Assembly: GCA_001790445.1 (NCBI GenBank)
Contig: MGCQ01000008.1
Location: 26,676-90,675, forward strand
From: Candidatus Saccharibacteria bacterium RIFCSPHIGHO2_12_FULL_41_12
GTDB lineage: Bacteria; Patescibacteriota; Saccharimonadia; Saccharimonadales; 2-12-FULL-41-12
Reading direction: 5' to 3'
Length of the DNA stretch: 64,000 nucleotides
In this document: one piece after another, positions 1-64,000 of the stretch
How positions within the stretch are numbered: position 1 is the first letter of the stretch
Layout: every line of letters starts with the position of its first letter
Translations under genes and position numbers: made by a program
Notes under the pieces: generated by a model
Told to the model about the DNA's origin: nothing
Databases searched by the model: none
The model's input: the letters and a program-made list of their open reading frames with translations, nothing else

Positions 1-280
1 TGAAGCTATCTGGCACCCCAGGTGGGATTGTTTTTAGGCCGAGACTGTAACCTACAATAAGAGGTCTGCCGTTCTGTCCATCTCCACCATAGTTCATTGT
101 AATGTCTTTGGGTTCAACTATTTGCTCCGTAAGGCCAGGGTTTAGATTAAACGCATCTTCCGCCTCGCCTATGAGCTTTGCTGCGGTATGTTCTAGCTGT
201 TGGCTTGATAAGTGTAAATCATTATGCCAATCACGGGGGATAGGGGCATTAGGGGGTAAAGAAAAAAAGCGAGTTTCCAT
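1..280 (-). CDS. hypothetical protein, N-terminal ~93 codons only (gene runs off left edge)
   Basis: Open minus-strand frame from ATG at 278-280 (METRFFSLPPNAPIPRDWHNDLHL...) with no stop before position 1. It is absent from the ORF track because it has no stop in the window. It lies 50 nt downstream of, and co-directional with, the 952-aa membrane protein gene. Confidence 0.4.
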   Translation of the reverse strand, partial: METRFFSLPPNAPIPRDWHNDLHLSSQQLEHTAAKLIGEAEDAFNLNPGLTEQIVEPKDITMNYGGDGQNGRPLIVGYSLGLKTIPPGVPDSF

Positions 281-330
281 CCAATTATGATAACACATTA
301 TGTTAAAAAATACAAGAGTATTGTACGTAT

Positions 331-3189
331 TTATGTTCCTGGTGGGCCAGCTTCACCGCGACCAGCAGCAGCCGCTTCTTCTCTTGCCCTACTGCCATAT
401 TCTCGGCGAATTTGACCAAAGTCTGGATCAGTTCTTAGTGCTTCAAAAACTTCAGAATAGTTCATCTGACCATCGGCAGGTGCTACACCGCCAAAACCTT
501 CGATCATTCGGTCTCTTATATGAGGCGGAAGAGTGCGTATGTCGACTTGGGTGTTGTTCATCATATCTGCTAGATCGCGAGCAATTTTAGGGTTTGCGTA
601 GCCTGCAGCATCTAGCTTACCTGCCAGAGTAGCAAACTCTTGGATAGCTCTTCTGCCGGCACCTTCACTGTTATCGCCCAGCACCCTAACCATATTCCTT
701 TGCATGGAAGGTAACATATTCCTTCTAAATGCTGTTTCTTTCATATTAAGCATACTCCCACCCATAGAGTCGGCAGTGTGATCATAATGATCGGCTGTGG
801 CCTGTTCGGCAGTTAAAGCTCCTGTGTGAGAAGCTTCAAGATTGGTTATATCATCTGTAAAGCTACCTACTTGATCCGCACGGTCGGTTTGACCTAGGTT
901 TTTACGGAATTCTCCAAGTAGGCGTGCCGCATGACCACGATTGTTGCCTGCAAGCTGATTAATAAGTGCATATTTGTTGTCGTGATCACCAGTTTCGGAA
1001 TAATCTAGCCCTGTGCCACTAGTTGATAGACCTAGGCCTGCAGCATTATCGAATACTTCCTTGCCAGCTTCTTGCTTAGCTCGCCATACTTCCATAGCCG
1101 CAGTATCTAGCCCTTGTTGACGTTCTGCAGAATAAGTGCCATCTGCATTATCTGCGCCAAATCTAGCGTGAGATCTATTGACTAGCTCTCTACGAATTTC
1201 CTCAAAATTATCTCCCCTAATACCAGCCCAAAGTTTGTCATCGTCGTTACTGAATGCAGCAAAAGTATGGCTATTTTTCATATAGTCCATAGCTGTGTCC
1301 ACAACGTGTGTTCCCTCTCTTGATCCACTTGCGGCGTTGTATCCTGTACGCATTGCTGCCAAGTTATTTCTAAACCCACGCACACCTCTCCTCCCTTCTC
1401 TGGCGCCACCCAATCCTGAGCCAATAGCTCCTGCAGAAAGCCCTGCGGTGTCAAGGTTCTCTTTTGCAGAGTGAGCAGCATTACCAATAATGTTACCTCT
1501 TGTATTTCGAAGTTCCCCAAATTTTTTGTTAGTCCTTTTGCTGAGACCACTAGTAAAGTTGCTTGCCATGTTCCCGACTGAACCTATCATGCCCCCAGCT
1601 AATTTGAAGGAAAAAGGGATTAAAAACATAGGGGTAAACACAGCCACAACACCTATCAGAAGAGAAATTATCCCTACAGAGTCATTGGTTTTTGTACTGT
1701 TGGTGATGAAAATAACTGACATTATGTTGGCCAGAGCAAATATAACCGCAATAATTGGGTAAACCATAAGCGTCTTTAAGAATTGGGTCCACCAAACTTT
1801 AAAATACTTCTCGGTACCAGGGAGTATAAAGCAAGCGATAGCTATCGGAGAGATAATAGTCAACAGCACCACTAACGCAAATCTGACAACCAAGGTGAAT
1901 AGGACTGCTAAGGCAGCAAAAGAGACAATTATGAGAATTGGTATTAACACATAAAGACCAAGCAAGGTAAGAGCTCCCCCTACTGCCCCAGCTGACACGA
2001 TAGCCGTTATTGCGCCAGCTGCTAGACCTCCTCCAAGAGTTCCCACAATGGCAGATTCTGTGTTGCCTTCGGTTTGCGCATCATATGCTCCAGCAACGAT
2101 AAAAGGTTTCGTTAATAGGTAATTCATGCCGTTGCCTATCACATTGGTTATATCAATGGCTGCCACACACAAATATATAGAGATATTTATTGCAATAATG
2201 CCGATCAATATCCTTGGCGCCATTTTTTTGGCCGTATACGCATCTACAGCATTTATACCCCAGCCTTCTGTTAGCTGTGAAAGCACAAGAATCAGTAGAA
2301 CTCCTATCAAGAGGATGTTTGCTATCAGTCTGAAACTTTGCCAAACTTTATAAAAGTCGTTATTACTGTCTATACCAACAGGTGTCCCTTGTAAGAGGGG
2401 GGTGACTAGGTACTGAAAAACCCCGTCAGTTATCTTTGCGCCCATTTCCATAACTGGGCAGAGTATCCATGACAAGGGATTAGCGAACGATGCATCGCAT
2501 GATGGTTCTTGTTTGCTTCCATCTTCCCCTGGGTCTGAGCTACTTGATGCCACAGAAGGGTCACCTATCGGTTTGTCAGATTCAGCGGGTTTTCCATCTG
2601 CCCCAATCTTAATAAGTTTTAAGCTCGCAACGGAGGCCAATCTGTTTTTGCAATCTTGCATTGACCCAGCTATGGGCTTCCAGTATTTGGTCCCGTTATC
2701 TTTAAAGTCTGTAAACATATTTTTATTACAGCCAAGAGCTTCATATAGATGATCTTGGTTGTCTTCGCATTTGTCGTTCCAGAGGTCAGTGTCGTTTTTT
2801 ACTTTCTTACATTTTTCCTCTATGAGCTGAATTTGTGCAGCCGCTCTGTTATAACACTCTTTGAATTCGCCTTGTTTGGTGTACCATTTTTTATCTCCAT
2901 CATCAGCTTCATGTTGGTAAAACATTTTTCCTGAACAGCCGAGTTCTCTATCAAGTCTTTCCTCCCATTCAGAACATCCTTCTGTACCATTCTGGTTAGT
3001 AGTGAATATGTAGCCAATATTGTTTAAATCATGGCAGTTTTTACCAACTAGGTATAAACGGTTATTGCCATATTTAGCGTCAGCTGCCAGCGCTGGTTTT
3101 GGGCTGACTATTAAGGTAGAAACAAGACTAAACATAGTGAGGAATATGTAAAACGCACCCAAAACAAAGTATTTACTGGAAGAAACCAT
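331..3189 (-). CDS. large polytopic membrane protein, VirB6/TrbL-like candidate (952 aa)
   Basis: ORF track. Signal-like N-terminus (FYIFLTMFSLVSTLIVSPKPALA). A ~250-aa Cys-rich ectodomain carries an internal repeat (LGCSGKMF..KKWY..C.NR versus LGCNKNMF..TKYW..CKNR). About 8 hydrophobic helices span aa ~290-545 (nt ~1557-2322), followed by a ~400-aa hydrophilic tail with no motif I recognise. The gene is divergent from the pilin-like array. Confidence 0.5.
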   Translation of the reverse strand: MVSSSKYFVLGAFYIFLTMFSLVSTLIVSPKPALAADAKYGNNRLYLVGKNCHDLNNIGYIFTTNQNGTEGCSEWEERLDRELGCSGKMFYQHEADDGDKKWYTKQGEFKECYNRAAAQIQLIEEKCKKVKNDTDLWNDKCEDNQDHLYEALGCNKNMFTDFKDNGTKYWKPIAGSMQDCKNRLASVASLKLIKIGADGKPAESDKPIGDPSVASSSSDPGEDGSKQEPSCDASFANPLSWILCPVMEMGAKITDGVFQYLVTPLLQGTPVGIDSNNDFYKVWQSFRLIANILLIGVLLILVLSQLTEGWGINAVDAYTAKKMAPRILIGIIAINISIYLCVAAIDITNVIGNGMNYLLTKPFIVAGAYDAQTEGNTESAIVGTLGGGLAAGAITAIVSAGAVGGALTLLGLYVLIPILIIVSFAALAVLFTLVVRFALVVLLTIISPIAIACFILPGTEKYFKVWWTQFLKTLMVYPIIAVIFALANIMSVIFITNSTKTNDSVGIISLLIGVVAVFTPMFLIPFSFKLAGGMIGSVGNMASNFTSGLSKRTNKKFGELRNTRGNIIGNAAHSAKENLDTAGLSAGAIGSGLGGAREGRRGVRGFRNNLAAMRTGYNAASGSREGTHVVDTAMDYMKNSHTFAAFSNDDDKLWAGIRGDNFEEIRRELVNRSHARFGADNADGTYSAERQQGLDTAAMEVWRAKQEAGKEVFDNAAGLGLSTSGTGLDYSETGDHDNKYALINQLAGNNRGHAARLLGEFRKNLGQTDRADQVGSFTDDITNLEASHTGALTAEQATADHYDHTADSMGGSMLNMKETAFRRNMLPSMQRNMVRVLGDNSEGAGRRAIQEFATLAGKLDAAGYANPKIARDLADMMNNTQVDIRTLPPHIRDRMIEGFGGVAPADGQMNYSEVFEALRTDPDFGQIRREYGSRAREEAAAAGRGEAGPPGT

Positions 3190-3230
3190 AACAATAATGT
3201 ATCATCTTTTCTTGGCATTGGTACAGCAGT

Positions 3231-3259
3231 TTGCAAAGTAAAGTATTATTTGGGATAAT
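3231..3259 (+). promoter_or_regulatory. sigma-70-type promoter candidate for the pilin-like array
   Basis: TTGCAA (3231-3236), a 17-nt spacer, then GATAAT (3254-3259), 18 nt upstream of the ATG at 3277. An AAGG ribosome-binding site lies in between. Confidence 0.4.
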
Positions 3260-3276
3260 AATAACTAAGGTAAAAA

Positions 3277-3981
3277 ATGAAAAACTTTCACCTAAAAATA
3301 AAAACCACCATAGCCTTTTGCTATTTTATTATTGCATTGTCTGTTCTTTTTGGAGGACAAGGATATGCTGAAACAGTGAGCTGTGGTCCGCTTAATTCAG
3401 TGGACAGGACTATCTGTGAAGCAAGTTTGACTCAGTGTGGGGACAGAGACACGGATAGTGATAAAGCTTGTAGAAAAGGATTTCGTGAAGGAGCGAAGAA
3501 AACAGGCGATAATAAAAGCGATGCTTGCAAGAGCTTCAAGAGCAACAATAAAGCTGAGTGCGAAAATGGCTACAACGCAGGGGCAAGTAAACAAGATGCT
3601 CTTAACAAAGAGGCATCTGCCCAAGCTCCATCACCAATTCCGGGTTCGGTAGGGACGCACCAGTGTGGCAATTTAAGTGATAAATCTGAGAACGTTAATA
3701 CAAAAATCAACTTTGGGTGTTTGGGCTCAAAGGCACCAGGTGGAACGGGCCCAATAGAAGACCTCTTGTATGCTTTAATCCGTTTTCTTTCAAATGGCAT
3801 AGGCATCATGATGGTGGTAGCTCTTATTGGTGCAGGCATAAAGTACACAACTAGTGAGGGCAATGCAGAACAAACTATGAAAGCCAAAAGACAAATCCAA
3901 AATATAATAATTGCTCTATTTATCTACCTATTTACGTATGTGATTTTGCAATTCTTAATCCCAGGAGGGATATTTAAATAA
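3277..3981 (+). CDS. VirB2/TrbC-topology pilin-like protein, paralogue 1 (234 aa, long 8-Cys ectodomain)
   Basis: Signal-like N-terminus (IAFCYFIIALSVLFGGQGYA), an ectodomain with 8 Cys, and a C-terminal two-helix hairpin (GIGIMMVVALIGAGIKYTTSEGNAEQTMKAKRQIQNIIIALFIYLFTYVILQFL). Confidence 0.55.
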   Translation: MKNFHLKIKTTIAFCYFIIALSVLFGGQGYAETVSCGPLNSVDRTICEASLTQCGDRDTDSDKACRKGFREGAKKTGDNKSDACKSFKSNNKAECENGYNAGASKQDALNKEASAQAPSPIPGSVGTHQCGNLSDKSENVNTKINFGCLGSKAPGGTGPIEDLLYALIRFLSNGIGIMMVVALIGAGIKYTTSEGNAEQTMKAKRQIQNIIIALFIYLFTYVILQFLIPGGIFK

Positions 3982-3997
3982 GGTATAATATGAACCA

Positions 3998-4381
3998 ATG
4001 ATAAACTTCTTAAATATCTTTAACTTTTTTGCAGCCAGCGGAGAAACACCTGCAGAAGTGGCTTGTCAAAAAGGTAGCTTTTTTGCCTTCCCTACTTGGT
4101 ATAAATATCTAGAGGTGGATACGAATTATTGCAACCCAAAGATAGACAATATCAATGACATTTGGTTGATAATGCTGGCAATAGTCGAAATTTTGATTCG
4201 GCTTGGAGTGATTTTGGCTATTATCTTTATAATTTATGGGGGCGTAAGTTTAATAATGGCTCGTGGCATTCCAGAAAAAGTTAACTCGGCTCGTGACATG
4301 ATTATAGATGCTATAACAGGACTTGTTATTGGTCTGGTGGCTATAACGTTGATCAGTTTCTTGGGGAAGAGTTTTGGTTAA
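3998..4381 (+). CDS. VirB2/TrbC-topology pilin-like protein, paralogue 2 (127 aa)
   Basis: Short hydrophobic N-terminus, a 2-Cys ectodomain, then TM1-loop-TM2 (ILAIIFIIYGGVSLIMARGIPEKVNSARDMIIDAITGLVIGLVAITLISF). Confidence 0.55.
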   Translation: MINFLNIFNFFAASGETPAEVACQKGSFFAFPTWYKYLEVDTNYCNPKIDNINDIWLIMLAIVEILIRLGVILAIIFIIYGGVSLIMARGIPEKVNSARDMIIDAITGLVIGLVAITLISFLGKSFG

Positions 4382-4382
4382 G

Positions 4383-4700
4383 ATGTTGGACAAGATAAAT
4401 TTTTTCATACTAGCAATTAGCAAACCTATAAACTGTGAAAGTGGCGCCAATTGTCAAACAACCCTTCCCGAAATAAAAGCCACAGACGCAACTGCAGAGA
4501 AGATATTTGGAATTATTTTTGGCACTATTGCTGCAGTAGCAATACTTATAATTGTGCTGTCAGCGCTGAACTGGGCGATTCGGGGTGGCGACCCAGAAGT
4601 TATTACTCGCTCCCGAAAAGCCATAATCTATGCAGTCGTTGGGCTTGCTATTGCTCTACTTTCTGAAACGTTGGTACTAACGCTCCTGAACAGGGTATAA
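4383..4700 (+). CDS. VirB2/TrbC-topology pilin-like protein, paralogue 3 (~105 aa)
   Basis: The track ORF starts at TTG 4374, overlapping the upstream stop, so I prefer ATG 4383 (MLDKINFFILAIS). It has a 2-Cys segment (NCESGANC) followed by TM1-GGDPEVITRSRK-TM2. Confidence 0.55.
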   Translation: MLDKINFFILAISKPINCESGANCQTTLPEIKATDATAEKIFGIIFGTIAAVAILIIVLSALNWAIRGGDPEVITRSRKAIIYAVVGLAIALLSETLVLTLLNRV

Positions 4701-4701
4701 A

Positions 4702-5109
4702 ATGAAAAAACCCTTACTCATATTAATTATTACGCCGATATTATTGATTTTTTTGCAAGCCTCCGCCCAAGCTGTAGATCTATTCAGGAATAACTGTAAT
4801 GGATCTGCCGCAGACTCAGCCGTTTGTAAGGACAAAAAAGCTGTAGAAAAAGCAGATGCGTCAAAGAATGAAGATAACCCGATATTTGGTCCAAACGGCA
4901 TAATAACTATAATTACAAATATTTTGTCAGCGGTGGTCGCTATAGGGGCAGTTATATCAATTGTTTATGCTGGCATGAAATTGATTTTTTCGGGGTCTAA
5001 TCCTCAAGAAGCAAACAGTGCCCGTGAGAGGATTATCTATGCATGTGTGGCTTTAGTGTTTGTTGCACTAGCCCAGATAATAGTCAGGTTTGTTATCAAT
5101 AGGTTATAA
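4702..5109 (+). CDS. VirB2/TrbC-topology pilin-like protein, paralogue 4 (135 aa)
   Basis: Signal peptide (LLILIITPILLIFLQASAQA), a 2-Cys ectodomain, then TM1-SGSNPQEANSARER-TM2. Confidence 0.6.
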   Translation: MKKPLLILIITPILLIFLQASAQAVDLFRNNCNGSAADSAVCKDKKAVEKADASKNEDNPIFGPNGIITIITNILSAVVAIGAVISIVYAGMKLIFSGSNPQEANSARERIIYACVALVFVALAQIIVRFVINRL

Positions 5110-5121
5110 TCGGTAGTAAAT

Positions 5122-5526
5122 ATGACAAAAACATTAATTACAAAGATATTACTTGCAACCCTGCTTTTAGTCGGAGTCTTCCAATATTCTGCAAATGTGC
5201 CGGTCTTTGCCCTAATAGGCTCTGGTTCTAAAGAACAAGCTTGTAAAGGTGCAGAGCTTGATAATGCAACAGGGGCAAATTGTGGTGAAAAGGCCAGTTC
5301 AGATACACAAAAAATATTGGAAAGTGTGATAAATATCATGTCGGCTGTTGGTGCTGTGATTGCTGTGCTGGTAATCATCGTCAATGGGATCAAATTGGTC
5401 CTGTCTTCTGGAGATTCTGCCAGAGTTAACACCGCTCGTTCAGGAATAATTATGGCGGTAGTTGGGCTGATTGTCATTGCCCTTGCGCAGACTTTAGTTA
5501 AATTTATTATCAACAGGGTGGGTTGA
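5122..5526 (+). CDS. VirB2/TrbC-topology pilin-like protein, paralogue 5 (134 aa)
   Basis: Signal-like N-terminus, a 2-Cys loop (ACKGAELDNATGANC), then TM1-SSGDSARVNTARS-TM2. Confidence 0.6.
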   Translation: MTKTLITKILLATLLLVGVFQYSANVPVFALIGSGSKEQACKGAELDNATGANCGEKASSDTQKILESVINIMSAVGAVIAVLVIIVNGIKLVLSSGDSARVNTARSGIIMAVVGLIVIALAQTLVKFIINRVG

Positions 5527-5585
5527 TGAGTGTGCAAAGTTGTGCTATAAAGTAATTAGAATATAACAAAAGGAAACCAAAGAAA

Positions 5586-5999
5586 ATGAGAAAATTTATT
5601 AGACAAATAGTTACCACATTAGCACTGGCTACTGTCATGTTAACACCAGCACTAGCGACAACTTCAGTATTTGCGGCTGACATAGACAAGAGCCTTTGCA
5701 AAGGGGCTGAACTGAAGCTTAGTGGAGAAGGAGATTGCTCAACGACTGAAGCAGCAGGAACAGGTTTAGACAAATTGATAACAGATGTTGTTAACATATT
5801 TTCCGTAATTGTCGGCGTAGTAGCCGTAATAATGATCATCTACGGTGGTTTCCGCTATATCACTTCAGGTGGGGACTCTGGTAACGTTACTACTGCAAAA
5901 AACACTATTCTCTACGCTCTTGTCGGGCTTGTCATAGTTGCCTTGGCGCAGTTTATCGTAAAGTTTGTACTGAGCAAGGCCACTGGGCTCGGCGACTAA
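5586..5999 (+). CDS. VirB2/TrbC-topology pilin-like protein, paralogue 6 (137 aa)
   Basis: AAGGA ribosome-binding site. Signal peptide ending VFAADI, a 2-Cys loop (LCKGAELKLSGEGDC), and the C-terminal hairpin NIFSVIVGVVAVIMIIYGGFRYITSGGDSGNVTTAKNTILYALVGLVIVALAQFIVKFV. Confidence 0.6.
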   Translation: MRKFIRQIVTTLALATVMLTPALATTSVFAADIDKSLCKGAELKLSGEGDCSTTEAAGTGLDKLITDVVNIFSVIVGVVAVIMIIYGGFRYITSGGDSGNVTTAKNTILYALVGLVIVALAQFIVKFVLSKATGLGD

Positions 6000-6010
6000 G
6001 GTTTGCAAAG

Positions 6011-6445
6011 ATGAAAACTAAAATATTTTCGTTCGTATTTGGGCTGAGCCTTCTCGTCTCGTTTGCAGGTGCCATGAATACCAGTACTGTTCTAGCAGAT
6101 TCTAAAAGTGAACTTTGCAGTGGCGCAAACTTTGATATAAGTGGTGGTAGCGATGCAGGTTGTGATGGTAAATCTGCCTGTGAAGACGACCCATCTAAAG
6201 CAAATTGTCCGGCAGGCAAGCTAAATACCCTGATCAACAATATAGTTAACATTTTATCTGTAATTGTCGGTGTTGCTGCCGTAATTATGATCATTTATGG
6301 CGGGTTTAGGTACGTTACTTCTGGGGGCGACTCTGGCAATTTGACTACAGCGAAAAACACCATACTCTACGCTCTCGTCGGGCTTGTTGTGGTTGCCTTG
6401 GCGCAGGTGATCGTTAAGTTTGTGATTAACAAAGCCAGTTTTTGA
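6011..6445 (+). CDS. VirB2/TrbC-topology pilin-like protein, paralogue 7 (144 aa, 4 Cys)
   Basis: AAGG ribosome-binding site, a signal peptide and a 4-Cys ectodomain. The C-terminal hairpin is nearly identical in protein sequence to paralogues 6 and 8. Confidence 0.6.
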   Translation: MKTKIFSFVFGLSLLVSFAGAMNTSTVLADSKSELCSGANFDISGGSDAGCDGKSACEDDPSKANCPAGKLNTLINNIVNILSVIVGVAAVIMIIYGGFRYVTSGGDSGNLTTAKNTILYALVGLVVVALAQVIVKFVINKASF

Positions 6446-6489
6446 AGCCGAGACTTTGAAGTCTCTCTCAGTCTATGGTATAAATTAGT

Positions 6490-6906
6490 ATGATGAGACT
6501 TTTGATGTACTCACTGGCTAGCGTGTCCCTGTTTTTGGCTTTTTTCTCACCAGTATTTCTATCCTCAAGCGTTTACGCAGCAGATATCTCGAATAATCTT
6601 TGTAAAGGAGCGGACTTGCGGTTTAGTGGCAATGCAAACTGTGCCGATACCACTAAAGATTCCAGCGCCAAGCTAGACAAGCTGGTAACCGACATAGTCA
6701 ATATATTTTCTGTCATTGTCGGTGTAGTCGCAGTGATCATGATTATTTATGGCGGATTTCGCTACATTATTTCTGGTGGAGACTCTAGCAATGTCACCAA
6801 TGCGAAAAACACCATACTCTACGCTCTCGTCGGGTTAGTCGTAGTCGCTTTGGCGCAGTTTATCGTAAAGTTCGTACTGAGCAAGGCCACTGGGCTTGGG
6901 GTTTAA
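6490..6906 (+). CDS. VirB2/TrbC-topology pilin-like protein, paralogue 8 (138 aa)
   Basis: Signal peptide ending VYAADI and a 2-Cys loop (LCKGADLRFSGNANC). The last ~50 nt of coding DNA differ from paralogue 6 at only one position. It is preceded by a small hairpin (gagactttgaagtctc) and a TGgTATAAA extended -10-like box. Confidence 0.6.
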   Translation: MMRLLMYSLASVSLFLAFFSPVFLSSSVYAADISNNLCKGADLRFSGNANCADTTKDSSAKLDKLVTDIVNIFSVIVGVVAVIMIIYGGFRYIISGGDSSNVTNAKNTILYALVGLVVVALAQFIVKFVLSKATGLGV

Positions 6907-7069
6907 CTCGACTTACGCAAATCTCCACACTCTCAAACTCTCCAGATGAGTCCAGAACCCCTTTTTCTGATGTCACCACACCTACCAGGTGTGCTTCCAC
7001 CAGAGAAAAGAACTTCTAAATCTCCTCTGGAAGATTCTGGAGAATGCGGAGATTTGCGTAAGTCGAGTT
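6905..7069. repeat. 165-bp long-hairpin repeat, copy 1 (MITE-like or structured RNA)
   Basis: The termini aactcgacttacgcaaatctcc and ggagatttgcgtaagtcgagtt are reverse complements, and the interior also pairs (tctccaga/tctggaga, ctttttctg/cagagaaaag, apex cacacct-acc-aggtgtg). The element is ~96% identical to 49158-49322 and begins inside the stop codon of pilin paralogue 8. Confidence 0.85.
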
Positions 7070-7087
7070 AACAGGTTCAATTAAAAA

Positions 7088-7108
7088 AGCCGCTACGTGC
7101 TAGCGGCT
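7088..7108. terminator. bidirectional intrinsic terminator candidate
   Basis: Hairpin agccgcta-cgtgc-tagcggct flanked by an A-run upstream and a T-run downstream. It sits between the pilin array / hairpin repeat and the convergent hsp20 gene. Confidence 0.6.
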
Positions 7109-7129
7109 TTTTAGTGACTAATTTTTGTT

Positions 7130-7591
7130 TTAGAGAATTTCTATTTTCTTCACAGTATCTTGTTTGAGTTTAGTGAAACTAACTGTTAGCACGCCATCTT
7201 TAAGAACTGCTTCGATCTCGTCTTCTTTTACAGGGACAGGCAATGAAATACTGCGGCTAAACTCACCCCAGTAACATTCCTGGACAAAATAGTTTTCAAC
7301 ATCGTCTTCGTTACCAGCACTGAGTGTACCTTTGATGCTTAGGGTATTATCAGCAATACTGACATCCAACTCATTTTTGTTAACCCCTGCAGTTCGTGCT
7401 TTAACCACTAATCGCTCTTTTGTCTCGTAGACGTCGACTGCTAGCTGTCCTGGGACAACTTCTTCTTCGTCCCATTCTTCCTCTACAGCGGCTGCCTCTG
7501 GTTCTCCTAAATCATCACCCAAGAAGGCGGCCGTCAGCTCATCTTCCATCAATAGATCCTCGTCATCACGCTGTTTTCGCGCCATCATCAT
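7130..7591 (-). CDS. small heat-shock protein, Hsp20/alpha-crystallin family
   Basis: Alpha-crystallin domain pattern (LAVDVYETKERLVVKARTAGVNKNELDVSIADNTLSIKG...GEFSRSISLPVPVKEDEIEAVLKDGVLTVSFTK). The start is set at ATG 7591 because GGAGG lies 7 nt upstream; the track start at TTG 7606 would overlap that ribosome-binding site. Confidence 0.85.
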   Translation of the reverse strand: MMMARKQRDDEDLLMEDELTAAFLGDDLGEPEAAAVEEEWDEEEVVPGQLAVDVYETKERLVVKARTAGVNKNELDVSIADNTLSIKGTLSAGNEDDVENYFVQECYWGEFSRSISLPVPVKEDEIEAVLKDGVLTVSFTKLKQDTVKKIEIL

Positions 7592-7716
7592 GTTATTACC
7601 CTCCAAGTTAATTTTTTCGCAGATTTTGAGATGTTTATGTTATAAACAGTATAACCCCACAAGGTTCACTCTAGCAATAGCGAACCAACAATATTTACAA
7701 CATAAAAATTACCACG

Positions 7717-8391
7717 ATGAAATTTATAGATAAAATAATAGGGCTTATAGCTCCCCACCACTGCATAATATGTAACGCTGAAGGAACTATTTTGTGCCAA
7801 GCTTGTTATTTATCTGAATTTATCAATCAGGTTTCTGCTTGTTTTATCTGCGAAAAAGCAACTGTTGACTCCAAAGTTTGTGATAAATGCACAAGCAAAA
7901 CCCCTATTCGTCGACTTAGGGTCTCTACTTATCTAGACCCGCACGTACAAAAGCTAATATACAATTTAAAATTTAGCAGAACATATGCTTGCGCACGGAG
8001 GATCGCTGAAATTTTAGATGACACTTCTCCTCTTTTATTTTCAAATACAGTTGTGACTTTTGTTCCTTCTTCCCCTAGTCGTATGAGAGCCAGGGGGTAC
8101 GATCACGCCAAATTAATAGCCAAAGAGTTTGCGCGGATTCGGGGCTTGAAATGTAAACCACTTTTGTCAAAGACAAATAATTCGCGGCAAGTTGGAGCAA
8201 ATAAAAAACAAAGATTGCAACAGGCCAGATCTTCGTATCGTCTCAAATCTCGGCAGGTAGAGCTGGACTCACCAATAATTTTAATAGACGATATTGTTAC
8301 CACTGGGGCAACGCTCGGTGCTTGCGCTGAACTTCTTAAAAAGGCAGGGTATAAAGACGTTTCGTGTATGGCTTTTGCCAAAAAGTTTTAG
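7717..8391 (+). CDS. comFC: ComF family protein (phosphoribosyltransferase domain with N-terminal Cys-rich zinc-finger region)
   Basis: N-terminal CxxC...CxxC pairs (HHCIICNAEGTILCQAC..CFICEKAT..CDKC) and the C-terminal PRTase motif ILIDDIVTTGATL. Confidence 0.75.
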   Translation: MKFIDKIIGLIAPHHCIICNAEGTILCQACYLSEFINQVSACFICEKATVDSKVCDKCTSKTPIRRLRVSTYLDPHVQKLIYNLKFSRTYACARRIAEILDDTSPLLFSNTVVTFVPSSPSRMRARGYDHAKLIAKEFARIRGLKCKPLLSKTNNSRQVGANKKQRLQQARSSYRLKSRQVELDSPIILIDDIVTTGATLGACAELLKKAGYKDVSCMAFAKKF

Positions 8392-8484
8392 GTGGATGGG
8401 TCTGGAACTTTTATGGGTCCTTCGACTCGCTAGGCTCGCTCAGGATCATTCTCCAATCACATGGTTTACCATGAGCTTGTCGAA

Positions 8485-8577
8485 TGGCGGAGAGAGAGGG
8501 ATTCGAACCCTCGCGGGAGATTTCTCCCCCCTAGCAATTTAGCAAACTGCCCCCTTCAGCCACTTGGGTACCTCTCC
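8485..8577 (-). tRNA. tRNA-Ser (anticodon GCT), class II with long variable arm, CCA encoded
   Basis: Minus-strand reading ggagaggtacccaagtggctgaaggggcagtTTGCTAAattgc...gagggttcgaatccctctctctccgcca. The acceptor stem pairs 7/7 (one G-U), the anticodon stem is gcagt/attgc with loop TTGCTAA, and the T-arm is canonical. Confidence 0.9.
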
Positions 8578-8659
8578 AATTTTTTTCTGGCTCAAACAAC
8601 ATTATAACAGATACAGAACAGTTTATGTGTATTTTTTTCAACAGAAAAAGGTTAAAATA

Positions 8660-9160
8660 ATGGTTATGGATACCGAAGATAATCCCCAGGGGCAAAAGTC
8701 AGCTCAACCTATTTCATGGACGGCTTCAGAATTTGCCAATGGGCATAAAGACGTAGTTTGGTATTCAAGTTTTATAGCAGCTTTGCTGGTAATTTGTGGG
8801 TTGATTTTTGCGATTACTAATGATCTTATGGCAACAGTTGCTATTTTTGTAGCGGGGTTGCTTTTTCTAGCCATGGCAGTCAAAAAACCACGTTCATTGC
8901 AATATTCAATTGACGAAAAGGGGCTGAATATTGGCGATAAATTTTATGGTTTTTTATCTTTTAAATCATTTAATTTAGTCCACAGCAACGGGATAACAAG
9001 TATCGATTTTATCCCCATGAAAAGATTCGCAACAGAAATATCTATTTTTTTGCCCCCAGACCAAGGTCAGGAAATTCTTGACGTGATAGCCAAACACCTG
9101 CCCCACGATGAACGAGACGAGAACAAGATTGATAAATGGACCAAAAAGCTTAAATTTTAA
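8660..9160 (+). CDS. membrane protein, two TM helices followed by a small soluble domain (YdbS/bPH-like topology, tentative)
   Basis: The track ORF from 8564 overlaps tRNA-Ser, so I take the in-frame ATG at 8660 (MVMDTEDNPQ). Two adjacent TM helices are followed by ~100 aa of soluble sequence. Confidence 0.45.
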   Translation: MVMDTEDNPQGQKSAQPISWTASEFANGHKDVVWYSSFIAALLVICGLIFAITNDLMATVAIFVAGLLFLAMAVKKPRSLQYSIDEKGLNIGDKFYGFLSFKSFNLVHSNGITSIDFIPMKRFATEISIFLPPDQGQEILDVIAKHLPHDERDENKIDKWTKKLKF

Positions 9161-9201
9161 TCGAGTAATCACCTCTGTTATAATAATGTAGTCATAATTG
9201 A

Positions 9202-9278
9202 GCACCCGTAGCTCAGCTGGATAGAGCGTCGGCTTGCGGAGCCGAAGGTCGTAGGTTCAAATCCTGTCGGGTGTACCA
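9202..9278 (+). tRNA. tRNA-Arg (anticodon GCG), CCA encoded
   Basis: gcacccg-ta-gctcagctggatagagc-g-tcggc-TTGCGGA-gccga-aggtc-gtagg-ttcaaat-cctgt-cgggtgt-acca. The cloverleaf fits, with a G1-U72 wobble and two G-U pairs in the T-stem. Confidence 0.8.
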
Positions 9279-9359
9279 TGAATAATTTATGCAAAACGTC
9301 GTAAATCTTCATCGGTTTTTGATGGTAAAATTGATTGGACAGTCAACAAAGGGGTAGAA

Positions 9360-9779
9360 ATGAGCAAAACAATAATTATCGGGCTTATCGCAATTGTAAT
9401 AATCGGCGCAGGGGGTTACCTCGTCCTTTACAAGAACAGTACTAGCCCACCAGTTAGCAGTTCAACTCAAGGCGCATCTTCATCAAATTCTTCCAATGAT
9501 AAACAAAATGTTGCTGCGACCATTACCTATTCAGGTAGCGGATTTAGCCCGAAAGCCACAACGGTTAAATCGGGTGACAAAGTTGCTATTAATAATACTT
9601 CGTCTCGGGCGGTCCAGTTTGATTCCGACCCACATCCCTCACATACAGACGATGGCGACCTAAATGTTGGCACAGTTGGTGCTGGGCAAATTAAGACTTT
9701 CACAGTGACAAAAACAGGCACATTTGGCATTCATAACCATCTCAATCCTAATGAAACCGCTCAAATCACCATAAAATAG
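9360..9779 (+). CDS. membrane-anchored cupredoxin-fold-like protein (no Cys copper ligand)
   Basis: An N-terminal TM helix and a Ser-rich linker are followed by a beta-rich ~90-aa domain resembling plastocyanin-like domains (ITYSGSGFSPKATTVKSGDKVAINNTS...GTFGIHNHLNP). His residues are present but the type-1 Cys is not. Confidence 0.4.
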   Translation: MSKTIIIGLIAIVIIGAGGYLVLYKNSTSPPVSSSTQGASSSNSSNDKQNVAATITYSGSGFSPKATTVKSGDKVAINNTSSRAVQFDSDPHPSHTDDGDLNVGTVGAGQIKTFTVTKTGTFGIHNHLNPNETAQITIK

Positions 9780-9851
9780 TGGCATGTTTTATCGCATGAT
9801 GTTATAATCAGTTTTTATTGTAGTGATAGGTGTGGAGAAAGACCAAAATAA

Positions 9852-10859
9852 TTGACTGAATTACTTGAACGTGAACGACGAGTGCATAGTGAATTTGGCT
9901 TGCAGCCTGCCCCAGATCAATCAGGTCGTCCTTGGTATGGCCAAGAAGATGTAATAGCTGTAGCCACAACAGCTGGAGTTGTCTTTTTAAAGCATTATTT
10001 TGAGTCAAAACAAGACACCACTCAAGAACTAGCACCTGATACTGGTCGCAACGGAGGAGCAAGAGAGTCCGTGGCGCGTTATGCTACTTTCGTTGCAGGG
10101 TTTATAGATGAACAATTGCCTTGGGTGAGTTCCAACATGATAACTCTTGCTTCAACAACAGGAGTATTGGCATGCAACCGTGCTGCGTCAAAAGAAGATA
10201 TTGCTGATTGGGAAAGATTTGGTTGGACGTTGGCAGAAGTAGGTTTTAGTTTGCTTGACGGTGTTGACGGTGAACACTCAAGAATTAGAGAGGCAAAGGG
10301 ACAGACCAGATCAGATCGTAGCAAGATTCTTGGTGCTCTTTTGGACGTTGGATGTGACAAGACGCAAGAGATTAATACTTTCTTGAGTCAAGCAAAAATA
10401 GCCTTTCAAAAACGTCAATACGCAGGTACGGCAGTTTGTCTGATCGCTGGTGTGACGACTCCTTTTCCTGCTTGGGCGCGCTCTTACGCTGAAATCCAAG
10501 GTGTCTATGTGCCGGAAGAAGGCAAGAGTCTTCTTCAAAAAGCGGGTACTCGTGTCTGGCGGGGAGTTTGTGGTAGCGTAGGCAAGGGATTGCCCGCTCC
10601 GGCTCAGGCTGTCACAGGCACGGTCGTAGCCATTGCCAACACAGCTACGACCAGAAGCAGACTCAAAATTGCCAACAATGCTAAAAGGCTTAACGTTGCT
10701 GAATCCCCCAACACAAATGTTGAACAAGATGCGCCAGAAACCAGCATGGAACAAAGAATAGCTCGCCCAAAATACGAACTTCTTAAAGTTATTGTTGCTG
10801 GCGGAGCAATAGCCACAGCTATGACAGCTAAAAAGATGATTCAAAAAGCTAAAAACTAG
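9852..10859 (+). CDS. hypothetical membrane protein (weak CDP-alcohol phosphatidyltransferase-like motif)
   Basis: TTG start in the track. Several moderately hydrophobic segments. The sequence DGVDGEHSR...GALLDVGCD loosely resembles DGxxAR..GxxxDxxxD, but the spacing is ~11 residues too long, so the function is not established. Confidence 0.3.
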   Translation: MTELLERERRVHSEFGLQPAPDQSGRPWYGQEDVIAVATTAGVVFLKHYFESKQDTTQELAPDTGRNGGARESVARYATFVAGFIDEQLPWVSSNMITLASTTGVLACNRAASKEDIADWERFGWTLAEVGFSLLDGVDGEHSRIREAKGQTRSDRSKILGALLDVGCDKTQEINTFLSQAKIAFQKRQYAGTAVCLIAGVTTPFPAWARSYAEIQGVYVPEEGKSLLQKAGTRVWRGVCGSVGKGLPAPAQAVTGTVVAIANTATTRSRLKIANNAKRLNVAESPNTNVEQDAPETSMEQRIARPKYELLKVIVAGGAIATAMTAKKMIQKAKN

Positions 10860-11370
10860 TTATTAGCCGTTCTTCGAGTAGCTCAGCGGCTAAAGCAATA
10901 TCTTGAGGAGGCGTGAAAGAAAAGGGGTGCATCTCACAGTAAGCAGCCATCCCTTCTCTAGGATCAGAAAATTTTGTACCAGACGTAAATGTTCTTTGCG
11001 TTTCGGCAAATTTTAGAGTAGTGATTGCTGGATCATCGGTACTGAAGTTAAAAAACAACCTTCTTTTTTCAGAGAGCACAATAGTATGTCCCATAGCAAA
11101 GCCTTTTAATAGATTAGCTGGATCCATTTGATCAATTAACGCTTGTTCGTAATCTCTTAACCCGTCACTTTTTCCATGAACGGGGCTTATATAAAAAATG
11201 GGCTGTTCGCCAATGTGGGCTAGTGCACTAGCAACCACAAAAGCCCGAGTAGCACAATTGCCAAAGCCATCTCTAATGGCCGGCAGAGGGTTATCTTCAG
11301 TATATTCATAGTCGGGCACTGTGCCCATCGTAAATGATATTATTTCTTGTGCAGAGACTGACATTTTCAA
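10849..11370 (-). CDS. hypothetical protein (possible papain/transglutaminase-like Cys-His fold, speculative)
   Basis: 173-aa ORF. The ordered candidate residues GNCATRAF ... MGHTIV ... STDD are the only hint of function. Confidence 0.3.
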   Translation of the reverse strand: MKMSVSAQEIISFTMGTVPDYEYTEDNPLPAIRDGFGNCATRAFVVASALAHIGEQPIFYISPVHGKSDGLRDYEQALIDQMDPANLLKGFAMGHTIVLSEKRRLFFNFSTDDPAITTLKFAETQRTFTSGTKFSDPREGMAAYCEMHPFSFTPPQDIALAAELLEERLITSF

Positions 11371-11429
11371 TATTATAAATTAAAATAAACTGCTTGTCAA
11401 TGTGATAGAATAGCAACAGAGTTAAACAA

Positions 11430-13481
11430 GTGGGCATGAAAAAAGAAAATAAAGACAATCAGCGAGACAAGTATCGGCACAAAAAATATGCCAAGAAATA
11501 TCGTCGGAGGCACTACGTTGGTCTAGTAATTTTCGGTGTGCTCACATGCGCTTCCCTCTTTTTCCTGGGGGCAAGTTTTTCCAAAAGTACTTTTGTTGTC
11601 AATGACAATACACCACAAATCACCCCAGAAGAACGCACACAGGCCGTAACATCTACAGCTGGTTTCAGTTTTGATATCCCAAAAAATAAATACCAAGTTT
11701 TTGCTACGACCAGCTTGAGTGACCCACTTTTGGCCATCACACCGCCGTACAGTGGGGATTTTAACAAGACTCAGTTGAAGATAAAGCCAAGCCCTATCAA
11801 CAGCGACGCAACATTTGCCAAATTTACAGTAGAGAAAAGACCAAAAAAAGATTATGACATTGCCCTAATAAAGAAAAAAACCAACGACGAAGCCATCAAA
11901 GAGCTAGCCGATTTTTCTGCTAGCGGGTTCACAGTCAAATTGGTCAAATCAGAGCCGACCACGTTGAACAACCAAGCTTTTCAGCTTTTGCAATATGAGT
12001 TAACACCTTCTCAGCCAGGTGCAAACAAAATATACACACAGAAATGGGTTAAAGTCACAGACGAAGGTGTCTATATCGTTTCTGCAGAAGACTTGACGGC
12101 AATTTCTGAGGCGAAGTCAGTGTTTTCCCTCCCACTCAGAACAATTCAGATCGGCGCGCAAAACAAATTAGAAAAATTGTCCAGCCCGATTTTTTCAAAC
12201 CTACTTGGCAAGAACAAAACAAAAGAGGTAACAAGTGACGAAGTTTCGCCGAGCGTAGTCAAAATTTATCACTTTGTCTGTGGCAACCTTGTGCTAAATG
12301 GGCAAGAGTTGACGAACGACACGTGCGACGGCAATGTTGGTAGCGGGTTCTTTATTAGTGGCGACGGGATTATCGCCACAAACGGACATGTCGTGACTCT
12401 TACCCCGGCAGATTTTTTGATTAACATAGTAAGTTCTAGCCCGGAAAGCACTCGCCAGCTTCTGCAATTTATGGGGGTCCCCTCAGAAAGTATCTCTGGG
12501 ACAAACCAGAATCAATTGGCGGCGTCTTTGATGAGCAAATTATATAATCTGCCGCCAGAGCGCCTCAGGATAGATAACTACAGAGAATTAACGGTTGTGG
12601 CTATGGGCTCAGAGCCTCTCAAGTTCACATCTGTAGAAGACGTAAAAAAACTGATGAAATTCAATGACAGTGAACGACTGGCAAAGGCAGAACTGCTTGC
12701 CAGAAACTATTCAGCCAAAGATATCGCCAGCCTAAATCAACAAAATAGCTCCGGGTTTTCTGCTAGCGACGTGGCTTTGCTCAAAGTCAACGTAGCTCAT
12801 ACGCCTTATATTGAACTTGCAAACACCGATCAAACAGATGTAAATAGCAAAATCATAGTGGTCGGATTTCCTTCCGATGCAGAAAATCAGTTAACGGAGA
12901 ATGACTATATCTCCCCGACAGTCACCGCCGGAACGATCAGCGCCAAGCGTAGTGCGAATGGTAGTACAGGCAGGCTGTTTCAGTCAGATGTTGATGCCTC
13001 CCAGGGTAATTCGGGAGGGCCTGCCATTAATCAGTCTGGACAAGCGCTGGGGCTTTTGACATATAGATATAAAGACGAGACTAGCTCAAATGCTGCCAAG
13101 AGTTACATTCGGGACATTAATGATTTAATTGATCTGGCAAAGAGTAATAATATTACGCTTGGAGGAGATAATACGGTTTACGAATCTTGGTTGAACGGTT
13201 TGACCAAATACCGAGCCAGTCATTATACAGCTTCACTTCGAGATTTTGCGACTGTTCAACAGCTCTTTCCTGCTCATCGTCTGGTTAGTGATTACGCGCT
13301 GAAGGCTAATCAAGCTATCAGAGAGGGCAAAGACAAACCGGTTATTAATTATACTGTTGTTCTCCTGGCGCTGAGTGCAATAATGGGCACTACAGGAGTT
13401 GTAGTAGTTGCAATTGCCATACATAGGCATCGACTTGGTCATCACATACACAAAACATTGAAAACCGAGGGCGCAAACTAG
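11430..13481 (+). CDS. membrane-anchored trypsin-like (S1/HtrA-type) serine protease with long N-terminal domain and C-terminal TM anchor
   Basis: Catalytic triad context GSGFFISGDGIIATNGHVV (His), SDVALLKV (Asp) and GNSGGPAIN (Ser). An N-terminal TM helix follows a basic tail, and a C-terminal TM (VVLLALSAIMGTTGVVVVAIAI) is present. The start may be ATG 11436 rather than GTG 11430. Confidence 0.8.
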   Translation: MGMKKENKDNQRDKYRHKKYAKKYRRRHYVGLVIFGVLTCASLFFLGASFSKSTFVVNDNTPQITPEERTQAVTSTAGFSFDIPKNKYQVFATTSLSDPLLAITPPYSGDFNKTQLKIKPSPINSDATFAKFTVEKRPKKDYDIALIKKKTNDEAIKELADFSASGFTVKLVKSEPTTLNNQAFQLLQYELTPSQPGANKIYTQKWVKVTDEGVYIVSAEDLTAISEAKSVFSLPLRTIQIGAQNKLEKLSSPIFSNLLGKNKTKEVTSDEVSPSVVKIYHFVCGNLVLNGQELTNDTCDGNVGSGFFISGDGIIATNGHVVTLTPADFLINIVSSSPESTRQLLQFMGVPSESISGTNQNQLAASLMSKLYNLPPERLRIDNYRELTVVAMGSEPLKFTSVEDVKKLMKFNDSERLAKAELLARNYSAKDIASLNQQNSSGFSASDVALLKVNVAHTPYIELANTDQTDVNSKIIVVGFPSDAENQLTENDYISPTVTAGTISAKRSANGSTGRLFQSDVDASQGNSGGPAINQSGQALGLLTYRYKDETSSNAAKSYIRDINDLIDLAKSNNITLGGDNTVYESWLNGLTKYRASHYTASLRDFATVQQLFPAHRLVSDYALKANQAIREGKDKPVINYTVVLLALSAIMGTTGVVVVAIAIHRHRLGHHIHKTLKTEGAN

Positions 13482-13516
13482 AAAATCCTCCCAAAAACAG
13501 ATATAATTAGCGAATT

Positions 13517-13606
13517 GGAAGGGTGTCCGAGTGGTTTAAGGAAACGGTCTTGAAAACCGTCGTGTCGGAAACGATACCGTGGGTTCGAATCCCACCCCTT
13601 CCGCCA
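13517..13606 (+). tRNA. tRNA-Ser (anticodon TGA), class II, CCA encoded
   Basis: ggaagggtgtccgagtggtttaaggaaacggtCTTGAAAaccgt...gtgggttcgaatcccaccccttccgcca. The anticodon loop is CTTGAAA and a long variable arm is present. Confidence 0.9.
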
Positions 13607-13713
13607 AGCACAAGCCCTGATTTTTCGGGGTTTTTGCTTTTATTGTAAGTCTCAAGAGGTTTAACCAATATCCCACCCTCTAACTTTTAATTGAAGTATA
13701 ATGAATCTAGTGT

Positions 13714-13805
13714 GGAGAGGTGGCCGAGTGGTTGAAGGCGCTGCTCTCGAAAAGCAGTATGTGGGGCAACTCATATCGAGGGTTCGAATCCCTCCCTCTC
13801 CGCCA
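13714..13805 (+). tRNA. tRNA-Ser (anticodon CGA), class II, CCA encoded
   Basis: ggagaggtggccgagtggttgaaggcgctgctCTCGAAAagcag...cgagggttcgaatccctccctctccgcca. The anticodon loop is CTCGAAA. Confidence 0.9.
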
Positions 13806-13814
13806 AACAAAGGG

Positions 13815-13835
13815 CCGACATTTGTCGGTTTTTTG
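13815..13835 (+). terminator. intrinsic terminator after tRNA-Ser(CGA)
   Basis: Hairpin ccgac-attt-gtcgg followed by tttttt. Confidence 0.65.
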
Positions 13836-13961
13836 TTTGGTTGGAGGTGGTAGATTTGAACCCGAGATTCGAGGGTGAGAAATGCCGGTGGCATTTCGCA
13901 AGGGAGTCAACTCTTGCAAACTAGTTTGCAAAGATGTTGCGACGGGGTCGCAGGATGTGAC

Positions 13962-13982
13962 CGAATCCCTCCCTCTCCGCCA
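13962..13982 (+). repeat. 21-nt exact duplicate of the 3' end of tRNA-Ser(CGA), not part of an intact tRNA
   Basis: cgaatccctccctctccgcca occurs at 13785-13805 (inside the tRNA) and again at 13962-13982. The second copy lacks a matching 5' T-stem and a D/anticodon arm. Confidence 0.85.
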
Positions 13983-14004
13983 CATGATAATGTAAAATAT
14001 CTGT

Positions 14005-14526
14005 ATGACTACTGATCAGATTCAGCAACAGAAACAATATCTACGGAAGCATTTCCTGGATCAACGTAAACAGCTAGATAGTTCTGATGTGGCGGAGCGT
14101 TCTGAGAAGTTGGTGTGCTTGCTTATCAACGAAATCGACTGGACAAAAACCAAAACCATGCATTGTTTTTTGCCAATAATTGGCAGTAATGAACCAGACA
14201 TGAGGGATCTGATCCAGCATGCTACCTTGAAGAGCGTCAAAGTTTTTATGAGTGTCCCTGCAAAACCAGTGGATAAAATTAAAGGCACAGAACTAAAGAC
14301 GTTTGCACTTGGCGACAATACAGTGTTTGACCAAATAATTGTGCCGATGTTGGCGTACGATCCAGCAACAAAACATAGACTTGGTTTTGGTGGGGGATTT
14401 TATGACCAGCTGCTTGCTTCGCAAAAATCTGCCCAGTCAATTGGCGTGTGCTTCAAAGAATTTACGGCAAAAGGCTTGCCAACAGAATCTACTGACTATC
14501 CTCTTAACAAAATATTTATAAGCTAA
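14005..14526 (+). CDS. 5-formyltetrahydrofolate cyclo-ligase family protein
   Basis: Family pattern: N-terminal LRKHFLDQRKQL and C-terminal VPMLAYDPATKHRLGFGGGFYD. Confidence 0.75.
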   Translation: MTTDQIQQQKQYLRKHFLDQRKQLDSSDVAERSEKLVCLLINEIDWTKTKTMHCFLPIIGSNEPDMRDLIQHATLKSVKVFMSVPAKPVDKIKGTELKTFALGDNTVFDQIIVPMLAYDPATKHRLGFGGGFYDQLLASQKSAQSIGVCFKEFTAKGLPTESTDYPLNKIFIS

Positions 14527-14544
14527 ATTTGATACACTAAAAAC

Positions 14545-14937
14545 ATGCAAGATAGTATCTTTACCAAAATTATTAATGGCGAAATTCCGGCGCACAAAAT
14601 ATACGAAGACGACAAAACAATGGCTTTTTTAGACATTCACCCGTCTGTCACTGGCCACACGCTGGTTATCCCCAAGAAACAAGTTGACCACCTTTGGGAT
14701 CTGCAGGATGAGGATTATCAGGCTGTTATGGCTACGGCAAAACTGGTTGCTAACAGACTTAGAAAAGTTCTGCTAACCCAGAGGGTCGGCGTCAAAGTTG
14801 TCGGCGAGGACGTGCCCCACGTTCATATTCATCTGATACCGTTTAACACCACAAGAGAGTTCCATGCCAAGCAAGACTTGGGCGCAGAACCTGACCATGA
14901 AGCCTTGGCTATTTTGGCCCAGAAACTGGCTTTTTAA
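14545..14937 (+). CDS. HIT (histidine triad) family nucleotide hydrolase
   Basis: IFTKIINGEIPAHKIYEDDKTMAFLDIHP and the histidine triad HVHIHLIP. Confidence 0.85.
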   Translation: MQDSIFTKIINGEIPAHKIYEDDKTMAFLDIHPSVTGHTLVIPKKQVDHLWDLQDEDYQAVMATAKLVANRLRKVLLTQRVGVKVVGEDVPHVHIHLIPFNTTREFHAKQDLGAEPDHEALAILAQKLAF

Positions 14938-15919
14938 TTTTTTTGAATAATATCCACGCTACTATCGCCAAAACCAGATAAATTGCCCCAATAGTGTACT
15001 CAATATGGGCAAATTTAGACACAAACCCATAGCCAATAGGCAGAACTACATCTTTGCCAAAGGCATTTTGGCCCAGCATAGAGTTACTGGGGTTTTTACT
15101 AAACAAGAATAGACTAATAGATGCTAAAAATGCCAGAGTAATGGCGTTTTTTAGCATAATGCCATAGATAGCTTGTTGTTTTCGTCGTCTGTGTCTATAG
15201 ATATATCCAGCCAAAACAAGCACCGCCAATGCAAGATTAACCCAAAAAGCTTTTTTGGCAAGAGAGTAATAAGTTTGATACTTTTGACTCCTCTCGGTTA
15301 TAAATTTACCCAGCGCTGTGTCTTTGATCACAAGAGAGTCTTTTGCCAGAGGAGTTTGGCTAGTTCTAAGTTCTGCCTTGAGTTGATCTGTGAGCTGGCC
15401 AACACTCGAGCCAATGGGTATACATGGTGTGTTAAAAGTATTGTACTGTTCAGAAATTTGTCTCATTTGGGCGTAAGTACATTTTGGCAAAGTGTTCAAA
15501 CGCTCCCCAGAGTAATTCCCTAACTGTTCAATAATTGCATTCTTGTTACTTGAGTAGTCGATTACGCCAGCGACTCCGCTACTTTTCCCATCTAGGAGAG
15601 CGTAAATGCTGTCTATGGTTATTTCTGTATATTTTTGGGTGTCGCTAGGACTGATGCTGGTTTTGAAAATTTCTGCAATACGTGGGTCATTAAGCGGTAG
15701 TTCATTAGATTCAGGACTAGATTTGATCTGAGATGTCATCTGGTCTATAAAAGAACTGGCTATTTTGTCATACACATGTGAGTTTTTGATGATTAGTTTA
15801 ACTTCGGCGGGTTGAGTGATAACAAATTGAAAGTAAAAACTTGTTGGTAAAAGAATTAGCAATATTGACAGAATCCAGCCCAACACCCAGTCCCCTATCC
15901 TGCCCAGTACATTTTGCAT
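14909..15919 (-). CDS. hypothetical membrane protein
   Basis: 336-aa ORF with an N-terminal TM, a ~190-aa extracytoplasmic segment and 3-4 C-terminal TM helices. No motif recognised. Confidence 0.5.
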   Translation of the reverse strand: MQNVLGRIGDWVLGWILSILLILLPTSFYFQFVITQPAEVKLIIKNSHVYDKIASSFIDQMTSQIKSSPESNELPLNDPRIAEIFKTSISPSDTQKYTEITIDSIYALLDGKSSGVAGVIDYSSNKNAIIEQLGNYSGERLNTLPKCTYAQMRQISEQYNTFNTPCIPIGSSVGQLTDQLKAELRTSQTPLAKDSLVIKDTALGKFITERSQKYQTYYSLAKKAFWVNLALAVLVLAGYIYRHRRRKQQAIYGIMLKNAITLAFLASISLFLFSKNPSNSMLGQNAFGKDVVLPIGYGFVSKFAHIEYTIGAIYLVLAIVAWILFKKIKKPVSGPK

Positions 15920-15967
15920 ATGTTTAGTATATCAATAGTTAAAAAATATGCATGCTATAATCGAGTT

Positions 15968-16156
15968 ATGTTTTCAGGCCCAATAATCGGATTAATCGCG
16001 GCGATTTCTGCCGCCACATGGATCTATACGTGGTCAATGCGCCGAACTGGCAATAATACTCAAAATGCCGGTGTTGTAGCAGTAATCGCTGGGGTTATCG
16101 TATTTTTTGTTGTCTGGTCAATCATCGCGCTTATTGACGCGTCTTTAGGTAACTAG
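15968..16156 (+). CDS. small two-TM membrane protein
   Basis: In-frame ATG at 15968 (MFSGPIIGLIAAISAATWIY...). The longer track start at 15914 overlaps the divergent gene's start. Confidence 0.4.
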   Translation: MFSGPIIGLIAAISAATWIYTWSMRRTGNNTQNAGVVAVIAGVIVFFVVWSIIALIDASLGN

Positions 16157-16211
16157 CCTTTTATTGCTATAAATCCTTTCAAAACGGCAAAATAATTGTT
16201 ATTATAAGGCT

Positions 16212-17051
16212 ATGAATGAAGTGGGACTAGGCGAGGCGTTGCAACAAGCCCGCAAAAATAAAGGGCTAACCCAGCAACAGCTCTGCCAAAAGACCGGGCT
16301 AAGTTATTCTACTTTGGCAAAGATCGAACGTGGCGCTATCAAATCTCCCTCTATTTTTACTGTGGCACAGATTACCAAAGCTTTGGGTGTAAGCATTGAC
16401 GAAGTTGTTGGAGTTGTCCACCAACCTGCTCAACAAGCCCAAAAGAAAGTTGCCAAAAACGGCGTTAGATTTATATATTTTGATATTAATGGCTGTTTGC
16501 TCCAATTTTACTACAGGGCATTCGCGCAGATTGCACTGGATTCCGGAGCGCCCTCAGAACAAGTTGAAGAAATATTTTGGCGATATAATTCAGAAGTGTG
16601 CGCGGGCGCTCTATCAGTTGAAGAATTTAACCAACAGATGGCAAAAAAAATTAATTTGTCTGATTTTCAGTGGCAAGACTACTATCTAAAAGCCGTCTCA
16701 CCTATCAAAGAAACCGCCGATGTTATTACCTGGGCTAGCCAGCATTACTGCGTTGGGCTTTTGACTAACATAATGCCGGGGATAGTTGATGAACTTGTCA
16801 AAAAAGGTTTGATACCAGATATTCATTATGATCAGATTATTGATTCGTCAAAAGTTGGTATGATCAAGCCTGATCCCGCAATTTTTGAACTTGCCACCCA
16901 GCGTGCTGGCGCTAAGCCGGAAGAAATACTTTTTGTTGATGACGAGAGAGCTAACTTAACAGAAGCAAGTAAACAAGGCTGGCGCACCTTGTGGTTTGAC
17001 GCATACGACACAGAGAAATCCGCTCAAAAAATCCGTGATACTTTAGTCTAA
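16212..17051 (+). CDS. fusion protein: XRE-type HTH domain plus HAD-superfamily hydrolase domain
   Basis: N-terminal LGEALQQARKNKGLTQQQLCQKTGLSYSTLAKIERG (HTH_3 pattern). The C-terminal HAD motifs are IYFDINGCL (motif I with Asn replacing the second Asp), LLTN, KPDPAIF and VDDERANL. Confidence 0.7.
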   Translation: MNEVGLGEALQQARKNKGLTQQQLCQKTGLSYSTLAKIERGAIKSPSIFTVAQITKALGVSIDEVVGVVHQPAQQAQKKVAKNGVRFIYFDINGCLLQFYYRAFAQIALDSGAPSEQVEEIFWRYNSEVCAGALSVEEFNQQMAKKINLSDFQWQDYYLKAVSPIKETADVITWASQHYCVGLLTNIMPGIVDELVKKGLIPDIHYDQIIDSSKVGMIKPDPAIFELATQRAGAKPEEILFVDDERANLTEASKQGWRTLWFDAYDTEKSAQKIRDTLV

Positions 17052-18430
17052 GAATTAGTCTGGATAAATTTAGATAGATCTTTAATTATTTCCTGAATTT
17101 TGGCTGTACCTGGCTTGGCTTCGCCCCAGATGCGCACGACTGGCTCTGTACCAGAAGTTCTGACGACAATACGACCTTTGTCGCCCAGGCTATCTTTGAC
17201 TGATTTTATTTGTTGTTGGATCGTAGCATTTTCCTCAATTTTTGGAGCGTTCGGGTTAATTATCACTGTGGTTTTAGCTTCTGGCCAAAGAGGAAGCTCT
17301 TTGTGAATATCTGCAAAAGTTTTACCTTGGCGCGATACATATGACGCAAACCAAGCAGCCATGCGCACGCCGTCCCCACTTGATAACCAGGCAGTATCTA
17401 CATGGTGACCGGTGAATTCCCCGCCGCGGGTCCAGTTGTCTCCCCTGGCTTGGCGAGCGACCAGCGCAGCAGTTACGGCAGTGTCGCCGTTGGCGCATTG
17501 CTCAAACTCAACCCCCATTTGATTAAGGGCCTCAACAAGCCCACTGTTGGTGTAAAGTGTGCCAACAATTCCTGGCTGTCCTTTGGCCAGTGCCAAAAAA
17601 ACGTGATTGCCATTAATCTCAACAAAATTATTATTTCCTAGGATCCCGATACCCATCATGCGATCACCATCGCCATCGCACGCAATCGCACCGATAAAAT
17701 TTGGATCACTTGTGATTTCTGAATGACTTTTTAAATAATCTTTAACACCATTTAAATTTGCTGCGCCACAATCCTGATTGATCTTCCCTACCCCGTCGCA
17801 AGCAAATCTATAAACTTTGGCACCAAGTTGCTCTAAAATTACCGGAGTATAATTCATGGTTGCCCCATTGGCCCCATCAACGACAAATACTTTACCAGCA
17901 AGCGGTTGAGCAGAAAATTCCCTCTCGATATCTTTGACAACTTCATTTATGTACCAACCTGAGAGTTCATGCTTATCAATGACCTGCCCAGCAGACTTTG
18001 GTTTATGGGTTTTTTGAAGATTATCCCAATATATATCACTAACTTTGTTTGCTTGCCCGGTTGTTAGTTTGTCTCCAGCAATTGCCGCTTTCCAGCCGTT
18101 ATCAGTGTATGGATTATGGCTGGCTGTGATCATTACTGCCAGAGTTTTGAAATGACGAGCGACTTTAAATGTTCCTGGGGTTGGCATAACTCCTAAATCC
18201 CAAACTTCTACACCAGCCGTGGCGCCTGCTTGGATTACAGCTTGAGCCAAGGCGTTACTAGATGGGCGAGTATCGCGTCCCACTACTAGAATTTTATATT
18301 CTTTGGTAAATTCAATTAGCGCTGTAGTCAATTTAGAAATAGTCTCTGTGTTGAGTAAGCCTGGTCCAGTTTGCTCAGTATATTCTCCTCTAAACCCATC
18401 CGTCCCAAATAACGACTTTGAGAGCATCAT
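17048..18430 (-). CDS. glmM: phosphoglucosamine mutase (alpha-D-phosphohexomutase family)
   Basis: Active-site loop MITASHNPYTDNGWK, metal site ACDGDGDR, and a 460-aa length typical of GlmM. Confidence 0.7.
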   Translation of the reverse strand: MMLSKSLFGTDGFRGEYTEQTGPGLLNTETISKLTTALIEFTKEYKILVVGRDTRPSSNALAQAVIQAGATAGVEVWDLGVMPTPGTFKVARHFKTLAVMITASHNPYTDNGWKAAIAGDKLTTGQANKVSDIYWDNLQKTHKPKSAGQVIDKHELSGWYINEVVKDIEREFSAQPLAGKVFVVDGANGATMNYTPVILEQLGAKVYRFACDGVGKINQDCGAANLNGVKDYLKSHSEITSDPNFIGAIACDGDGDRMMGIGILGNNNFVEINGNHVFLALAKGQPGIVGTLYTNSGLVEALNQMGVEFEQCANGDTAVTAALVARQARGDNWTRGGEFTGHHVDTAWLSSGDGVRMAAWFASYVSRQGKTFADIHKELPLWPEAKTTVIINPNAPKIEENATIQQQIKSVKDSLGDKGRIVVRTSGTEPVVRIWGEAKPGTAKIQEIIKDLSKFIQTNS

Positions 18431-20988
18431 AGGTCTCCTTTGTATTGAGCGATTTGCGTTGACAGTAGATCATGTTCTTTCTTGAGGTTTTCAAGCTTGT
18501 CCTTGCTCTCTCGAACCAGATCTTTCGGGGCTTTGTCTACGTAAGTGGAGTTTTTTAGACGGGACTGTAAAATTTCAATTTGCTTTTCAATATCCCCCAG
18601 TTGCCCAGCCAGCTGTTTGCTAAAACGTTCTGCGCTTTCAAAATCGATATCAAGCCAACATTTTTCATCCACGCTGATTAAAGTTAATCCCCTGCCGTCA
18701 CGGACTTGTTCGACACTCTCGAGTCTGGCTAATGATTTAATCAGATTTGATTGTAGATTAATAAATGGCGCATGGATGTAATACAGACCGCCCTTTTTGA
18801 TCTGTAGAGTGGTTTTGATATGTCTTATTTCGGATATGACTTTTTGGACTTTTTCGAAATCGTCGGATTTAGATTTTGAGTATGTTCCAATTTTGGGCCA
18901 AGTTTGGTTGATGAGCAGACTTTTGTCATCAGGATGCAAGGTTTGCCAAATAGTCTCTGTCAAAAATGGGGCAAATGGATGAGCGATCTTCAAAATAGAA
19001 CATAGGCTGTGAGCCAAAATAGGGGCGTTTGGGGCGGTTTTTGCGCTTTCTATGTACCAATCCGCAAAATCATCCCAAACAAAGTGATATAGCACGTCAT
19101 ATGCTTCACTGAGTTTGTAGTTTTCTAGATTTTTGTTAATTTGATCTGACGCTTCTGTTAATTTATGCAAAATCCAATGATCTGACTCAGTTTTTGGTTT
19201 AGGTGAAAAACTTTTCAGTGGCTTTTGGTCTAGTTTGTCCTCCACAAATCTAGCAATATTCCAGATTTTGTTACAAAAATTTCGGGCTTCTTCTACTCTA
19301 CGGTTATCATAGCCTCTGTTAACTCCGGCACTTCGCCCAGAAATTAGCCCCATACGCATAGCATCAGAGCCGTATTTTTCAACAACGGGCATTGGGTCAA
19401 TCACATTGCCAACAGATTTGCTCATTTTTGCTCCATCTTCAGCCATGACATAACCATGAATGTAGACTTCTTCAAAAGGTATTTTGCCTTTTTCATATAG
19501 CCCAAGCATGATCATTCGGCTAACCCACGGCTGTAGGATTTCTCCGCCAGTTTCCATTAGGCTATTGGGATAAAACTGTTGTTGGTCGGACTCTGATAAT
19601 GTTGCGTATGGCCAGCTAGAGCTGGTGAACCAAGTATCAAGTACATCAGGATCGCGCCTATATGTTTTACCATTTTTCTCAATCTCCTCTTTTGTGACTT
19701 CATCGCAAAATATCCAGTCTTCATTGTCGTCAATGTTGACAAATGCTGGTATTGGCACGCCCCAGGCAATTTGTCTTGATAGATTCCAATCCCAAAGATT
19801 CTCAAGATATGTAATTAATTGTTGTCTTTTAGAGTCAGGATAGAAAGTAATTTTTTTGGCTTTTAGAACTTTAATAGCTTCTGTTGCCAACGGTTTCATA
19901 TCTAAAAACCACTGTTGTTTGAGCATTGGTTCTATGACGGTGCCACATTTATAGCAGTGTCCGACGCTGTGCAGATGATCCTTTGTCTCAACCAAAAAAT
20001 CCTGTTTTTGAAGATTTTCAACTACTCGGATCCGCGCAGCCGACACATCCATATTTTGGTATTCTTCAGGGGCATTATGGTTGATTAGACCACCATGACT
20101 AATGACTTGAACCACTGGCAAATCGTGCCGCTTCCCTACTTCGGAGTCATTAAAATCATGAGCAGGAGTAATTTTCACTGCTCCAGTGCCAAAACCTTTA
20201 TCAACGTACTCATCAGCGATTATCGGGATTTCACGGTGAGTCAGAGGCAAACGAACAGTTTTGCCAACCATATCTTTGTACCGCGGATCTTTTGGATGAA
20301 CAGCCACAGCTGTGTCGCCAAGCATGGTTTCAGGCCGGGTAGTAGCAACGATTATCTCACCGCTTCCATCTGTTAGAGGATACCGAATTGACCAAATCTT
20401 GCCATTGACTTCTTTGTGCTCTACCTCGATATCTGCAAATCCTGTGCCGTGCAGAGTGCAGTAATTAACCAGTCTTTCACTTCTGTAGATCAGCCCCTCA
20501 TCCCACATTTTTTTGAATGTTTTGTAGGCTTGGTCAATGATTTTTTGGTCTAATGTAAAAGTGTAACGCGACCAATCACAACTAGCACCCATTTGACGAA
20601 CTTGTTTTTCGAATATGCCTCTGTTTTCGTCGACAAAATCCCAAATTTGAGCGTAGAGTTCATCCCGACTGAAATCAAATCTGCTTTTGCCATCTTTTGC
20701 CAGATGTTTTTCATAGACGGATTGGGTCTCAAAACCCGCGTGATCAGCCCCCGGTAAATAAAGAGCATGCTTGCCTTTGAGTCGTCTGTGGCGAATAACG
20801 GCATCTTGAATCGCTACAGTTAGCCCCATGCCAATATGCAGATTTGCATTAGCGTTTGGTGGAGGCATTACAATAGTGAATGAATCTTTGTGGCTCCCCT
20901 TCTTCGGGGTAAAGGCTTCCGATCCTTCCCATAGGTCATAAATATCTGCTTCGTACTGATTAGGCTCATAGTTCTTCGCTAGTTTCAT
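18427..20988 (-). CDS. valS: valine--tRNA ligase
   Basis: N-terminal YEPNQYEADIYDLWE, HIGH-type PPPNANANLHIGMG, KMSKS present, and a C-terminal coiled coil. 853 aa. Confidence 0.92.
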   Translation of the reverse strand: MKLAKNYEPNQYEADIYDLWEGSEAFTPKKGSHKDSFTIVMPPPNANANLHIGMGLTVAIQDAVIRHRRLKGKHALYLPGADHAGFETQSVYEKHLAKDGKSRFDFSRDELYAQIWDFVDENRGIFEKQVRQMGASCDWSRYTFTLDQKIIDQAYKTFKKMWDEGLIYRSERLVNYCTLHGTGFADIEVEHKEVNGKIWSIRYPLTDGSGEIIVATTRPETMLGDTAVAVHPKDPRYKDMVGKTVRLPLTHREIPIIADEYVDKGFGTGAVKITPAHDFNDSEVGKRHDLPVVQVISHGGLINHNAPEEYQNMDVSAARIRVVENLQKQDFLVETKDHLHSVGHCYKCGTVIEPMLKQQWFLDMKPLATEAIKVLKAKKITFYPDSKRQQLITYLENLWDWNLSRQIAWGVPIPAFVNIDDNEDWIFCDEVTKEEIEKNGKTYRRDPDVLDTWFTSSSWPYATLSESDQQQFYPNSLMETGGEILQPWVSRMIMLGLYEKGKIPFEEVYIHGYVMAEDGAKMSKSVGNVIDPMPVVEKYGSDAMRMGLISGRSAGVNRGYDNRRVEEARNFCNKIWNIARFVEDKLDQKPLKSFSPKPKTESDHWILHKLTEASDQINKNLENYKLSEAYDVLYHFVWDDFADWYIESAKTAPNAPILAHSLCSILKIAHPFAPFLTETIWQTLHPDDKSLLINQTWPKIGTYSKSKSDDFEKVQKVISEIRHIKTTLQIKKGGLYYIHAPFINLQSNLIKSLARLESVEQVRDGRGLTLISVDEKCWLDIDFESAERFSKQLAGQLGDIEKQIEILQSRLKNSTYVDKAPKDLVRESKDKLENLKKEHDLLSTQIAQYKGDL

Positions 20989-21032
20989 TTGGATGTATTA
21001 TAACAGATTAGAAACATCCACAAATAGTCTAT

Positions 21033-21062
21033 TTGACAGGAGTATATTCAAAAGTGTATACT
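21033..21062 (+). promoter_or_regulatory. promoter of the first DinJ/YafQ-type TA operon, with internal dyad
   Basis: TTGACA (21033-21038), 18 nt, then TATACT (21057-21062). The spacer holds the inverted repeat agtata...tatact. The ATG at 21069 is only 6 nt after the -10 box. Confidence 0.55.
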
Positions 21063-21068
21063 TTTGGT

Positions 21069-21353
21069 ATGAGTGATTATGCCATAATAAATTTAAAGAC
21101 TGACCCCAAGCTTAAAGCCCAGGCAGCCAAAACTGCCAACAAACTAGGGATTAGCATCAGTGCGGTTCTGAACAATGAGCTAAGGCGTTTTGCCACAGAA
21201 CAAAGTGTGGTTTTTGACTTACCTGAGTCTCCCAACCCACTTACCGAGGAGTTGCTTAAATCTTCAAAGAAACAGATTGATCAAGGCGATTATCACAAGT
21301 TTAACACCAACAAACAAGCTATCGACTTCCTGACCAAAGAGTTAAATGGATAG
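21069..21353 (+). CDS. RelB/DinJ-family antitoxin
   Basis: MSDYAIINLKTDPKLKAQAAKTANKLGISISAVLNNELRRFA (ribbon-helix-helix DinJ pattern), directly upstream of a YafQ-like toxin. The track start at 21033 coincides with the -35 box. Confidence 0.75.
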   Translation: MSDYAIINLKTDPKLKAQAAKTANKLGISISAVLNNELRRFATEQSVVFDLPESPNPLTEELLKSSKKQIDQGDYHKFNTNKQAIDFLTKELNG

Positions 21354-21367
21354 ATTTTTGCCTGCAA

Positions 21368-21625
21368 ATGACAATATCTTACACAAAAAACTTCATCAAA
21401 CAATCAAAAAAGCTCGACTCTAAACAACGAGCTAAGCTGATATCTCGGATCGAGCTTTATTCTGATAAGCCTGTTAGTCCCCTGCTTCGTGACCATGCTC
21501 TTAAGGGCAAATACAAGAATTACCGTAGTATAGATATTTCGGGTGACATGCGCGCGTTGTATCTGTTGAGTAAGAACGAAGCGATATTTGATATCGTCGG
21601 AACGCACAGCCAACTCTACGGCTAA
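21368..21625 (+). CDS. YafQ/RelE-family mRNA interferase toxin
   Basis: LRDHALKGKYKNYRSIDISGDMRALY...IVGTHSQLYG is the typical YafQ signature. Confidence 0.8.
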   Translation: MTISYTKNFIKQSKKLDSKQRAKLISRIELYSDKPVSPLLRDHALKGKYKNYRSIDISGDMRALYLLSKNEAIFDIVGTHSQLYG

Positions 21626-21648
21626 ACAGTGTTCAATCCAAAAGAGTA

Positions 21649-21677
21649 TTGACAAAGTAGCAAATACTTGCTATTAT
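21649..21677 (+). promoter_or_regulatory. promoter with AGCAAATACTTGCT dyad in the spacer
   Basis: TTGACA (21649-21654), 17 nt, then TATTAT (21672-21677). The dyad agcaa-atac-ttgct lies at 21659-21672. The architecture nearly matches the promoter at 25444-25472. Confidence 0.55.
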
Positions 21678-21721
21678 AATGATCAGTAAATCAAAAACAA
21701 AAGATCAAAAAGGAAAACAAA

Positions 21722-22291
21722 ATGCCAATTAGCCCCCACGAACAACAAGGACAACAGGAACAGTTATCCATTGGTGAAAGATATGCTCACGCAGCGAACG
21801 AGCATGCTATCCAGATATTGCAAGGTGCTGAGCCAGATGAGATGGCATTTCGATCATTGGCTGTACTTCAAACCAGAGGTAAGCTCGGAGAGCATACCAA
21901 TGAATGGAATGCTTTAGACGAAGAAGCTTTTTATCTGTTAGCAGACCATTTAGTGATTGATAGAAAAGATCTAGATAACATTGAAGAAGTTCAACAAGCG
22001 ATAGTAGCAGGTGATAAATTCCCAAAAAGTGCTTTTCCCCGTCTCGCGGCTTTGCTTATCAGTGGTGCTGATTTATTTAATCGAACAGTAGAACAATCTC
22101 CTGAAGTAATAGCTGGAGAAGAAAGGTACCACGAAGGAAACATAGAATCGCTAGAGGCACGCAACAAAAGACGACAACAGGAAACAATCGGCGAAACAGC
22201 TATAGCAGGTAGTGCAGGTGAACTATCTTCAGAAACACGACGGTCAATGAGACATCCTCACCCTAGAGGCGGTGGAAGCCGTGGTCGTTAA
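21722..22291 (+). CDS. hypothetical protein (acidic, C-terminal RGG-rich tail)
   Basis: 189-aa ORF behind a strong promoter. No TM helix and no recognisable motif. Ends in HPHPRGGGSRGR. Confidence 0.5.
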   Translation: MPISPHEQQGQQEQLSIGERYAHAANEHAIQILQGAEPDEMAFRSLAVLQTRGKLGEHTNEWNALDEEAFYLLADHLVIDRKDLDNIEEVQQAIVAGDKFPKSAFPRLAALLISGADLFNRTVEQSPEVIAGEERYHEGNIESLEARNKRRQQETIGETAIAGSAGELSSETRRSMRHPHPRGGGSRGR

Positions 22292-22542
22292 TATACTAAG
22301 TTAAGTAATTACCTTGTTACTACGTGGAAATAGGTAATTGAGCGTACAACAATACAGACCTTTGAGCGCTCGCTTGCAAAAGCTTATATCGGCATACCCT
22401 TATGATAGTTTTTGGTTTTGTTTTGTTTGCGCACAAGGTAGCTACCTAGTTTGCATTTTTCCGGACGTTTTTGTTTCAATTTTAGTATAATCCCAAAACC
22501 ATAAGCAATGCAACACTATTATTTTACATAACAAATAAACAC

Positions 22543-23046
22543 TTGCGCTAAAGCCTCCAAGGAGGCTTTTATCACCTTACTTTTTCTCACTAGCAAGAAA
22601 AAGTAAGCAAAAAGTGCCACCCCGGTGATCAAAAACTGCCCTAAGATTAAATAACTACAAACATACTATTCTTCCGGGACTCCTTCCAGTCGGGGACAAG
22701 CCCTGGTCCTCAGAATAATCTGTCTGTAGCCATTTAATCTAAAGGTGTTTTGACCAAGGGGACATTAAGCGGTCTAAAGTCATAATTAATAATATTTCCT
22801 ACGGAAATATACAAGGGAAGCTTGGGTCAGGCCTTGAGCAGACCTGAGAGATTTCGTCGAGATTACAACTATCAGACGAGGACTGTTTGAATGACCAAAG
22901 GGAGAGAGTTCCGCAGTCTGTTGTAATCTTCGACAAGAAATCACTTCAAGTCTGTTCAACCGCCTGCTACTTCTTTGCATACTTTCTTGTTAGCACAAGA
23001 AAGTATGGTGTATCAGGCCCTATTGGGCCGACGCAATGCATTTTTT
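22543..23046 (+). repeat. ~510-bp structured intergenic repeat, copy A (full length)
   Basis: Shares end modules and long internal blocks with 29667-30176 and 57033-57550, and its 3' half matches the reverse complement of 41217-41465. Modules: outer ttgcg...cgcaa, terminator-like GC hairpins, 12-bp sub-terminal hairpins, and apical hairpin atatttcc-tac-ggaaatat at 22791-22809. Confidence 0.9.
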
Positions 23047-23070
23047 GTATCTGTGAGAAGACAGACAGTT

Positions 23071-24129
23071 TCACATCTGTAAGGATGGCTCGATTTGTAG
23101 CGATTTATAGTCAACTAACTTCTTATTTTTCATATAAATTTGTGATCCCTGGGAGGCGATCATTGCTCCATTGTCAGTCGATAATTTTGGATCTGTTGAA
23201 TGCACTTTAGCCCCAAACAGTTCCTTTGCTCGTGTGCGCAAATATTGATTAGCAGATACTCCACCAGTGATAACGATGTTTTTGGACGCAAATTCTTGTT
23301 CTGCCTTGATTAGTTTTTCTAACAAGGTTTCTATTGCGGTGTATTCAAAACTAGCGGCAATATCGGCTTTTTGTTGATCTGATAGATGTTGGGCAATCTT
23401 TAAACTAGGGAAGGTGTAGTCTTTACCAATAACCTGTTGAGACAGACGAAGAACAGCTGTTTTCAGTCCAGAAAAGCTAAAATCGTAGGGGTTTTCTAGG
23501 CGGGATTTTGGTAGTTGATAGGTTTTTTGATCACCCTGCTTTGCTAACTTTGAAATACTTGGCCCACCAGGATATGGCAACCCCAAAATCTTCGCAACTT
23601 TATCAAATGCCTCACCCACTGCGTCGTCACGAGTCTTGCCCAAAACTTCGTATTTGGTAGGGGACAGATAATACACTATTTGACTGTGCCCACCACTGAC
23701 AATTAGGCAAAGGGCAGGGAACTCAAGTGGGGCTTTGGGTAGGTGATAGTTAAGTGATGTTTTAGTCAAAAAATTAACGGCCATGTGGGCCTGAACATGG
23801 TCAACTGGTATAAGCGGTTTGTCGTAAATTTGACCAAGTGTTTTGGCAGTCATAACCCCGACTAGCAGGCTCCCACCAAGCCCTGGACCATAAGTTACTG
23901 CGACAGCATCAATATTTGTCCACGTGCACCCTGCCTGCTTCATGGACTCAGCCAGAACTGGGATTATATATTCTATCTGTGCACGCGCTGCTACCTCTGG
24001 GACAATGCCTCCATACTGAGCTTGCAGATCCATAGAAGAAGCCACAACGTTGGACAGTAGTTCGCAGCCATCTTTTACTATTGCTACAGCTGTTTCATCG
24101 CAACTTGTCTCTATCCCTAAAATTAACAT
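23071..24129 (-). CDS. tsaD: tRNA N6-adenosine threonylcarbamoyltransferase
   Basis: MLILGIETSCDETAVAIV N-terminus plus Kae1/TsaD family length and motifs (GGVSAN, HMxxH-type region VDHVQAHM). Confidence 0.9.
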   Translation of the reverse strand: MLILGIETSCDETAVAIVKDGCELLSNVVASSMDLQAQYGGIVPEVAARAQIEYIIPVLAESMKQAGCTWTNIDAVAVTYGPGLGGSLLVGVMTAKTLGQIYDKPLIPVDHVQAHMAVNFLTKTSLNYHLPKAPLEFPALCLIVSGGHSQIVYYLSPTKYEVLGKTRDDAVGEAFDKVAKILGLPYPGGPSISKLAKQGDQKTYQLPKSRLENPYDFSFSGLKTAVLRLSQQVIGKDYTFPSLKIAQHLSDQQKADIAASFEYTAIETLLEKLIKAEQEFASKNIVITGGVSANQYLRTRAKELFGAKVHSTDPKLSTDNGAMIASQGSQIYMKNKKLVDYKSLQIEPSLQM

Positions 24130-24164
24130 ATTTCTATTATAACCGATCTGTTATGATATAAATT

Positions 24165-25442
24165 ATGGCACCGATCAAAAAATTCATTAGAAAAATTTTC
24201 CCGAGAAAATTAGCTGAGGGCTTGGCCGATACGTTTCGACTTGGGCGAGGCTGGTTTTGGCGAGCCTACTATGGCTTCCCAGCCCGCAGTCTGCAGGTAA
24301 TTGCAGTGACAGGTACTAATGGCAAAACCACCACGGTTAGTTTTATCAATGAAGTGCTTAAAAGTGCAGGTTTTAAAACCGCGGTTTGGACGACTGCGTA
24401 CACCGAAACAGCCGGCGACCACATACCAAGTCCGACGACAGTAACTTTGCAGCACCAGTCTGCCCTACAGAAATTTTTGGCACTAGCCAAGAAAAAGAAT
24501 GTTGACTGGGTAGTGCTAGAAGTACCAAGTCACGCGCTTGACCAGCGAAGAATAGAGGGAGTCAGGGTAGAGGTTGCTGTGGTGACAAATCTGACGCCAG
24601 AACATCTTGATTACCACGGGACGATGGAGGAATATGCCCGGGTTAAATCGCTTTTGCTCAGAGACTACGACGCTAAATGGGCAGTTTTGAATGCAGACGA
24701 TAAATACTTCGATTATTTTTCAAAAAGGTCTAAGGCAGAGGTTTTTTCTTTTGGCAAAAAAACTGGTGCCTCGGGCGTGATGAAATCAATCAACCTAAGT
24801 GGGGCAGGCTCAAATGAGCACTTTGCGGCCGAGTCGGGAACACTAGATGTAAAAACCAGTTTGCTTGGGGAATTCAACCTATACAATGCATCTGCTGCTG
24901 TCAGTGTTGGGCTTGTCCTGGGGCTAGATAGCAAAAAAATAACAGAGGGAATAGCCAATCTAAAAGCAGTTGCTGGTCGCATGGAAGCAGTAGATGCGGG
25001 GCAAAACTTCACAGTGCTTATTGACTATGCAGTTACGCCGGATGCTCTGGAAAATGTTCTAAAAACTCTCCAGCAAATTGCTAAGGGAAGCGTGCGGATT
25101 GTCTTTGGTGCCACTGGTGATCGTGATAAGGCTAAGCGACCTTTGATGGGTGAAGTAGTGGTAAAATCAGCAGATTTTATTTATCTAACAGATGATGAAA
25201 CCTACACAGAAGATCCTTCAGCTATCCGGGACGCAGTATATACAGGTATAGAAAAAGCTGGCGGAGCAAGCAAAACAAAAGTTATAGCTGACAGAAAACA
25301 GGCAATTAAGACAGCTTTTGCTGAGAGTCGGCAAGGGGATATTGTCTTGCTCGCGGGGATGGGGCATGAAGACCACCGCAATCTAGGGGGTAAACAAGTA
25401 CCGTGGAAAGAATCAGAAATAGCCAGAGAGCTATTAAGTTAA
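24165..25442 (+). CDS. murE: Mur ligase family protein, MurE-like but with very short N-terminal domain
   Basis: P-loop VTGTNGKTTT at aa ~48. MurE-like blocks DYAVTPDALENVL, GATGDRDKAKRPLMG, LTDDETYTEDPSAI and LAGMGHEDH. Only 425 aa. Confidence 0.6.
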   Translation: MAPIKKFIRKIFPRKLAEGLADTFRLGRGWFWRAYYGFPARSLQVIAVTGTNGKTTTVSFINEVLKSAGFKTAVWTTAYTETAGDHIPSPTTVTLQHQSALQKFLALAKKKNVDWVVLEVPSHALDQRRIEGVRVEVAVVTNLTPEHLDYHGTMEEYARVKSLLLRDYDAKWAVLNADDKYFDYFSKRSKAEVFSFGKKTGASGVMKSINLSGAGSNEHFAAESGTLDVKTSLLGEFNLYNASAAVSVGLVLGLDSKKITEGIANLKAVAGRMEAVDAGQNFTVLIDYAVTPDALENVLKTLQQIAKGSVRIVFGATGDRDKAKRPLMGEVVVKSADFIYLTDDETYTEDPSAIRDAVYTGIEKAGGASKTKVIADRKQAIKTAFAESRQGDIVLLAGMGHEDHRNLGGKQVPWKESEIARELLS

Positions 25443-25443
25443 C

Positions 25444-25472
25444 TTGACAAATAAGCAAATATTTGCTACGAT
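25444..25472 (+). promoter_or_regulatory. promoter with AGCAAATATTTGCT palindrome in the spacer
   Basis: TTGACA (25444-25449), 17 nt, then TACGAT (25467-25472). A perfect 14-bp palindrome agcaaatatttgct lies at 25454-25467. Confidence 0.5.
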
Positions 25473-25528
25473 TATATTTGTAAACAAAAAACAAAAAAGT
25501 AATCAATGCATTTTAAAGGAAAATAATT

Positions 25529-25999
25529 ATGTCAAGTACCTCAAATAATATTAAAGATAGAGTTGCAGATACTTCTGCTTTGGCCGTTGGTGCCACAGAA
25601 AGAGTAAGAAAATCTCCTGGCAAGACAGTTGCTTTGCTAGCAGCCACAGCGGTTTTGGCAGCAGGTGCTGCAGATAGAATAAGAGGAAATACGCAGCCAG
25701 TAAATGTTCTTCCTGAAGCGCCAGCTCTTACCATACCAAGAGATGGGCCAGTTATTCCGGAAGGTCAGGCTTCACTACAAGCTGGTGTCCATACATATGA
25801 TGCTCCACAAGCTAAATCAGATAGTTTGCCCCAGGCTGGTCCTGATCCTGAATTTGCAAAAGGAATGGCGGAAGCAAACGAAGAGTTTGATTCCCCTCCA
25901 ACGGTTGAAACTGGCGGGGCAGCCCCGGATAACCAAGATGACGGTGGTGTCCCACCAGTAGATCCAGGGGTTAATGGATCTTTGAACCCGCATCCGTAA
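25529..25999 (+). CDS. hypothetical protein (Ala-rich hydrophobic segment, Pro-rich tail)
   Basis: 156-aa ORF preceded by AAGGAAA. Contains the segment VALLAATAVLAAGAA. No recognisable domain. Confidence 0.45.
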   Translation: MSSTSNNIKDRVADTSALAVGATERVRKSPGKTVALLAATAVLAAGAADRIRGNTQPVNVLPEAPALTIPRDGPVIPEGQASLQAGVHTYDAPQAKSDSLPQAGPDPEFAKGMAEANEEFDSPPTVETGGAAPDNQDDGGVPPVDPGVNGSLNPHP

Positions 26000-26018
26000 T
26001 TTAGATTGCACAATAATC

Positions 26019-26047
26019 TTGACTAGGATCTAGCACTCAGCTATAGT
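26019..26047 (+). promoter_or_regulatory. groES-groEL promoter
   Basis: TTGACT (26019-26024), 17 nt, then TATAGT (26042-26047). Confidence 0.7.
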
Positions 26048-26056
26048 GAGTGCTAG
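26030..26056. promoter_or_regulatory. CIRCE operator (HrcA binding site)
   Basis: cTAGCACTC-agctatagt-GAGTGCTAg matches the CIRCE consensus TTAGCACTC-N9-GAGTGCTAA at 16 of 18 arm positions. It overlaps the promoter spacer and -10 box. Confidence 0.85.
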
Positions 26057-26138
26057 ATATTTATGTTTTCATAAATGTTTGGTGATATCTGCGAGAGTTA
26101 CCAAATTAACTAATAATTAACGAGGAGGGAGTTCATTT

Positions 26139-26405
26139 ATGTCAGTTCCTATAAAACCATTATCAGACTACGTTGTGGCTGAGCCAGAAATGGCTACCGC
26201 AAAGACCGCTGGCGGTCTATATTTGCCAGATAGTGCTACCGAAAAGCCAAAGATTGCCAAGGTAGTAGCTGTGGGCAAAGCTGCCAAACAAGTAGTCGTG
26301 GGCGACAAAATTGTCTACAAAAGTTACAGCACTACAGATGTAAAAGTTGCAGGCAAAGATTATATTTTAGTCCGAGAAGAAGACATATTAGCAACAGTTA
26401 AGTAG
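26139..26405 (+). CDS. groES: co-chaperonin GroES
   Basis: GGAGGG ribosome-binding site. IKPLSDYVVAEPE...GGLYLPDSATEKP...GDKIVYKSY pattern. 88 aa. Confidence 0.92.
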   Translation: MSVPIKPLSDYVVAEPEMATAKTAGGLYLPDSATEKPKIAKVVAVGKAAKQVVVGDKIVYKSYSTTDVKVAGKDYILVREEDILATVK

Positions 26406-26542
26406 AAAGCACGAAATATGAAGCTAGAAATAAGAAACAAACTTGAAGCAAGAAATTTGAAACTTTCGAATTTGAATATTTCTGATTTGTTTCGGGTTTC
26501 GATACTAGAATTTAGAATTTAAACGACAAAGGAGTTATGTTT

Positions 26543-28192
26543 ATGGCAAAGAAGGTATTTTATGATGACGATGCGCGCAGAAGAGTCCTAGGAGGCGCTA
26601 CAATCCTCTACAACGCGGTTAAGACCACAATGGGGCCAAAAGGACGAAATGTGGTGATAGCTAAATCCTACGGCAATCCTACGGTCACCCATGACGGTGT
26701 GACGGTCGCTAAAGGTCTGGATATTGCAGATGTAGACGACGAAACACTTGGCTATAAGGTCGGCGCGGAGCTGATCAAACAAGCTGCCAACAAGATGAAC
26801 GACGTGGCTGGTGACGGCACAACAACAGTTACTGTACTCACCTATCACATTCTATATGAAGCTAATAAATTGATCGCGGCAGGGCACAACCCGATGTTGC
26901 TCCGAAAAGGCTTGGAGAGTGCTGGACATGACGTTATCAAAAAACTTGGCACAATGAGTGAAGATATCAAAGCCAACAAAAAACGAGTTGAAGAGGTAGC
27001 AACTATCTCAGCCGGTGACGAAGAGATTGGTAAATTAATTGCTGACGTAATCGACAAAGTCGGCAAAGACGGTGTGGTGACTGTTGAGGAAGGACAGGGT
27101 CTGGAACTTGAAAGCGAAGTTGTCGAAGGATTTACCCTGGACAAGGGATTTGTCAGCCCATACATGGTGACAGATACGACTCGGATGGAAGCGATTATTG
27201 ACAAGCCATCAATTTTAATCACAGACAAAAAGATCAGTTCTGTCCAGGAATTTTTGCCGATACTTGAGAAATTGGCACAAATAGGCAAAAAGGACATTGT
27301 GATAATTGCTGATGATTTAGAGGGCGAAGCGCTCGGTACGTTGGTGCTGAACAAGTTAAAAGGCGTTTTGAATGTGGTGGCTATCAAAGCTCCAGCATTT
27401 GGTGATCGCCGAAAAGATATTTTAGAAGACATTGCAATTTTGACTGGTGGAGCGGTCATTTCTGAGGAACAAGGCTATACTTTTGAAACTGCTGACGTGT
27501 CAATGCTGGGAACTGCCCGCAAGGTGATTGTCAACAAAGACGAGTCGACAATTATTGAAGGCGCAGGATCAGCCAAAGAAGTAGCAAAACGAATCAAGCA
27601 GATTACTGAGCAGACAAAACTTGCCACCAGCAAATACGACAAAGAAAATCTTGATCAACGGCGCGCAGCGCTTTCCGGTAAAGTAGCTGTGATAAAAGTT
27701 GGTGGAGCTTCAGAGACAGAAATTGAGGAAAAGAAATTCCGTGTTGACGACGCAGTAGCGGCTGTGAAAGCTGCTTTAGAGGAAGGAATCGTCCCAGGTG
27801 GTGGTGTGACCCTAGCTAATTTGGTTTTTGCAATTAGGCCAAGTGAGGAAGGTGGATCAGTATTAATAGGTCAAAGCATATTGTTTAGAGCTTTAGAGCA
27901 ACCATTTAGGATTTTGCTAGAGAATGCAGGGCTAAGTTCAGAATTATGGTTAGCAGAGCTTAAAAAAGCTAAACCTGGGCAGGGTGTTGATGTTAACAAC
28001 CCAGATAAATTCGTAGATCTTAAAGCTACAGGAATTATCGATCCAACTCGCGTAACCAAAGAAGCTATCCAAAATGCCGTTTCTATCGCAGGTACTGCCA
28101 TAACAATGGGCGCACTTGTCGTGGAAGTCCCAGAGCCAAAACCACCAATGCCTGACATGTCTGGCATGGGCGGCGGCATGGGTATGATGTAA
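26543..28192 (+). CDS. groEL: chaperonin GroEL
   Basis: MAKKVFYDDDARRRVLGG...AGDGTTTVTVL...GGGVTL, with a C-terminal GGM repeat. ATG 26543 is chosen because its spacing to AAGGAG is better than that of 26537. Confidence 0.95.
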   Translation: MAKKVFYDDDARRRVLGGATILYNAVKTTMGPKGRNVVIAKSYGNPTVTHDGVTVAKGLDIADVDDETLGYKVGAELIKQAANKMNDVAGDGTTTVTVLTYHILYEANKLIAAGHNPMLLRKGLESAGHDVIKKLGTMSEDIKANKKRVEEVATISAGDEEIGKLIADVIDKVGKDGVVTVEEGQGLELESEVVEGFTLDKGFVSPYMVTDTTRMEAIIDKPSILITDKKISSVQEFLPILEKLAQIGKKDIVIIADDLEGEALGTLVLNKLKGVLNVVAIKAPAFGDRRKDILEDIAILTGGAVISEEQGYTFETADVSMLGTARKVIVNKDESTIIEGAGSAKEVAKRIKQITEQTKLATSKYDKENLDQRRAALSGKVAVIKVGGASETEIEEKKFRVDDAVAAVKAALEEGIVPGGGVTLANLVFAIRPSEEGGSVLIGQSILFRALEQPFRILLENAGLSSELWLAELKKAKPGQGVDVNNPDKFVDLKATGIIDPTRVTKEAIQNAVSIAGTAITMGALVVEVPEPKPPMPDMSGMGGGMGMM

Positions 28193-28201
28193 AATTATTG
28201 G

Positions 28202-29089
28202 GTGGATACACGTCGAAAATACACAACTTATTATTCATCCCGTGGGGGCAAACAGGCTCAGCCATCAAATAATTCCAAAAAAAGGAGACGATGGCCGTAT
28301 GTTATTGCCATATTAGTTTTGGTAGTAGTCGGCTATTTTGGTTTATTTGGGAATTCACGAACGTCGTCTAAGGCGCAAAAATCGCCGAGCTTTGCTGTAG
28401 ACTCGGCGGGACTTGATCAGTCTGTGAATGCGATATTAAAAAATGTACCACAAAACGTCCAGATATCAGTAGCGATTGTTGATTTGTCCAGTCAAAAGAC
28501 GTTTTATTATGGGACTGACGCACCTTTCAATTCAGCAAGTGTGGCAAAATTGGTGACGGCGACGTTGTTTTTACACGAGGTAGAACAAGGCACATATAGT
28601 TTGACCCAAAACTTGAGTGGCAAAACAGCTAGAGAACAACTGAGGTTAATGATCATGCAGAGTGATAATGATGCCTGGAAGGTGTTAAATGACGAACTAA
28701 CGCATCCAAAATTAGACCAGTGGGCCCAGACAAACGGCATGACCAATTATTCCAGTGACCAAAATGTTATGGAAACGAAAGACGTGGCTGTCCTGTTGCA
28801 AAAGCTATATAACAAACAACTACTTGATGAGCAACAGACTAATCTGTTGATGAGTTTTATGGAATCTTCTGAAAATTCACTTATATCAGATTTTGTCCCT
28901 GCAGGTACGACAGTTTATAGAAAGGCAGGGTGGCTAGACGATAGATATCATGAGGCAGCGATTGTCGACGATGGCAAGCATCCATACGTTTTGGTGGTAT
29001 TTTCAAAATCCTCTGGGGAATATTCGTCAGAAATCGGAAGAGGCATTTTCAAATCAATCGTCAACGCCACAACTACGGCGTTCCGTTAA
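28202..29089 (+). CDS. membrane-anchored serine hydrolase with class A beta-lactamase / penicillin-binding fold
   Basis: SxxK (SVAKL), SDN (QSDND) and KxG (RKAGW) motifs occur in the correct order. N-terminal TM anchor. GTG start. Confidence 0.65.
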   Translation: MDTRRKYTTYYSSRGGKQAQPSNNSKKRRRWPYVIAILVLVVVGYFGLFGNSRTSSKAQKSPSFAVDSAGLDQSVNAILKNVPQNVQISVAIVDLSSQKTFYYGTDAPFNSASVAKLVTATLFLHEVEQGTYSLTQNLSGKTAREQLRLMIMQSDNDAWKVLNDELTHPKLDQWAQTNGMTNYSSDQNVMETKDVAVLLQKLYNKQLLDEQQTNLLMSFMESSENSLISDFVPAGTTVYRKAGWLDDRYHEAAIVDDGKHPYVLVVFSKSSGEYSSEIGRGIFKSIVNATTTAFR

Positions 29090-29171
29090 CCTAAAGTTCT
29101 ATAGAAAGTTGTTGCATAAAACGCAATAATGTACTACAATTGCAATAGCAACAGCTTAGGAGGACAAGCAA

Positions 29172-29624
29172 ATGGCATTTTTTGATCGATTTAAAAGAAA
29201 AAAAACAGCAAGCGTACTGCCCCAGGAAGTTGATGATTATTATCGTACAGAAAAACGAGGACGTCGTGGCGCAGCATTTTTGCTTGGACTAATGACCTTT
29301 ATATTGACAGTTATATTTGTTCTGGGCGTATTTTTTGTGGGACGGTTTTTTTACCACAAGATTCAGAATAATTCCGACAAAAATACTTCTGTTTCTGTCA
29401 GCACAGAAAATGGTAAGAAAAAGAATACTGATAAAACGTCATCTGATGACAAAAACGCAAATTCTACTAACTCTGCAAATACTTCAACAGGATCAACATC
29501 TAGTGGTAGCGGTTCAAGCCAAGCTCCTTCAACGCCAACCCCACCAACTCCAGCAGTAGCACCAAATACTGGCGATAATGTCCCAAGTAGTTCTTTGCCT
29601 CGTACGGGCGATGAGGGCATGTAG
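29172..29624 (+). CDS. hypothetical membrane-anchored Ser/Thr/Pro-rich protein ending in LPRTGDEGM
   Basis: N-terminal TM (AAFLLGLMTFILTVIFVLGVFFVG), a low-complexity S/T/N/P region, and an LPxTG-like pentapeptide 5 residues from the C-terminus with no following hydrophobic anchor. Confidence 0.5.
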   Translation: MAFFDRFKRKKTASVLPQEVDDYYRTEKRGRRGAAFLLGLMTFILTVIFVLGVFFVGRFFYHKIQNNSDKNTSVSVSTENGKKKNTDKTSSDDKNANSTNSANTSTGSTSSGSGSSQAPSTPTPPTPAVAPNTGDNVPSSSLPRTGDEGM

Positions 29625-29666
29625 GTTCTTTTCCAAAGAATTTAACATCTTAAAACCCAAACAACA

Positions 29667-30176
29667 TTGCGATTGCGCTAAAGCCTCCAAGGAGGCTTTT
29701 ATCACCTTACTTTTTCTCTCTAGCAAGAAAAAGTAAGCAAAAAGTGCTACCCCAGTGATCAAAACAAACCCTGAACCTACAAGACAACAGACAAGACTAT
29801 TCTTCCGGGACTCCTTTTAGTCGCCCCGCCTGAAGGCGGGGTAGTCCTCAGAATAATCTGTCTGTAGCTTTGTAGTTCCAAGGTGTTTTGACCAGGGGGA
29901 TATTAAACAGTCTAAAGTCATAATTAATAATATTTTCTATGAAAATATACAGATTGATAGTCAGGCCTTGAACAGACCTGAGAGACTACGTCAAGATCAC
30001 AACTATTAGACGAGGACTGTTTGACCCCGCCTAAAGGCGGGGGAGTTCCGCAGTCTGTTGTGACCCTTGACCGGTAGTCCCATCAAGTTTGTTCAATCGC
30101 CTGCTACTTCTTTGCATACTTTCTTGTTAGCACAAGAAAGTATGGTGATTAAAAGCCTGCAGGGCTTTAATCGCAA
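29667..30176 (+). repeat. ~510-bp structured intergenic repeat, copy B (full length)
   Basis: The outer closing pair cattgcga (29665-29672) / tcgcaatg (30171-30178). It has the same end modules as copy A and carries two ccccgcc-NNNN-ggcgggg hairpins (29824-29841, 30025-30043) at positions where copy A has other sequence. Confidence 0.9.
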
Positions 30177-30222
30177 TGAGTTATTTGCTGTTCGCAAGCT
30201 TTATCACAAGTGTTTATATTTT

Positions 30223-30594
30223 TTAGGCAGTTAGATGTTGTTTGACGATTTCGGCGACTTGGCGAGGGGTCATTTCTGCTTTAACGATAAAATCAAGGAC
30301 GTTGAGATCTTTAAGACTATCTGGGGCTTCTTGTTCTCCCATGTTGGTTAGGATTATGACTTTGATGTTTTTGCCCCAAGGTTCTTGACGCATTTTGGTC
30401 AGCATCTCATCGCCGTTCATGTCCGGCATCATTAGGTCCAGCAGTACAATATCTGGGTTGATGTCTTTGACTAATTTCAATCCATTGACGCCACCATAAG
30501 CTACATCAACAGTGTAACCTTCTGATTCGAACTTGACCCGATACATCTGAGATATTGTTTGGTCGTCCTCGACAATTGCTATTTTCTGTACCAT
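30223..30594 (-). CDS. stand-alone response regulator receiver domain (CheY-like)
   Basis: IAIVEDD...DIVLLDLMMPDMNGDEML...IILTN... receiver motifs. 123 aa with no output domain. Confidence 0.85.
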   Translation of the reverse strand: MVQKIAIVEDDQTISQMYRVKFESEGYTVDVAYGGVNGLKLVKDINPDIVLLDLMMPDMNGDEMLTKMRQEPWGKNIKVIILTNMGEQEAPDSLKDLNVLDFIVKAEMTPRQVAEIVKQHLTA

Positions 30595-30636
30595 ATTCTA
30601 AATTCTACCAAATTACAACCAAAAGCACTACCAAAG

Positions 30637-31020
30637 TTATTTTCTCAAAGTGTAATTGAGTTTAACTTTTTTAGCTCCAAAAAACCTTTTTGAGAAGGAT
30701 GCCACAAGTTCCGGATCAAAGTATTGACACGAAAATACATCTAAATACGCAGCATTTGTTTTGTTTGCAAAATGACCGGACACTAGCGATGTTTCAATTA
30801 GTTGGGTCATCGAATACCCCGCAATTTCTTCCTTTTCCCCAAAATGGACAACCGTACACTTACCAAACCGCGTAACTTTTATAAAGTCACATAATTCCTT
30901 AACATACTCTTTTATCAGGTCTGCGTCTCTAATTTTGTTGGGGTCGCAGTTATATAGATCAACGTTGGCTGATATCCCCCATGCGTTATTTTCTGCAAAT
31001 TCTTTTTCTATATTATTCAT
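30637..31020 (-). CDS. S-adenosylmethionine decarboxylase-like pyruvoyl proenzyme (small bacterial/archaeal SpeH class)
   Basis: The 127-aa size and pattern ...GYSMTQLIETSLVSGHFANKTNAAYLDVFSC... resemble the E-S self-cleavage site and the xxDVFTC block of this family. The same fold also includes arginine decarboxylase paralogues. Confidence 0.55.
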   Translation of the reverse strand: MNNIEKEFAENNAWGISANVDLYNCDPNKIRDADLIKEYVKELCDFIKVTRFGKCTVVHFGEKEEIAGYSMTQLIETSLVSGHFANKTNAAYLDVFSCQYFDPELVASFSKRFFGAKKVKLNYTLRK

Positions 31021-31094
31021 TATTGTATATTTTATTCTTGATCAAGCTTCATTATACACAAATCAGAGCAATACGGACAGAAAGATTTAAATCA

Positions 31095-31123
31095 TTTGAC
31101 ATTTATCTAAATACAGTTTACAG
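31095..31123 (+). promoter_or_regulatory. promoter candidate for the 31162-32842 gene pair
   Basis: TTGACA (31095-31100), 17 nt, then TACAGT (31118-31123). Confidence 0.45.
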
Positions 31124-31161
31124 TATACTAACCTTTAAAATTTAACAGATATAGGTTAATA

Positions 31162-31899
31162 ATGAGCAAACGGTTTGAAAATCTTAGAGCCCTCTGGCAA
31201 GCAGGGCGAGAAGACATGAAAGGTAGTAGCCTTGGCGAAAAGTCTACCTTAATTGGGAGCATGGCTTTGCTTGGCGCACATGAATTTGGCATGGAAGCTA
31301 GTCTCATATATGTTGGGACACAAACATATGAACAAACTGGGAACCCCTTAGCAGTGTCACTCGCTCTTGGGTCAATGAGCTTAGCAACCGAATCTGTTCT
31401 AACCATAGGTATGTCGAAGAGCATAACTACTTTTAATAAGGTCACTAACGAACTGGAAGATCGTTATTACACTACTCAAATAGCAACACCAGAGAAACCA
31501 AAGCGTAAAAACAAGATAATTGGAGCCGTAGATAATACTCTACTCGCCCTAACTCTGGGCTCTCCTGGTGTTATATTGCGTGGCTACGCAAAGGATCCTA
31601 GTAAGTCATATGAAGAGAATAGAAGAACTGGCCTTCGTACAGCTGGAGCACTGGCTACTTTCAATGCAACCGTCACTGCAGGTATAATAGGCGGAAGTGC
31701 TTGGCTTGGTGAGAAACTAGGCACAGAAGTTATATCAGATGCTGTGGTTGAAATAGGTGATTCACCGATTACTTATGGAGTGATAGCAGCATATGTTCTG
31801 GGTAGAACCGTTTCAGCATCAAGAAGCAATAATAGGTTGAGAGAAGAGCATAAAGCAGACTTATCAAATCAAAAATTAAGGACAAAACAAAATGCATAG
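31162..31899 (+). CDS. hypothetical membrane protein
   Basis: 245-aa ORF with 4-5 weakly hydrophobic Gly/Ala-rich helices. It overlaps the next gene by 8 nt, suggesting an operon. Confidence 0.45.
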   Translation: MSKRFENLRALWQAGREDMKGSSLGEKSTLIGSMALLGAHEFGMEASLIYVGTQTYEQTGNPLAVSLALGSMSLATESVLTIGMSKSITTFNKVTNELEDRYYTTQIATPEKPKRKNKIIGAVDNTLLALTLGSPGVILRGYAKDPSKSYEENRRTGLRTAGALATFNATVTAGIIGGSAWLGEKLGTEVISDAVVEIGDSPITYGVIAAYVLGRTVSASRSNNRLREEHKADLSNQKLRTKQNA

Positions 31900-32842
31900 A
31901 CCAGAAAAACAAGCAGAAAGCATGACAGGGCTATCAAGTACTGACGCGGAGGAAGACCTACGAAGACGATTTGATGATGAAGCTATAGGCCAGTTAACTG
32001 AGGAATTTTTAGAAGTTGGCACACCTTATAATTTAAGAGAGCTTGCAGGAGATCGACAGTTTGTTGTTGCTTATATTGACGCAGACGGCCGTTATTCAGA
32101 TATTCCTCGTTCGGCAGAAGCAACTGTTTTCTCAGAGACATTTGACCAGACATTAGAAGAAGTAGTTGAAGACTACGGGAAATATGACCCAACAAGTGTA
32201 TTCGCTACAGTTATTGATATATCAACCCCATTGCCAAAAGTTGCAGGTGTTCTTAGGATCACTGAATACAGTGAAGTTTTTGGGTTTAAAGACGTAAATG
32301 ATTTACTAGTGGATGATCCTGATAATCCATGGATTGATGAAATAAAAGACAATTATTTTGAGGATGGTGAAGACTATGATGTTTCTGAAGCATGGAAAAG
32401 GTTGGGGAAAAAGGCATGCGGGGAAGAACTTGTTTTAGCAGAATCTCTTGATATTGCTTCACACGCATCTGCAAAGGAATATCGTGGTGTTAGAGGTGAT
32501 CTTAACGGAGTTAGTATGTTGTTTTATCATGCGTGTTTGCGGTATGCCTTAGCAAAAGATAAGAAGAACTTGTTTGCTATTTTTGATATTCCACCACTAG
32601 AAAACCTACAGCAGTTTGGTAAGCCCTTTGATGTTTATTATGGATTAAAAAAACACAAATATGGAGGACCTTTTGACGCACTACCTGCATTTTGCGTATT
32701 AAAAAATGGCATGCAGCGTATTCGTGATAATAATGAGCTTGTAGGCAAAGTTTTTATCGACGGTGTAGGCTTGGATCAAAATGGTTTGTTACCAAATGAG
32801 TATTTACCAAAAATTTATTCTGATCAAGCAGTGAATTTATAG
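31892..32842 (+). CDS. hypothetical cytoplasmic protein (possible GNAT / N-acyl-synthase-like fold, speculative)
   Basis: 316-aa acidic protein, translationally coupled to the upstream membrane protein. The C-terminal half (LRITEY...SMLFYHACLRYALAKDKKNLFAIFDIPPLENLQQFG) vaguely recalls autoinducer-synthase-like acyltransferases. No firm motif. Confidence 0.3.
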   Translation: MHRPEKQAESMTGLSSTDAEEDLRRRFDDEAIGQLTEEFLEVGTPYNLRELAGDRQFVVAYIDADGRYSDIPRSAEATVFSETFDQTLEEVVEDYGKYDPTSVFATVIDISTPLPKVAGVLRITEYSEVFGFKDVNDLLVDDPDNPWIDEIKDNYFEDGEDYDVSEAWKRLGKKACGEELVLAESLDIASHASAKEYRGVRGDLNGVSMLFYHACLRYALAKDKKNLFAIFDIPPLENLQQFGKPFDVYYGLKKHKYGGPFDALPAFCVLKNGMQRIRDNNELVGKVFIDGVGLDQNGLLPNEYLPKIYSDQAVNL

Positions 32843-32890
32843 TGCCCCAAATTTACTGATATAAGCATAAACGAGTTATAATCATACCCA

Positions 32891-35083
32891 ATGATTGATT
32901 TAATTGTTTTGGTGGTGACAACGTTTGTCCTAGGGCTTTTAGGCCTAACTGTAGTTTCAAGAAATGGACAATATCTAATAAACAAATTATTTGCGGTGTT
33001 AACAGCTATGGCAATTTTATGGGGTATTGCAAACTATTCGACCAATCATGTTACAGGTTATGAGCAGCAACTCTTTGCCAATAAGCTGTCTCTTTTTATT
33101 GGATTCTTGCTTATACAGACTATGTGGTTTTTATCAATATACTTCCCAAAAAAGATTGATGAACGCAAAATACAGCGTAGGGTTTCGTTCTTTGTAACGA
33201 TAACTTTACTAATTCTAACCCTATTTACCGATAAAATTGTGAACAGTGTTGTTTATGTGCCAACAAAAAAAATTACAGACATAATTACAGGTGAACTATT
33301 CTATGTATATGTATTAGCAGCTGCTATATTTTTTGGACTTTTGGTTTATAATTTTTATACAACTTATAGGGCTAAAGAGCTGGACTCACTACAGCGGCAA
33401 CAAATAAAATATGCTTCCATGGGGCTTCTTTTTTCGTTCGTATGGGTTATGTTGGTTGCTGCCGTCATACCTTCGATAACAAACAATTGGGAGATATCAA
33501 AGTTTGGTTCAGTGGGGACTTTGTTTATGGTTGCGTTTATTTCATTCTCGATAGTTCGTTATAAACTTTTTGATATTAAGACTGTTGTTGTCCGCGGTTT
33601 TGTTTATACTATTACTACCACTGTTTTGGTGACTATATATTCTGGGATATCATTGCCGATTAAAAATTATCTTGTTCAGGCAAATGTTGGGGCTTACACG
33701 TCAACGATAACCGAGATTGTGCTTCTTGGAATGTTTGGTGTGTCGTTTTATCCTTTGAAACTATATTTTGACAGAGTTACTACCAAGTATTTTTTTCGTG
33801 ATCATTATAATGTTCAAGAAGTGCTCAAGACTATTAATACAATCTTGTCAGTCAGTGTTGATCTAGATAAAATGTTACACCGAGTCGGAGGTATCCTTAA
33901 GAAGACACTCTTAATAGAGCATTGTGCGTTTATCATTGACGAAGATCAGATAACTGGTCAGATACGATATATAAACGTCGGAAAATCTGTATCAAAAGTT
34001 AGTCTGCCTCAGGGGATAGACAAATTGTTCCGTGGAAGAAATGTTGTCATAGTTGATCAATTAAAAGACGAAGGCGTAGAGCAGGAGCTTAAAAAATACC
34101 TCGTATTTCAAAGCATAGCCGTTCTCGTCAAACTCAGAGGGGTAGAAGAACACGGACACGTGGAGAATCAAGGCTATATTATCCTCAGTGATAAAAAAAG
34201 TGGCAAAGGGTTCTCTGGGCAGGACGAGAAGATGCTGGACATATTGTCTGGGCAACTGGCAGTGGCGGCAGAAAACTTGATACATCTTGACGAGATTGTG
34301 CACTTTAACATCAAATTGCAAGACGAAGTTACTGATGCGACCAAACAGTTAAAGGTCAAAAACAAAAAACTGCAAGAGCTGGACGAAACCAAAGACGAAT
34401 TCGTCAGCATGGCGTCGCACCAACTTCGCACACCACTAACATCTATCAAGGGCTATTTGAGCATGGTGCTAGATGGCGACACAGGGGAGCTCAAACCTGC
34501 CCAAAAGCAATTTCTCGACCAAGCATATATGAGCACCCAGCGGATGGTTTATTTGATTGCGGATCTGCTCAATCTGTCGCGTCTTAAAACCGGCAAATTC
34601 GTGATCACCCCACAGCCGACCAATCTGGCGGGGATGATAGAGGGCGAAATTCATCAGATAGAAGAGACCGCCAAATCAAGAGGTCACAAAGTTAGCTTTA
34701 TGTGTGATCCGTCTATTCCTGATCTGATGCTGGATGATATGAAGACCAGGCAGGTGATCATGAACTTTATAGACAATGCTATCTACTATACCCCAGAAGG
34801 GGGCAAAATACAGGTGTTTTTGGAGCAGAAAGATGGCAAAGCAATTTTCAAAGTATCAGACAACGGTATAGGTGTAGCCAAAGAAGACCAAAAAGAGCTA
34901 TTTGCTAAATTCTACCGCGCGGGCAACGCGCGAAAAGCCCGCCCAGACGGCACAGGGCTGGGGCTGTACATGGCCAAGATGGTTATTGATGCCGAAGGTG
35001 GCGATTTGCTATTTTCTAGCGAAGAGGGCAAAGGCAGCACCTTTGGCTTCAGCTTTGATATAAACCAGCTAAAACCCCAATAA
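32891..35083 (+). CDS. sensor histidine kinase with ~8-TM N-terminal sensor, GAF-like middle region, HisKA and HATPase_c domains
   Basis: H-box FVSMASHQLRTPLTSIKGY, N-box NFIDNAIYYTPEGG, and G-boxes DNGIGV and GTGLGLYMAK. Confidence 0.88.
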   Translation: MIDLIVLVVTTFVLGLLGLTVVSRNGQYLINKLFAVLTAMAILWGIANYSTNHVTGYEQQLFANKLSLFIGFLLIQTMWFLSIYFPKKIDERKIQRRVSFFVTITLLILTLFTDKIVNSVVYVPTKKITDIITGELFYVYVLAAAIFFGLLVYNFYTTYRAKELDSLQRQQIKYASMGLLFSFVWVMLVAAVIPSITNNWEISKFGSVGTLFMVAFISFSIVRYKLFDIKTVVVRGFVYTITTTVLVTIYSGISLPIKNYLVQANVGAYTSTITEIVLLGMFGVSFYPLKLYFDRVTTKYFFRDHYNVQEVLKTINTILSVSVDLDKMLHRVGGILKKTLLIEHCAFIIDEDQITGQIRYINVGKSVSKVSLPQGIDKLFRGRNVVIVDQLKDEGVEQELKKYLVFQSIAVLVKLRGVEEHGHVENQGYIILSDKKSGKGFSGQDEKMLDILSGQLAVAAENLIHLDEIVHFNIKLQDEVTDATKQLKVKNKKLQELDETKDEFVSMASHQLRTPLTSIKGYLSMVLDGDTGELKPAQKQFLDQAYMSTQRMVYLIADLLNLSRLKTGKFVITPQPTNLAGMIEGEIHQIEETAKSRGHKVSFMCDPSIPDLMLDDMKTRQVIMNFIDNAIYYTPEGGKIQVFLEQKDGKAIFKVSDNGIGVAKEDQKELFAKFYRAGNARKARPDGTGLGLYMAKMVIDAEGGDLLFSSEEGKGSTFGFSFDINQLKPQ

Positions 35084-35097
35084 TTCCTAATTAGGTA

Positions 35098-35126
35098 TTG
35101 ACATATCGTACCTAAGTATATACAAT
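35098..35126 (+). promoter_or_regulatory. promoter of the second DinJ/YafQ-type TA operon, with dyad
   Basis: TTGACA (35098-35103), 17 nt, then TACAAT (35121-35126). The inverted repeat cgtacc...ggtacg spans the spacer and -10 box. Confidence 0.55.
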
Positions 35127-35136
35127 GGTACGTATC

Positions 35137-35418
35137 ATGAGTAGTTCAACAACAATGAATTTCAAAATAGACAAAGATCTCAAGGTACAGGCAAAGAAGA
35201 CAGCCTCTGCTATTGGTATTCCATTGTCTACTTTGCTTAATGCTTATTTGATTGATTTTGTCGCAACAGGTCGTGTTGAATTCACTGCTTCCGAACAGAT
35301 GACTCCACAGATGGAGCGGATCATTGAAGAATGCGAACAGGACATAGCAGAAGGTAACCTAAGCGGGCCTTTCCACACAAAAGAAGAATTATTTGAGCAC
35401 TTGGATAGCTTGAAGTGA
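35137..35418 (+). CDS. RelB/DinJ-family antitoxin (second copy)
   Basis: MNFKIDKDLKVQAKKTASAIGIPLSTLLNAYL pattern. The track start at 35125 lies inside the -10 box, so ATG 35137 (or 35155) is preferred. Confidence 0.7.
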   Translation: MSSSTTMNFKIDKDLKVQAKKTASAIGIPLSTLLNAYLIDFVATGRVEFTASEQMTPQMERIIEECEQDIAEGNLSGPFHTKEELFEHLDSLK

Positions 35419-35672
35419 TAATTGAGACAACCAGGAAATTTGATAAGCAATACGCAAAATTACCACAGAAAACTAAAACTCAGTTCAAAAATAGAGCCAC
35501 TATTTTTAGATTAGAGCCCCATCACCCAAGCCTAAGGAACCATGCATTAAAGGGTAAATACCAAAATTACAGGAGTATAGACATAACAGGAGATGTAAGG
35601 GCTATTTATACAAAACGCGGTGAAACTATAGTAATCTTTGGTTTTATCGGCTCCCACAGCCAACTCTACTGA
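35415..35672 (+). CDS. YafQ/RelE-family mRNA interferase toxin (second copy)
   Basis: LRNHALKGKYQNYRSIDITGDVRAIY...IGSHSQLY. Its start overlaps the antitoxin stop by 4 nt. Confidence 0.8.
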   Translation: MIIETTRKFDKQYAKLPQKTKTQFKNRATIFRLEPHHPSLRNHALKGKYQNYRSIDITGDVRAIYTKRGETIVIFGFIGSHSQLY

Positions 35673-35718
35673 CAACAAACAAAGATTCAACATGATGAAA
35701 TATAATGCGTGAATTAAA

Positions 35719-35754
35719 ATATCATTTTCGCAACACGTGTATAATAAATGATAT
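35719..35754. promoter_or_regulatory. 36-bp palindromic motif, copy 1 (ATATCATTTT-N-AACACGTGT-N-AAATGATAT)
   Basis: atatcattttcgcaacacgtgtataataaatgatat. It has 9-10-bp outer arms plus an ACACGTGT core. The same 36-bp layout recurs at 36388-36423 and 41523-41558. Confidence 0.7.
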
Positions 35755-35785
35755 TAACAGATAAGCAGGTGGGGTAAATTAGCAA

Positions 35786-36322
35786 GTGAGTAAGAAAGCA
35801 GCGAATTTAATTGTGCAGATTATAGGTGGTGGGCTGGTGATATCAGCAGGGATGGTCGCTCCCAATGCCGTTGTTCCTCTGGCAAAGATCTTAATCAAAA
35901 GGCAGAAAAGTGCCAAAGAAACAGAGATTATCCAGGGGCTTAACTATGCCAAGAGACTAAAACTAGTCAAAATCCAGCAAAATGGTAGCCAGTTCACAGT
36001 GAAGCTCACCGAAAAAGGTCAAAAACGCCTGACAAAGATTAATCTCACTACCCCTTTAAAACAAGCCAAATGGGATGGGAAGTGGCGGATACTCTTATTT
36101 GATATCCCCAACAAAAAGACAGATGCGAGAAATGCTCTACGACTCACTATGCGGGAGCTGGGCATGCAGAAGCTTCAAGATAGTGCTTGGGTGACGCCTT
36201 GGGACTGTTCTGCTCAGTTCCTAGCAATGAAATACGTCTATGGTATCGAGCCGTACATAACTCTGATAGTTGCTGGTAGTATCGATGAAGAAGAGAAGTG
36301 GAAAAAACAATTCAAACTATAA
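35786..36322 (+). CDS. PaaX-like / Cas2-fold-like putative DNA-binding protein with N-terminal membrane segment
   Basis: GTG start. The block WDGKWRILLFDIPNKKTDARNALRLTMRELGMQKLQDSAWVTPWD matches the PaaX-family middle-domain pattern (W.G.W..v.fdIPe..R..R..lr..L...Gf..lq.svWv.P). Confidence 0.5.
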   Translation: MSKKAANLIVQIIGGGLVISAGMVAPNAVVPLAKILIKRQKSAKETEIIQGLNYAKRLKLVKIQQNGSQFTVKLTEKGQKRLTKINLTTPLKQAKWDGKWRILLFDIPNKKTDARNALRLTMRELGMQKLQDSAWVTPWDCSAQFLAMKYVYGIEPYITLIVAGSIDEEEKWKKQFKL

Positions 36323-36387
36323 GTGACTTGTGCTATAGCTAGCTTGTGAACCCAGCTTCTCCATCGGTAGTTGATCAATATATTTGA

Positions 36388-36423
36388 ATATCATTTTTGC
36401 AACACGTGTTTAGAAAATGATAT
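36388..36423. promoter_or_regulatory. 36-bp palindromic motif, copy 2
   Basis: atatcatttttgcaacacgtgtttagaaaatgatat. Confidence 0.7.
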
Positions 36424-36548
36424 TTTTATAACTGTAATTGGTGGCTGTATTTGCTAACTGTTATGGTTTAAAATAATCTAAATAAACTGTTGAGTAGGGG
36501 TTAACAGGGGGGAGGTTGGATTGTGTGAGGAATTTTACAGTAAAATAC

Positions 36549-36577
36549 TTGACGAAACTATGTAAATGTGGTAAGCT
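36549..36577 (+). promoter_or_regulatory. promoter candidate of the secreted-protein operon
   Basis: TTGACG (36549-36554), 17 nt, then TAAGCT (36572-36577) with a TGg extended -10. Confidence 0.4.
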
Positions 36578-36626
36578 TGTAACGAAACTAAATGGAGTTT
36601 CTGTCAATTAAGGAGAATATATAAAA

Positions 36627-37487
36627 ATGACCCACTTTGAACAAGATCCCAACAGAATAACGATGCGAGACCGAGTTGGAGAATTAGTCGGTACAGCTAG
36701 AATGTTAGCAAGCGACATATACCACAACCCAGATAACAGACGTGCCACTGCAATGGTAATATTAGGTATTGGTGGTCTTGCAGGTGCAGGTGTTGCCCAC
36801 GCTTCAGGTAGTCAAGAACCTATAAGTAAAGTTGCAGGTGTTAATTTAGAGATGTCTCATTACCCGAAAAGTGGGATTTGGAATGTTTGTAACTCAGATA
36901 CCCAAGACGTAGTACATAGGTTTGACCCTGCCAACCCTTCTGCTAGAGAGATGCCACAACCTGTAGGCGCTACAGGCTTAACCGGTCCGACTGGAGAAGT
37001 AGATAAAGATGAAATTACAACTGATCCTAATTGTTCACCTCGTTGGGGATTTGATTGGACAGGTGAACCTTCGAAGAAAAAGTCTTGTAGAACTACTGCT
37101 ACGGGTAACTGGTCTGGTAAGACTTCAAAATTAAGAGGTAATAAGCTTACAAGTACTCTCGATATAACAGGCGTACAGACTTGTTCTAGTATAGGCAAAA
37201 GAGAATTTAAAGTATGGCCAGCTGTTATCAATCCAGGAAGTAATGTAGCTACCAAAATAGGTAAACAACTGGTATTTAGAACAAATAAAGCCGAGGGTGA
37301 ATACGGCAAATACTCAGGAGGTTCAACAAAAAGAAGACAAGTCAACTTAAAAATAGACAAAAATAAAGTAAACTGTGGTGACGGAACCCCAGAAGTCTTT
37401 ACTATAGTCAGAACTACTTTACTTACAAAGAAAGGCGAAAACAATAACAGAGTGTACGTTATCCCAGTCAAGGGTGAATGTAAATAA
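36627..37487 (+). CDS. hypothetical secreted/membrane-anchored Cys-containing protein (286 aa)
   Basis: AGGAGAA ribosome-binding site, an internal signal-anchor (ATAMVILGIGGLAGAGVAHA), and several Cys in the extracytoplasmic part. No recognisable domain. Confidence 0.5.
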   Translation: MTHFEQDPNRITMRDRVGELVGTARMLASDIYHNPDNRRATAMVILGIGGLAGAGVAHASGSQEPISKVAGVNLEMSHYPKSGIWNVCNSDTQDVVHRFDPANPSAREMPQPVGATGLTGPTGEVDKDEITTDPNCSPRWGFDWTGEPSKKKSCRTTATGNWSGKTSKLRGNKLTSTLDITGVQTCSSIGKREFKVWPAVINPGSNVATKIGKQLVFRTNKAEGEYGKYSGGSTKRRQVNLKIDKNKVNCGDGTPEVFTIVRTTLLTKKGENNNRVYVIPVKGECK

Positions 37488-37566
37488 AAGACTCTGGACT
37501 AAAGTTGTAGTATAGATTTACCTCTATTGCACGCTTTTATGCTTGTGTATATAATAGTGATAAGTT

Positions 37567-38481
37567 ATGAGGGCAAAATTATCTAAGTTTATTCTGGAGG
37601 CTAGGAAGAAGTCTCTTTTTATAATAATTTTTTCGGGTATTCTTCTTCTAAGTATTTTATTAATTTTTAGTCTTTTTAGGATCCTAACTGCTACTGGGGG
37701 AATAGCTTTGATAGTAGACAATAAGAAATATTCAAAGACAAATGTAGAAAAGTATATTAAGTATGGTGAAGACACAGGGCTTGATAGAGAACAAGCAATC
37801 AATGCAGTGGTCGAAAATTTAAAATTTCTTGCTGCAGCAGATAAACTTGCAACTAAGTATGACCAAAATAAAGTCGATAACAGATATAATGAGCTAAAGA
37901 AAACATATAAGAAGTCTGACTATGGAGATTACTTAAACAAATTAGCTCAAAAACAGATAATTGCAGAAGATTTACAACAAGGAGATATTCAGAAGGGGTA
38001 TTACTTTGAATTTTATTATGGACAGCATATCCAAACAGGTCCGGGCAATAAAATCGCAGGGGTAGGTGACAAAAACCTGATTGAGAAAGACCGACAGTAT
38101 GCAAAAGCACGTGCAGACTATTATTATAATATCTTGAAAAACCAGAAAGTTTCTGCAAGTGACACTTATGCTATGGTTCAGCAAGAGGTGCAAAAAGACC
38201 CGACAAATGCGGGTGTGCATATTTCTACCAAGCCATTTGGCAATAACTCGTCTGAAGAATGGCAGGATGAAATTCAAAATAGTGAAACGATATCAACCGT
38301 TTATTCAACTAGTGGAGTCAGTGATATCAAAACAAGAAAAGGGGCAGTTAATATTGGACCTTCTTCTCTGATGACAGATGTGGCTTACTATATTATTGCA
38401 AAGACAAGTGGCAATAATAATGCGGAAATTACTAGATTTAAAAAAACAATAGATAATTTAAAAGTTGAAAGAAGGATATGA
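37567..38481 (+). CDS. hypothetical membrane-anchored protein (SurA-N-like chaperone resemblance, weak)
   Basis: N-terminal TM (LFIIIFSGILLLSILLIFSLF) and a helical Lys/Asp-rich ectodomain. The stop overlaps the next gene's start (ATGA). Confidence 0.45.
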   Translation: MRAKLSKFILEARKKSLFIIIFSGILLLSILLIFSLFRILTATGGIALIVDNKKYSKTNVEKYIKYGEDTGLDREQAINAVVENLKFLAAADKLATKYDQNKVDNRYNELKKTYKKSDYGDYLNKLAQKQIIAEDLQQGDIQKGYYFEFYYGQHIQTGPGNKIAGVGDKNLIEKDRQYAKARADYYYNILKNQKVSASDTYAMVQQEVQKDPTNAGVHISTKPFGNNSSEEWQDEIQNSETISTVYSTSGVSDIKTRKGAVNIGPSSLMTDVAYYIIAKTSGNNNAEITRFKKTIDNLKVERRI

Positions 38482-41180
38482 TTAATAAAAGATTAACCCT
38501 AGTATTTAAAGCTTTAGGTTTGTTTGTGGTATTTAATCTGTTATTTATTATCTTCGGTAGTCAGACAATTCAAGCAAGGTCTTGTGGTGTCGATACGAAA
38601 AATGTGCATGACTATGCTGGACTCATGGTTAATATGCGTTGGCAGCATAATGGAGGAGGGGCGTACTTTGAATCAAACAATACAAAAGTGAGACTTAATA
38701 CTATAGGAGATGTTAGTACCCCACCTGGGGGTATAGTTTATGTAAGCGGTGGTGCAGAACAAGATCGCAAGGACTCCTCAACCTTTCAACAAAAAGATTT
38801 TCCAGGGTGTGAGTACAACTCATCGGGAGACAACCATATGGTAATGCTCGGATATGATGGAAGTTCTAGAAGAGATGTGGCTGGTGACGGAAGAGCAGAC
38901 AGCTGGATGATTGACTGCGATTCAAGTATAAGAGACCCGGATGATAATGATACTCACCCTGGTTGGGATTCTAAGTACCAAAAATTTAGAGTTAGTGCCG
39001 TCGGGGTTCCAACAGGAGCAATTCCTGGCGGAAAGTGGCACGCGGTGGGGAGCGCTAACCCGTTTGAAGATGTAGCACCAGCAAATGGATTTACCAAAAA
39101 AGTTACTTTAGTGTACGAGGAGCCGTATGTACCCCCAAATAATCCAGCTTGCACATACTACAGTCACCCTGTTTATGCTAATTCAGCACATAGGTTCACA
39201 GTGTTTGGGCGTGGTGCTACGGTTAGTCCAACTTCACCAACTGATGGCGGTATTCATACGACCAGAGACCTTAGTGCAGACGGGGTAGCTAATATATCTT
39301 GGGCAAGCCCGCTTCCTGGGTATGTTTGGCAATCATCAGTTATAAATCCCTGGAGTGATTACACTTGGGACAAAACTTTAGGTTCTGGTGATACCCCTCC
39401 TGTTGATAGTGGGTGGCAGATATTGTACGAACGTTGGTATGAATATAGAAACGCTGCCAACAAAGTAAGGTATCAATATTTTAGAGAAGTTACCACAGTA
39501 GATGATTGTTACAAAGCTGATATAGATGAGCCGGGAGCAGGCTGTTCAAGCTTACATATCGAGGGAGATAGGCCACCAGGAGGTAATGCAAATTCAGTTA
39601 AGGCTGGAACTAACTTTACCGTTTCGGGTGGTGTCAAGAATACAGGGAACATGAATATACCGATAACCGTAAAAGTTATAGATGGCGGAGGAATGGCTGG
39701 TAGCCAGGATGACGTTGGTAGCCTAGGTCCAGGTCTTCCAGCCCCATTCGATATACCAATGACGTCTATAAATGATGTTTCCCATAGAATTGTTACTGTC
39801 CAACCTCAATATAATGGATTTGCTATAGGCGGGGACTGTTCAATAGAAGTTGATACTTTTCAGCAGTTTAATATTACACCGATTGCTACCCTAGATACAG
39901 CACAAAATGATAACGAAAATCCTACAACTATACACTTTAACTACGGTGGTACTAGACAATTTGGACCAGATACAACGTCAGCAGGATCCTACACTGTTGC
40001 TGAGGCAAATCCAACTCTGGGAGACCCAACAATCCTAGTGGCTGGTGACACTACATCACCTATAGATGGGCCAAACGGGACCAATCTTACATACCAAAAT
40101 CAAAACATTGCAGGAAGCTACACTAATGCAAACATCAGGGCTACATTATCACCCGGAGAAAGATATTGTATCATTACCAAAATAACTGAGGCATTCGGAT
40201 GGCTAGGTCCTCATGGGAAGGTTGGCACTGGACCGTCGAGCAAAGATAGTTGCGCACGCGTGGTCAACAAGCCTTATGTGCGGTTTTATGGACAGGATGT
40301 CTTTGCTGGGGGCAATTTCCCAGATAGGGCTAGCGTAACCGGAGCAATTAGTACAAATAACCGAGCGCGTGCCGGATCAGGCGTAGAATATGCGGCTTTT
40401 GCCCTGGGAGCAATAGGTGGATTTAGCTCTAGTGATTTGCGATCGGATGGGTTTTTTGACCAGCTTAATTTTGCATCTTCTCCAAAAGGCAACTTTGGCG
40501 GATCGCACACAGCCACTGACTACTTTGCCAACAAACCAGACAACGCCACAGGAATTGCTTCCACTGCCACGCCATCTGGCACCCCTGTCCCAGTGACAAC
40601 GCCCCCTACAGAGGGAATTAACTCATACATAGCCGGCAATCTTACTCTAAATGCTAATACAAGCTTTTCTGGCAAACAAACCATCTTTGTCAGTGGAGAT
40701 GTCTATATAAGTGGCAACATTGTGTATGCTCCTTGGGGACCGAATATTAATGCTATCCCTAGCTTTAGGCTAATTGTAAAAGGTAACATCTATATCGACA
40801 AAGACGTCACGCAAATTGATGGATTTTTGGTAGCACAGCCAAATGGCGCCACCGGTGGAACAATTAGCACTTGTTCCAATAGTAGTGGAGCAAATGGTAG
40901 TTTGACCACTACAGGAGATAGAACTCCGACTAACGGTGAATGCTCTAGACAATTAGTTTTCAACGGAGCGCTAGTTGCCCAAAAGATTAAATGGCTCAGA
41001 ACATTTAAGACGCTTAGTGATGCAAAGCTCAGCGGACTGGAACCATATGACAACAACAGCTCTGCCGAGATTGTTAATACCTCGCCTGACTTTTACCTGG
41101 GCATACCTGCAGATCCGCCATCTGGTGGTGGCACCAGTGGTAAATATGACTCTTACCAAGCATTGCCACCAATACTTTAA
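38478..41180 (+). CDS. large secreted surface protein (900 aa) with CARDB-like Ig segment and beta-helix-like C-terminal region
   Basis: Signal peptide (ALGLFVVFNLLFIIFGSQTIQA). The segment SVKAGTNFTVSGGVKNTGNMNIPITVKVIDGG resembles CARDB domains. The C-terminal region shows repetitive GDVYISGNIVY / KGNIYIDKDV strands. Confidence 0.5.
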   Translation: MINKRLTLVFKALGLFVVFNLLFIIFGSQTIQARSCGVDTKNVHDYAGLMVNMRWQHNGGGAYFESNNTKVRLNTIGDVSTPPGGIVYVSGGAEQDRKDSSTFQQKDFPGCEYNSSGDNHMVMLGYDGSSRRDVAGDGRADSWMIDCDSSIRDPDDNDTHPGWDSKYQKFRVSAVGVPTGAIPGGKWHAVGSANPFEDVAPANGFTKKVTLVYEEPYVPPNNPACTYYSHPVYANSAHRFTVFGRGATVSPTSPTDGGIHTTRDLSADGVANISWASPLPGYVWQSSVINPWSDYTWDKTLGSGDTPPVDSGWQILYERWYEYRNAANKVRYQYFREVTTVDDCYKADIDEPGAGCSSLHIEGDRPPGGNANSVKAGTNFTVSGGVKNTGNMNIPITVKVIDGGGMAGSQDDVGSLGPGLPAPFDIPMTSINDVSHRIVTVQPQYNGFAIGGDCSIEVDTFQQFNITPIATLDTAQNDNENPTTIHFNYGGTRQFGPDTTSAGSYTVAEANPTLGDPTILVAGDTTSPIDGPNGTNLTYQNQNIAGSYTNANIRATLSPGERYCIITKITEAFGWLGPHGKVGTGPSSKDSCARVVNKPYVRFYGQDVFAGGNFPDRASVTGAISTNNRARAGSGVEYAAFALGAIGGFSSSDLRSDGFFDQLNFASSPKGNFGGSHTATDYFANKPDNATGIASTATPSGTPVPVTTPPTEGINSYIAGNLTLNANTSFSGKQTIFVSGDVYISGNIVYAPWGPNINAIPSFRLIVKGNIYIDKDVTQIDGFLVAQPNGATGGTISTCSNSSGANGSLTTTGDRTPTNGECSRQLVFNGALVAQKIKWLRTFKTLSDAKLSGLEPYDNNSSAEIVNTSPDFYLGIPADPPSGGGTSGKYDSYQALPPIL

Positions 41181-41216
41181 GGTTTCTAACAGCTTACTTT
41201 TCTCAATAACACCTTT

Positions 41217-41465
41217 TTGCCATCCCGCAGTGGCGGGACTGATGCAACATACTTTCTTGTGTTGACAAGAAAGTATGCAAAGAAACAACAGGCGGTTGAA
41301 CAGACTTGATGGGATTTCTTGTCGAGTATTACAACAGACTGCGGAACTCTCTCCCTTTGGTCGTTCAAACAGTCCTCGTCTGATAGTTGTAATCTCGACG
41401 AAATCTCTCAGGTCTGCTCAAGGCCTGACCAACAATCTGTATATTCCCGTAAGCAATATAGATTT
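41217..41465 (-). repeat. ~510-bp repeat family, copy C: inverted, 3'-half only
   Basis: This is the reverse complement of the 3' half of copy A, from the sub-terminal hairpin catactttcttg...caagaaagtatg through ...ctcaggtctgctcaaggcctgacc to the apical region. The terminal GC hairpin is replaced by tcccgc-agtg-gcggga. The 5' half is absent. Confidence 0.85.
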
Positions 41466-41522
41466 GGGATCAGATGTTGAGCAGACCTAAAAGGATAATG
41501 TTTGAATTTTCAATATCATTTT

Positions 41523-41558
41523 CTGAACACGTGTATCGAAAATGATATTTGCAAAACT
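41523..41558. promoter_or_regulatory. 36-bp palindromic motif, copy 3
   Basis: atatcattttctgaacacgtgtatcgaaaatgatat. Confidence 0.7.
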
Positions 41559-41593
41559 ATTTATACAAATGAGAGAAGTGGCTGTGGTAATAC

Positions 41594-41623
41594 TTGACAG
41601 TAAAAGTAAGAATTTGGTAAGAT
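41594..41623 (+). promoter_or_regulatory. promoter of the VapBC-type TA operon
   Basis: TTGACA (41594-41599), 18 nt, then TAAGAT (41618-41623) with a TGg extended -10. The ATG at 41630 follows after 6 nt. Confidence 0.5.
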
Positions 41624-41629
41624 AGTATT

Positions 41630-41866
41630 ATGAGTTATGATTATACAATTACTTCAAAGGGACAGATTACTTTACCCAAAAAACTGAGAGATACGGTAGG
41701 GCTTAAGACAGGTAGTCATGCGAATATTTCCTTGCTAGATAATAGAACAATTATTATTAGGGCTCCTCTGGGCATTGAAGAAATTCGTAAAAAGATTGGT
41801 GCTCCGGCTAACGATCAACCTCTGACAAAAAAAGAAAGCTCCAGATTAAAAGCAAGAGGTCTTTAG
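41630..41866 (+). CDS. AbrB/SpoVT-domain antitoxin (VapB/MazE-like)
   Basis: ITSKGQITLPKKLRDTVGLKTG swapped-hairpin motif, immediately upstream of a PIN-domain gene. Confidence 0.75.
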   Translation: MSYDYTITSKGQITLPKKLRDTVGLKTGSHANISLLDNRTIIIRAPLGIEEIRKKIGAPANDQPLTKKESSRLKARGL

Positions 41867-41872
41867 CCAAAA

Positions 41873-42247
41873 ATGACGATAATCGATGCGAATTACATAT
41901 TGAGATGGTTTTTGAATGACGATGTGGATCAAGCAACTTTTGTGAGAGATTTGATTATCAATTCTGGCTCCAAGACGCTACTTGTAGATAGAATCACGAT
42001 TGCCGAGGTGACATATGTGCTTAGGTCAATGAAGTATAATCATCAACAGATATATGAACTTTTTGAAGAACTTTGTTATTACCCAAGCTTATTGCCCCTA
42101 GGGGAGATAGAGGGTATGGCACTAGATATTTACAGAGATACAAATCTGGACTTTGAAGATGCAACACTGGTTGCAAATGCGAAGATAAACAATTATAAAT
42201 TGGGCACTTTTGACAAAAAAATGATTAATTTGCTGAAGAGTTTATAG
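41873..42247 (+). CDS. PIN-domain ribonuclease toxin (VapC-like)
   Basis: IIDANYILRWF (first acidic residue) ... EVTYVL ... FEDATLVANA pattern. 124 aa. Confidence 0.7.
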   Translation: MTIIDANYILRWFLNDDVDQATFVRDLIINSGSKTLLVDRITIAEVTYVLRSMKYNHQQIYELFEELCYYPSLLPLGEIEGMALDIYRDTNLDFEDATLVANAKINNYKLGTFDKKMINLLKSL

Positions 42248-42251
42248 ATCT

Positions 42252-43433
42252 ATGATATTGCATGCACACACACTTTATAAAATGTCGATGGGCAAGGATG
42301 ATCTCGATGAGATGTATGTGTCGGCTTCTCTGAGGTCATTTGCTATCGGTCTGGTAGGCATATTTATCCCAATTTTTTTGTATAAACAAGGCTGGTCGTT
42401 AACAAATATCTTGTTCTTTTTTATGTTATTTTTTATGTATAGTTTGCTGGCGGGCAAGTACTTCGGTGAATATGCTACCAAAAATGGTGCGAAACACTTG
42501 ATGGCGCTGTCATTTGCCTTCAGCTTTGCTGCTTTGGCGTTTCTGAGTATCGACCAGTCAATTTTGACTGTCTTTTGTATTGTGGCGCCACTTTATGCAG
42601 CGGCAGAGTCAGCATATTGGTTGAGCAATCATATTATTTTGACAGAGACAAAAGAGTCTGGGCACGTCGGGAGAGCCGTTGCAAAATATAATATTCTTGT
42701 TGGCCTATTTTCTGCACTTGGACCATTTATTGGCGGAATTATAGGTGAAAAATTTGGATTGAGAGTGGCATTTATGCTTAGTCTAGTAGTTTTATTGGTG
42801 GCTCTGCGACCACTTTTTATGTTGAGAGAAGAGATAAATCCGGGTACTTTTGATCTGAAGAAACTAGAACAGGACAAAGGTCTGATCCATGATATGGGTG
42901 TTTTGGGCATAGGTGGGATCGCCAATGCAGCAGCGATAGTGTTTTGGCCACTGTTTATTTATAGCAGAACAGGCGGTTTGCTAAAGACCGGTTTGATCGT
43001 TGCTGCGTCTTTGAGTGTCACAACATTGGCCTGTTGGCTGGCGGGACAATTGAGCGATAACAAAAAAGGCAGAAAAGTACGTAAAATAGGTTCACTGCTC
43101 TGGGCTATTTCATCTATATCTATGGTTTTGAGTCCGAGTATTATTATTTTAGGGGCAGCTAACATGTTGGCCTATGTCAGCCAAATGTTATCCATTGTAC
43201 CAAGAAGTGCGACTATGATATCTCATTCTTTTAAAGAGTACAGGGCTGAATACATGACAGTTTTGTTCATATCTCTCCAATTTTTTAAGGTTTTGTTTAT
43301 GGTTATTATGGTATTTGTCAGTCAGCAATTTGGTGACAAACAGGTTCTTAACATCGGTGTTGTCTTTGGTGGGGTAATGTCGCTTGCTTATTTGTATAGC
43401 TTTTCTCGCAAGCGAGATGTTAAAATAAGTTAA
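42252..43433 (+). CDS. MFS-type transporter (putative)
   Basis: 393 aa with ~11-12 predicted TM helices in two halves. No substrate assignment is possible. Confidence 0.5.
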   Translation: MILHAHTLYKMSMGKDDLDEMYVSASLRSFAIGLVGIFIPIFLYKQGWSLTNILFFFMLFFMYSLLAGKYFGEYATKNGAKHLMALSFAFSFAALAFLSIDQSILTVFCIVAPLYAAAESAYWLSNHIILTETKESGHVGRAVAKYNILVGLFSALGPFIGGIIGEKFGLRVAFMLSLVVLLVALRPLFMLREEINPGTFDLKKLEQDKGLIHDMGVLGIGGIANAAAIVFWPLFIYSRTGGLLKTGLIVAASLSVTTLACWLAGQLSDNKKGRKVRKIGSLLWAISSISMVLSPSIIILGAANMLAYVSQMLSIVPRSATMISHSFKEYRAEYMTVLFISLQFFKVLFMVIMVFVSQQFGDKQVLNIGVVFGGVMSLAYLYSFSRKRDVKIS

Positions 43434-43451
43434 CTGTAAAGAGGAGCCCAA

Positions 43452-44480
43452 ATGCTTGATGATCAGAATTTTATCAGTAAGTCCGACAAGAGTGATGCAC
43501 TGGGGCTCGCTAGCCAAAATGCCAAACAACTAGCGTATGAGTACAATTTGGCAAAAATTTGTGAAAGTTCCGACATAGACAATATTGTGGTCAGCGGTAT
43601 GGGCGGATCAGCTTTGGGTCCATCATTCGTCAAACCTTGGTTATCTCTTGAACTTCCGTATGAAATTGTTAAAGACTATGACTTACCTGAATATGTGGGT
43701 GAAAGAACTTTGGTAATTGTTTCAAGTTTTTCTGGTAATACAGAGGAGACGCTGTCTTGTCTTGATCAGGCAGAGGCTAGGCAGGCAAAGATAGTTTGTA
43801 TAGCTGGTGGGGGCCAGTTAAAACAAAGAGCAGAGCAAGCTGGGCACACATTTATACAATTGCCAGATTGCCCACAGCCAAGGTTTGCGGCTTTTTACAG
43901 CTTTAAAGCGGTCGTGACTGTTTTAGTTGCGTCTGGAGTGGTTGCTAGTGAGAGACTTGATGAGATGTCCAGTGCGAGTTCATTTTTGGTGGAACAGACT
44001 AAAAAAATTACCAAAGATGTCCCCACTGCAGAAAATCCGGCCAAAAAGTTAGCACTAGAAATTATGGGTAAAAGCCCAGTTATTTATTCTGGATCACTCC
44101 TCGTAGCAGCAGCTTATAAGTGGAAAATTAGTTTTAATGAAAATGCTAAAAATGTAGCATGGCGTGGTGTGTACCCAGAGTTTAATCACAATGAATTTGT
44201 TGGCTGGACAAGCCACCCAAATGATAAACCGTACGCAGTAATTGATTTGAGATCTAGTTTTGACCACCCACAGGTGGCAAAACGCTTTGAAATATCGGAC
44301 CGCTTGCTATCTGGGCAAAGACCAAAGGCGCAGACTGTTAACGCCGTTGGGAGCACAGAGCTTGAGCAACTTGTTTGGACGATCACTTTTGGAGATTTTG
44401 TGACTTTGTACGTGGCTATTTTGAACGAAGTCGACCCCACCCCTGTTGACTTGGTTGAGCGACTAAAGAAAGAGCTCTAA
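43452..44480 (+). CDS. bifunctional phosphoglucose/phosphomannose isomerase (SIS domain family)
   Basis: SGMGGSALG and VSSFSGNTEETL SIS motifs, and a C-terminal region typical of the archaeal/bacterial PGI-PMI family. Confidence 0.7.
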   Translation: MLDDQNFISKSDKSDALGLASQNAKQLAYEYNLAKICESSDIDNIVVSGMGGSALGPSFVKPWLSLELPYEIVKDYDLPEYVGERTLVIVSSFSGNTEETLSCLDQAEARQAKIVCIAGGGQLKQRAEQAGHTFIQLPDCPQPRFAAFYSFKAVVTVLVASGVVASERLDEMSSASSFLVEQTKKITKDVPTAENPAKKLALEIMGKSPVIYSGSLLVAAAYKWKISFNENAKNVAWRGVYPEFNHNEFVGWTSHPNDKPYAVIDLRSSFDHPQVAKRFEISDRLLSGQRPKAQTVNAVGSTELEQLVWTITFGDFVTLYVAILNEVDPTPVDLVERLKKEL

Positions 44481-44492
44481 GGGAGTTTGCGC

Positions 44493-45149
44493 ATGTTTCT
44501 TGGAAAAAAATACCAAGAAACCTTCACGGTGCTGTTAATACCTGCATTTGTGGCTATTTCTTTGTTAGTTGTCAGAATAGCTGCGACCGACAGTACTCGT
44601 TATTTATTTTTGGTCTGGAATTTGCTACTTGGATTTATACCGTTGCTGATTTTAGTTTTGCTCCGGATATATTTAAAAACCAAACTTTGGCGGAGTGTGG
44701 GTGGCCTGTTGTTGACTTTTGCATTTGTAGCTTTTTTGCCGAATTCATTTTATATCATGACAGACTATACCCATTTGCGAGGAGCCAGTGAAGTCAACGT
44801 CAACTATGATATTTTGATGATTAATGCTTTTGTCTTTGCTGGGTTGCTGTGGGGATATTGTGCGACATTAGAATTTCACAAAGAGTTGAGAAAGAGATTG
44901 CCTGAAATTCAGGCGTTGATAATAATGGGGGCAATATTTTTGGCGTCGAGCTTTGCAATTTATTTAGGACGATTTGTCAGATGGAATAGTTGGGACATTT
45001 TAGTTCAACCTGCTGCAATAATTTTTGACGTGAGTGAGCAGGTGATTAATCCAAATATGCACTCCAACGCCTATTTGTATACTTCAGCATTTTTTATTGT
45101 ATTATTTTCTTTGCACTATACTTTGTGGCGTTTACTGCGTAAGCGGTAA
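44493..45149 (+). CDS. DUF1361-like integral membrane protein
   Basis: About 6 TM helices and an FLVWNLLLGFIPL-type motif. ATG 44493 is preferred to TTG 44487. Confidence 0.4.
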   Translation: MFLGKKYQETFTVLLIPAFVAISLLVVRIAATDSTRYLFLVWNLLLGFIPLLILVLLRIYLKTKLWRSVGGLLLTFAFVAFLPNSFYIMTDYTHLRGASEVNVNYDILMINAFVFAGLLWGYCATLEFHKELRKRLPEIQALIIMGAIFLASSFAIYLGRFVRWNSWDILVQPAAIIFDVSEQVINPNMHSNAYLYTSAFFIVLFSLHYTLWRLLRKR

Positions 45150-45179
45150 TATCCTGGGGAATGATATAATTACTTGAGT

Positions 45180-46868
45180 ATGAAAGAAGAGGTTTTTGCT
45201 CAGATTAGTTTAATTATCAAGGATATTTATTCTGATTTGGGTGATTGCGAGGTAGAACTCAGTCAACCAGAAGAGAAATTTGGTGACTTCTCGTGTAATA
45301 TCGCAATGAAAATAGCTAAGAAAAGCGGGGGTAATCCTCGAGAAATTGCTGATAAAGTAGCTCACGCTGTGAATAGTTCGGGGCATGGATTGGTTGCTAG
45401 TGTTGCTGGACCAGGATTTATTAATTTGAGTATAGCGGACGGCAAATTGATTGGTTGGATCAACAAACCGCTGGTTGCACCAAAAATTTATTCAAACCAG
45501 AAAGTCATTGTTGAATATTCTGATCCAAACCCGTTCAAGCCACTTCATGCTGGGCATCTGTACACAACACTAGTCGGTGATAGTATTTCTAGAATTGTAG
45601 AGTATGCTGGAGCAGAAGTTATCAGAATTAATTACAGTGGCGACGTTGGGTTGCATGTAGCCAAGAGCATGTGGGCAATTATTAAGAATCTAGGTGGCGA
45701 AAGCTTTAGTAAATTGGCAGTTACGGCAGGAGAAAACCAAACGTCGTGGCTTGGCGACAGATATATAGAGGGCAGTAGCGCATATGAAGATGATGAACAG
45801 GCAAAAACTGAGATAATTGCAATCAACAAAAAAGTTTATGCTTTGCATGAAAATAACGATACCACCTCTGAATTTGCTCAGATTTATTGGCAGTGTAGAG
45901 AGTGGAGTTATGAATATTTTAAGTCTTTATATGAACGGCTTGGGACTGCACCTTTCGATAGGTTTATTACTGAAAGTGAAGTTACTAAACTCGGGCTTGA
46001 TACTGTGAAAGAGCAAGAAAAAAAAGGTGTATATCAAGAAAGCGATCAAGCCATAATCTATAAGGCAGAAGAAGTTGGGCTGCACACTCGTGTTTTTATT
46101 AATTCTGCAGGATTACCAACGTACGAAGCCAAAGAAGTTGGGCTTGTGCTAACTAAATGGCGAGATTATCACTACGACAGATCAATAATAATAACTGCAA
46201 ACGAGCAAGAACAATATATGCAGGTAGTGCTTGCTAGTGTCAAACAATTTGCAGCCGAGCCGGTGCAGCGGACAAATCATCTGACACACGGGATGGTAAA
46301 ATTAGCTGGCGGTCAGAAAATGAGCAGCAGAAAAGGGAACATTCTGAGCGCCGTAGATGTTATTGATACGGCTGAAGCTGTCAGCAGAGACAAATTTAAT
46401 AATGAAGACGTCGATATTGCAGTTGGTTCAATTAAGTATTCATTTGCAAAACAAAGGATCGGGGGCGACATAATTTATGACCCAATATCATCAGTTAACA
46501 TACATGGGGATAGCGGACCGTACTTACAATACGCTCTAGTTAGGGCAAAAAGCATTCTCAAAAATAATGACGAAAGTGCTAAATTAGACCCTGACGATGT
46601 CCAAAATCTTGACGCTTCTGAACGAAGTATTTGCCGAAAAATGCAGTATTTTGACGACATAGTGTCAATTTCTGCCAAAGAGTTTGCCCCAAATATTATA
46701 ACTACATATGCATATGAACTAGCAAAAAGCTTTAATAAGTTTTATGAGAGCAGTCAGGTTGTAAATAACGACAGAACAAACATAAGAATTATTATTGTAA
46801 AAAAGTACACAAGCATTTTGCAGCAATGTCTGGATTTGATTGGCTTAAAAATCTTTGAGGAGATGTAG
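45180..46868 (+). CDS. argS: arginine--tRNA ligase
   Basis: EYSDPNPFKPLHAGHL (HIGH region), MSSRKGN (KMSK-equivalent), and a C-terminal anticodon-binding DALR-type region. ATG 45180 is preferred to TTG 45174. Confidence 0.9.
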   Translation: MKEEVFAQISLIIKDIYSDLGDCEVELSQPEEKFGDFSCNIAMKIAKKSGGNPREIADKVAHAVNSSGHGLVASVAGPGFINLSIADGKLIGWINKPLVAPKIYSNQKVIVEYSDPNPFKPLHAGHLYTTLVGDSISRIVEYAGAEVIRINYSGDVGLHVAKSMWAIIKNLGGESFSKLAVTAGENQTSWLGDRYIEGSSAYEDDEQAKTEIIAINKKVYALHENNDTTSEFAQIYWQCREWSYEYFKSLYERLGTAPFDRFITESEVTKLGLDTVKEQEKKGVYQESDQAIIYKAEEVGLHTRVFINSAGLPTYEAKEVGLVLTKWRDYHYDRSIIITANEQEQYMQVVLASVKQFAAEPVQRTNHLTHGMVKLAGGQKMSSRKGNILSAVDVIDTAEAVSRDKFNNEDVDIAVGSIKYSFAKQRIGGDIIYDPISSVNIHGDSGPYLQYALVRAKSILKNNDESAKLDPDDVQNLDASERSICRKMQYFDDIVSISAKEFAPNIITTYAYELAKSFNKFYESSQVVNNDRTNIRIIIVKKYTSILQQCLDLIGLKIFEEM

Positions 46869-47516
46869 ATGAGGCAAGCAATTGTCTTTGATTTTGACGG
46901 AACTATAGCCGATACAGTCCCTTTAATGCTCGATATCTACCATATTAAGGCAGAGTCAAAAGGTTGGCCCGTTATAACTCCTACAACACTCAATAAACTT
47001 AAAAATCACACCTTAAAATACGCGATGAAGTGGTCTGGCATCAAATTTTGGCAAATTCCTGGTTTGCTAAGGCAAGGTAGAAAATATATTGGACTACGAG
47101 CAGATGAGATAAAGTTATTTAAAGGAATGGACAAACTCATAGTAAATTTGTCGAAAAACAATAGATTAGACATATATGTTCTTAGCAATAATTCCAGTGA
47201 CACAATAGAAATAGTTTTGAATAAATATGGTGTATACAACTTGGTCAACGTGCTCCCAAGATCATCATTTTTTGGAAAAGCAAAACTACTCAATAAACTT
47301 ATAAAAACGAACAAATATTTTAATTCTGACGTTATTATGGTTGGTGATGAGACCCGCGATATTGAAGCTGCAAGGAAAGTTGGAGTAAATATCGTTGCAG
47401 TTAGTTGGGGGTTGCAGAGTTTTGATGTGCTGGAAAAATCGGGTGCAGAAAATATTTGTACAAACGTAAATGAACTCACTAAGTTGCTAAAAACCAAGTG
47501 GAATTTGCTTGATTAG
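46869..47516 (+). CDS. HAD-superfamily hydrolase (phosphoglycolate phosphatase-like)
   Basis: Motif I AIVFDFDGTIADT, motif II VLSNN, and motif IV VGDETRDIEAA. Confidence 0.75.
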   Translation: MRQAIVFDFDGTIADTVPLMLDIYHIKAESKGWPVITPTTLNKLKNHTLKYAMKWSGIKFWQIPGLLRQGRKYIGLRADEIKLFKGMDKLIVNLSKNNRLDIYVLSNNSSDTIEIVLNKYGVYNLVNVLPRSSFFGKAKLLNKLIKTNKYFNSDVIMVGDETRDIEAARKVGVNIVAVSWGLQSFDVLEKSGAENICTNVNELTKLLKTKWNLLD

Positions 47517-48220
47517 TAGTTTGGTGCTGGCGGCAGTCCTGAGTATTCTTCGAAAGTTTTACCTGATGCATATATTGCTTTGGCAGTTTCTATTCCGACG
47601 TAACGTAGATGCCATGGTTCATATTGATAACCTGTGATATCTGTTTTGCCATTTGGGTACCGAACAATGAACCCATAATTTTGTACATTTGCCTTGATCC
47701 ACAGCCCACCAGTGGTATTTTCAAAGCATACTTCAAGATCACAAGAGCCATTTGTGTTGCCTAGGTCTATGGCCAGCCCTGTTTGGTGTTCGCTATACCC
47801 TGGACGAGCGCTATACATGTCAGCTGCTGCCTGACCGTCTCGTTTGACATAACTATTGTAAAGAGTTGCTTGTGACGATTGAGAGCGATAGCCACTAATA
47901 ATCTTTAGATTAACGTTGCTGGAATTTGCTCCGGATATCAGGCTATCAAGATTCTTTTTTGCTTCCGAGCGTAACGGTCCCATAAGATCAGTGGGAGCAT
48001 ACCCATCTGGCAGTGGTCTTTTTTTGTTAACAACAACAAGGATATTATTTGGATCGCCAATAGCAACTTTGGAGGTGGGTTGGGGGACGACTTTGGCAGT
48101 AGGTTTTTGGGCTGGTGGCTTACTGTATTTTGGGGTACGGTCGATGTTGATACCGACTAGGCTGACAAGTAGGGCTAAAAAAATTAATATATACATAGCT
48201 TTCTTCTTTGCATCCGACAC
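47513..48220 (-). CDS. D-alanyl-D-alanine carboxypeptidase, VanY/M15B family, membrane-anchored
   Basis: SGYRSQSSQ...SEHQTGLAIDL...EPWHLRYVG zinc-peptidase motifs and an N-terminal TM. Confidence 0.8.
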   Translation of the reverse strand: MSDAKKKAMYILIFLALLVSLVGINIDRTPKYSKPPAQKPTAKVVPQPTSKVAIGDPNNILVVVNKKRPLPDGYAPTDLMGPLRSEAKKNLDSLISGANSSNVNLKIISGYRSQSSQATLYNSYVKRDGQAAADMYSARPGYSEHQTGLAIDLGNTNGSCDLEVCFENTTGGLWIKANVQNYGFIVRYPNGKTDITGYQYEPWHLRYVGIETAKAIYASGKTFEEYSGLPPAPNY

Positions 48221-48234
48221 TCTATAATTATACT

Positions 48235-48804
48235 ATGACAGAAATAGATTATAAGAGTTTACCAAATCCGACCAAACTCCTCTGGGTTGATTTGGAGATG
48301 ACGGGGATAGATGTGAGTAGGGACAGAATTTTAGAGGTAGCTTGCGAGGTGACAGACTTTGATTTCAAAACTTTAGCAAGTTATGAAGCTGTGATACGGC
48401 AGCCAAGCGCTGTGCTCGGCTCAATGAATGATTGGTCGAAAAAACACCACAAAATTAGTGGACTTATAGACAGAATAGAGAAAAGTGGCAGACCAGAAAA
48501 AGAAGTAATCCATGAATTAGTTGGTTTTATTACAGCTCAATTTGGCACAGAACCTGCAATTTTGGCAGGAAATTCTATTCATAATGATAGGAATTTTATT
48601 AAGCAGTGGTGGCCAGAGGTAGAAGCATTGTTGCATTATAGAATGTGTGACGTTAGTAGTTTGAAAATTATTATGAACTGTAAATACGATACTGTTTTCA
48701 AGAAAAAAGAAGTTCATCGGGCTTTCGATGATATTCAGGCGAGCATTGCTGAGCTGCAATATTATCTGGATTTTTTACGAAATGATGAATCACAAAAAAA
48801 TTGA
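48235..48804 (+). CDS. orn: oligoribonuclease
   Basis: LLWVDLEMTGID (Exo I), SIHNDRNFI (Exo II/III region), and HRAFDDIQASIAELQYY. ATG 48235 is chosen because the track start at 48208 overlaps the divergent gene's start. Confidence 0.85.
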   Translation: MTEIDYKSLPNPTKLLWVDLEMTGIDVSRDRILEVACEVTDFDFKTLASYEAVIRQPSAVLGSMNDWSKKHHKISGLIDRIEKSGRPEKEVIHELVGFITAQFGTEPAILAGNSIHNDRNFIKQWWPEVEALLHYRMCDVSSLKIIMNCKYDTVFKKKEVHRAFDDIQASIAELQYYLDFLRNDESQKN

Positions 48805-49105
48805 AGAATATTTACTGTCTATGCCAAATGCACGGCTCGACTATCCGTTTGGCAAAGAAGTAGCAGTCTATAAAATTGACGAGAAAATGTTTGCTTTGAT
48901 AGCAGAAGGTTCTGATCCAGTCAGACTCAGCCTCAAATGTGACCCAAAGTTAGCCTTGGCGTTGAGAGAAAAATACGAATCAGTCATGCCTGGATACCAC
49001 CTTAATAAAAAACATTGGAACACCCTAGTAGTTAGTGGGCAATTATCAGATCAGGAAATTAAAGATCTAATATTCCACAGCTATCAACTGGTTACCAAAA
49101 GCTAG
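48782..49105 (+). CDS. MmcQ/YjbR family DNA-binding protein
   Basis: MMNHKKIEEYLLSMPNARLDYPFGKEVAVYKIDEKMFALI...LKCDP...HLNKKHWNTLV family pattern. The start is set at the in-frame MM at 48782. Confidence 0.7.
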   Translation: MMNHKKIEEYLLSMPNARLDYPFGKEVAVYKIDEKMFALIAEGSDPVRLSLKCDPKLALALREKYESVMPGYHLNKKHWNTLVVSGQLSDQEIKDLIFHSYQLVTKS

Positions 49106-49157
49106 CAAGAGGGTGAGTTGACTCATTATATGGATACGTTTATAGTGATTTTAGATG

Positions 49158-49322
49158 TACTCGACTTACGCAAAATCTCCACACTCTCAAACTCTCCAGA
49201 TGAGCCTAGAACTCCTTTTTCTGATGTCACCACACCTACGGGTGTGCTTCCACCAGAGAAAAGAACTTCTAAATCTCCTCTGGAAGATTCTGGAGAATGC
49301 GGAGATTTGCGTAAGTCGAGTA
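49158..49322. repeat. 165-bp long-hairpin repeat, copy 2
   Basis: About 96% identical to 6905-7069. All differences fall in the 5' arm or apex (an extra a at gcaaaatc, gagcctagaactcc versus gagtccagaacccc, and ctacgggtg versus ctaccaggtg). The 3' arm is identical. Confidence 0.85.
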
Positions 49323-49580
49323 TAATTAATATGAAAAGGAAACAAAAATGAATGATGACCAAGAAGATATAACTGAAGAACAACGACTTCAGCAAGCCCA
49401 GAATGCAGGGACATCTTCGAGCGCTCCAGCTGGCGGTCAAGCGAGTTTTAGTACGAGGCAAACAAAACTAACAAAAAGTATGCCAAAAAGGCTTCAAAAT
49501 TAGAGTCAAAAATTAATAACTTAAGCTCTCCAAAATCCGAGTCTGATAAACTGCAAGGTCTTCAGAATAGGATCAACGCA

Positions 49581-49886
49581 GTGACAGTGGCTAGTTTGAA
49601 CAGTAGTCCACAAGCAGCTACTGCTGGAAAAGCAGATCTTGCTGCAGTTGTTAAAGAAGCAGCTTCAATTGGCAAGACAGCCAAGTCACAGGCCAAGCCG
49701 ATAGATAGTTTATATAAAACTATTAAAAAAGTATTTAAAAATAGTAAAAGTAAGTTATCAAAGGCGACTATTCCTACAGAAGAAGAAGTTATTACTGAAC
49801 CAGAAGATGATATCCTTGAGCCAGAGACTGGAGAAGAGGATCTCGCTGACGACCCTGAATGTGTTCCACCCTATTGTTATCAGTAA
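49581..49886 (+). CDS. hypothetical Lys/Glu-rich protein, possibly the downstream part of a frameshifted gene starting at 49348
   Basis: GTG-initiated track ORF. Its frame stays open upstream to 49452 without a start codon, and an ATG ORF (49348-49503) in another frame overlaps that stretch. Confidence 0.3.
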   Translation: MTVASLNSSPQAATAGKADLAAVVKEAASIGKTAKSQAKPIDSLYKTIKKVFKNSKSKLSKATIPTEEEVITEPEDDILEPETGEEDLADDPECVPPYCYQ

Positions 49887-49899
49887 TTAAGGCAACTCC

Positions 49900-50511
49900 C
49901 TATTTTGTAGAAGTTAAGGCCTCAATACCTTCATAGATAGGTTTTAAAGAGGCTTTTTCTTTCTTGTTGCCAGCGTCGTAAGCTTTTTTAACAAGAGTTT
50001 GATAATTAGTTAGCTTTTTATCTAGAATTTCACGATACATCTCATGGTACTTGTTGTTTTTAGAGGCTTTTTCAAGAGATATGTCGACAGATGCATCCTT
50101 AGAAGTAGCAAGTTCTTTAGGGTTGATCTTTTTAACCCCGCGAGCTTTTAGCATAGTTGTTACTTCACTTTGCGAAGATAGAGTTGCTACCTTTGTGTTC
50201 AGAGCCAGATATTTAGTTGGTTCACCTGCGGATTTATTGTTTTCAGGTAGTGAGGCGATACGTATAATTTCTGTCTGGGCTTTAGCTATTTCAGTTAGAT
50301 TAGACTTTTGTGAGTTACCCCCACTACTTATAACAAGATTTAAAAGAACAGCGACAACGATAATTATTACTGCACTAAATAGGGCAAACAAAATTAGCTT
50401 TTTTGGATTACCTTTAAGATCAATAGGCGCTTTTTTAGGCTTTTCAGGGTTCAAAATAAAGTTGTAGGGGCTGTTGTCTGGTTGCATAAGCATTATGATA
50501 ACATGCGTCAC
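49900..50511 (-). CDS. hypothetical membrane-anchored protein
   Basis: 203-aa ORF with a single N-terminal TM (LILFALFSAVIIIVVAVLLNLVI) and a helical Lys-rich ectodomain. Confidence 0.5.
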   Translation of the reverse strand: MTHVIIMLMQPDNSPYNFILNPEKPKKAPIDLKGNPKKLILFALFSAVIIIVVAVLLNLVISSGGNSQKSNLTEIAKAQTEIIRIASLPENNKSAGEPTKYLALNTKVATLSSQSEVTTMLKARGVKKINPKELATSKDASVDISLEKASKNNKYHEMYREILDKKLTNYQTLVKKAYDAGNKKEKASLKPIYEGIEALTSTK

Positions 50512-50528
50512 TGGACTAAAATATATGC

Positions 50529-52295
50529 ATGGATGCAGTGAGCGATATTAAGGCCAGGTTAAATATTGAAGACGTTATTGGTGAATATGTGCGGCTTAAG
50601 CGAACAGGTAGAAGCTATAAGGGCCTGAGCCCATTCACTAGCGAGAAGACGCCAAGTTTTGTAGTTAGTCCTGAGAAGAATATCTGGCACGATTTTAGCT
50701 CTGGCAAGGGTGGGGATATGTTTAGCTTCATTATGGAGGTAGAAAGCGTTGATTTTAAGGGTGCTTTGGAGCTATTGGCGCGAAAAGCTGGGGTTGACCT
50801 GGATAAATATCAGGCAAATTCTGGGCAAAAACAAAGCAAGGACCCACTGTACAAGATATTGGAAGACGCCACGCATTTTTACCAAAAATCACTTCTCAAA
50901 AACAAAAAGGCTCTGGACTATCTGTCTAAACAGAGGAAATTTTCTAAGCAAACCATCATTGATTTTCTGATTGGCTATAGCCCTGCAGGAGGCAGAGAGC
51001 TAATCGATTATTTGATGAGCAAAAACCATAAGATGATCGATATAGTCAAAGTAGGCTTGGTTAGCAAATATAATAATGAAAATCAGGATATGTTCAGGGG
51101 GCGGATTATGTTGCCACTGGCTGATTCGTTTGGCAGGGTTATTGGGTTCACAGCAAGACTATTAGATGATAAGCCAAATGCTCCAAAATATATCAACACA
51201 CCGAGCACAATTTTGTACGACAAAAGTCGACATGTTTATGGGCTCCACCTTGCAAAACAAGAAATAAAAAAACAAGGATTTTCGGTCGTGGTAGAGGGTA
51301 ATTTGGACGTAGTTAGCTCTCATCAAGTAGGAATTAAAAATGTAGTTGCTATTGCCGGTACAGCGTTGACAAAATATCAGACAAAAATTCTCGCTGGCCT
51401 TTCAGAGAACATACGCCTGGGGTTTGATCAAGACCGCGCAGGGCTAAAAGCCGCGGAGCGTTCGTTAGAAGTTGTGGCCGATCAATCTGTTAATTTGTGT
51501 ATGATTACCGTTCCAAAAGGTCAAGACCCAGACGAACTAATCCAAAAAGATCCTAAATTATGGCGCGAGGCTATTGATAATTACGACTACGCAATTGATT
51601 GGATTATTAAGAAATATATGCAAGATTTTGACCTGTCGAGTCCTATTGGCAAAAAGAATTTTGGTGCGAGCATTACAGATGTGCTTAAAAAAATTAAAGA
51701 CCCAATAGAACAAGAACATTATATTAACGTTGTGTCTGAGCATTCTGGGATATCAAGTTCTGCTTTGGGGGCAAGGATTGCGCAGATAAGTCAATCAGAA
51801 AACGTACGTCCTCTAAAGTCAGTCAAAAATAAGGCCGAAGATAACAACAAACTAAACATAGAAATTAAAAAATCAATCGATCAAATATTAGCAATTATGT
51901 TTTTTGTGCCAACGACGAGACAACTCGCCTGCGATCTTACCCCAGATGCACTGAAAACTGCTGAGCAGAAGGCTGTATTTGATTTCTTGAGGACGAACCT
52001 CACTGCCAAACCTGCTCAAGTTATTAGCAACCTAACAGATTACAAAGAGTTGAGTGAGTTTGAAAATTATGTTAAGATACTAGCAGTAAACTTTGAAGAA
52101 TTGTTTCAAGATATTGAAACACTTGAGTTGCAATATGAAGCCCAGAGGCTAAAAAATAAAATTGTTGAACAATATGTCAGAGCAAAAAAACTGACAATCT
52201 CTATAGAACTTAAAGGTGCGGATCCAAAAAAAGAGAGAACTCTCTTGGAGCAATCCGGCAAACTCGATAAAATGTTAAAAAGCAAGAAGGTGTAG
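50529..52295 (+). CDS. dnaG: DNA primase
   Basis: [23 protein letters not shown] (zinc-ribbon homologous block), RNA polymerase domain and TOPRIM ([19 protein letters not shown]). It lies directly upstream of rpoD. Confidence 0.88.
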
Positions 52296-52297
52296 TT

Positions 52298-53398
52298 ATG
52301 GTTGATGAACAAAAAAGCATGGATGATATAAAAAGTGAGTTAGTAGAAAAGGCCAAAAAAGACGGCAAGATTAAACAAGAAGATATTTTTAGCCAAATAC
52401 CTGATCTTCCGGCAAATGCGGAAATATTAGACGGTCTTTATACCGAGCTAGCTGACTTAAATATTGAGGTGGACAATGGCGACGGGACCAGTGTTAAATT
52501 AGCCGATGATTGGTCGACCGAGGACGACGAAGAAGTTGTTGTCGATGACAAAGTGTATCTGGACGATATCGCTGATGATTCTGTGCGCCTGTACCTCCGC
52601 GAAATAGGTAAAATTCCGCTGTTGAAGGGACCAGAAGAGTTAGAACTAGCTTATAGAGTAGTTGCTGGCGAAAAAGAGGCTAAGGACAAGATGGCAGAAG
52701 CCAACATGCGTTTGGTCGTTAGTATCGCCAAGCGTTATGTAGGCAGGGGGCTTGATCTGCTTGATCTGATCCAAGAAGGTAATACAGGACTTTTGCGAGC
52801 AGTTGAGAAATTTGACCCAGATAAAGGGTTCAAATTTAGCACCTACGCTACTTGGTGGATTCGTCAAGCTATAACAAGGGCCATCGCTGATCAAGCTAGA
52901 GTTATTCGCATCCCTGTGCACATGTTCGAGACGATCAACAAGCTACTGCGGACCCAGAGGCGTCTAACTCAAGAGCTCAACCGTGAACCAACAAATGAGG
53001 AAATTGCTGAGGCGATGGAGATGGATGTAGAAAAAGTTGAACACATCATGAAGATCAAGCAGGATATTCACTCACTTGATGCCAGTGTTCGTGATGATGA
53101 GGAAGATAGTGTGTTAGGCGATTTTATCGAGGACGAAGATACTGTCACCCCCGAAGAATCAGCCACCGGGCAGTTACTAAAAGAGCATGTAAAAGATATG
53201 CTAGGATCACTTTCTGATCGTGAGCAGAAGATAATTAAGCTACGATTTGGACTTGAAGATGGTAAGAACCATACTCTTGAGGAAGTAGGGCAGGAATTCA
53301 GCGTAACTCGAGAGAGAATTAGGCAGATCGAGGCCAAAGCCCTAGCAAAACTAAAGAAACACAAAGATGCCAAAAAACTTCACGACTACATAGGCTAG
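52298..53398 (+). CDS. rpoD: RNA polymerase primary sigma factor (sigma-70 family)
   Basis: [16 protein letters not shown] (region 1.2), [57 protein letters not shown] (region 2), and region 4 [19 protein letters not shown]. Confidence 0.93.
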
Positions 53399-53402
53399 AG
53401 CA

Positions 53403-53963
53403 ATGAAAATAGTGGGAATTGGTGGCACAAATGGTTCTGGCAAAGACACAGTCGGACAAATCCTAGAGGAAAAACATGGCTGGAAATTCATATCTTTGAG
53501 TGATGTGCTCAGGGATGAGGCTACTGCTAGAGGTTTGACAACGGATAGGCAAAACCTGAGACAAGTCAGCACTGAGTTGCGACGACAACATGGCACGGGA
53601 GTAATGATTGATAGGGTTATAGAAAAATATAATCAACAGGGTGGAAAATATAAAGGTTTGGTAACATCCGCACTCCGTAACGGTGGAGAAGCAGACAGAG
53701 TGCATGAACTTGGCGGACAAGTGATTTGGGTTGATGCAGATCCAAAACTCCGCTACAAAAGAATATGTGCACGTTCTCGGTCAGATGACAGGGTAAGTTT
53801 TGAAGAATTTATGGAGCAAGAACAAATAGAAATGCATCAAGCAATCAACCAATTTGAGTTGAAAGCAGCAGATGTGAAAGAAAAGGCCGATCAGGTGGTT
53901 GAAAATGATTCAAATTACGAAGACCTAGCTGGCAAAATAGACACTCTTGTAAAAGAATTTTAA
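53403..53963 (+). CDS. P-loop nucleoside/nucleotide kinase-like protein (CoaE / adenylate-kinase-like fold)
   Basis: Walker A IGGTNGSGKDTV at the N-terminus. 186 aa. The substrate cannot be determined from the sequence. Confidence 0.4.
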   Translation: MKIVGIGGTNGSGKDTVGQILEEKHGWKFISLSDVLRDEATARGLTTDRQNLRQVSTELRRQHGTGVMIDRVIEKYNQQGGKYKGLVTSALRNGGEADRVHELGGQVIWVDADPKLRYKRICARSRSDDRVSFEEFMEQEQIEMHQAINQFELKAADVKEKADQVVENDSNYEDLAGKIDTLVKEF

Positions 53964-55043
53964 CTATAGACCCTTTTTGATTTCGCTGGCAAGAGCAGGA
54001 TTCCACATTGCTCCAGTCGCCGATTGCACTAAATCGGCGCCGGCAGTTCGGTATTCTTTGAAGTCATCAGTTGTCATAACACCACCAACTCCAATAATCT
54101 CGAGTTCAAGAGAATTAGTATCAATTATCTGTCTAATTCGTTTTGTCATATCGAGTCCTCCCCACTTAATTGAAGCCCCACAAACACCACTTTTAAGACG
54201 ATTTGGTCCCGGCAAAGCTTGTTCACCGCTCTCGTTTACTACCGGGGCTGAAATAGTGTTAATAACAGATACAGCAGCAAGGTATGGGCTTGTATCTTTG
54301 ATAATTTTTTCTAATAATGCCTGCTGCTGTTTTGAAAAATAACCAAATTTTGCTATTAAAGGGATGCCCCCAACTTTATTTTTGACGCGTTTGCATATTC
54401 CGATAACTGCATCATAGTTGTAGCACAGCACACCTTCAGTCGCTACATTTGGACATGATAAGTTAATCTCAATTGCTTGAACGCCTGTATTGGCGGCAAG
54501 TTCTGCAGCATAGGCAAAATCATCCCAATAATCTTCTTCAGAAAAATCGTCTTGAATACTGCCAACTACGCTCATGATCAAAAGTTGCCCCTTGCCCTGA
54601 TATGATAGAGCCTTTTTTAAATCGTTGACCCAAAATTCTGGCCCACGAGATGGATTGCCAAAAGAATTGGTGATAGATAATTCTTTTTCAGATTTATTGG
54701 TAGAGAGTAGACCAAGTTGTGGTTTCTCTGCTTTTTCTAATGTTAGATCACCATCTACATCTAGATACATAACATTAGGGAATTTATTGCAATTAAAAGG
54801 TATACTGCGCTGAGTTTTGTAGCACAGTACATCAAACCCGTTTTCAAAGGCGTACTTAATATAGTCACTATTGAGCAGTGGTCCTGCAGGAATGCCAAAA
54901 GGTGAGTAAAGTTTTTTGCCAAGAAAACTAAAGCTTGGTTCACCCGAATTATTATCTTTTACTTCTCTGCCAGTAGTAGTTGGGCCGTCGTCAAAGTTAT
55001 CGTCGTATGTTTTGCCTGGATCGTAGAATGCACTTGTGCTCAT
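53964..55043 (-). CDS. pyrD: dihydroorotate dehydrogenase family protein (class 1-like, Cys active-site base)
   Basis: SPFGIPAGPL, IEINLSCPNV, IPLIAKF and IIGVGGV motifs. Adjacent to a dihydroorotase gene. A PreA-type dihydropyrimidine dehydrogenase is an alternative assignment. Confidence 0.6.
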   Translation of the reverse strand: MSTSAFYDPGKTYDDNFDDGPTTTGREVKDNNSGEPSFSFLGKKLYSPFGIPAGPLLNSDYIKYAFENGFDVLCYKTQRSIPFNCNKFPNVMYLDVDGDLTLEKAEKPQLGLLSTNKSEKELSITNSFGNPSRGPEFWVNDLKKALSYQGKGQLLIMSVVGSIQDDFSEEDYWDDFAYAAELAANTGVQAIEINLSCPNVATEGVLCYNYDAVIGICKRVKNKVGGIPLIAKFGYFSKQQQALLEKIIKDTSPYLAAVSVINTISAPVVNESGEQALPGPNRLKSGVCGASIKWGGLDMTKRIRQIIDTNSLELEIIGVGGVMTTDDFKEYRTAGADLVQSATGAMWNPALASEIKKGL

Positions 55044-55064
55044 AATGTACTCAGTTTAACAGTT

Positions 55065-56168
55065 TTATTTAGTCTCATGAACTATTTTTCCTGAAGAAAC
55101 TAATTTAATTAACTTACCACCTGCAATGTAGCCGACATATGGGGACCAGTCTGAACCTGAAATAACGTCTTTTTCTGAAATTCTTTTAACGCTCTGATCC
55201 GATATATCCCACTTTGCATAATTTTTTGCTGGGCCAAATGTATTTTTATCGAGTCCCAGAACCTTTATGGGTTGTGTGTGGGTGGCATCAATTAACCTAT
55301 CAAGACTTATAATGTTCTTGCGAACAAGACTGAGCATGATTGGCATAATATGTTCAATACCAGGAACGCCAAAACAGGTAGTATGAGTTGGTTTGTGAAC
55401 TCCGTGGGGGTTGTTTGTTTCAGCAGCCAATTTATAGTCTTTAGTATGTGGGGCATAGTCAGATTCGAGTAGATCAATAGCCCCGCCAGCAAATAATTTT
55501 AACAGGGACTCAGCTTCATCTTGGTTGGCTAGTGGTGGTTGCATTCTGGAAAACCAGCCTTTGCCTAATGTTTCATGTGACGTTTTCAGTAGGTGGTGGG
55601 GGCATACCCCACAGCTGATTTTGTAGCCTTTGGTCTTGTATGAATTGATTAGTTTGACTGCTTTTGATGAATGCACGTGACAGATATGCAGATGGTGTGA
55701 GTATTTTTTTGTCACTAGGTTGATGAGGTCCTCGAGGTTATCAGCTCCAGCGTGGAGCATGATTGGTTTGTCAGGCGCGACGCGGTGCCACTCTTTGATA
55801 ATTTGCTCAAAATCTTTGGCGGTATAGTCTTTGTCATTTCCTGTTGTTGGTGCGCCGTAGAGTTTGAGCCCCACAGCTCCTGCGCTGGCCATACTTTCTA
55901 GCTGGGCAATATTATTTGATTCTGGTTGGCTACCTGCGTAGAACAGAGTGGTTACGGTTGCGTTCTTTTTGGCAATTGCTATCTTTTCTTTGAGTTTAGC
56001 AACTGTCCACGTTGGATTGCCGGGGTTGTTTGGCATATCGCAAATTAACGAAAAACCACCATGAGCAGCAGCTAGCGACCCGTTTTTGATGGTCTCTGCT
56101 TTGTTGTCACTTGGTTCTCGCAAGTGTACGTGCAAATCAATTGCTCCCGGCAATTTTATAATCGACAT
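55065..56168 (-). CDS. pyrC: dihydroorotase / cyclic amidohydrolase
   Basis: Start set at ATG 56168 (MSIIKLPGAIDLHVHLREP, DxHVHxREP metal motif). The 72-codon upstream extension in the track overlaps the divergent suhB-like gene and is hydrophobic nonsense. Confidence 0.65.
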   Translation of the reverse strand: MSIIKLPGAIDLHVHLREPSDNKAETIKNGSLAAAHGGFSLICDMPNNPGNPTWTVAKLKEKIAIAKKNATVTTLFYAGSQPESNNIAQLESMASAGAVGLKLYGAPTTGNDKDYTAKDFEQIIKEWHRVAPDKPIMLHAGADNLEDLINLVTKKYSHHLHICHVHSSKAVKLINSYKTKGYKISCGVCPHHLLKTSHETLGKGWFSRMQPPLANQDEAESLLKLFAGGAIDLLESDYAPHTKDYKLAAETNNPHGVHKPTHTTCFGVPGIEHIMPIMLSLVRKNIISLDRLIDATHTQPIKVLGLDKNTFGPAKNYAKWDISDQSVKRISEKDVISGSDWSPYVGYIAGGKLIKLVSSGKIVHETK

Positions 56169-56229
56169 TATAATTATCCTATAGAAATTCGATATAAAAC
56201 ACAAGAGTTGGGTGGTATAATTGGATATA

Positions 56230-57018
56230 ATGAAATATGAAAAAGAGTTAGCTCTCGCAAAAGATCTAGCCGACAAAGCAGGCAAAATCATGCATAAGTA
56301 TTTTAATGCAGAGCATAGGAAAACTGTTAAACGCGACGGATCATTTGTCACAGCTGCCGACACCGAAGCTAATGACATGGTCATTGAAGAGATACAAAAG
56401 CATTTTCCAGACCACGGGATAATAGGAGAAGAAGCATCGCGTCATAATGGGGAGGACTACACCTGGATCTGTGATCCGATAGACGGAACTCTGCAGTTTA
56501 CACTGGGGTTGCCTGTTACAGTTTTTGCAATTGGATTTATGCATCAGGGAAAGATGCTCATGAGTGTGATTTATAATCCTTTTACAGATGATCTTGCCTG
56601 GGCAGTTAAGGGAGAAGGCGCGTATTTAAACGATCAAAAGATATCAGTTTCAGACCGTGAAGATATAAATGCTTCTGTTATGGACGTGTTTGGAGCGAGT
56701 AAATACTTTAGCAAATATAAATTCTTCGATAATGAAAGAAGCAAATATGAATTTGTACCATCTGGAGTGTATTCAGGACTTTACGGAGGTATGTTGGTAG
56801 CCTGTGGACGTATTGATGGAGCAATTTTTAATATGTCACCACCACACGACAGTGCTATGGCTCAACTTTTAGTGGTAGAAGCTGGCGGTGTAGCGACTAA
56901 TTTAGTTGGCAGAGATCAGCGATATGACAAGCCAGTCTTTGGTCTAATAGTTGGCAATAAAAAAATCCACAGCGAGCTCCTAAAAATTGTAGAGCCATAC
57001 TTAGAAATAGAGCAATAA
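56230..57018 (+). CDS. inositol monophosphatase family protein (SuhB-like)
   Basis: GEE...WICDPIDGT motif and C-terminal family blocks. ATG 56230 is preferred to TTG 56221. Confidence 0.75.
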   Translation: MKYEKELALAKDLADKAGKIMHKYFNAEHRKTVKRDGSFVTAADTEANDMVIEEIQKHFPDHGIIGEEASRHNGEDYTWICDPIDGTLQFTLGLPVTVFAIGFMHQGKMLMSVIYNPFTDDLAWAVKGEGAYLNDQKISVSDREDINASVMDVFGASKYFSKYKFFDNERSKYEFVPSGVYSGLYGGMLVACGRIDGAIFNMSPPHDSAMAQLLVVEAGGVATNLVGRDQRYDKPVFGLIVGNKKIHSELLKIVEPYLEIEQ

Positions 57019-57032
57019 ACAACTTTAGCTTC

Positions 57033-57550
57033 TTGCGCTAAGCCCTTGGCAGGGCTTTTATCACCTTACTTTTTCTCTATAGCAAGAAAAAGTAAGCAAA
57101 AAGTGCCACCCCAGTGATCAAAACAAACCCTGAACCTACAAGACAACAGACAAGACTATTCTTGCGGGACTCCTTCCAGTCGGGTCTAAAGACCTAGTCC
57201 TCAGAATAATCTGTCTGTAGCTTTGTATCTCCAAGGTGTTTTAATCAAGGGGATAATAAGCAGTCTAAAGTATTTAACCACTGTGTTTTCCTCCAGAAAA
57301 CACAGATTATTATGATCTAACTGCTTTTGAACCAGGCCTTTGAATAACTGATGAAATATCTATTCAAGCAACGCCATGTTTTGAGGACTACCCCGCCTTC
57401 AGGCGGGGCGACCAAAGGGAGTCCCGGAAAAACTGGGTTGGTTGGATAGATATTTCAATCATGTTACTTCAATAGCCTGCTATTTCTTTGCATACTTTCT
57501 TGTTAGCACAAGAAAGTATGGTGATTGAAAGCCAAAGGCTTTAATCGCAA
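57033..57550 (+). repeat. ~510-bp structured intergenic repeat, copy D (full length, divergent 3' half)
   Basis: The left 220 nt are nearly identical to copy B. The central apical hairpin is replaced by ctgtgttttc-ctcca-gaaaacacag. The 3' arm is largely different but retains a ccccgcc-ttca-ggcgggg hairpin (57391-57408), the sub-terminal hairpin and the terminal aaagcc-aaa-ggcttt hairpin. Confidence 0.88.
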
Positions 57551-57608
57551 CGGGGTTACGAGCTTATTCATAATAAAGAGTTTATAAATAAAAGTGTATA
57601 ATTAGCCT

Positions 57609-60257
57609 ATGGCGACGGAGAGGAAGAAGCTAGTCATAATTGACGGCAAAAGTGTGTTTTACAGAGGGTATTATGCTATGGGTAGCCTTACCACTAAGGA
57701 TGGTAAGCCAACCGGCGGAGTGTACGGTTTTGCTACGATGGCGCTGGAAGTTATCAATAGACTGAGTCCTGATTATGTTGCAATTGCTTGGGACAAGCCA
57801 AAGACCAATATTCGCAAAAGAAGAGAACTTTATCCTGACTACAAAATCCACCGCAAGCCTGCGCCCCCAGATTTTTACGAACAAATACCGATGTTACATG
57901 AGCTGCTTGATTCTTTTGGCTGGCCACTTTACGAGCTAGACGATTACGAGGCAGACGATATTATGGGGGCTTTGGCGGTGCAGGCGAAAAAGGCTAATAT
58001 CGAGACTTTATTGATCACGTCCGATCTTGATATGCTACAGCTAATAAATACTCATGTCCATGTCTATGCTCTTAAAAAGGGACTCAGCAATATTGAGCTA
58101 TTTCATCCAGAATCTTTTGAAGCAAAATACGGTATTAGAGTTGATCAATACCTAGACCTTAAGAGTTTGAAAGGCGACAGCTCTGATAACATTCCTGGTG
58201 TTCCCGGAGTTGGCGAAAAGACCGCCCTGAAACTAATTGAGGAATATGAAACTCTCGATAATGTATATAAAAATCTCCCAAATATTAATGAAACTACGCG
58301 CAAGAAACTGGCTGCGGGCAAGGAATTGGCCTATTTGAGTAAACAATTAGCTCACATATGGATTGATGCTCCAATAAAGCTTAATCTTGACGAGGTAGAC
58401 GGGAGGCATATTAAACCCGATAAGGTCATTGAACTACTGACAAAACTCGAGTTTAGAACTTTAGCGAATAAAGCCAAAGATGTGTTAGATATCAGTGAGT
58501 CAGACATGCCTGGAATGACATTTGCGGAGCATTCAGGAGAAGTTGTCAGAATCAATACAAGCAATAAAGCAAAAGCAGTCTTAGTATCACAAATTGCCAA
58601 TGTAGATAATATTTTTGTTCAAACCAGAGTTCAAGACAATCTTGGCAAGAGCCTGAAGGCGTTAATTGTTAACATAGACGCAAAACAGACGTATATAATT
58701 GATCCTAAATTGCTGGAGGATACTTCGTTTATTGCTAGTCTTTTTAGCAAAAAGTCGCAGGTAATCGGTTACGATTTAAAGCCACTGATTAAAGTTATGA
58801 TCAATCGCGGTATAGATCTTCCGCCAAGTTTATTTGATCTTAAAATAGCTGCTTTTTTATATAATTCCCTTGAGAGAGATCTCTCCGTGAGCGGTATGGC
58901 GAAAAGTTATTTAAACTGGCAGGGGCCAGAACTTGATAACCTTGATATTTCAGAACTGGAGGCTTTGGCTGGAGAAATCATGCAAGTAATACGTGGTTTG
59001 TACTCATATTTTCAAATAGATTTTGGCAAAAGCCCAGAAATCAAAAAAATCGCCAAAGAAATTGAGATGCCGATGATTCCAATTTTAGCTGCAATGGAAA
59101 TTCATGGTATAGCCCTGGACACAGATTATCTTAGAAAACTCGGGGATCAACTAACGGACAAACTAAGTGACATTGAGCAGGAAATCTATGGTTACGCAGA
59201 CGAAGAATTCAATATAAATAGCCCGAAGCAACTGGCTGATATTCTCTTTGAAAAACTTGCTCTCCCAACTGCGGGGGTAAAAAAGGGCAAAACAGGCTAT
59301 AGCACAGCGGCAGGAGAGCTGACCAAGCTTAAATTCGCACATCCAATTATTGAGTTAATCCAAAACCACAGGGAAATGTCGAAACTGATGAATACTTATG
59401 TTAATACTTTGCCTGATCAAGTTGACGAAGATGGTCGAGTACATACCAATTTTAGTCTCACTACTGCACAGACAGGGCGCCTTAGCTCAAATGACCCTAA
59501 TTTACAGAATATACCTACCAAAACAGAGCTAGGTAACCAAGTTCGTAGGGCGTTTAGGGCCCCCGGCGGCAGATCGTTTGTTAGCGCAGATTATAGTCAA
59601 TTCGAGCTGAGAATAGCAGCATTTTTGGCTGGCGACAAAGACATGATAGAGGTTTTTAATGATGATATAGATATTCACATGGCAACAGCTATGCAGATAT
59701 ATGGTAGGAATGAAGATGATATCACCAAAACAATGAGGCGTGATGCAAAAGTTATTAATTTTGGCGTTTTATATGGCATGAGTCCGCACGGTCTTTCAGA
59801 AGCAACAGGCATGACTATCGTTATGGCAAAAGACTATATTGACAAGTATTTCGTGGTTAGAAAACCATTGCAGGGATACCTAGAATCCTTAAAAGAACAA
59901 GCTCGTACCAAAGGCTATGTGGCTACATATTTTGGTAGAAGACGTTATACTCCAGATGTGCTTTCTAGCAATTTTATTGTTCGCTCTGCTGCTGAGCGAG
60001 CAGCTATCAACATGCCGATACAAGGCACAGCTTCTGACATAATGAAAATCGCTATGCTCAAAGTACAAAAAAAGTTAGAGAAATTTACCGATACTCACAT
60101 GCTTCTGCAAATTCATGACTCGCTTATTGTAGAAGTACCAACCAAGGATGCAGAGCAGATAGCGAAATTGATCAAAGAGACCATGGAAAATGCAGTGAAA
60201 TTAGATGTTAAAATCACCGTAGATACCGCAATAGCCGACAACTGGGCCGACCTTTAA
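57609..60257 (+). CDS. polA: DNA polymerase I
   Basis: N-terminal 5'-3' exonuclease (LVIIDGKSVFYRGYYA...), HhH GDSSDNIPGVPGVGEKTA, and polymerase motifs A (SADYSQFELRI), B (RRDAKVINFGVLYG) and C (LQIHDSLIVE). Confidence 0.93.
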   Translation: MATERKKLVIIDGKSVFYRGYYAMGSLTTKDGKPTGGVYGFATMALEVINRLSPDYVAIAWDKPKTNIRKRRELYPDYKIHRKPAPPDFYEQIPMLHELLDSFGWPLYELDDYEADDIMGALAVQAKKANIETLLITSDLDMLQLINTHVHVYALKKGLSNIELFHPESFEAKYGIRVDQYLDLKSLKGDSSDNIPGVPGVGEKTALKLIEEYETLDNVYKNLPNINETTRKKLAAGKELAYLSKQLAHIWIDAPIKLNLDEVDGRHIKPDKVIELLTKLEFRTLANKAKDVLDISESDMPGMTFAEHSGEVVRINTSNKAKAVLVSQIANVDNIFVQTRVQDNLGKSLKALIVNIDAKQTYIIDPKLLEDTSFIASLFSKKSQVIGYDLKPLIKVMINRGIDLPPSLFDLKIAAFLYNSLERDLSVSGMAKSYLNWQGPELDNLDISELEALAGEIMQVIRGLYSYFQIDFGKSPEIKKIAKEIEMPMIPILAAMEIHGIALDTDYLRKLGDQLTDKLSDIEQEIYGYADEEFNINSPKQLADILFEKLALPTAGVKKGKTGYSTAAGELTKLKFAHPIIELIQNHREMSKLMNTYVNTLPDQVDEDGRVHTNFSLTTAQTGRLSSNDPNLQNIPTKTELGNQVRRAFRAPGGRSFVSADYSQFELRIAAFLAGDKDMIEVFNDDIDIHMATAMQIYGRNEDDITKTMRRDAKVINFGVLYGMSPHGLSEATGMTIVMAKDYIDKYFVVRKPLQGYLESLKEQARTKGYVATYFGRRRYTPDVLSSNFIVRSAAERAAINMPIQGTASDIMKIAMLKVQKKLEKFTDTHMLLQIHDSLIVEVPTKDAEQIAKLIKETMENAVKLDVKITVDTAIADNWADL

Positions 60258-60399
60258 GTCTGCGGCAGAAAACCCCAAATATGGTCACTCCAGCTGTTCT
60301 CTTCAAACAGAGCGTTTCTCGCCTAGAAAATATATTTTCTAGGGTTGCACTACGCTTATACTCTGTTTTAAGAGAACAGCCTGGAGCTACTTCCGGTGT

Positions 60400-60645
60400 T
60401 TATTTGATTCTTATGATGAGTTTTTTGTCGGTTTTTACGATAGATTGTAGCTCTAAAATTTTATAGCGAAGACTTGTGGCCAAAGCTCCTGAGTCGACGG
60501 TTATAATAATAGAATTTTTGTTAATTTCTACATGGGGTGTTTCAGCAAACTTTTCAAAGACAAACTTTTTAATTTGAGAAATTTCTTCAGGTTCCTGATA
60601 TTTTTTGTTGCCAAGTAAATAATTTAGGCTGTCTGTCATGATCAT
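60400..60645 (-). CDS. DUF721-like (DciA-type) small protein
   Basis: 81 aa. The pattern ...HVEINKNSIIITVDSGALATSLRYKILELQSIV... resembles the DUF721 core (v..g.L.v.v.s.a.a.eL). Confidence 0.4.
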   Translation of the reverse strand: MIMTDSLNYLLGNKKYQEPEEISQIKKFVFEKFAETPHVEINKNSIIITVDSGALATSLRYKILELQSIVKTDKKLIIRIK

Positions 60646-60666
60646 AGTTTACTATATAATAAGAAT

Positions 60667-61551
60667 ATGCCGGAGTTACCAGAAGTAGAAGTATTAAAAA
60701 GAGGTCTAAACGAGCTTATAGTTAACCAAACAGTTAAAGCTATAAGTTCTATAAATAGTCCCAGAAGTTTGATAGGATCTTTATCCGATATAAATCGATT
60801 TGTAGTTGGAGCAAAAATAACAGAGATAAATCGCAGGGGCAAAATGATTATTATCAACTTAAGCTCCGGGTATTGTCTGGTGGTTCATCTTAAAATGACG
60901 GGCCAACTTGTTTATCGTTCCGATGATGAGCAGAAAAATTTTGGGGCAGGTCATCCAACAAACAGTTTAGTTGGCCAGCTTCCAGATAGATCCAGCCGAG
61001 TCGTCATAGTCTTAGAAAAAGGTACATTATTTTTTAATGATCAGAGGAAGTTTGGTTGGATTAGGTTAATTCACAAGAATTTGCTTGAAGATATAAAACT
61101 ATACAGGACCATGGGCCCAGAACCGCTCGAAGGAATCCCAAAGAACCAATTTAGTGCAAATCTGAGCCGACGAGCAAACTTGAAGATTAAGCCAGCGCTG
61201 CTTGACCAAACTGTTATTGCTGGTGTGGGTAATATTTATGCTGATGAGAGTTTGTGGATGGCCCAGATCCACCCTTCGACAAGAGTAAAAAATGTTCCAG
61301 CTGCGTCCAGGGGGTTGCTGCTTGACTCAATTGTTGATAGCATGAATACTTCTATAAATTTTGGTGGCTCAACTGACAGAAACTATGTTAATGCTAAAGG
61401 ACAAGGCGGTAGTTACTTGAAGTTTGCCAAAGTTTTTCGCCGCGAAGGACTTTTGTGCCCAAGATGTGGCAGTGAGATTATAAAGATTAAACTAGCTGGA
61501 CGCGGAACTCATTTCTGCCCAGTTTGTCAAAAAGAAGAACAAAGCTCATGA
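60667..61551 (+). CDS. mutM: formamidopyrimidine-DNA glycosylase
   Basis: MPELPEVE N-terminus, H2TH region, and C-terminal zinc finger CPRCGSEIIKIKLAGRGTHFCPVCQ. Confidence 0.9.
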   Translation: MPELPEVEVLKRGLNELIVNQTVKAISSINSPRSLIGSLSDINRFVVGAKITEINRRGKMIIINLSSGYCLVVHLKMTGQLVYRSDDEQKNFGAGHPTNSLVGQLPDRSSRVVIVLEKGTLFFNDQRKFGWIRLIHKNLLEDIKLYRTMGPEPLEGIPKNQFSANLSRRANLKIKPALLDQTVIAGVGNIYADESLWMAQIHPSTRVKNVPAASRGLLLDSIVDSMNTSINFGGSTDRNYVNAKGQGGSYLKFAKVFRREGLLCPRCGSEIIKIKLAGRGTHFCPVCQKEEQSS

Positions 61552-62456
61552 ATTATCTTTTAACAGGCAATTCATTTTTGATAGACGAGAAATTATCGGA
61601 AATAAAATCAGAATGTCTCAAAACTAAACCTGATATTTTGCTTGAAAATATTGATGCAGAAGATGCCACCTTGGCCCAAATAATTGAGCTAATTTCTAGC
61701 ACGTCTTTATTTTCGTCTAGCAAGCTAGTGGTTCTTAAGCGGCTGGGTAATAATAAGCAAGTAAGCCAACATATCGAACAAATTATTGAAGCAATAATTG
61801 ATACTGTTGAGCTTATTTTGGTCGAACCCGCAATAGATAAACGCAGTAGCTATTACAAATATTTGCTGTCAGACAAACGCATAAAGCACTATGACAACAA
61901 AATAGAATCCATTGATTTATGGGTCCGCGCCCGAGTTAAGGAACTTGGGGGAAATATCAGTGGTGCAACCGTCCAATATCTAATAAACAAAGCAGGCCCA
62001 GACCCAAGTCTTTTATCTTTTGAAATTAAAAAACTCATTGCCTACGACCCAACAATTACACCCGAAAATATTGATAAATTGATGGATGTTTCGTTAATGA
62101 GTTCGGTCTTTGACTTGGTGAACGCAATTTTTGTTCAAGACAAAAAAAGAGCCATGAGATTGTATGAAGAGCAGCAGTTTTTAGGCATTACAGGCCCAGC
62201 AATTATCGGCATGATTGCTTGGCAACTCCATATTTTTGCGCTTATCAAATCTACTGACAAATCTCCAAAAAAAATTTCGGCAGAGACCAAAATCAGTAGC
62301 TATGCACTTGAGCGTTCTGCTGCAGTCGTTAAAAACCTTGCTCTGCAAGATATTAATCAAATGATTAAATCTCTGGAAAAATTAGATCACCAATCGAAAA
62401 CTATATCAATCGATGTTAACGAGGCGTTAAAAAATTGGATTATTACCCAATCGTAG
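61548..62456 (+). CDS. holA: DNA polymerase III subunit delta
   Basis: MNYLLTGNSFLIDEKLSEIK... and SLFSSSKLVVLK pattern. ATG 61548 overlaps the mutM stop (ATGA). Confidence 0.6.
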   Translation: MNYLLTGNSFLIDEKLSEIKSECLKTKPDILLENIDAEDATLAQIIELISSTSLFSSSKLVVLKRLGNNKQVSQHIEQIIEAIIDTVELILVEPAIDKRSSYYKYLLSDKRIKHYDNKIESIDLWVRARVKELGGNISGATVQYLINKAGPDPSLLSFEIKKLIAYDPTITPENIDKLMDVSLMSSVFDLVNAIFVQDKKRAMRLYEEQQFLGITGPAIIGMIAWQLHIFALIKSTDKSPKKISAETKISSYALERSAAVVKNLALQDINQMIKSLEKLDHQSKTISIDVNEALKNWIITQS

Positions 62457-62780
62457 TTATTTTTTCTTCTTAGGGGTCGCTTTTTTGGCTGGCTTTTTTG
62501 CAATAGTTTTCTTTGGGGCAGAACCGGATTTCTTGCTAGCCTTTGCTAGCTGACTTTTCTTGCGTGCGGCTTTGTTTTTGTGGATCACGCCTTTTTTAAC
62601 GGCTTTATCTATTTCGCTCTGAGCTTTTGAAAGCTCTTTTTTCGTTGAACCTGCACCTGATTTTATAGATGCATGGAGAGATTTTACGGCTTTCTTGAGA
62701 CTTCTTTTGGTGCTAAGATTGCGCAGAGTTGCTTTTTTGGCGGTTCTTACGCGCTTTTTAGCAGATTTTATAATTGGCAT
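62457..62780 (-). CDS. rpsT: 30S ribosomal protein S20 (with Lys-rich C-terminal extension)
   Basis: MPIIKSAKKRVRTAKKATLRN...IHKNKAARKKSQLA, followed by KK-rich tail. Confidence 0.88.
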   Translation of the reverse strand: MPIIKSAKKRVRTAKKATLRNLSTKRSLKKAVKSLHASIKSGAGSTKKELSKAQSEIDKAVKKGVIHKNKAARKKSQLAKASKKSGSAPKKTIAKKPAKKATPKKKK

Positions 62781-62907
62781 GTGTTTTCCTTCAATTTTCC
62801 TTAAGTCTTATTACTACTTAACTACACTATAAAGAATATTGGGTAAAATGTCTAGACAAAGACATAAAAATGTTGTACCCTGAAATAGGTATTTAACTAA
62901 AATAAAA

Positions 62908-64000
62908 ATGGACAATCAAACAAACGAAAACCACGACCAATTTGACCAAGTCGTTGAAAAGCTAGGTTCAGCGAACAATATTCTTGTAACGGTTAAGTCA
63001 AACCCAAGTATAGACCAGCTAGCTTCACTGATTGGGTTAACGCTGTCTCTAAACAAAATCGGCAAACACGCTACAGCTGTATTTAGTGGTTCTGTTCCAT
63101 CTGTTTTAGAATTTTTACGACCAGATGACACTATAGAAAACGACACCAATAGCTTGCGTGATTTTATAATTGCCATAGACAAATCAAAAGCAGACAAACT
63201 CCGTTACAAAGTAGAAGGTGATGTGGTCAGAATATTCATAACTCCTTACAAAACTAGTTTGAGCGAAGAAGATCTCGAATTTAGTCAGGGAGATTTCAAT
63301 ATTGACGTAATTGTTACTCTGGGTATTCATGATAAATCAGATCTGGATAAGGCTGTCGTGGCTCACGGAAAAATTCTTCACGATGCTACAGTTTTATCTA
63401 TTACCAATGACAAGATAAGTGAACTAGGCAGTGTGCTCTGGGTAGATCCTAAATCCAGCAGTCTTTGTGAGATGATTGCTGATGTCGCTAGAGAACTTGA
63501 CAAAAATATATTTGACGAGCAGATTTCGACAGCATTTCTAACCGGGATTGTTGCCGAAACGGCACGATTTAGTAATGAAAAAACAACTCCACATGCAATG
63601 AGTGTAGCCGGGGTACTAATGGCGGGTGGAGCAAATGCGCAGTTGATCAGTACGAAACTCGAAACTCCCAAAAAGCCTTCTCCAGATAGGAACCAAGACA
63701 AAAATGACCCAGAAGATGACCAGTCAGCTAACTCTGACGGTGCACTAACAATCAAGCACACAGAAAAACCATCCGATAGCTCTAAAACAAAAGACGATGA
63801 CGATAAAAAAATCGACTCTTTGGATGAAGAAGAGGAAAAGGATGATATTCTTATTGACCAAGAAGGCAAACTGAAGAAGTTAAAAGAACTTTCGCAAGAA
63901 GAAGACAAAAATGGAGATAGTAGCTTCGTCAAAGAACCACCGACTTTTTCTGGTCAGTTGACAGCCAATACCAATTCTCCTGATATCCAGCTTGAGCAAA
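62908..64000 (+). CDS. DHH-family-like protein with degenerate catalytic motifs and acidic C-terminal region (3' end beyond window)
   Basis: I translated this by hand from ATG 62908, and it has no stop through 64000, which is why it is absent from the ORF track. It begins MDNQTNENHDQFDQVVEKLGSANNILVTVKSNPSIDQLASLIGLTLSLNKIGKHATAVF. The layout parallels NrnA-type DHH proteins, but DHH motif positions read NPSIDQ and GIHDK. Confidence 0.55.
   Translation, partial: MDNQTNENHDQFDQVVEKLGSANNILVTVKSNPSIDQLASLIGLTLSLNKIGKHATAVFSGSVPSVLEFLRPDDTIENDTNSLRDFIIAIDKSKADKLRYKVEGDVVRIFITPYKTSLSEEDLEFSQGDFNIDVIVTLGIHDKSDLDKAVVAHGKILHDATVLSITNDKISELGSVLWVDPKSSSLCEMIADVARELDKNIFDEQISTAFLTGIVAETARFSNEKTTPHAMSVAGVLMAGGANAQLISTKLETPKKPSPDRNQDKNDPEDDQSANSDGALTIKHTEKPSDSSKTKDDDDKKIDSLDEEEEKDDILIDQEGKLKKLKELSQEEDKNGDSSFVKEPPTFSGQLTANTNSPDIQLEQ

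What the first reader, a model, noticed from the sequence alone, without database searches (positions are those of the whole stretch)
5586..6906. Mosaic conservation among the last three pilin paralogues: near-identical C-terminal hairpin, divergent Cys-loop ectodomain
Paralogues 6, 7 and 8 share an almost identical TM1-loop-TM2 module (NIFSVIVGVVAVIMIIYGGFRY.TSGGDS.N.T.AKNTILYALVGLV.VALAQ.IVKFV). At the DNA level the last ~50 nt of paralogues 6 and 8 differ at one position (ttggcgcagtttatcgtaaagttYgtactgagcaaggccactgggct). Their exposed segments between the signal peptide and TM1 differ in sequence and in Cys number. This fits recent duplication or gene conversion of the assembly module together with diversification of the exposed tip. 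That behaviour is expected of an antigenically or host-specificity variable filament subunit.
Basis: seen in the sequence. Interest (0 to 1): 0.55.

Follow-up and report, generated by a model that had tools for sequence, protein, structure and literature searches.

The report
Saccharibacterial T4SS pilin paralogues, partly homogenised
The last three genes of an eight-gene array of VirB2-like secretion-system pilins in a groundwater Saccharibacterium are old duplicates: their membrane hairpin is held constant by strong selection and occasionally overwritten between copies by short gene-conversion tracts, while each copy keeps its own conserved outer loop. This is a new evolutionary detail of an already known gene array.

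Summary
Genes p6 (5586-5999), p7 (6011-6445) and p8 (6490-6906) end an eight-gene tandem array of PF18895 (T4SS_pilin, VirB2-like) genes. The array sits next to a TrbL/VirB6-like gene in a Candidatus Saccharibacteria genome. The helix-loop-helix modules of the three genes are 79-91% identical in protein, and their N-terminal halves are much less alike.

- **Not a recent duplication.** Synonymous sites between p6 and p8 in the module are fully randomised (18 of 52 identical-residue codons match, 17.9 expected). Each paralogue also has 1:1 orthologues in related genomes.
- **Gene conversion is real but short here.** One tract is 47 nt shared by p6 and p8 (scan P=0.0045). Another is 33 nt shared by p7 and p8 (P=0.026).
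- **Conversion is much clearer in relatives.** Identical tracts reach 174-184 nt. Trees switch from orthology in the signal peptide and ectodomain to within-genome clustering in loop, helix 2 and tail. Sixteen of 28 loci with such paralogue pairs show identical runs of 30 nt or more.
- **The ectodomains are not hypervariable.** They are specific to each paralogue and under purifying selection between orthologues (pN/pS 0.04-0.56).
- **Copy number varies.** Arrays hold 5-9 genes across genomes.

Pilin arrays of this kind are already published. The domain-restricted concerted evolution appears not to have been described. Interest is modest.

The parts
331..3189 (-). 952-aa multi-pass membrane protein, TrbL/VirB6-like T4SS component, divergently transcribed from the pilin array
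   Evidence: No Pfam or NCBIfam hit of its own. It aligns end to end (546 bits, 38% identity) with the syntenic 960-aa protein of L084, which carries a precomputed PF19590 TrbL_3 hit.
3230..3259 (+). promoter-like site upstream of p1 (TTGCAA-17-GATAAT with TG), candidate operon promoter
   Evidence: Consensus scan only. The number of sites found is not above shuffle expectation, so this is an inference.
3277..3981 (+). p1, 234-aa pilin-like protein with a long Cys-rich ectodomain
   Evidence: PF18895 at 25.4 bits, just under the 26.6 cut-off. Orthologue found in L084.
3998..4381 (+). p2 pilin paralogue (127 aa)
   Evidence: PF18895 at 31 bits. Orthologues found in L081 and L084.
4374..4700 (+). 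p3 pilin paralogue (108 aa; start codon uncertain, overlaps the end of p2)
   Evidence: PF18895 at 32.5 bits. Orthologues found.
4702..5109 (+). p4 pilin paralogue (135 aa)
   Evidence: PF18895 at 44.2 bits. Orthologues found.
5122..5526 (+). p5 pilin paralogue (134 aa)
   Evidence: PF18895 at 43.8 bits. Orthologues found.
5586..5999 (+). p6 pilin paralogue (137 aa): signal peptide about residues 1-30, 2-Cys ectodomain 31-60, helix-loop-helix module from L61 (nt 5766-5996)
   Evidence: PF18895 at 56 bits. Most conserved member between genomes: 91% aa identity to L081 and 84% to L084.
6011..6445 (+). p7 pilin paralogue (144 aa): 4-Cys ectodomain, module at nt 6221-6442
   Evidence: PF18895 at 59.3 bits and PF04956 TrbC/VirB2 at 30.7 bits, above the 27.9 cut-off. 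Orthologues in L081, L084 and L085.
6490..6906 (+). p8 pilin paralogue (138 aa): 2-Cys ectodomain, module at nt 6673-6903
   Evidence: PF18895 at 58.2 bits and PF04956 at 28.0 bits. 100% identical to an NCBI protein of a Candidatus Saccharibacteria RIFCSPHIGHO2_12_FULL MAG. The AF2 model shows helices 52-94 and 99-133. Absent from L084 and L001.
5943..5989 (+). p6 copy of the 47-nt tract shared with p8 (1 mismatch); probable gene-conversion tract
   Evidence: 14/15 same codons against 24/73 outside, scan P=0.0045.
6850..6896 (+). p8 copy of the 47-nt tract shared with p6
6350..6382 (+). p7 copy of a 33-nt tract identical to p8 (encodes AKNTILYALVG); probable conversion tract
   Evidence: 11/11 same codons, scan P=0.026.
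6802..6834 (+). p8 copy of the 33-nt tract identical to p7
6903..7071 (.). about 170-nt palindromic MITE-like repeat that begins inside the p8 stop codon; not part of the pilin mosaic
   Evidence: 32-nt arms, 94% complementary. RNA fold of -99 kcal/mol, z=-12. A second full copy lies at about 49158-49323.
7084..7112 (.). 12-bp perfect stem flanked by A and T runs: bidirectional intrinsic terminator between p8 and the convergent HSP20 gene
   Evidence: HSP20 lies at 7130-7606 (-).

Best explanation
p6, p7 and p8 are three anciently duplicated copies of the most conserved ('p6-type') member of the VirB2-like pilin array. That array belongs to the chromosomal, monoderm-type type IV secretion system of Saccharibacteria.

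Each protein is made with a cleavable signal peptide. The mature part has a short disulfide-loop N-terminal segment followed by two long hydrophobic helices joined by a GGDS loop. This is the TrbC/VirB2 hairpin, which would pack subunit against subunit in a pilus or channel.

Three processes together give the mosaic:
1. Very strong purifying selection on the hairpin (pN/pS 0.01-0.15). This alone explains most of the protein identity.
2. Recurrent short-tract, non-reciprocal recombination (gene conversion) between the tandem copies. It is confined to the hairpin, mostly loop, helix 2 and tail, because only there are the copies similar enough to pair. It keeps the copies co-assembling on one machine.
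3. Paralogue-specific N-terminal loops that are themselves conserved between species. They therefore represent stable functional specialisation of co-expressed subunits, not rapid antigenic change.

Shown here: family membership, synteny, orthology, synonymous saturation, conversion tracts, tree incongruence, purifying selection and copy-number variation.

Inferred: signal-peptide cleavage, disulfide formation, surface exposure of the N-terminal segment, operon co-expression and filament formation.
For: Family and context:
- PF18895 scores of 56-59 bits.
- 3,807 homologues, almost all from Saccharibacteria.
- Synteny with the TrbL_3, PrgI, TraC-like and VirB4-like genes of L084.
- The AF2 model gives two long helices.

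Old paralogues:
- p6/p8 module has 18/52 same codons against 17.9 expected.
- pS is saturated.
- 1:1 orthologues of p2-p8 exist in L081, of p1-p7 in L084, and of p6-p8 in L085.

Conversion:
- In the window, scan P=0.0045 for p6/p8 and 0.026 for p7/p8.
- In L081, p6' and p8' are nucleotide-identical over 174-179 nt, and p8' has acquired the p6-type residues ITS/DSGN.
- L084 has a 56-nt identical tract.
- Same-codon run permutations give P<=2e-4 in L081 and L084.
- Quartet sites switch from orthology (31-46 sites against 2-4) in signal plus ectodomain to within-genome grouping (7-13 against 1-4) in loop, helix 2 and tail, Fisher p=3e-5 to 3e-8.
- NJ bootstrap for the N-terminal part gives the p6 clade 94 and the p7 clade 100. 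For the C-terminal part it gives {Hg5,Hg7} 100, {Kg1,Kg3} 98, {Ng6,Ng7} 70 and the window trio 58.
- The within-genome excess of shared codons is limited to the module (0.55 against 0.36, p=3e-5). It is absent from signal plus ectodomain (0.34 against 0.39), which excludes genome-wide codon bias.
- In the survey, identical runs of 30 nt or more occur in 43-60% of within-locus pairs against 0.2% of between-locus pairs in the 75-85% module-identity bin (8.9% in the 85% or higher bin, which includes same-species strains not removed as duplicates), and in 16 of 28 loci.
- In L033 the tract runs from the late ectodomain to the stop codon, with a divergent 5' half.

Purifying selection on ectodomains: pN/pS 0.04-0.56.
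Against: - Within this window the conversion signal is weak. Across most of the p6/p8 module, synonymous sites look random, p6/p7 reaches only P=0.06, and the window trio has only 58% bootstrap support.
- All comparison genomes are metagenome assemblies. Collapse or chimerism of repeats could in principle create identical tracts, although such repeats would more likely break short-read contigs. The pattern also recurs in many independent assemblies, including a 766-kb contig.
- No expression, processing or filament data exist for this organism.
- The Foldseek search gave only generic helical hairpins.
- pN/pS was computed with a simple counting method against saturated pS, so site-specific positive selection on a few ectodomain residues is not excluded.
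Confidence: 0.75

Rival explanations
1. Purifying selection alone. The near-identical hairpin reflects only extreme constraint on an assembly module in old paralogues, and the short identical DNA runs in this window are chance or codon preference. There is no gene conversion in this genome.
For: In the p6/p8 module outside the tail, 18/52 codons match against 17.9 expected. p6/p7 scan P=0.06. Helix 2 is the most conserved part family-wide, with a top-residue frequency of 0.91.
Against: The scan statistic, corrected for window choice, still gives P=0.0045 for p6/p8 and 0.026 for p7/p8. p7/p8 share 27/46 codons against 15 expected, P=2e-4. The window trio groups together in the C-terminal tree and never in the N-terminal tree. 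Relatives show unambiguous tracts. The codon excess is absent from the N-terminal half.
Confidence: 0.13
2. A recent duplication (or wholesale conversion) of the module was followed by rapid, positively selected diversification of the exposed tip, giving an antigenically or host-specificity variable filament subunit.
For: Copy number of the terminal paralogues varies between genomes, and arrays hold 5-9 genes. The N-terminal segments differ between paralogues. Published speculation for Patescibacteria arrays goes the same way (PMC12102498). The p7 ectodomain evolves fastest, with pN/pS 0.33-0.56.
Against: Synonymous saturation between paralogues. Orthologues of each paralogue have conserved ectodomains; p8 shows 1 aa change in 35 against L083 while synonymous sites are saturated, pN/pS 0.04. 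All copies are full-length genes with their own start codon and signal peptide in one tightly packed same-strand array, so they are not silent cassettes.
Confidence: 0.07
3. The identical DNA tracts mark a functional nucleotide-level element (RNA structure or regulatory site) embedded in the 3' end of the genes, or they are assembly artefacts.
For: The p6/p8 tract lies at the 3' end of the gene. Unusually high between-genome nucleotide identity also exists at 5532-5680 and 5741-5890 in the window-against-L081 comparison. All data are MAGs.
Against: Tract positions and sequences differ from genome to genome. They cover helix 1 to tail in L081, AKNT to LAQ in L084, and late ectodomain to stop in L033. 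The tract sequences are genome-specific, not conserved. No Rfam family matches there. The pattern recurs in independent assemblies and long contigs.
Confidence: 0.05

Closest known systems
VirB2-like pilin arrays of Patescibacteria/Saccharibacteria T4SS (Pfam PF18895 T4SS_pilin). Includes the essential six-pilin array of Southlakia epibionticum ML1 (Wang et al. 2023, PMC10633639), the survey of 441 arrays by Quinonero-Coronel et al. 2025 (PMC12102498) and a review (PMC12857230).
   Same: Same protein family, same tandem arrangement next to VirB6/TrbL-, VirB3/PrgI- and VirB4-like genes, and same phylum. The modal array in my survey has six genes, as in ML1.
   Different: This array has eight genes because the sixth type is present three times. 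p6/p8 are 66% identical overall and 91% in the module, above the 'maximum 54%' reported within arrays. Domain-restricted gene conversion between array members is not mentioned in those papers, and no paper held the terms Patescibacteria, gene conversion and pilin together.
Bartonella Trw T4SS: tandemly amplified trwL (virB2 homologue) and trwJ copies, evolving by amplification, recombination/concerted evolution and diversification (Nystedt et al. 2008, cited in PMC2883598)
   Same: Tandem amplification of a VirB2-family pilin inside a T4SS locus that lacks a coupling protein. Copy number varies between species, there is recombination between copies, and co-expressed variant surface subunits have been proposed.
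   Different: The Bartonella copies are reported to have diversified much more than other Trw components and are linked to host specificity. Here the orthologous ectodomains are under purifying selection and the host is a bacterium. The system is a monoderm type, and no link between paralogue set and host is known.
TrbC/VirB2 conjugative pilins (Pfam PF04956; F-pilin TraA, T-pilin VirB2)
   Same: Long signal peptide followed by two hydrophobic helices joined by a short polar loop. p7 and p8 reach the PF04956 gathering score. In solved conjugative pili the termini face outward and the inter-helix loop faces the lumen (my own knowledge of the published structures), which would put the variable N-terminal segment on the surface.
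   Different: There is an extra 30-40-residue disulfide-loop segment before helix 1. No sequence match to any PDB chain was found and no specific structural match. The cell is a monoderm. Cyclisation, acetylation or lipid binding are unknown.
Mbov_0395 family pilin-like conjugal transfer protein of Mycoplasma ICEs (NCBIfam NF045849)
   Same: Best NCBIfam match for all eight proteins, over the hairpin. This fits the reported kinship of the Patescibacteria T4SS with monoderm MPF-FATA systems.
   Different: All scores (17.6-36.3 bits) are below the 40-bit cut-off, so these are not members. The ICE proteins are single-copy.

Membership tests
PF18895 T4SS_pilin (Patescibacteria VirB2-like pilin) | Profile score at or above the Pfam gathering threshold (26.6 bits) | tested here: met
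   p6 scores 56.0, p7 59.3 and p8 58.2 bits. p2-p5 score 31-44 bits. p1 scores 25.4 bits, just below the threshold.
PF18895 T4SS_pilin (Patescibacteria VirB2-like pilin) | N-terminal signal peptide followed by a two-helix hydrophobic hairpin | tested here: met
   The AF2 model of p8 has helix 2-24 (signal), then helices 52-94 and 99-133 with pLDDT 75-90. There is an A-x-A motif before ADI. Cleavage itself is inferred.
PF18895 T4SS_pilin (Patescibacteria VirB2-like pilin) | Encoded in a T4SS gene cluster (VirB4, VirB6/TrbL, VirB3/PrgI) | tested here: met
   A TrbL-like gene lies at 331-3189 in the window. The syntenic locus L084 shows TrbL_3, PrgI, TraC-like and VirB4-like ATPase genes immediately upstream. 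VirB4 itself lies outside this window.
PF18895 T4SS_pilin (Patescibacteria VirB2-like pilin) | Assembles into an extracellular pilus or channel | not testable with these tools
   No such structure has yet been shown for any Patescibacterium, according to the review PMC12857230.
PF04956 TrbC/VirB2 pilin | Profile score at or above the gathering threshold (27.9 bits) | tested here: inconclusive
   p7 scores 30.7 (met), p8 28.0 (borderline) and p6 26.2 (below).
PF04956 TrbC/VirB2 pilin | Fold or sequence match to solved conjugative pilins | tested here: inconclusive
Concertedly evolving tandem VirB2 arrays (Bartonella trwL type) | Tandem amplification with copy number varying between related genomes | tested here: met
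   Complete arrays hold 5 (6 loci), 6 (31), 7 (16), 8 (5) or 9 (2) genes. p8 is present in the window, L081, L083, L085 and L086 and absent from L084 and L001.
Concertedly evolving tandem VirB2 arrays (Bartonella trwL type) | Recombination or gene conversion between copies | tested here: met
Concertedly evolving tandem VirB2 arrays (Bartonella trwL type) | Elevated or diversifying substitution in the surface-exposed part between orthologues | tested here: not met
   Ectodomain pN/pS is 0.04-0.09 for p8, 0.15-0.19 for p6 and 0.33-0.56 for p7, all below 1 with saturated pS. Site models were not run.
Cassette-type pilin antigenic variation (Neisseria pilE/pilS type) | One expressed locus plus silent, 5'-truncated donor cassettes | tested here: not met
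   All eight genes are full length with a start codon and signal peptide, on the same strand, with gaps of -8 to 59 nt.
Cassette-type pilin antigenic variation (Neisseria pilE/pilS type) | Conversion tracts transfer the variable, exposed region | tested here: not met
   Tracts cover the conserved hairpin. The variable N-terminal half follows orthology.

The most novel reading that the evidence does not exclude
The expansion of the p6-type pilin to two or more copies in some Saccharibacteria could be a host-range device. Several co-expressed subunits share one conversion-maintained assembly hairpin, so they can all be polymerised by the single essential T4SS. Each displays a different disulfide-loop 'face' that recognises a different host-cell surface. 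Gene conversion would be the mechanism that lets the exposed loops diverge without the subunits losing compatibility. The set of loops would then predict which hosts an epibiont can exploit.
Probability: 0.15. Interest if true: 0.65.

Novelty: new member of a known kind. Interest (0 to 1): 0.35.

Why it matters
The T4SS and its pilin array are essential for the epibiotic growth of the one Saccharibacterium tested genetically (PMC10633639). Nobody yet knows what the array builds or why it has so many members. This analysis makes three points.
- The members are ancient, individually conserved types. That argues for distinct structural roles or a fixed repertoire, not for antigenic variation.
- The sixth type is the most constrained, and it is the one that gets amplified.
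- Its amplified copies are kept compatible by gene conversion limited to the hairpin.

This gives concrete hypotheses for the cultivable strains: which subunit is the major one, and which parts are interchangeable. It also corrects the published impression that array members never exceed about 54% identity. It is an incremental evolutionary insight, not a new kind of system.

Tried and rejected
- **Recent duplication.** Rejected on synonymous saturation and on orthologues found in other genomes.
- **Genome-specific codon bias as the cause of the 'concerted' sites.** Rejected because the excess of shared codons is confined to the module and absent from the N-terminal half of the same genes. GC3 also differs little, 0.35-0.43.
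- **'Longest run' permutation for p6/p8 in the window.** Not significant (P=0.11), because one T/C difference splits the tract. I replaced it with a scan statistic.
- **Search for near-identical strains.** An exact 36-nt tail pattern in metagenome contigs gave 0 hits. The protein-guided scan returned nothing closer than 87%. Strain-level variation therefore could not be assessed.
- **Pfam and NCBIfam on the 952-aa neighbour.** No hit even at E=10. Its identity rests on orthology to a TrbL_3-annotated protein.
- **Rfam on the whole window.** Only tRNAs were found.
- **Promoter and terminator consensus scans.** These gave nothing above shuffle expectation inside the array.
- **Not tested.** Formal GENECONV/RDP, PAML site models, and a check for a diversity-generating retroelement. 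The conserved orthologous ectodomains make the last unlikely.
Full report
**What is there.** The window comes from a Candidatus Saccharibacteria MAG of the RIFCSPHIGHO2_12_FULL series. p8 is 100% identical to an NCBI protein of that genome. Positions 3277-6906 on the + strand hold eight tightly packed small genes, p1 to p8. All hit Pfam PF18895 (T4SS_pilin): p6, p7 and p8 at 56-59 bits, p2-p5 at 31-44 bits, and p1 just under the cut-off. Hits to PF04956 (TrbC/VirB2) are weaker; p7 and p8 reach its threshold. The best NCBIfam match for all eight is the Mycoplasma ICE pilin-like family NF045849, below its cut-off.

The divergently transcribed 952-aa membrane protein at 331-3189 has no profile hit of its own. 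It is the full-length orthologue of a TrbL_3-annotated protein in locus L084. In L084 the same array is preceded by PrgI-, TraC-like and VirB4-like genes. So the finding lies at the 3' end of the pilin array of the chromosomal T4SS. Downstream lie a MITE-like palindrome, a bidirectional terminator and a convergent HSP20 gene.

**Observation check.** The three ORFs, the shared C-terminal string and the 47-nt DNA string (5943-5989 and 6850-6896, one T/C difference) are all present. Module identity is 0.91 (p6/p8), 0.81 (p6/p7) and 0.79 (p7/p8). Full-length identity is 0.66, 0.60 and 0.55. An AlphaFold2 model of p8, built on 95 homologues, gives four elements:
- a signal helix at residues 2-24;
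- a low-confidence segment at 27-50 containing the two cysteines;
- a long helix at 52-94;
- a second long helix at 99-133.

Only p7 differs in Cys number (4 against 2). Across 95 family members, 88 of 90 scored have exactly two Cys. The first ~17 mature residues (ADIxxxLCxGADLxFSG) are fairly conserved. The truly variable part is about 13 residues around the second Cys. Helix 2 is the most conserved part.

**Are the copies recent?** No. Between p6 and p8, pS in the module is saturated. Of 52 codons encoding identical residues in the module outside the tail, 18 are the same codon. Codon usage predicts 17.9. The 91% protein identity of that stretch is therefore due to purifying selection on old copies.

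Syntenic arrays support this:
- L081 (Hainich groundwater) has 1:1 orthologues of p2-p8.
- L084 and L001 have p1-p7 but no p8.
- L085 has p6, p7 and p8.
- L083 and L086 have p8 and part of p7.

All are followed by the same HSP20 and phosphoribosyltransferase genes. Synonymous divergence between these genomes is itself saturated in flanking genes, with pS 0.7-0.9.

**Is there gene conversion?** Yes, but in this window it is short. I ran a scan statistic over identical-residue codons and judged it by permutation, so that the choice of window is accounted for. It picks out three stretches:
- the p6/p8 tail, with 14/15 same codons against 24/73 elsewhere, P=0.0045;
- an 11-codon p7/p8 stretch encoding AKNTILYALVG, 33 nt identical, P=0.026;
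- p6/p7, which reaches only P=0.06.

The relatives make the process unmistakable. In L081 the p6 and p8 orthologues are nucleotide-identical over 174-179 nt, from helix 1 to the tail. The p8 orthologue there carries the p6-type residues (ITS, DSGN) instead of the p8-specific IIS, DSSN seen in four other genomes. This gives the direction of that event, p6 to p8. The L081 p7 orthologue shares 53-nt tracts with both. In L084 the p6 and p7 orthologues share 56 nt. Run-length permutations give P<=2e-4 for these pairs, whereas most between-genome pairs show no such runs; the exceptions are pairs of window p6 with the L081 copies (P=0.0015-0.006; see "Noticed in passing") and two L081-L084 pairs at P=0.02-0.04.

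Quartet analysis shows the switch. In signal plus ectodomain, 31-46 informative sites support orthology against 2-4 that support within-genome grouping. In loop, helix 2 and tail it is 1-4 against 7-13 (Fisher p=3e-5 to 3e-8).

NJ bootstraps agree:

| Partition | Grouping | Bootstrap |
|---|---|---|
| N-terminal part | p6 clade | 94 |
| N-terminal part | p7 clade | 100 |
| C-terminal part | {L081 p6', p8'} | 100 |
| C-terminal part | {L085 p6', p8'} | 98 |
| C-terminal part | {L084 p6', p7'} | 70 |
| C-terminal part | window trio | 58 |

In the N-terminal tree, within-genome clades get 0% support.

The excess of shared codons within genomes is confined to the module (0.55 against 0.36, p=3e-5). 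It is absent from the N-terminal halves of the same genes (0.34 against 0.39). Genome-specific codon preference is therefore not the cause.

I surveyed about 140 distinct loci from GTDB genomes and metagenomes. Among within-locus paralogue pairs with at least 75% module identity, 43-60% carry identical runs of 30 nt or more. Only 0.2% of between-locus pairs of similar protein identity do so. Sixteen of 28 loci with such pairs are affected. The longest runs are L106 with 184 nt, L033 with 125 nt and L010 with 95 nt. In L033 the tract starts in the late ectodomain and runs to the stop codon, while the 5' half is divergent even at synonymous sites.

**Are the exposed segments diversifying?** Not on the evidence available. 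Between orthologues the ectodomain pN/pS is 0.04-0.09 for p8, 0.15-0.19 for p6 and 0.33-0.56 for p7. Because pS is saturated, these values are upper bounds. The ectodomains are paralogue-specific but stable. All copies are complete genes in one same-strand array with very short spacers, so this is not a silent-cassette system.

Copy number does vary. Complete arrays have 5 to 9 genes, with a mode of 6. The extra genes are additional p6-type copies at the 3' end.

**Mechanism proposed.**
- The hairpin is the part that must fit the shared assembly machine and neighbouring subunits, so it is under extreme constraint (hairpin pN/pS 0.01-0.19 in orthologues).
- Because the hairpins stay similar, they remain substrates for homologous pairing between tandem copies.
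- Short non-reciprocal exchanges then homogenise them further, occasionally changing residues, as in L081.
- The tracts end where similarity ends, near the ectodomain boundary.
- The N-terminal loops lie outside this process and keep paralogue-specific, conserved sequences.
- In solved conjugative pili the termini face outward (my own knowledge of the published structures). The loops are therefore the likely exposed face, but this is inferred, not shown.

**Comparison with what is known.** Tandem VirB2-like pilin arrays in Patescibacteria are published. Quinonero-Coronel et al. report 441 arrays of 2-11 genes, with a stated maximum within-array identity of 54% (PMC12102498). The six-pilin array of S. 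epibionticum is essential (PMC10633639; review PMC12857230). The nearest evolutionary precedent is the Bartonella Trw system. There the virB2 homologue trwL is tandemly amplified, recombines between copies and varies in number (Nystedt et al. 2008, as cited in PMC2883598). Those copies are reported as strongly diversified, which I do not see here. I found no paper combining the terms Patescibacteria, gene conversion and pilin.

**Verdict.** The object is a new member of a known kind of array. Its evolutionary detail, hairpin-restricted concerted evolution on top of ancient, conserved paralogue identities, appears to be undescribed. Interest is 0.35.

**Caveats.**
- All comparison data are metagenome assemblies.
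- The dN/dS estimates are simple counts.
- Strain-level data were not obtainable.
- Nothing about expression, processing or filament formation is shown.

Noticed in passing
window 6903-7071 and window ~49158-49323: A palindromic repeat of about 165-170 nt (32-nt arms; RNA fold -99 kcal/mol, z=-12) begins inside the TAA stop codon of p8 without changing the protein. A near-identical second copy lies 42 kb away. The flanks suggest a TA (or TTAA) target duplication, so it looks like a MITE. It is absent from the first 84 related loci. L081 has a different long inverted repeat at the same intergenic position.
   Followed up: partly
window 5532-5680 and 5741-5890, compared with L081 ~1630-1990: The p5-p6 spacer with the p6 signal-peptide region, and p6 helix 1, are 87-95% identical in DNA between the window and L081. 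This includes a 53-nt identical run, and pS is about 0.26. The rest of the syntenic region is at about 70-78% with saturated synonymous sites. Possible causes are recombination between lineages (Saccharibacteria are naturally competent) or nucleotide-level constraint, for example an internal promoter or 5' mRNA element for the most conserved pilin.
   Followed up: partly
window 6490-6579 (p8 signal peptide), compared with L081, L083, L085 and L086: Among p8 orthologues the signal peptide is almost unalignable (40-52% nt identity, pN/pS 0.4-0.7). The adjacent ectodomain is 73-80% identical with pN/pS 0.04-0.09. The 5' end of this gene turns over much faster than the mature protein.
   Followed up: partly
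window 5586-6906; L033, L106, L081: Within-array identity here (66% for p6/p8 overall, 91% in the module), and up to 100% module identity in L033, exceeds the 'maximum identity of 54%' stated for Patescibacteria VirB2 arrays in PMC12102498.
   Followed up: yes
window 3277-3981 (p1) and first array gene in L001-L080: The first array gene encodes a much larger protein, 234 aa here, with a long Cys-rich ectodomain before the hairpin. Its size varies widely between genomes, about 81-388 aa in the mechanical ORF calls. Its Pfam score is just below threshold.
   Followed up: no
window 4374-4381: p3 as listed starts at a TTG that overlaps the last 8 nt of p2. An in-frame ATG three codons downstream (MLDK...) is an alternative start. 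Orthologues begin differently, so the true start is uncertain.
   Followed up: no
window 7553-7716: The 5' end of the HSP20 gene, and the spacer between the divergent HSP20 and phosphoribosyltransferase (ComF-like) genes, is 87-93% identical to L081. This is well above the coding baseline and fits a conserved shared regulatory region.
   Followed up: no

Follow-up and report, generated by a model that had tools for sequence, protein, structure and literature searches.

The repeated elements in the 64-kb stretch of Saccharibacteria DNA analyzed here (the window) are probably divergent doublets of paralogous triple-helix RNA genes, members of a cross-phylum family that multiplies in the manner of a mobile element. 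Judged by alignment, each ~510-bp element is a head-to-head pair of diverged units (left, minus strand; right, plus strand), and each unit would be a structured non-coding RNA gene of ~250-290 nt that is undescribed in Rfam 15. We observed homology between the two halves, a distribution over many phyla, covariation, no linked protein, and insertion of one doublet (A) relative to close relatives.

Repeat units in the window

Four related elements had been proposed by a sequence-only reading at 22543-23046, 29667-30176, 57033-57550 and 41217-41465, and repeat analysis, alignment and a search of the window with an nhmmer unit profile recovered all four. Direct-repeat families connect 22564-23010, 29694-30147 and 57053-57523 at 68-96% identity, and the alignments show A, B and C to be full copies and D a partial copy. 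In copies A-C the left half aligns with the right half only after reverse complementing. The profile search found seven full units (E 1e-62 to 1e-71) and a ~65-nt stub beside D, with no further unit in the 64 kb. Mean column identity across the seven-unit alignment is 61%, and the arms are ~60% identical. The features are as follows.

22530..23070: doublet A as inserted segment, 541 bp, flanked by TTACAT (22524-22529) and TCACAT (23071-23076)
22531..22819, minus strand: unit A-left, putative RNA gene, reverse-complement homologue of the right units (nhmmer E = 2.9e-62)
22781..23049, plus strand: unit A-right, putative RNA gene (nhmmer E = 4.2e-65; alignment)
22791..22809: central palindromic hairpin common to the 5' ends of both A units, seen in the sequence
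22828..22966, plus strand: long rod of A-right, closed by CAGGC...GCCUG (minimum-free-energy fold)
22884-22890 and 22906-22910, plus strand: conserved internal loop at the apex of the A-right rod, UGUUUGA / GAGUU
22965..23007, plus strand: A-right 3' module, with X' UGCUA, third strand UUCUUUG and hairpin CAUACUUUCUUG-UUAGCA-CAAGAAAGUAUG
22576..22620, minus strand: A-left 3' module, with X' UGGCA, third strand CUUUUUG and hairpin CUUACUUUUUCU-UGCUAGUG-AGAAAAAGUAAG
22550..22569, minus strand: A-left GC hairpin 3' of the triple-helix module, with compensatory changes between copies
23018..23031, plus strand: A-right GC hairpin 3' of the triple-helix module
29661..30188: doublet B, left unit 29661-29960 (minus), right unit 29919-30188 (plus)
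29706-29744 (minus) and 30107-30144 (plus): triple-helix modules of doublet B
57022..57560: doublet C, left unit 57022-57311 (minus), right unit 57275-57560 (plus)
57065-57103 (minus) and 57483-57520 (plus): triple-helix modules of doublet C
41209..41464, minus strand: single unit D, with its triple-helix module at 41248-41285
41429..41492, plus strand: stub of the truncated head-to-head partner of D (nhmmer E = 9e-4, model positions 4-85)

The right unit of C bears a left-type apex.

Several details of the sequence-only reading are present in the sequence as described: the outer TTGCG...CGCAA pair and a GC hairpin at both ends, the 12-bp sub-terminal hairpins, both with their TAGCA loops on one DNA strand, and the central hairpin (22791-22809). 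No ORF is common to the copies, and the element is non-coding. The loops read alike on one strand because the two strands of the pseudoknot described below are swapped between left and right units. The long complementary arms exist as well, as a consequence of the inverted homology between the two halves, but the minimum-free-energy fold holds two separate rods and not the giant dyad that had been envisaged. Locus D, previously taken for a half copy, is real but is a complete single minus-strand unit beside the stub of a partner of which only the 5' ~65 nt are left. The central hairpin is kept through compensatory changes, ATATTTCC/GGAAATAT becoming GTGTTTTC/GAAAACAC in copy C, and at the place equivalent to the A-right GC hairpin a different hairpin sequence stands in copies B, C and D.

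Covariation in the 3' module and the rod

Across the family the 3' module is defined by sequence as (Y)nUUUG-CWUAC-(Y)n...(R)n-GUAWG, with an invariant core UUUG-CWUAC...GUAWG and a 3' hairpin of consensus G-CWUAC-(Y)n-loop-(R)n-GUAWG. We measured covariation by anchored custom tests; a MAFFT alignment that pooled left and right units proved structurally incoherent under RNAalifold.

For the pseudoknot, 24 distinct hairpin loops were found to complement upstream bases that precede the third strand; the helix averages 4.34, compared to 3.27 +/- 0.14 after permutation (maximum 3.71 in 2000 permutations). Compensatory changes occur at all six of the six pseudoknot pairs, G.U wobbles occur within the pseudoknots, and the covariation score of 0.166 (shuffled 0.066 +/- 0.011) was reached by none of 500 shuffles.

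A pyrimidine tract lies 5' of the hairpin and, in parallel register, mirrors the purine strand of the stem; this implies a major-groove triple helix of U.A-U and C+.G-C triples. Scoring 135 unique instances in this register, we found a third-strand C opposite 86/106 G-C pairs (81%), compared to 2-14% in shifted registers and a mean of 45% (maximum 56%) in permutations; isomorphism at parallel register extends to 85% of free positions. Between A-left and the right unit, the third-strand C and the stem G-C pair shift together. The stem and third strand also vary asymmetrically (AAGAAA/UUCUUU, AAAAGAAA/UUUUCUUU, GAAGAAA/CUUCUUU, GAGAAA/CUCUUU), which excludes an antiparallel Watson-Crick alternative. 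The number of stem purines ranges from 5 to 9, and third-strand length correlates only weakly with stem length (rho = 0.19). On these patterns, the A-right 3' module is predicted to be a pseudoknot plus a major-groove triple helix, and the family appears to have the ENE-like arrangement in which two pyrimidine strands clamp a purine-rich 3' strand. C+.G-C triples require protonation, and a pseudoknot with no linker between loop and 3' strand is sterically tight.

In the rod, the helix flanking UGUYUGA/GAGUU averages 5.7 bp (permuted 2.3 +/- 0.24) over 24 distinct arms, and does so across phyla. Taken as a whole, the covariation favors a single strand that folds on itself, RNA being the likeliest. 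The identical pairs and triples are in principle also open to a folded single strand of DNA. We also considered a start-codon and Shine-Dalgarno reading of AAGAAAGUAUG and rejected it: left units and most metagenome members have GUAAG there, and the downstream 'ORFs' are unconserved.

Distribution and genomic neighborhood

An exact-pattern scan for the right hairpin gave 42 loci in GTDB representatives from many phyla, the carriers being Saccharibacteria, Oscillospiraceae, Chloroflexota, Sphingobacterium, Brevinematales, Neisseriaceae, Burkholderiales and an uncultured gammaproteobacterial MAG; a degenerate pattern found the hairpin on at least 120 metagenome contigs. Sphingobacterium nematocida DSM 24091 and S. 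luzhongxinii are cultured carriers. Among 2.9 million contigs of viral collections the narrow pattern had no match and the degenerate pattern four, and blastn gave no match in plasmids or E. coli; with almost no matches in those collections, we rejected a phage, plasmid or E. coli origin.

Family members usually have 100-500 nt of non-coding DNA upstream and often run toward the 3' end of an adjacent gene, and no neighboring protein is common to the ~160 family loci within 3.5 kb. Some rRNA operons carry the same hairpin with its end exactly at base 1 of tRNA-Lys or of 5S rRNA, so that there the motif lies within RNA that is transcribed.

The view that the element belongs to no named Rfam family held up in a covariance-model scan that included ROOL, GOLLD, OLE, HEARO, raiA and group I and II introns. 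At the Rfam 15 gathering threshold, the window and 30 related loci yielded only tRNA, rRNA, T-box and, elsewhere, one group II intron. For copy A and one metagenome member, matches at E <= 10 were noise (best E 0.17, to microRNA models). Searching the full-text literature with the hairpin sequence strings returned unrelated primers only, and keyword searches on triple helices in bacteria, on triplex scaffolds of TnpB and on RNA motifs of CPR gave nothing that describes the family. Triple helices go unmentioned in the motif paper of Weinberg 2017, and reviews from 2020 and 2026 list for bacteria only short triplexes, in riboswitches and group II introns.

Insertion and mobility

At the tsaD stop codon, doublet A forms an insertion of 541 bp. 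In two relatives, L166 and L169, whose TsaD proteins are 77-78% identical, the site has a single ATGTAA and no insert, and from this empty site we conclude that doublet A was inserted. The flanking direct repeat TTACAT/TCACAT is 6 bp long and imperfect, matching at 5/6 positions; its right copy contains the complement of the tsaD stop codon, and the left flank includes TTAC, at this one informative site. A clean empty site was obtained at A only: at site B the locus is rearranged, and at site C the PolA homologues are mostly contig-end fragments. The sequence-only reading had left RNA and transposable element as alternatives, and each finds some support, the former from covariation and the latter, as regards insertion, from the empty site.

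The strongest competitor is a purely DNA-level mobile element of the MITE, REPIN or PATE kind, in which the hairpins and inverted arms would be structures recognized by a transposase whose gene lies elsewhere, such as a Y1 enzyme of IS200/IS605 or a RAYT-type enzyme acting on single-stranded DNA, and the RNA would be incidental. We consider this unlikely. It would account for the insertion of doublet A relative to two relatives, with the direct repeat and the TTAC, and for MITE-type features of the window copies (inverted symmetry, non-coding sequence, four loci, a flanking 6-bp repeat at one site). It also fits the dispersal of the copies, the several MAGs that hold many of them, the assemblies that break at them, and the resemblance of the inverted doublets to REPINs, a second head-to-head pair being found in an unrelated high-GC contig, L084. 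The family shares with REPINs, MITEs and PATEs a dispersed, non-coding nature, inverted symmetry and, here, insertion polymorphism with a short direct repeat. It differs in that its arms are ~250-290 nt long and homologous to single units elsewhere that show RNA-type tertiary covariation, and in that a cognate transposase is found neither in the window nor near the ~160 loci. Outside the phylum of the window, single units without an inverted partner are the rule. A pseudoknot, a parallel third strand and a looped rod, all kept by compensation that includes G.U pairs, are not predicted by end recognition by a transposase; the same hairpin lies within rRNA operon transcripts; and the two end hairpins vary in sequence between copies. 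The IS200/IS605 (PATE) version that had been suggested gains no positive evidence: the 12-bp hairpins lie in homologous units of opposite orientation, the hairpins at the outer ends are not alike from copy to copy, and the proposed search for TnpA, TnpB and IscB found none in the window, which also lacks reverse transcriptase and integrase, and none within 3.5 kb of the ~160 loci. A longer, IS-sized repeat around the units was rejected as well, a multi-copy Oscillospiraceae MAG having only ~100-310 nt repeats.

A parallel for expansion as RNA genes is TwoAYGGAY (RF01731), which is stand-alone, has many copies per genome, frequently forms divergent doublets a few hundred bp apart, and has been interpreted as expanding like a mobile element (bioRxiv 10.64898/2026.09.22.753630). 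The present family is likewise a stand-alone multi-copy structured RNA with divergent doublets and a proposed mobile-like expansion; it differs from TwoAYGGAY in its fold and in having no AYGGAY loops, and RF01731 matches no copy.

The lack of a linked protein also bears on an orphan guide-RNA scaffold (omega-RNA or HEARO-like) that would serve a TnpB, IscB or Cas12-type nuclease in trans, a reading to which we give little weight. Guide scaffolds of Cas12 and TnpB are known to contain pseudoknot and triplex elements, and pseudoknotted scaffolds are typical of the HEARO, omega-RNA and TnpB group. The family, multi-copy and stand-alone, resembles HEARO, the omega-RNA of IscB and TnpB scaffolds as multi-copy structured RNAs that are possible without an adjacent ORF. 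It is set apart from them by having no linked nuclease, in the window or beside any of the ~160 loci, no variable guide segment and no Rfam match: there is no hypervariable single-stranded segment on the 5' side, and Rfam HEARO and IS605-related models give no match even at E <= 10. The right end had been thought guide-RNA-like; the scaffold has conserved hairpins at its flanks, and the one on the 3' side takes the place of a variable guide.

Strand, transcription signals and end hairpins

The sense strand is the more stable in 99/148 units (p = 2e-4), most strongly in the left units of the window; A-left folds at -66.3 kcal/mol in sense compared to -47.0 kcal/mol in antisense, with 10 G.U pairs. 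For the right units of the window the gap between sense and antisense energies is small, and B-right favors antisense. No sigma-70-like promoter recurs at the equivalent position, the copies having 1, 2, 0 and 2 sites, as in shuffled sequence.

The end hairpins had been taken for intrinsic terminators, and no consensus terminator is found at the ends of A, B, C or D. Across the family, a T-run (T-rich 4-mer) follows the post-triplex hairpin in only 5/101 cases, AA being there in 40/101. A reading of the post-triplex hairpin as an RCCA-bearing RNase P minihelix was likewise rejected, there being no enrichment (AACC 6/101, GACC 3/101).

The terminator results count against a cis-acting insulator or bidirectional terminator cassette that prevents read-through between genes. 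Such a cassette would suit the GC hairpins at both ends, the position of A and B, each between convergent genes, and the many family members that converge on the 3' end of an adjacent gene. C and D each lie between co-directional genes, however, ~250 nt of conserved tertiary structure is unnecessary for termination, and the relatives do without the element at the doublet A site, and we hold this explanation to be improbable.

A ligand-sensing RNA, with the triplex pseudoknot as a SAM-II or preQ1-II-type aptamer at the end of a small RNA, seems very improbable. The family does resemble SAM-II, SAM-V, preQ1-II and telomerase RNA in its predicted pseudoknot, with loop 1 placed in the major groove of stem 2 to form U.A-U triples, and the H-type topology, the pyrimidine strand in the major groove and the invariant core would all suit an aptamer. 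It differs from these H-type triplex pseudoknots in having no 5'-UTR location and no Shine-Dalgarno sequestration, a longer triplex of variable length, an attached 150-nt rod, and no match to Rfam models. The units are not located upstream of genes, the AUG-like end is GUAAG in many members, the triplex is free to vary between 5 and 9 stem purines, and Rfam models for SAM-II, SAM-V and preQ1-II, like that for TwoAYGGAY, match no copy.

The single ~500-nt ornate RNA across the whole element that had been proposed is scarcely credible: the 504-nt stretch of copy A does fold far better than shuffled sequence on either strand (z = -8.7 plus, -9.7 minus), but alignment and nhmmer resolve it into two oppositely oriented ~250-290-nt units, its halves being inverted homologues of a unit found singly elsewhere, with two independent rods in the fold and a left half much more stable on the minus strand.

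Proposed structure and function

In the doublet reading that we favor, the 5' ends of both genes would lie at the shared central hairpin and the 3' ends would face outward, the left gene being transcribed from the minus strand and the right gene from the plus strand. Each RNA would have four parts: a long rod with the conserved internal loops UGUYUGA/GAGUU; a 3' hairpin whose adjacent 5' pyrimidine tract would serve as third strand in the major groove, giving a triple helix of 6-11 U.A-U and C+.G-C triples; a pseudoknot between the hairpin loop and bases 5' of the third strand; and a GC hairpin downstream. We infer that the triple helix would clamp the purine-rich 3' strand and shield the 3' end from 3'-to-5' exonucleases, a protection that by analogy may be of the ENE/MALAT1 kind. 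Also by analogy, the rod may be a protein-binding platform acting in trans. The family would multiply in genomes like a mobile element, here as the whole doublet.

Long end-protecting major-groove RNA triple helices occur in viruses, vertebrate lncRNAs, and plant and fungal transposons. As in ENE, MALAT1 and MEN-beta, two pyrimidine-rich strands of the predicted fold hold a purine-rich 3'-proximal strand by Watson-Crick and Hoogsteen pairs, with U.A-U triples and interspersed C+.G-C, at the 3' end of a non-coding RNA. The family differs from these in being bacterial and having the invariant core UUUG-CWUAC/GUAWG, and in topology: its 5' tail folds into its own hairpin and a loop pseudoknot, whereas in the ENE a U-rich internal loop captures a poly(A) or A-rich tail. 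At some family loci the triple helix is directly followed by a tRNA, and there RNase P would therefore make the 3' end; such tRNA-directed 3'-end formation by RNase P is paralleled by MALAT1 and mascRNA (PMC7583470).

Significance

We suggest, tentatively, that the family could be the first bacterial counterpart of ENE/MALAT1, consisting of self-multiplying stand-alone RNAs of many phyla whose 3' ends would be sealed by a pseudoknot and a genomically encoded major-groove triple helix of 6-11 triples, with the triple-helix hairpin reused in rRNA operons. If this is true, cleavage by RNase P or RNase M5 in rRNA operons would leave an end capped by a triple helix. The triple-helix module spans phyla with unusually clean covariation, on an ornate RNA of ~150-290 nt that is multi-copy and apparently mobile. 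If confirmed, it would be a new bacterial RNA class and would provide a natural set of covarying U.A-U and C+.G-C triples from which triplex rules may be drawn. With two Sphingobacterium species as cultured carriers, the family is directly testable, and it would offer a case in which to study the spread of structured RNA genes in reduced genomes, those of Saccharibacteria among them.

Organization of the repeated element

Direct repeats join 22564-23010, 29694-30147 and 57053-57523 at 68-96% identity, and the alignments bear out the three full ~510-bp copies (A, 22543-23046; B, 29667-30176; C, 57033-57550) and the partial fourth (D, 41217-41465) described in a sequence-only reading of this DNA. 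The modules listed in that reading are all present in the window sequence, and no ORF is common to the copies. Its long complementary arms are likewise present; the minimum-free-energy fold predicts two separate rods and not one giant dyad. Both strands of the 504-nt stretch fold much better than their dinucleotide shuffles (z = -8.7 and -9.7), and 27 of 167 predicted pairs retain pairing through two-sided changes when the three full copies are compared.

The two halves can be aligned solely when one of them is reverse-complemented, which indicates that the element is two diverged copies of one unit placed head-to-head, and this arrangement accounts for the complementary arms. Mean column identity in a seven-unit alignment is 61%. 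The 5' ends of the units meet at a common central palindromic hairpin and the 3' ends point outward. Searching the window with a unit profile returned exactly seven units and a ~65-nt stub.

Units found in the window with the unit profile
22531-22819, minus strand, A-left unit
22781-23049, plus strand, A-right unit
29661-29960, minus strand, B-left unit
29919-30188, plus strand, B-right unit
57022-57311, minus strand, C-left unit
57275-57560, plus strand, C-right unit
41209-41464, minus strand, D single unit
41429-41492, plus strand, ~65-nt stub, lost partner of D

The apex of C-right (57330-57420; UGAGGACUACCCCGCCUUCAGGCGGGGCGAC...GGAGUCCCGGAA) is of left type, nearly identical to the B-left apex (29760-29850) and unlike the other right units. 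Units of the two types may thus have exchanged sequence by recombination or gene conversion.

A second head-to-head doublet was seen at 18-465 of locus L084, a metagenome contig (Ga0153933_1000402) from an unrelated high-GC organism, and the divergent-pair layout is therefore not unique to the window's genome.

3' modules of the L084 doublet on the metagenome contig
18-58, minus strand, 3' module
425-465, plus strand, 3' module

Predicted triple-helix pseudoknot at the 3' end

Every structural claim made here draws on covariation and thermodynamic prediction, and the anchored covariation tests (pseudoknot, triple helix and rod) were run with custom scripts, not a family-wide covariance model. 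The 4-6 bases 5' of the UUCUUUG tract can pair with the loop of the hairpin in nearly all loci, across 24 distinct loops. The mean best pseudoknot helix is 4.34, against 3.27 +/- 0.14 with loops permuted (maximum 3.71 in 2000 permutations). All six pairs change on both sides in a fixed-register alignment, giving a covariation score of 0.166 against 0.066 +/- 0.011, a value reached by 0 of 500 shuffles and above all slid controls. The pseudoknot contains G.U wobbles in two loci from elsewhere (L034 and L043) and in window units A-left and C-left, which favors an RNA read from the strand assigned to each unit. The TAGCA loops, earlier noted to read on the same strand at both ends, do so because the two strands of the pseudoknot are swapped between left (UAGCA/UGCUA) and right (UGCUA/UAGCA) units.

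The pyrimidine tract 5' of the hairpin mirrors the purine strand of the stem in parallel register: UUCUUU occurs with AAGAAA, CUUCUUU with GAAGAAA, CUCUUU with GAGAAA, UUUUCUUU with AAAAGAAA, UUCUCUUU with AAGAGAAA and, in the left units of the window, CUUUUU with GAAAAA. Antiparallel Watson-Crick pairing of the tract is ruled out by asymmetric variants. We scored 135 unique instances, using only positions free of search-pattern constraint. Isomorphic combinations (U opposite A-U, C opposite G-C) fill 85% of these positions, against 65% in permutations (maximum 70%), and C faces 86 of 106 G-C pairs, compared with 2-14% in registers shifted by 1-2 and 45% on average (maximum 56%) in permutations. 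These patterns are most simply read as a major-groove U.A-U / C+.G-C triple helix with 6-11 triples, for which the five invariant pairs CWUAC/GUAWG at the hairpin base would give the groove-crossing offset.

Rod and post-triplex hairpin

Upstream of the 3' module lies a long rod, whose apex carries an asymmetric internal loop, 5'-UGUYUGA / 5'-GAGUU, that encloses a variable hairpin and is conserved in loci spanning Saccharibacteria to Proteobacteria and Bacteroidota. The helix beside this loop covaries (mean 5.7 bp against 2.3 +/- 0.24 in permutations; 24 distinct arm sequences). Tandem G.A pairing within the loop, in the manner of a kink-turn, is possible but unproven.

A further hairpin begins no more than 5 nt after the triple-helix hairpin in 101 of 169 distinct tails; its sequence varies between copies and the hairpin itself is kept. 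The end hairpins had been proposed to act as terminators. A consensus scan of the window detected no terminator at the ends of any element, and across the family a T-rich 4-mer follows this hairpin in only 5 of 101 cases (AA in 40 of 101), so we count it as belonging to the RNA fold and not as a demonstrated terminator.

Distribution of the family and occurrence in rRNA operons

The exact pattern of the right sub-terminal hairpin, with its loop left free, was scanned against one genome per GTDB species and matched 42 loci, in a type of search that biases apparent family breadth and the conserved core towards the patterns used. These loci are found in Saccharibacteria and other Patescibacteria, Oscillospiraceae, Faecousia, Limnocylindria (Chloroflexota), Brevinematales, Neisseriaceae and Burkholderiales, and also in two cultured Sphingobacterium species and an uncultured gammaproteobacterial MAG. 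Some MAGs carry several copies; in one of these, from Oscillospiraceae, the repeat measures no more than ~100-310 nt. A degenerate pattern gave at least 120 matches in metagenome contigs. The family is practically missing from viral contigs (0 narrow-pattern and 4 degenerate-pattern matches), PLSDB plasmids and E. coli. The sequence-only reading recognized no named Rfam family in it, no Rfam 15 model matches it, whether gathering thresholds or E <= 10 are applied, and literature searches by sequence string and keyword found no description of this RNA.

Six metagenome contigs (L082, L094, L121, L125, L143 and L146) bear a gene for 23S rRNA and/or genes for 5S rRNA and tRNA. All six have a triple-helix hairpin that lacks the loop pseudoknot and whose end falls exactly at base 1 of tRNA-Lys, and on at least three of them (L125, L143, L146) a second such hairpin ends at base 1 of 5S rRNA, in the layout 23S - hairpin - tRNA-Lys - tRNA - hairpin - 5S. 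This operon context places the motif within transcribed RNA. The layout resembles that of MALAT1, in which the tRNA-like mascRNA follows the triple helix and RNase P makes the triple-helix-capped end (PMC7583470).

Genomic context and insertion

The window belongs to a Saccharibacteria-like metagenome-derived genome and carries housekeeping genes (tsaD, Mur ligase, groES/EL, valS, polA, dnaG, rpoD). Relatives with TsaD 77-78% identical share the gene order murligase-tsaD-(hypothetical)-valS, and the triple-helix motif was not found in their syntenic sequence (17-21 kb). At the tsaD stop codon the relatives read ...ATGTAA-ataatatgcttgcattgc, and the window reads ...ATGTGA-(541 bp, 22530-23070)-ATGTAA-aataatagtgttgcattgc; the flanks of doublet A form a 6-bp direct repeat with a single mismatch, and the insert leaves tsaD intact. 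The single uninterrupted site in the relatives indicates that doublet A is an insertion of the whole pair. Mobility rests on this one empty site (site A), site B being rearranged in the relatives and hence uninformative, and the PolA homologues examined for site C being mostly contig-end fragments. In a distant syntenic relative (L038, JAKOXV010000003.1, 6045-6074; ValRS 53% identical) a single unit lies between a HAD-hydrolase gene and valS, a place taken in the window by a phosphoglucomutase gene, so related genomes differ in where their units sit. Contigs of the same organism in other assemblies stop at the element, as expected of a repeat.

Between doublet A and a 189-aa gene lies a ~230-nt intergenic stretch (22292-22523, minus strand) whose conservation in the doublet-free relatives L166 and L169 roughly equals that of the flanking proteins. 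It opens with a promoter-like TTGCAT-N17-TATACT, has conserved hairpins such as GGUAGCUACC and no Rfam match, and is a candidate small RNA gene; the insertion point of doublet A is ~10 nt upstream of its -35 box. A RelB/YafQ toxin-antitoxin pair (Pfam; 21033-21625) between valS and the 189-aa gene is absent there in relatives L166-L169. A ~40-50-nt palindrome (ATATCATTTTC..ACACGTGT..GAAAATGATAT) occurs three times (35714-35764, 36383-36433 and 41508-41558), each time upstream of a plus-strand gene, at distances of 22, 194 and 315 nt; the closest of these genes encodes a PaaX-like regulator (35786-36322). One copy adjoins unit D, and the palindrome has the look of an operator site. At 5586-6906 a tandem array of three small paralogous genes (137-144 aa; T4SS pilin / TrbC-VirB2 domain) accounts for a 233-nt repeat at ~455-nt spacing, and ~150 nt at 6919-7068 recur 42 kb away, at 49173-49321, with 96-100% identity.

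Interpretation

Of 148 units, 99 fold better as the sense strand than as the antisense (p = 2e-4), a preference that is very clear in the left units of the window (-66.3 vs -47.0, -79.3 vs -67.5 and -66.5 vs -49.1 kcal/mol). The motif is usually preceded by 100-500 nt of non-coding sequence and in many cases faces the 3' end of a gene on the other strand, a placement that would suit the 3' end of a short independent transcript. Scans for sigma-70-like promoters found 1, 2, 0 and 2 sites in copies A, B, C and D, numbers that shuffled sequence also gives, and the copies share no such site at an equivalent position.

A DNA-only MITE, REPIN or PATE is an unlikely account of these elements. An orphan guide-RNA scaffold is improbable: genes for a transposase, integrase, reverse transcriptase, TnpB, IscB or Cas protein are absent from the window, and no recurrent protein family occurs within ~3 kb of roughly 160 loci. 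We give equally little weight to a terminator or insulator cassette, given the scarcity of T-rich followers. H-type triplex pseudoknots (SAM-II, preQ1-II, telomerase RNA) are, together with ENE/MALAT1-type triple helices, closest in working principle, and the bacterial triple helices in the 2020 and 2026 RNA triple-helix reviews are riboswitches and group II introns only. A ligand-sensing triplex pseudoknot is very improbable here. A single ~500-nt RNA, beside a fold of two rods, is the least probable of these readings.

In genomic behavior the closest systems are REPIN/MITE elements and the TwoAYGGAY RNAs, which are multi-copy, enriched as divergent doublets and mobile-element-like (2026 preprint, bioRxiv 10.64898/2026.09.22.753630). 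The Rfam models for TwoAYGGAY, SAM-II and preQ1-II do not match the units. By covariation, ENE-like clamping of a purine-rich 3' strand by two pyrimidine strands is predicted. Of the traits of a MITE, the element shows inverted symmetry, lack of coding capacity, four loci in the window and, at one site, the imperfect 6-bp flanking repeat.

The explanation that we favor, at slightly better than even odds, is that the units are genes, each encoding a stand-alone structured RNA. Its 3' triple-helix pseudoknot would clamp the purine-rich 3' strand and so protect the RNA end, and the rod with its conserved loops would be the working part, probably binding protein and acting in trans. Such genes would multiply as mobile elements do, here as divergent doublets.

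Follow-up and report, generated by a model that had tools for sequence, protein, structure and literature searches.

Copy B lies within a 64,000-nt window (the whole stretch of Candidatus Saccharibacteria DNA analysed here) between a plus-strand gene at 29172-29624, which encodes 150 aa with a weak DUF4834 match, and a minus-strand response-regulator gene at 30223-30594. Both genes are outside the element, and they converge on it as reported in the first-pass annotation of this DNA. The element itself occupies 29665-30178 (514 nt, without an assigned strand) and is an inverted doublet of two homologous units of ~240 nt with a central AT-rich hairpin between them. The annotation had placed it at 29667-30176, where it is present, but its true ends are 2 nt further out on each side. 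Two other parts of that description held, namely a scaffold in common with further copies, which we found in copies A and D and in the truncated copy C, and an extra 8-bp pair that closes the ends. This pair is formed by the left terminal inverted repeat CATTGCGA (29665-29672) and the right terminal inverted repeat TCGCAATG (30171-30178), which act as the closing arms. In long form the ends read CATTGCGA(TT)...(AA)TCGCAATG, also written CATTGCGATT / AATCGCAATG, and are terminal inverted repeats of the kind that characterizes MITEs. Homologs from other contigs have matching ends, CATTGCGATTAAAGCC ... GGCTTTAATCGCAATG, with a common terminus of (TAGCYT)CATTGCGATTAAAGCC and its complement. We found no ORF of at least 60 aa inside copy B, and indels between copies ignore the reading frame, indicating that the element is non-coding.

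From the outside inward, the two sides of the element run through the terminal repeats, GC hairpins with an A-tract on the outside and TTTTAT on the inside, ATCACC (left) and GGTGAT (right), hp1 and hp2, a short long-range helix (GCAAAAAGTGC / GCTACTTCTTTGC), and two arm hairpins of ~150 nt up to the AT-rich central hairpin. The left end hairpin, AAAGCCTCC-AA-GGAGGCTTT followed by TAT (29680-29702, plus strand), is terminator-like for the upstream plus-strand gene; its stem sequence differs between copies and pairs in all of them. The right end hairpin, TAAAAGCCTGCAGGGCTTTA (30150-30169, minus strand), is followed by TTTTAAT on that strand and is terminator-like for the downstream minus-strand gene. 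Next to these are hp1 (CTTACTTTTTCT-loop-AGAAAAAGTAAG, 29706-29737, minus strand) and hp2, two nearly identical hairpins of 12-13 bp. The hp2 hairpin belongs to a cassette at 30107-30149 on the plus strand, TTCTTTGC + hp2 (CATACTTTCTTGT-TAGC-ACAAGAAAGTATG) + GGTGAT, which is identical in 4/4 window copies and recurs across phyla, and hp1 read on the minus strand is this same cassette (CTTTTTGC-TTACTTTTTCTTGC...GGTGAT).

The left arm, which we term module X (29749-29899, minus strand), is a long imperfect hairpin with a tip consisting of CGGGACTCC..GTCG, a small variable hairpin, and TAGTCCTC (also given as AGTCCTC). The right arm is the complement-sense version, module Y (29962-30103, plus strand), a long hairpin with GAGGACTGTTTGA and GAGTTCCGCAG on either side of its tip hairpin. 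Both GC hairpins of the first-pass annotation were found in copy B, CCCCGCC-TGAA-GGCGGGG at the X tip (29824-29841) and CCCCGCC-TAAA-GGCGGGG at the Y tip (30025-30042; helix 4, with 7/8 pairs covarying). Other copies have GGGG-ACAA-GCCC, GGTC-TAAA-GACC, GGC-ATAAA-GCC, or GGTCT-GGG-AGACC at the X tip, the first of these being the small hairpin of copy A. The Y-tip hairpin is missing from copies A and C and has another sequence in the homologous loci L069 and L079. The junction of both units is a central AT-rich domain (29905-29957) with the apical hairpin ATATTTTC-TAT-GAAAATAT at 29930-29948, for which the counterpart in copy A is ATATTTCC-TAC-GGAAATAT (22792-22810), verifying the annotated double change of C-G to T-A.

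The left half of the element on the minus strand is homologous, in the same sense, to the right half on the plus strand, as found in nhmmer self-matches. Because the homologous halves have one outward sense, the element is a back-to-back doublet of one ~240-nt unit. From the centre outward, this unit comprises a long hairpin that is conserved at its tip, then TTTCTTTGC with a 13-bp hairpin, GGTGAT, and a GC hairpin with a T-tract. Written as RNA, the tip would be GAGGACU, a variable small hairpin, and GGAGUCCCG, followed by the cassette UUUCUUUGC with its 13-bp hairpin, GGUGAU, the GC hairpin with an A/T tract, and the terminal repeat AATCGCAATG. Since the units are inverted copies of each other, the whole 510 nt is able to fold as one rod. 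We rejected a single 250-bp rod as the fold of the element, with MFE and covariation both favouring two separate arm hairpins on a basal stalk. The GC hairpins, which had been assigned to mirror-image positions in the arms, do not mirror each other along one rod but are the tips of two separate long hairpins, X on the left and Y on the right.

Folding and compensatory change

Copy B had an MFE of -213.6 kcal/mol on the plus strand and -236.4 kcal/mol on the minus strand, relative to means of -134 and -144 kcal/mol for dinucleotide shuffles. The corresponding z scores of -12.5 and -15.0 place the fold far beyond chance. In the plus-strand MFE structure, the outer ~85 nt of each side are predicted to pair with each other in a duplex.

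We counted compensatory and disruptive changes between copies A and B, scoring each change on copy A's own MFE structure. Double changes were pair-keeping in 12 cases and pair-breaking in 2, and single changes were pair-keeping in 11 and pair-breaking in 14. Substitutions affected 15.7% of paired positions versus 25% of unpaired positions. Among seven sequences of the Y right arm, 95.8% of cells were paired and 15 pairs had changed on both sides, which was equalled by 0/500 shuffles, and slid controls gave ~40% pairing. The Z arm, a third arm type described below, was represented by seven rows from at least five genomes and had 92.9% of cells paired with 16 pairs changed on both sides (0/500 shuffles). 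RNAalifold was uninformative on a gap-rich alignment of seven sequences, and the result for the long hairpin of the Y arm was taken from five full sequences, in which 99% of cells were paired over 39 pairs, 7 pairs covaried, and the bulges were conserved. Furthermore, the tip hairpins, although unrelated in sequence among copies, pair in every case.

These findings support that the base-pairing potential of the element is actively maintained and that compensatory changes are enriched. The first-pass annotation had invoked structure-level selection, and our analysis upholds this for pairing potential but does not prove selection at the level of RNA. Balanced G.U and A.C counts over the whole element, arms that recombine and turn up in either orientation, and empty sites in close relatives are hallmarks of a dispersed palindromic DNA repeat. 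In a repeat of this kind, arm-to-arm correction or a need for hairpins in single-stranded DNA could also yield changes that appear compensatory. The observation as a whole is confirmed and its interpretation is partly supported. Whether this happens at the DNA or RNA level, the element is among the clearer natural examples of a large nucleic-acid fold that compensatory change has maintained.

Dispersal of the copies

The window contains three full copies (A, B, and D) and one half copy (C), and no copy was present in a further ~17 kb of this genome. Copy A (22540-23038) has X and Y arms and lies between an ORF at 21722-22291 on the plus strand and tsaD at 23071-24129 on the minus strand. Copy C (41215-41462, minus strand) is a truncated solo right unit with part of the central hairpin, Y, hp2, and the end hairpin. 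Copy D (57026-57552) has X and Z arms and lies between the co-directional genes for inositol monophosphatase (IMPase) and polA, whereas copies A, B, and C are each between convergent genes. Neighbour genes in the window are housekeeping genes (valS, tsaD, a Mur ligase gene, groEL, polA, and argS) with their closest proteins in Saccharibacteria and Patescibacteria MAGs, and we detected no partner protein near the copies. The window also holds canonical intrinsic terminators similar in style to the end hairpins, such as that at 7088-7112, and a nearby RT is part of a DGR located 10 kb from copy D. The window DNA was found in several metagenome assemblies, and some of the contigs there terminate within the element.

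At least three arm types (X, Y, and Z) and two or three end types occur in combinations that vary by copy. X is combined with Y in copies A and B and with Z in copy D and loci L016 and L094, and Z is combined with Y in L069, L079, L090, and L051. Z is the right arm in D, L016, and L094 and a reverse-complemented left arm in L069, L079, L090, and L051, indicating that arms recombine, and they are found in both orientations among copies. In copy B, the left arm shares 96% identity with that of copy D and the right arm 87-91% with that of copy A. Copy B's left-tip hairpin is also the reverse complement of copy D's right-tip hairpin, and the surrounding 54-nt stretch is 93% complementary. Mosaic arms and the “swapped” tip hairpins thus arise because copies recombine with each other; the swapped modules proposed earlier do exist, but mosaic recombination describes them better. 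Reading all units outward gives one sense, and the apparent flipping of modules vanishes. Solo units include copy C and the distant relatives at L014, L027, and L008/L113. The copies at L095, L014/L027, and L008/L113, on GC-richer contigs, are very diverged full or half copies that have kept the architecture, motifs, and bulge positions.

Homologs with ~80% identity were found at unrelated loci and in either orientation, with convergent, co-directional (L094 and L095), or divergent (L069) neighbours. At syntenic loci in relatives, nhmmer searches at E<=10 or E<=1 detected no copy, neither at L114-L118 (TsaD 77% identical) nor at L119-L125 (IMPase 82-94% identical). Between IMPase and polA, all relatives examined have a spacer of 43 nt, versus 590 nt with copy D, and the spacer downstream of tsaD is 215-474 nt in relatives versus 779 nt with copy A. 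On the response-regulator side of copy B, relatives have a spacer of 6-14 nt. Presence or absence of the element at orthologous sites, as known for MITEs, is therefore seen at the tsaD, response-regulator, and IMPase-polA spacers. Comparison of the filled and empty IMPase-polA sites, in which the flanks have diverged, gave only a doubtful AGCTT/GACTT repeat and resolved no target-site duplication, and the tsaD 3'-end motif occurs three times around copy A.

We found neither a transposase nor an autonomous element with matching ends among the window ORFs scanned and the loci fetched, and no RAYT gene in the ~82 kb of this genome that was read. A 20-mer common to A, B, and D had one chance match in genome contigs, inside a Bacteroidales coding sequence, and blastn of copy B against plasmid and phage collections gave no match. 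Literature searches on Saccharibacteria MITEs, structured RNA of the CPR, the hairpin sequence, and rRNA stalk palindromes returned nothing relevant.

Because module combinations differ between copies and the syntenic sites of relatives are empty, the repeat behaves as a dispersed and probably mobile one, and the empty orthologous sites further indicate that the family spreads into intergenic spacers. We propose with moderate confidence that copy B is a member of a dispersed, non-coding, nested-palindrome repeat family that is REPIN- or MITE-like and resides in a CPR genome. It is best described as a new, unusually large, modular palindromic repeat with terminator-like ends that has recently colonised the intergenic spacers of this lineage. 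For such a repeat, the hairpins would be needed for its own propagation. An enzyme acting in trans would recognise the folded single strand, in the manner of RAYT with REPINs or of other MITE-like elements. The outer modules, each a hairpin plus a T-tract, may block transcription from the flanking genes, and stopping this transcription would allow insertions to be tolerated in a compact genome. Transcripts reading through the element would fold into a long double-stranded stalk of a type that RNase III cleaves.

Genomes of Saccharibacteria and other CPR are small and dense, making a non-coding element of ~0.5 kb at about 1 copy per 20 kb a notable investment. As a mobile repeat, it would mean that these episymbionts carry active repeat families, and such repeats break assemblies and reshape intergenic regions beside the core genes tsaD, polA, and groEL. 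Several points speak against this explanation. No target-site duplication was resolved, no autonomous element or transposase with matching ends was found in the DNA available, the end hairpins were not called as terminators by the pattern scan, and a wobble bias and energy asymmetry described below point to one functional strand per unit. The family is also old, with a deep conservation that would be expected of a functional molecule more than of a young MITE, and the occurrence of the hp cassette in a Firmicute 23S stalk and in phages is unexplained by a selfish-DNA model.

The hairpin cassette and rival explanations

We scanned metagenomes with a query of 18 nt from hp2 and its flank and obtained ~30 chance matches plus many loci in which the 18-mer is the 5' arm of an identical perfect hairpin. 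The cassette sequence of ~38 nt is highly conserved across phyla. In a Firmicute-type rRNA operon from the human gut (L073, L054, and others), it is on the transcribed strand, with the mirror form hairpin-GGCAAAGAAAAC directly after tRNA-Ile and upstream of 23S and GTTTTCTTTGC-hairpin directly before tRNA-Lys and 5S. The 23S stalk of L073 may have at its base a predicted 38-bp duplex (-55 kcal/mol) between the two cassettes that flank 23S, and the stems of rRNA precursors are RNase III cleavage sites (PMC4838370). In phage contigs, the cassette is intergenic and adjoins terminase and major-head genes, and a mirrored pair in one such contig (L131) brackets a structured core of ~290 nt. The cassette was also found in a dispersed repeat with three copies on a high-GC contig (L031), in Bacteroidetes-like contigs, and as solo copies. 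It is absent from Rfam and from the literature searched.

Deep structural conservation, an outward strand bias, and these rRNA-stalk and phage cassettes make an RNA function a serious rival to a mobile repeat. The element may then be a divergently transcribed pair of structured RNA genes of ~230 nt each, or encode one RNA of ~400 nt cut from a precursor, which we consider possible but on the doubtful side. As a gene pair, each unit would run from the AT-rich centre outward and end at the GC hairpin and UUUA. The UUUCUUUGC-hairpin cassette would serve as a signal for RNA processing or recognition, similar to those that bracket 23S rRNA, and the copies would be paralogous genes for a new large RNA class on mobile DNA, like HEARO/omega-RNA. 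Consistent with RNA genes are the strong covariation with conserved bulge positions, the persistence of architecture and tip motifs in the very diverged L095, L008, and L014/L027, and the same outward sense of every unit. The placement of the cassette on the transcribed strand beside tRNA-Ile, tRNA-Lys, and 5S, its duplex at the base of the 23S stalk, and its bracketing of the phage core point in the same direction.

The strand signal for such an RNA was mixed. When the halves were read outward, G.U cells exceeded A.C cells by 22 to 5 for pairs predicted on both strands and by 77 to 48 for the union of predicted pairs, counts that are suggestive only because the cells share ancestry. In 6/6 X-type copies, including that of the very diverged L095, folding of the left arm favoured the minus strand by 11-23 kcal/mol. 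This wobble bias and energy asymmetry are suggestive, and only suggestive, of one functional strand per unit. Against this, the right arm was near neutral with little or no strand asymmetry, and the whole element was balanced, with 86 G.U versus 89 A.C cells in the union of structures predicted on either strand.

Other results also argue against RNA genes. Promoter-like hexamers in the AT-rich centre were no commoner than in shuffled sequence, and we found no conserved promoter there. The copies have no conserved synteny and a random orientation relative to neighbouring genes, and the same sites are empty in relatives. The higher conservation of paired than of unpaired positions between copies A and B likewise counts against this explanation. 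In searches against Rfam 15, the window gave only tRNAs at the gathering threshold, and copies B and D gave only chance miRNA or leader fragments up to E=10. Rfam likewise has no family for the 18 homolog loci, the gut spacer, or the phage loci.

A wider proposal joins the element to the cassettes of other genomes and is, in our estimate, speculative and unlikely. It holds that a 13-bp hairpin followed by CAAAGAAA, together with a distal UUUCUUUG followed by a 13-bp hairpin, is a cross-phylum module for RNA processing or recognition and that the CPR element encodes an undescribed class of large structured RNA. The stable RNAs bracketed by the module may be the Firmicute 23S rRNA, the ~290-nt phage core, and the arm modules here, the latter as two ~230-nt units or one ~400-nt cloverleaf-like core, and the RNA may be excised by the rRNA-maturation machinery and spread on mobile DNA. 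If the cassette is truly a common signal for RNase III or a conserved factor, it would provide a handle on RNA maturation in organisms that are unculturable alone.

We tried several other identities for the cassette and element and rejected them. A boxA/nut-like antitermination site was considered for UUUCUUUGCAUACU, which we take to resemble the B. subtilis boxA. Inside the stalk, at a distance of 60 nt, the gut operon has its own canonical boxA-like sequence, and the complement of UUUCUUUGCAUACU is equally frequent. For promoters of the sigma-70, sigma-54, or Bacteroidetes type, the spacing in the cassette is wrong. A group II intron, ribozyme, retron, or CRISPR-like element had no model matches and no adjacent RT or Cas gene. 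Comparison of the motifs with 23S rRNA revealed neither complementarity nor identity.

The first-pass annotation proposed a bidirectional terminator role for the ends of the element, which the sequence makes plausible. Each end has an A-tract, a GC stem, and TTTTAT or TTTTAAT on the inner side, oriented against incoming transcription. By eye, the stems are GCCTCC/GGAGGC with TTTTAT for the plus-strand gene and the complement of 30150-30169 with TTTTAAT for the minus-strand gene. A scan with a consensus terminator pattern did not call these end hairpins, in which the run is 4 T and the A-tract can pair with the T-tract; this pairing is probably the reason for the miss. Extending this role to the whole element, as an elaborate terminator or insulator selected by the host in which the internal arms only add stability, appears improbable to us. 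In its favour, the variable stems of the ends always pair, copies A, B, and C each have convergent neighbours, and similar hairpins are ordinary terminators elsewhere in the window. However, copy D and L094 are between co-directional genes and L069 is between divergent genes. Furthermore, ~440 of the 514 nt lie between the ends, are unneeded for termination, and yet form the covarying part, and the ends were passed over by the pattern scan. Because the same gene pairs in relatives lack the element, with spacers of 6 to 474 nt, termination is not the main reason for the element.

It is also very improbable that the element represents a degenerate rRNA-operon processing stalk, either a remnant or a mimic, with the outer ~90 nt per side derived from the organism's own 23S or 16S stalk, the arms replacing rRNA, and the whole then duplicated. 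In favour of this, its base (ATCACC - hairpin - GCAAAAAGTGC ... GCTACTTCTTTGC - hairpin - GGTGAT) has the same layout and a nearly identical hairpin sequence as the flanks of L073 23S (hairpin - GGCAAAGAAAAC ... GTTTTCTTTGC - hairpin). Against it, the arms have no similarity to 23S rRNA and match no rRNA model, and the cassette is also found solo, in phages, and among the dispersed repeats on a high-GC contig.

Comparison with known systems

Large structured RNAs such as HEARO/IscB omega-RNA, ROOL, and GOLLD are, like this element, several hundred nt in length, have many covarying helices, and are multi-copy or linked to mobile elements or phages. Unlike them, the element matched no covariance model, is pseudo-two-fold symmetric, and has no adjacent partner gene. 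The rRNA stalks cut by RNase III (PMC4838370) resemble it in the long-range duplex of 5' and 3' flanks, which is predicted here, and the base of the L073 23S stalk matches that of the element in layout and almost completely in sequence. In contrast to these stalks, the element is multi-copy and dispersed and encloses ~400 nt of hairpin modules rather than rRNA.

The likeness to MITEs is more extensive. Correia/NEMIS of Neisseria, ERIC/IRU, and BOX of S. pneumoniae are non-coding, have terminal inverted repeats and many dispersed copies, and vary in presence or absence at orthologous sites. Their transcripts would form long hairpins, they can carry terminators, and BOX is modular. Correia hairpins are reportedly RNase III substrates, a finding attributed to De Gregorio et al. 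At 514 nt and non-coding, copy B is within the size of a MITE (under ~600 bp). The element differs from these MITEs in being three to five times longer, in having nested palindromes instead of one TIR pair, and in an architecture conserved far deeper across lineages, and neither a target-site duplication was resolved nor a cognate IS found for it. By one estimate, the element is ~10x larger than a REPIN or MITE.

The REPINs and BIMEs of proteobacteria, as reported by Bertels and Rainey 2011 and Gilson et al., differ from this element in their unit, a REP palindrome of 20-40 nt with a GTAG head. The present unit spans ~240 nt, contains several helices and internal three-way junctions, and lacks a GTAG-type head. 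The element also resides in a CPR host with no RAYT gene seen in the ~82 kb, and its hairpin cassette is common to several phyla, whereas REP sequences are not known to be. In architecture and behaviour, the two are alike. Each is an extragenic inverted doublet of a palindromic unit that folds as one long hairpin and also occurs as solo units, each forms mosaics of unit types, often at gene 3' ends, and in each compensatory changes keep the hairpin.

Distribution of the hairpin cassette

The cassette of the CPR repeat, a ~510-nt non-coding palindromic element, consists of TTTCTTTGC joined to the hairpin ATACTTTCTTGT-loop-ACAAGAAAGTAT, or of the mirror form, and we observed it to be near-identical across several unrelated settings. 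Within the window, the CPR repeat carries the cassette at 22970-23010, 30107-30147, 57483-57523, and 41244-41284 (minus strand), the last in truncated copy C. We also detected the cassette in the flanks of the 23S, tRNA, and 5S genes of a gut Firmicute rRNA operon (L073, 10516-10560 and 13798-13840; L054, 140-180 and 490-530), in phage intergenic regions adjoining terminase and major-head genes (L131, 1375-1412 and 1670-1725), and within a repeat dispersed over a high-GC contig (L031, 566-850, 3520-3706, and 11088-11453). Bacteroidetes-like contigs are a further setting, and cassettes were located in L130 (4055-4110) and L132 (3670-3710). The cassette had no match in Rfam, and a literature search for it was likewise empty.

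Insertion site of copy A and ordinary terminators

The tsaD 3'-end motif (acagatgtaaaaaat-like) lies to the left of copy A (22505-22530), to its right (23041-23060), and at the real stop codon (23071-23086), with the left and right occurrences immediately adjoining the copy. Three occurrences of this motif point to an insertion site that was duplicated or rearranged, and less to a short, simple duplication of the target.

Elsewhere in the window, two tRNA genes (13517-13838) are separated by 200 nt, and each is followed by a similar GC hairpin and T-run terminator (repeat D9). D9 shows the ordinary terminator style of this genome, which the end hairpins of the CPR repeat resemble.

Gene blocks at the window edges

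Between 3277 and 6906, we observed a tandem array of small paralogous genes, seven or eight in number, that encode T4SS-pilin (TrbC-like) domains; the ORFs have a 455-nt period at 5767-6906. Directly past the left edge, contig L135 contains a type IV secretion-like cluster (PrgI, TraC-like, and TraG-like ATPase). Two YafQ-type toxin pairs are also found on L135 outside the left edge.

Directly past the right edge is a diversity-generating retroelement (DGR; L133 14320-18000, where window 64000 corresponds to L133 13334). Its target gene encodes a 655-aa product and contains the variable repeat (16173-16286), to which the template repeat (16586-16699) is 80% identical; the reverse transcriptase follows at 17035-18000. 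Syntenic relatives (L119-L125) lack the entire ~4.3-kb block at this position.

Smaller repeat families

A second repeat family consists of a ~40-nt palindrome, AATATCATTTTC..ACACGTGT..GAAAATGATATT. Two copies (35714-35764 and 36383-36433) bracket a PaaX-like regulator gene (35786-36322), another (41508-41558) adjoins truncated copy C, and one (L133 14181-14219) is upstream of the DGR target gene. This palindrome resembles an operator for a dimeric regulator. The copy beside copy C is upstream of a putative AbrB/SpoVT-like small reading frame (~41640-41850, minus strand) and a PIN-domain gene (41873-42247, plus strand), both adjoining copy C, which may form a toxin-antitoxin pair (41641-42247).

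Finally, two ~150-nt sequences (6919-7068 and 49173-49321) are near-identical (96-100%) and end in 20-nt inverted repeats, CTCGACTTACGCAAATCTCC ... GGAGATTTGCGTAAGTCGAG. This pair is a second MITE-like element of this genome, smaller than the CPR repeat.
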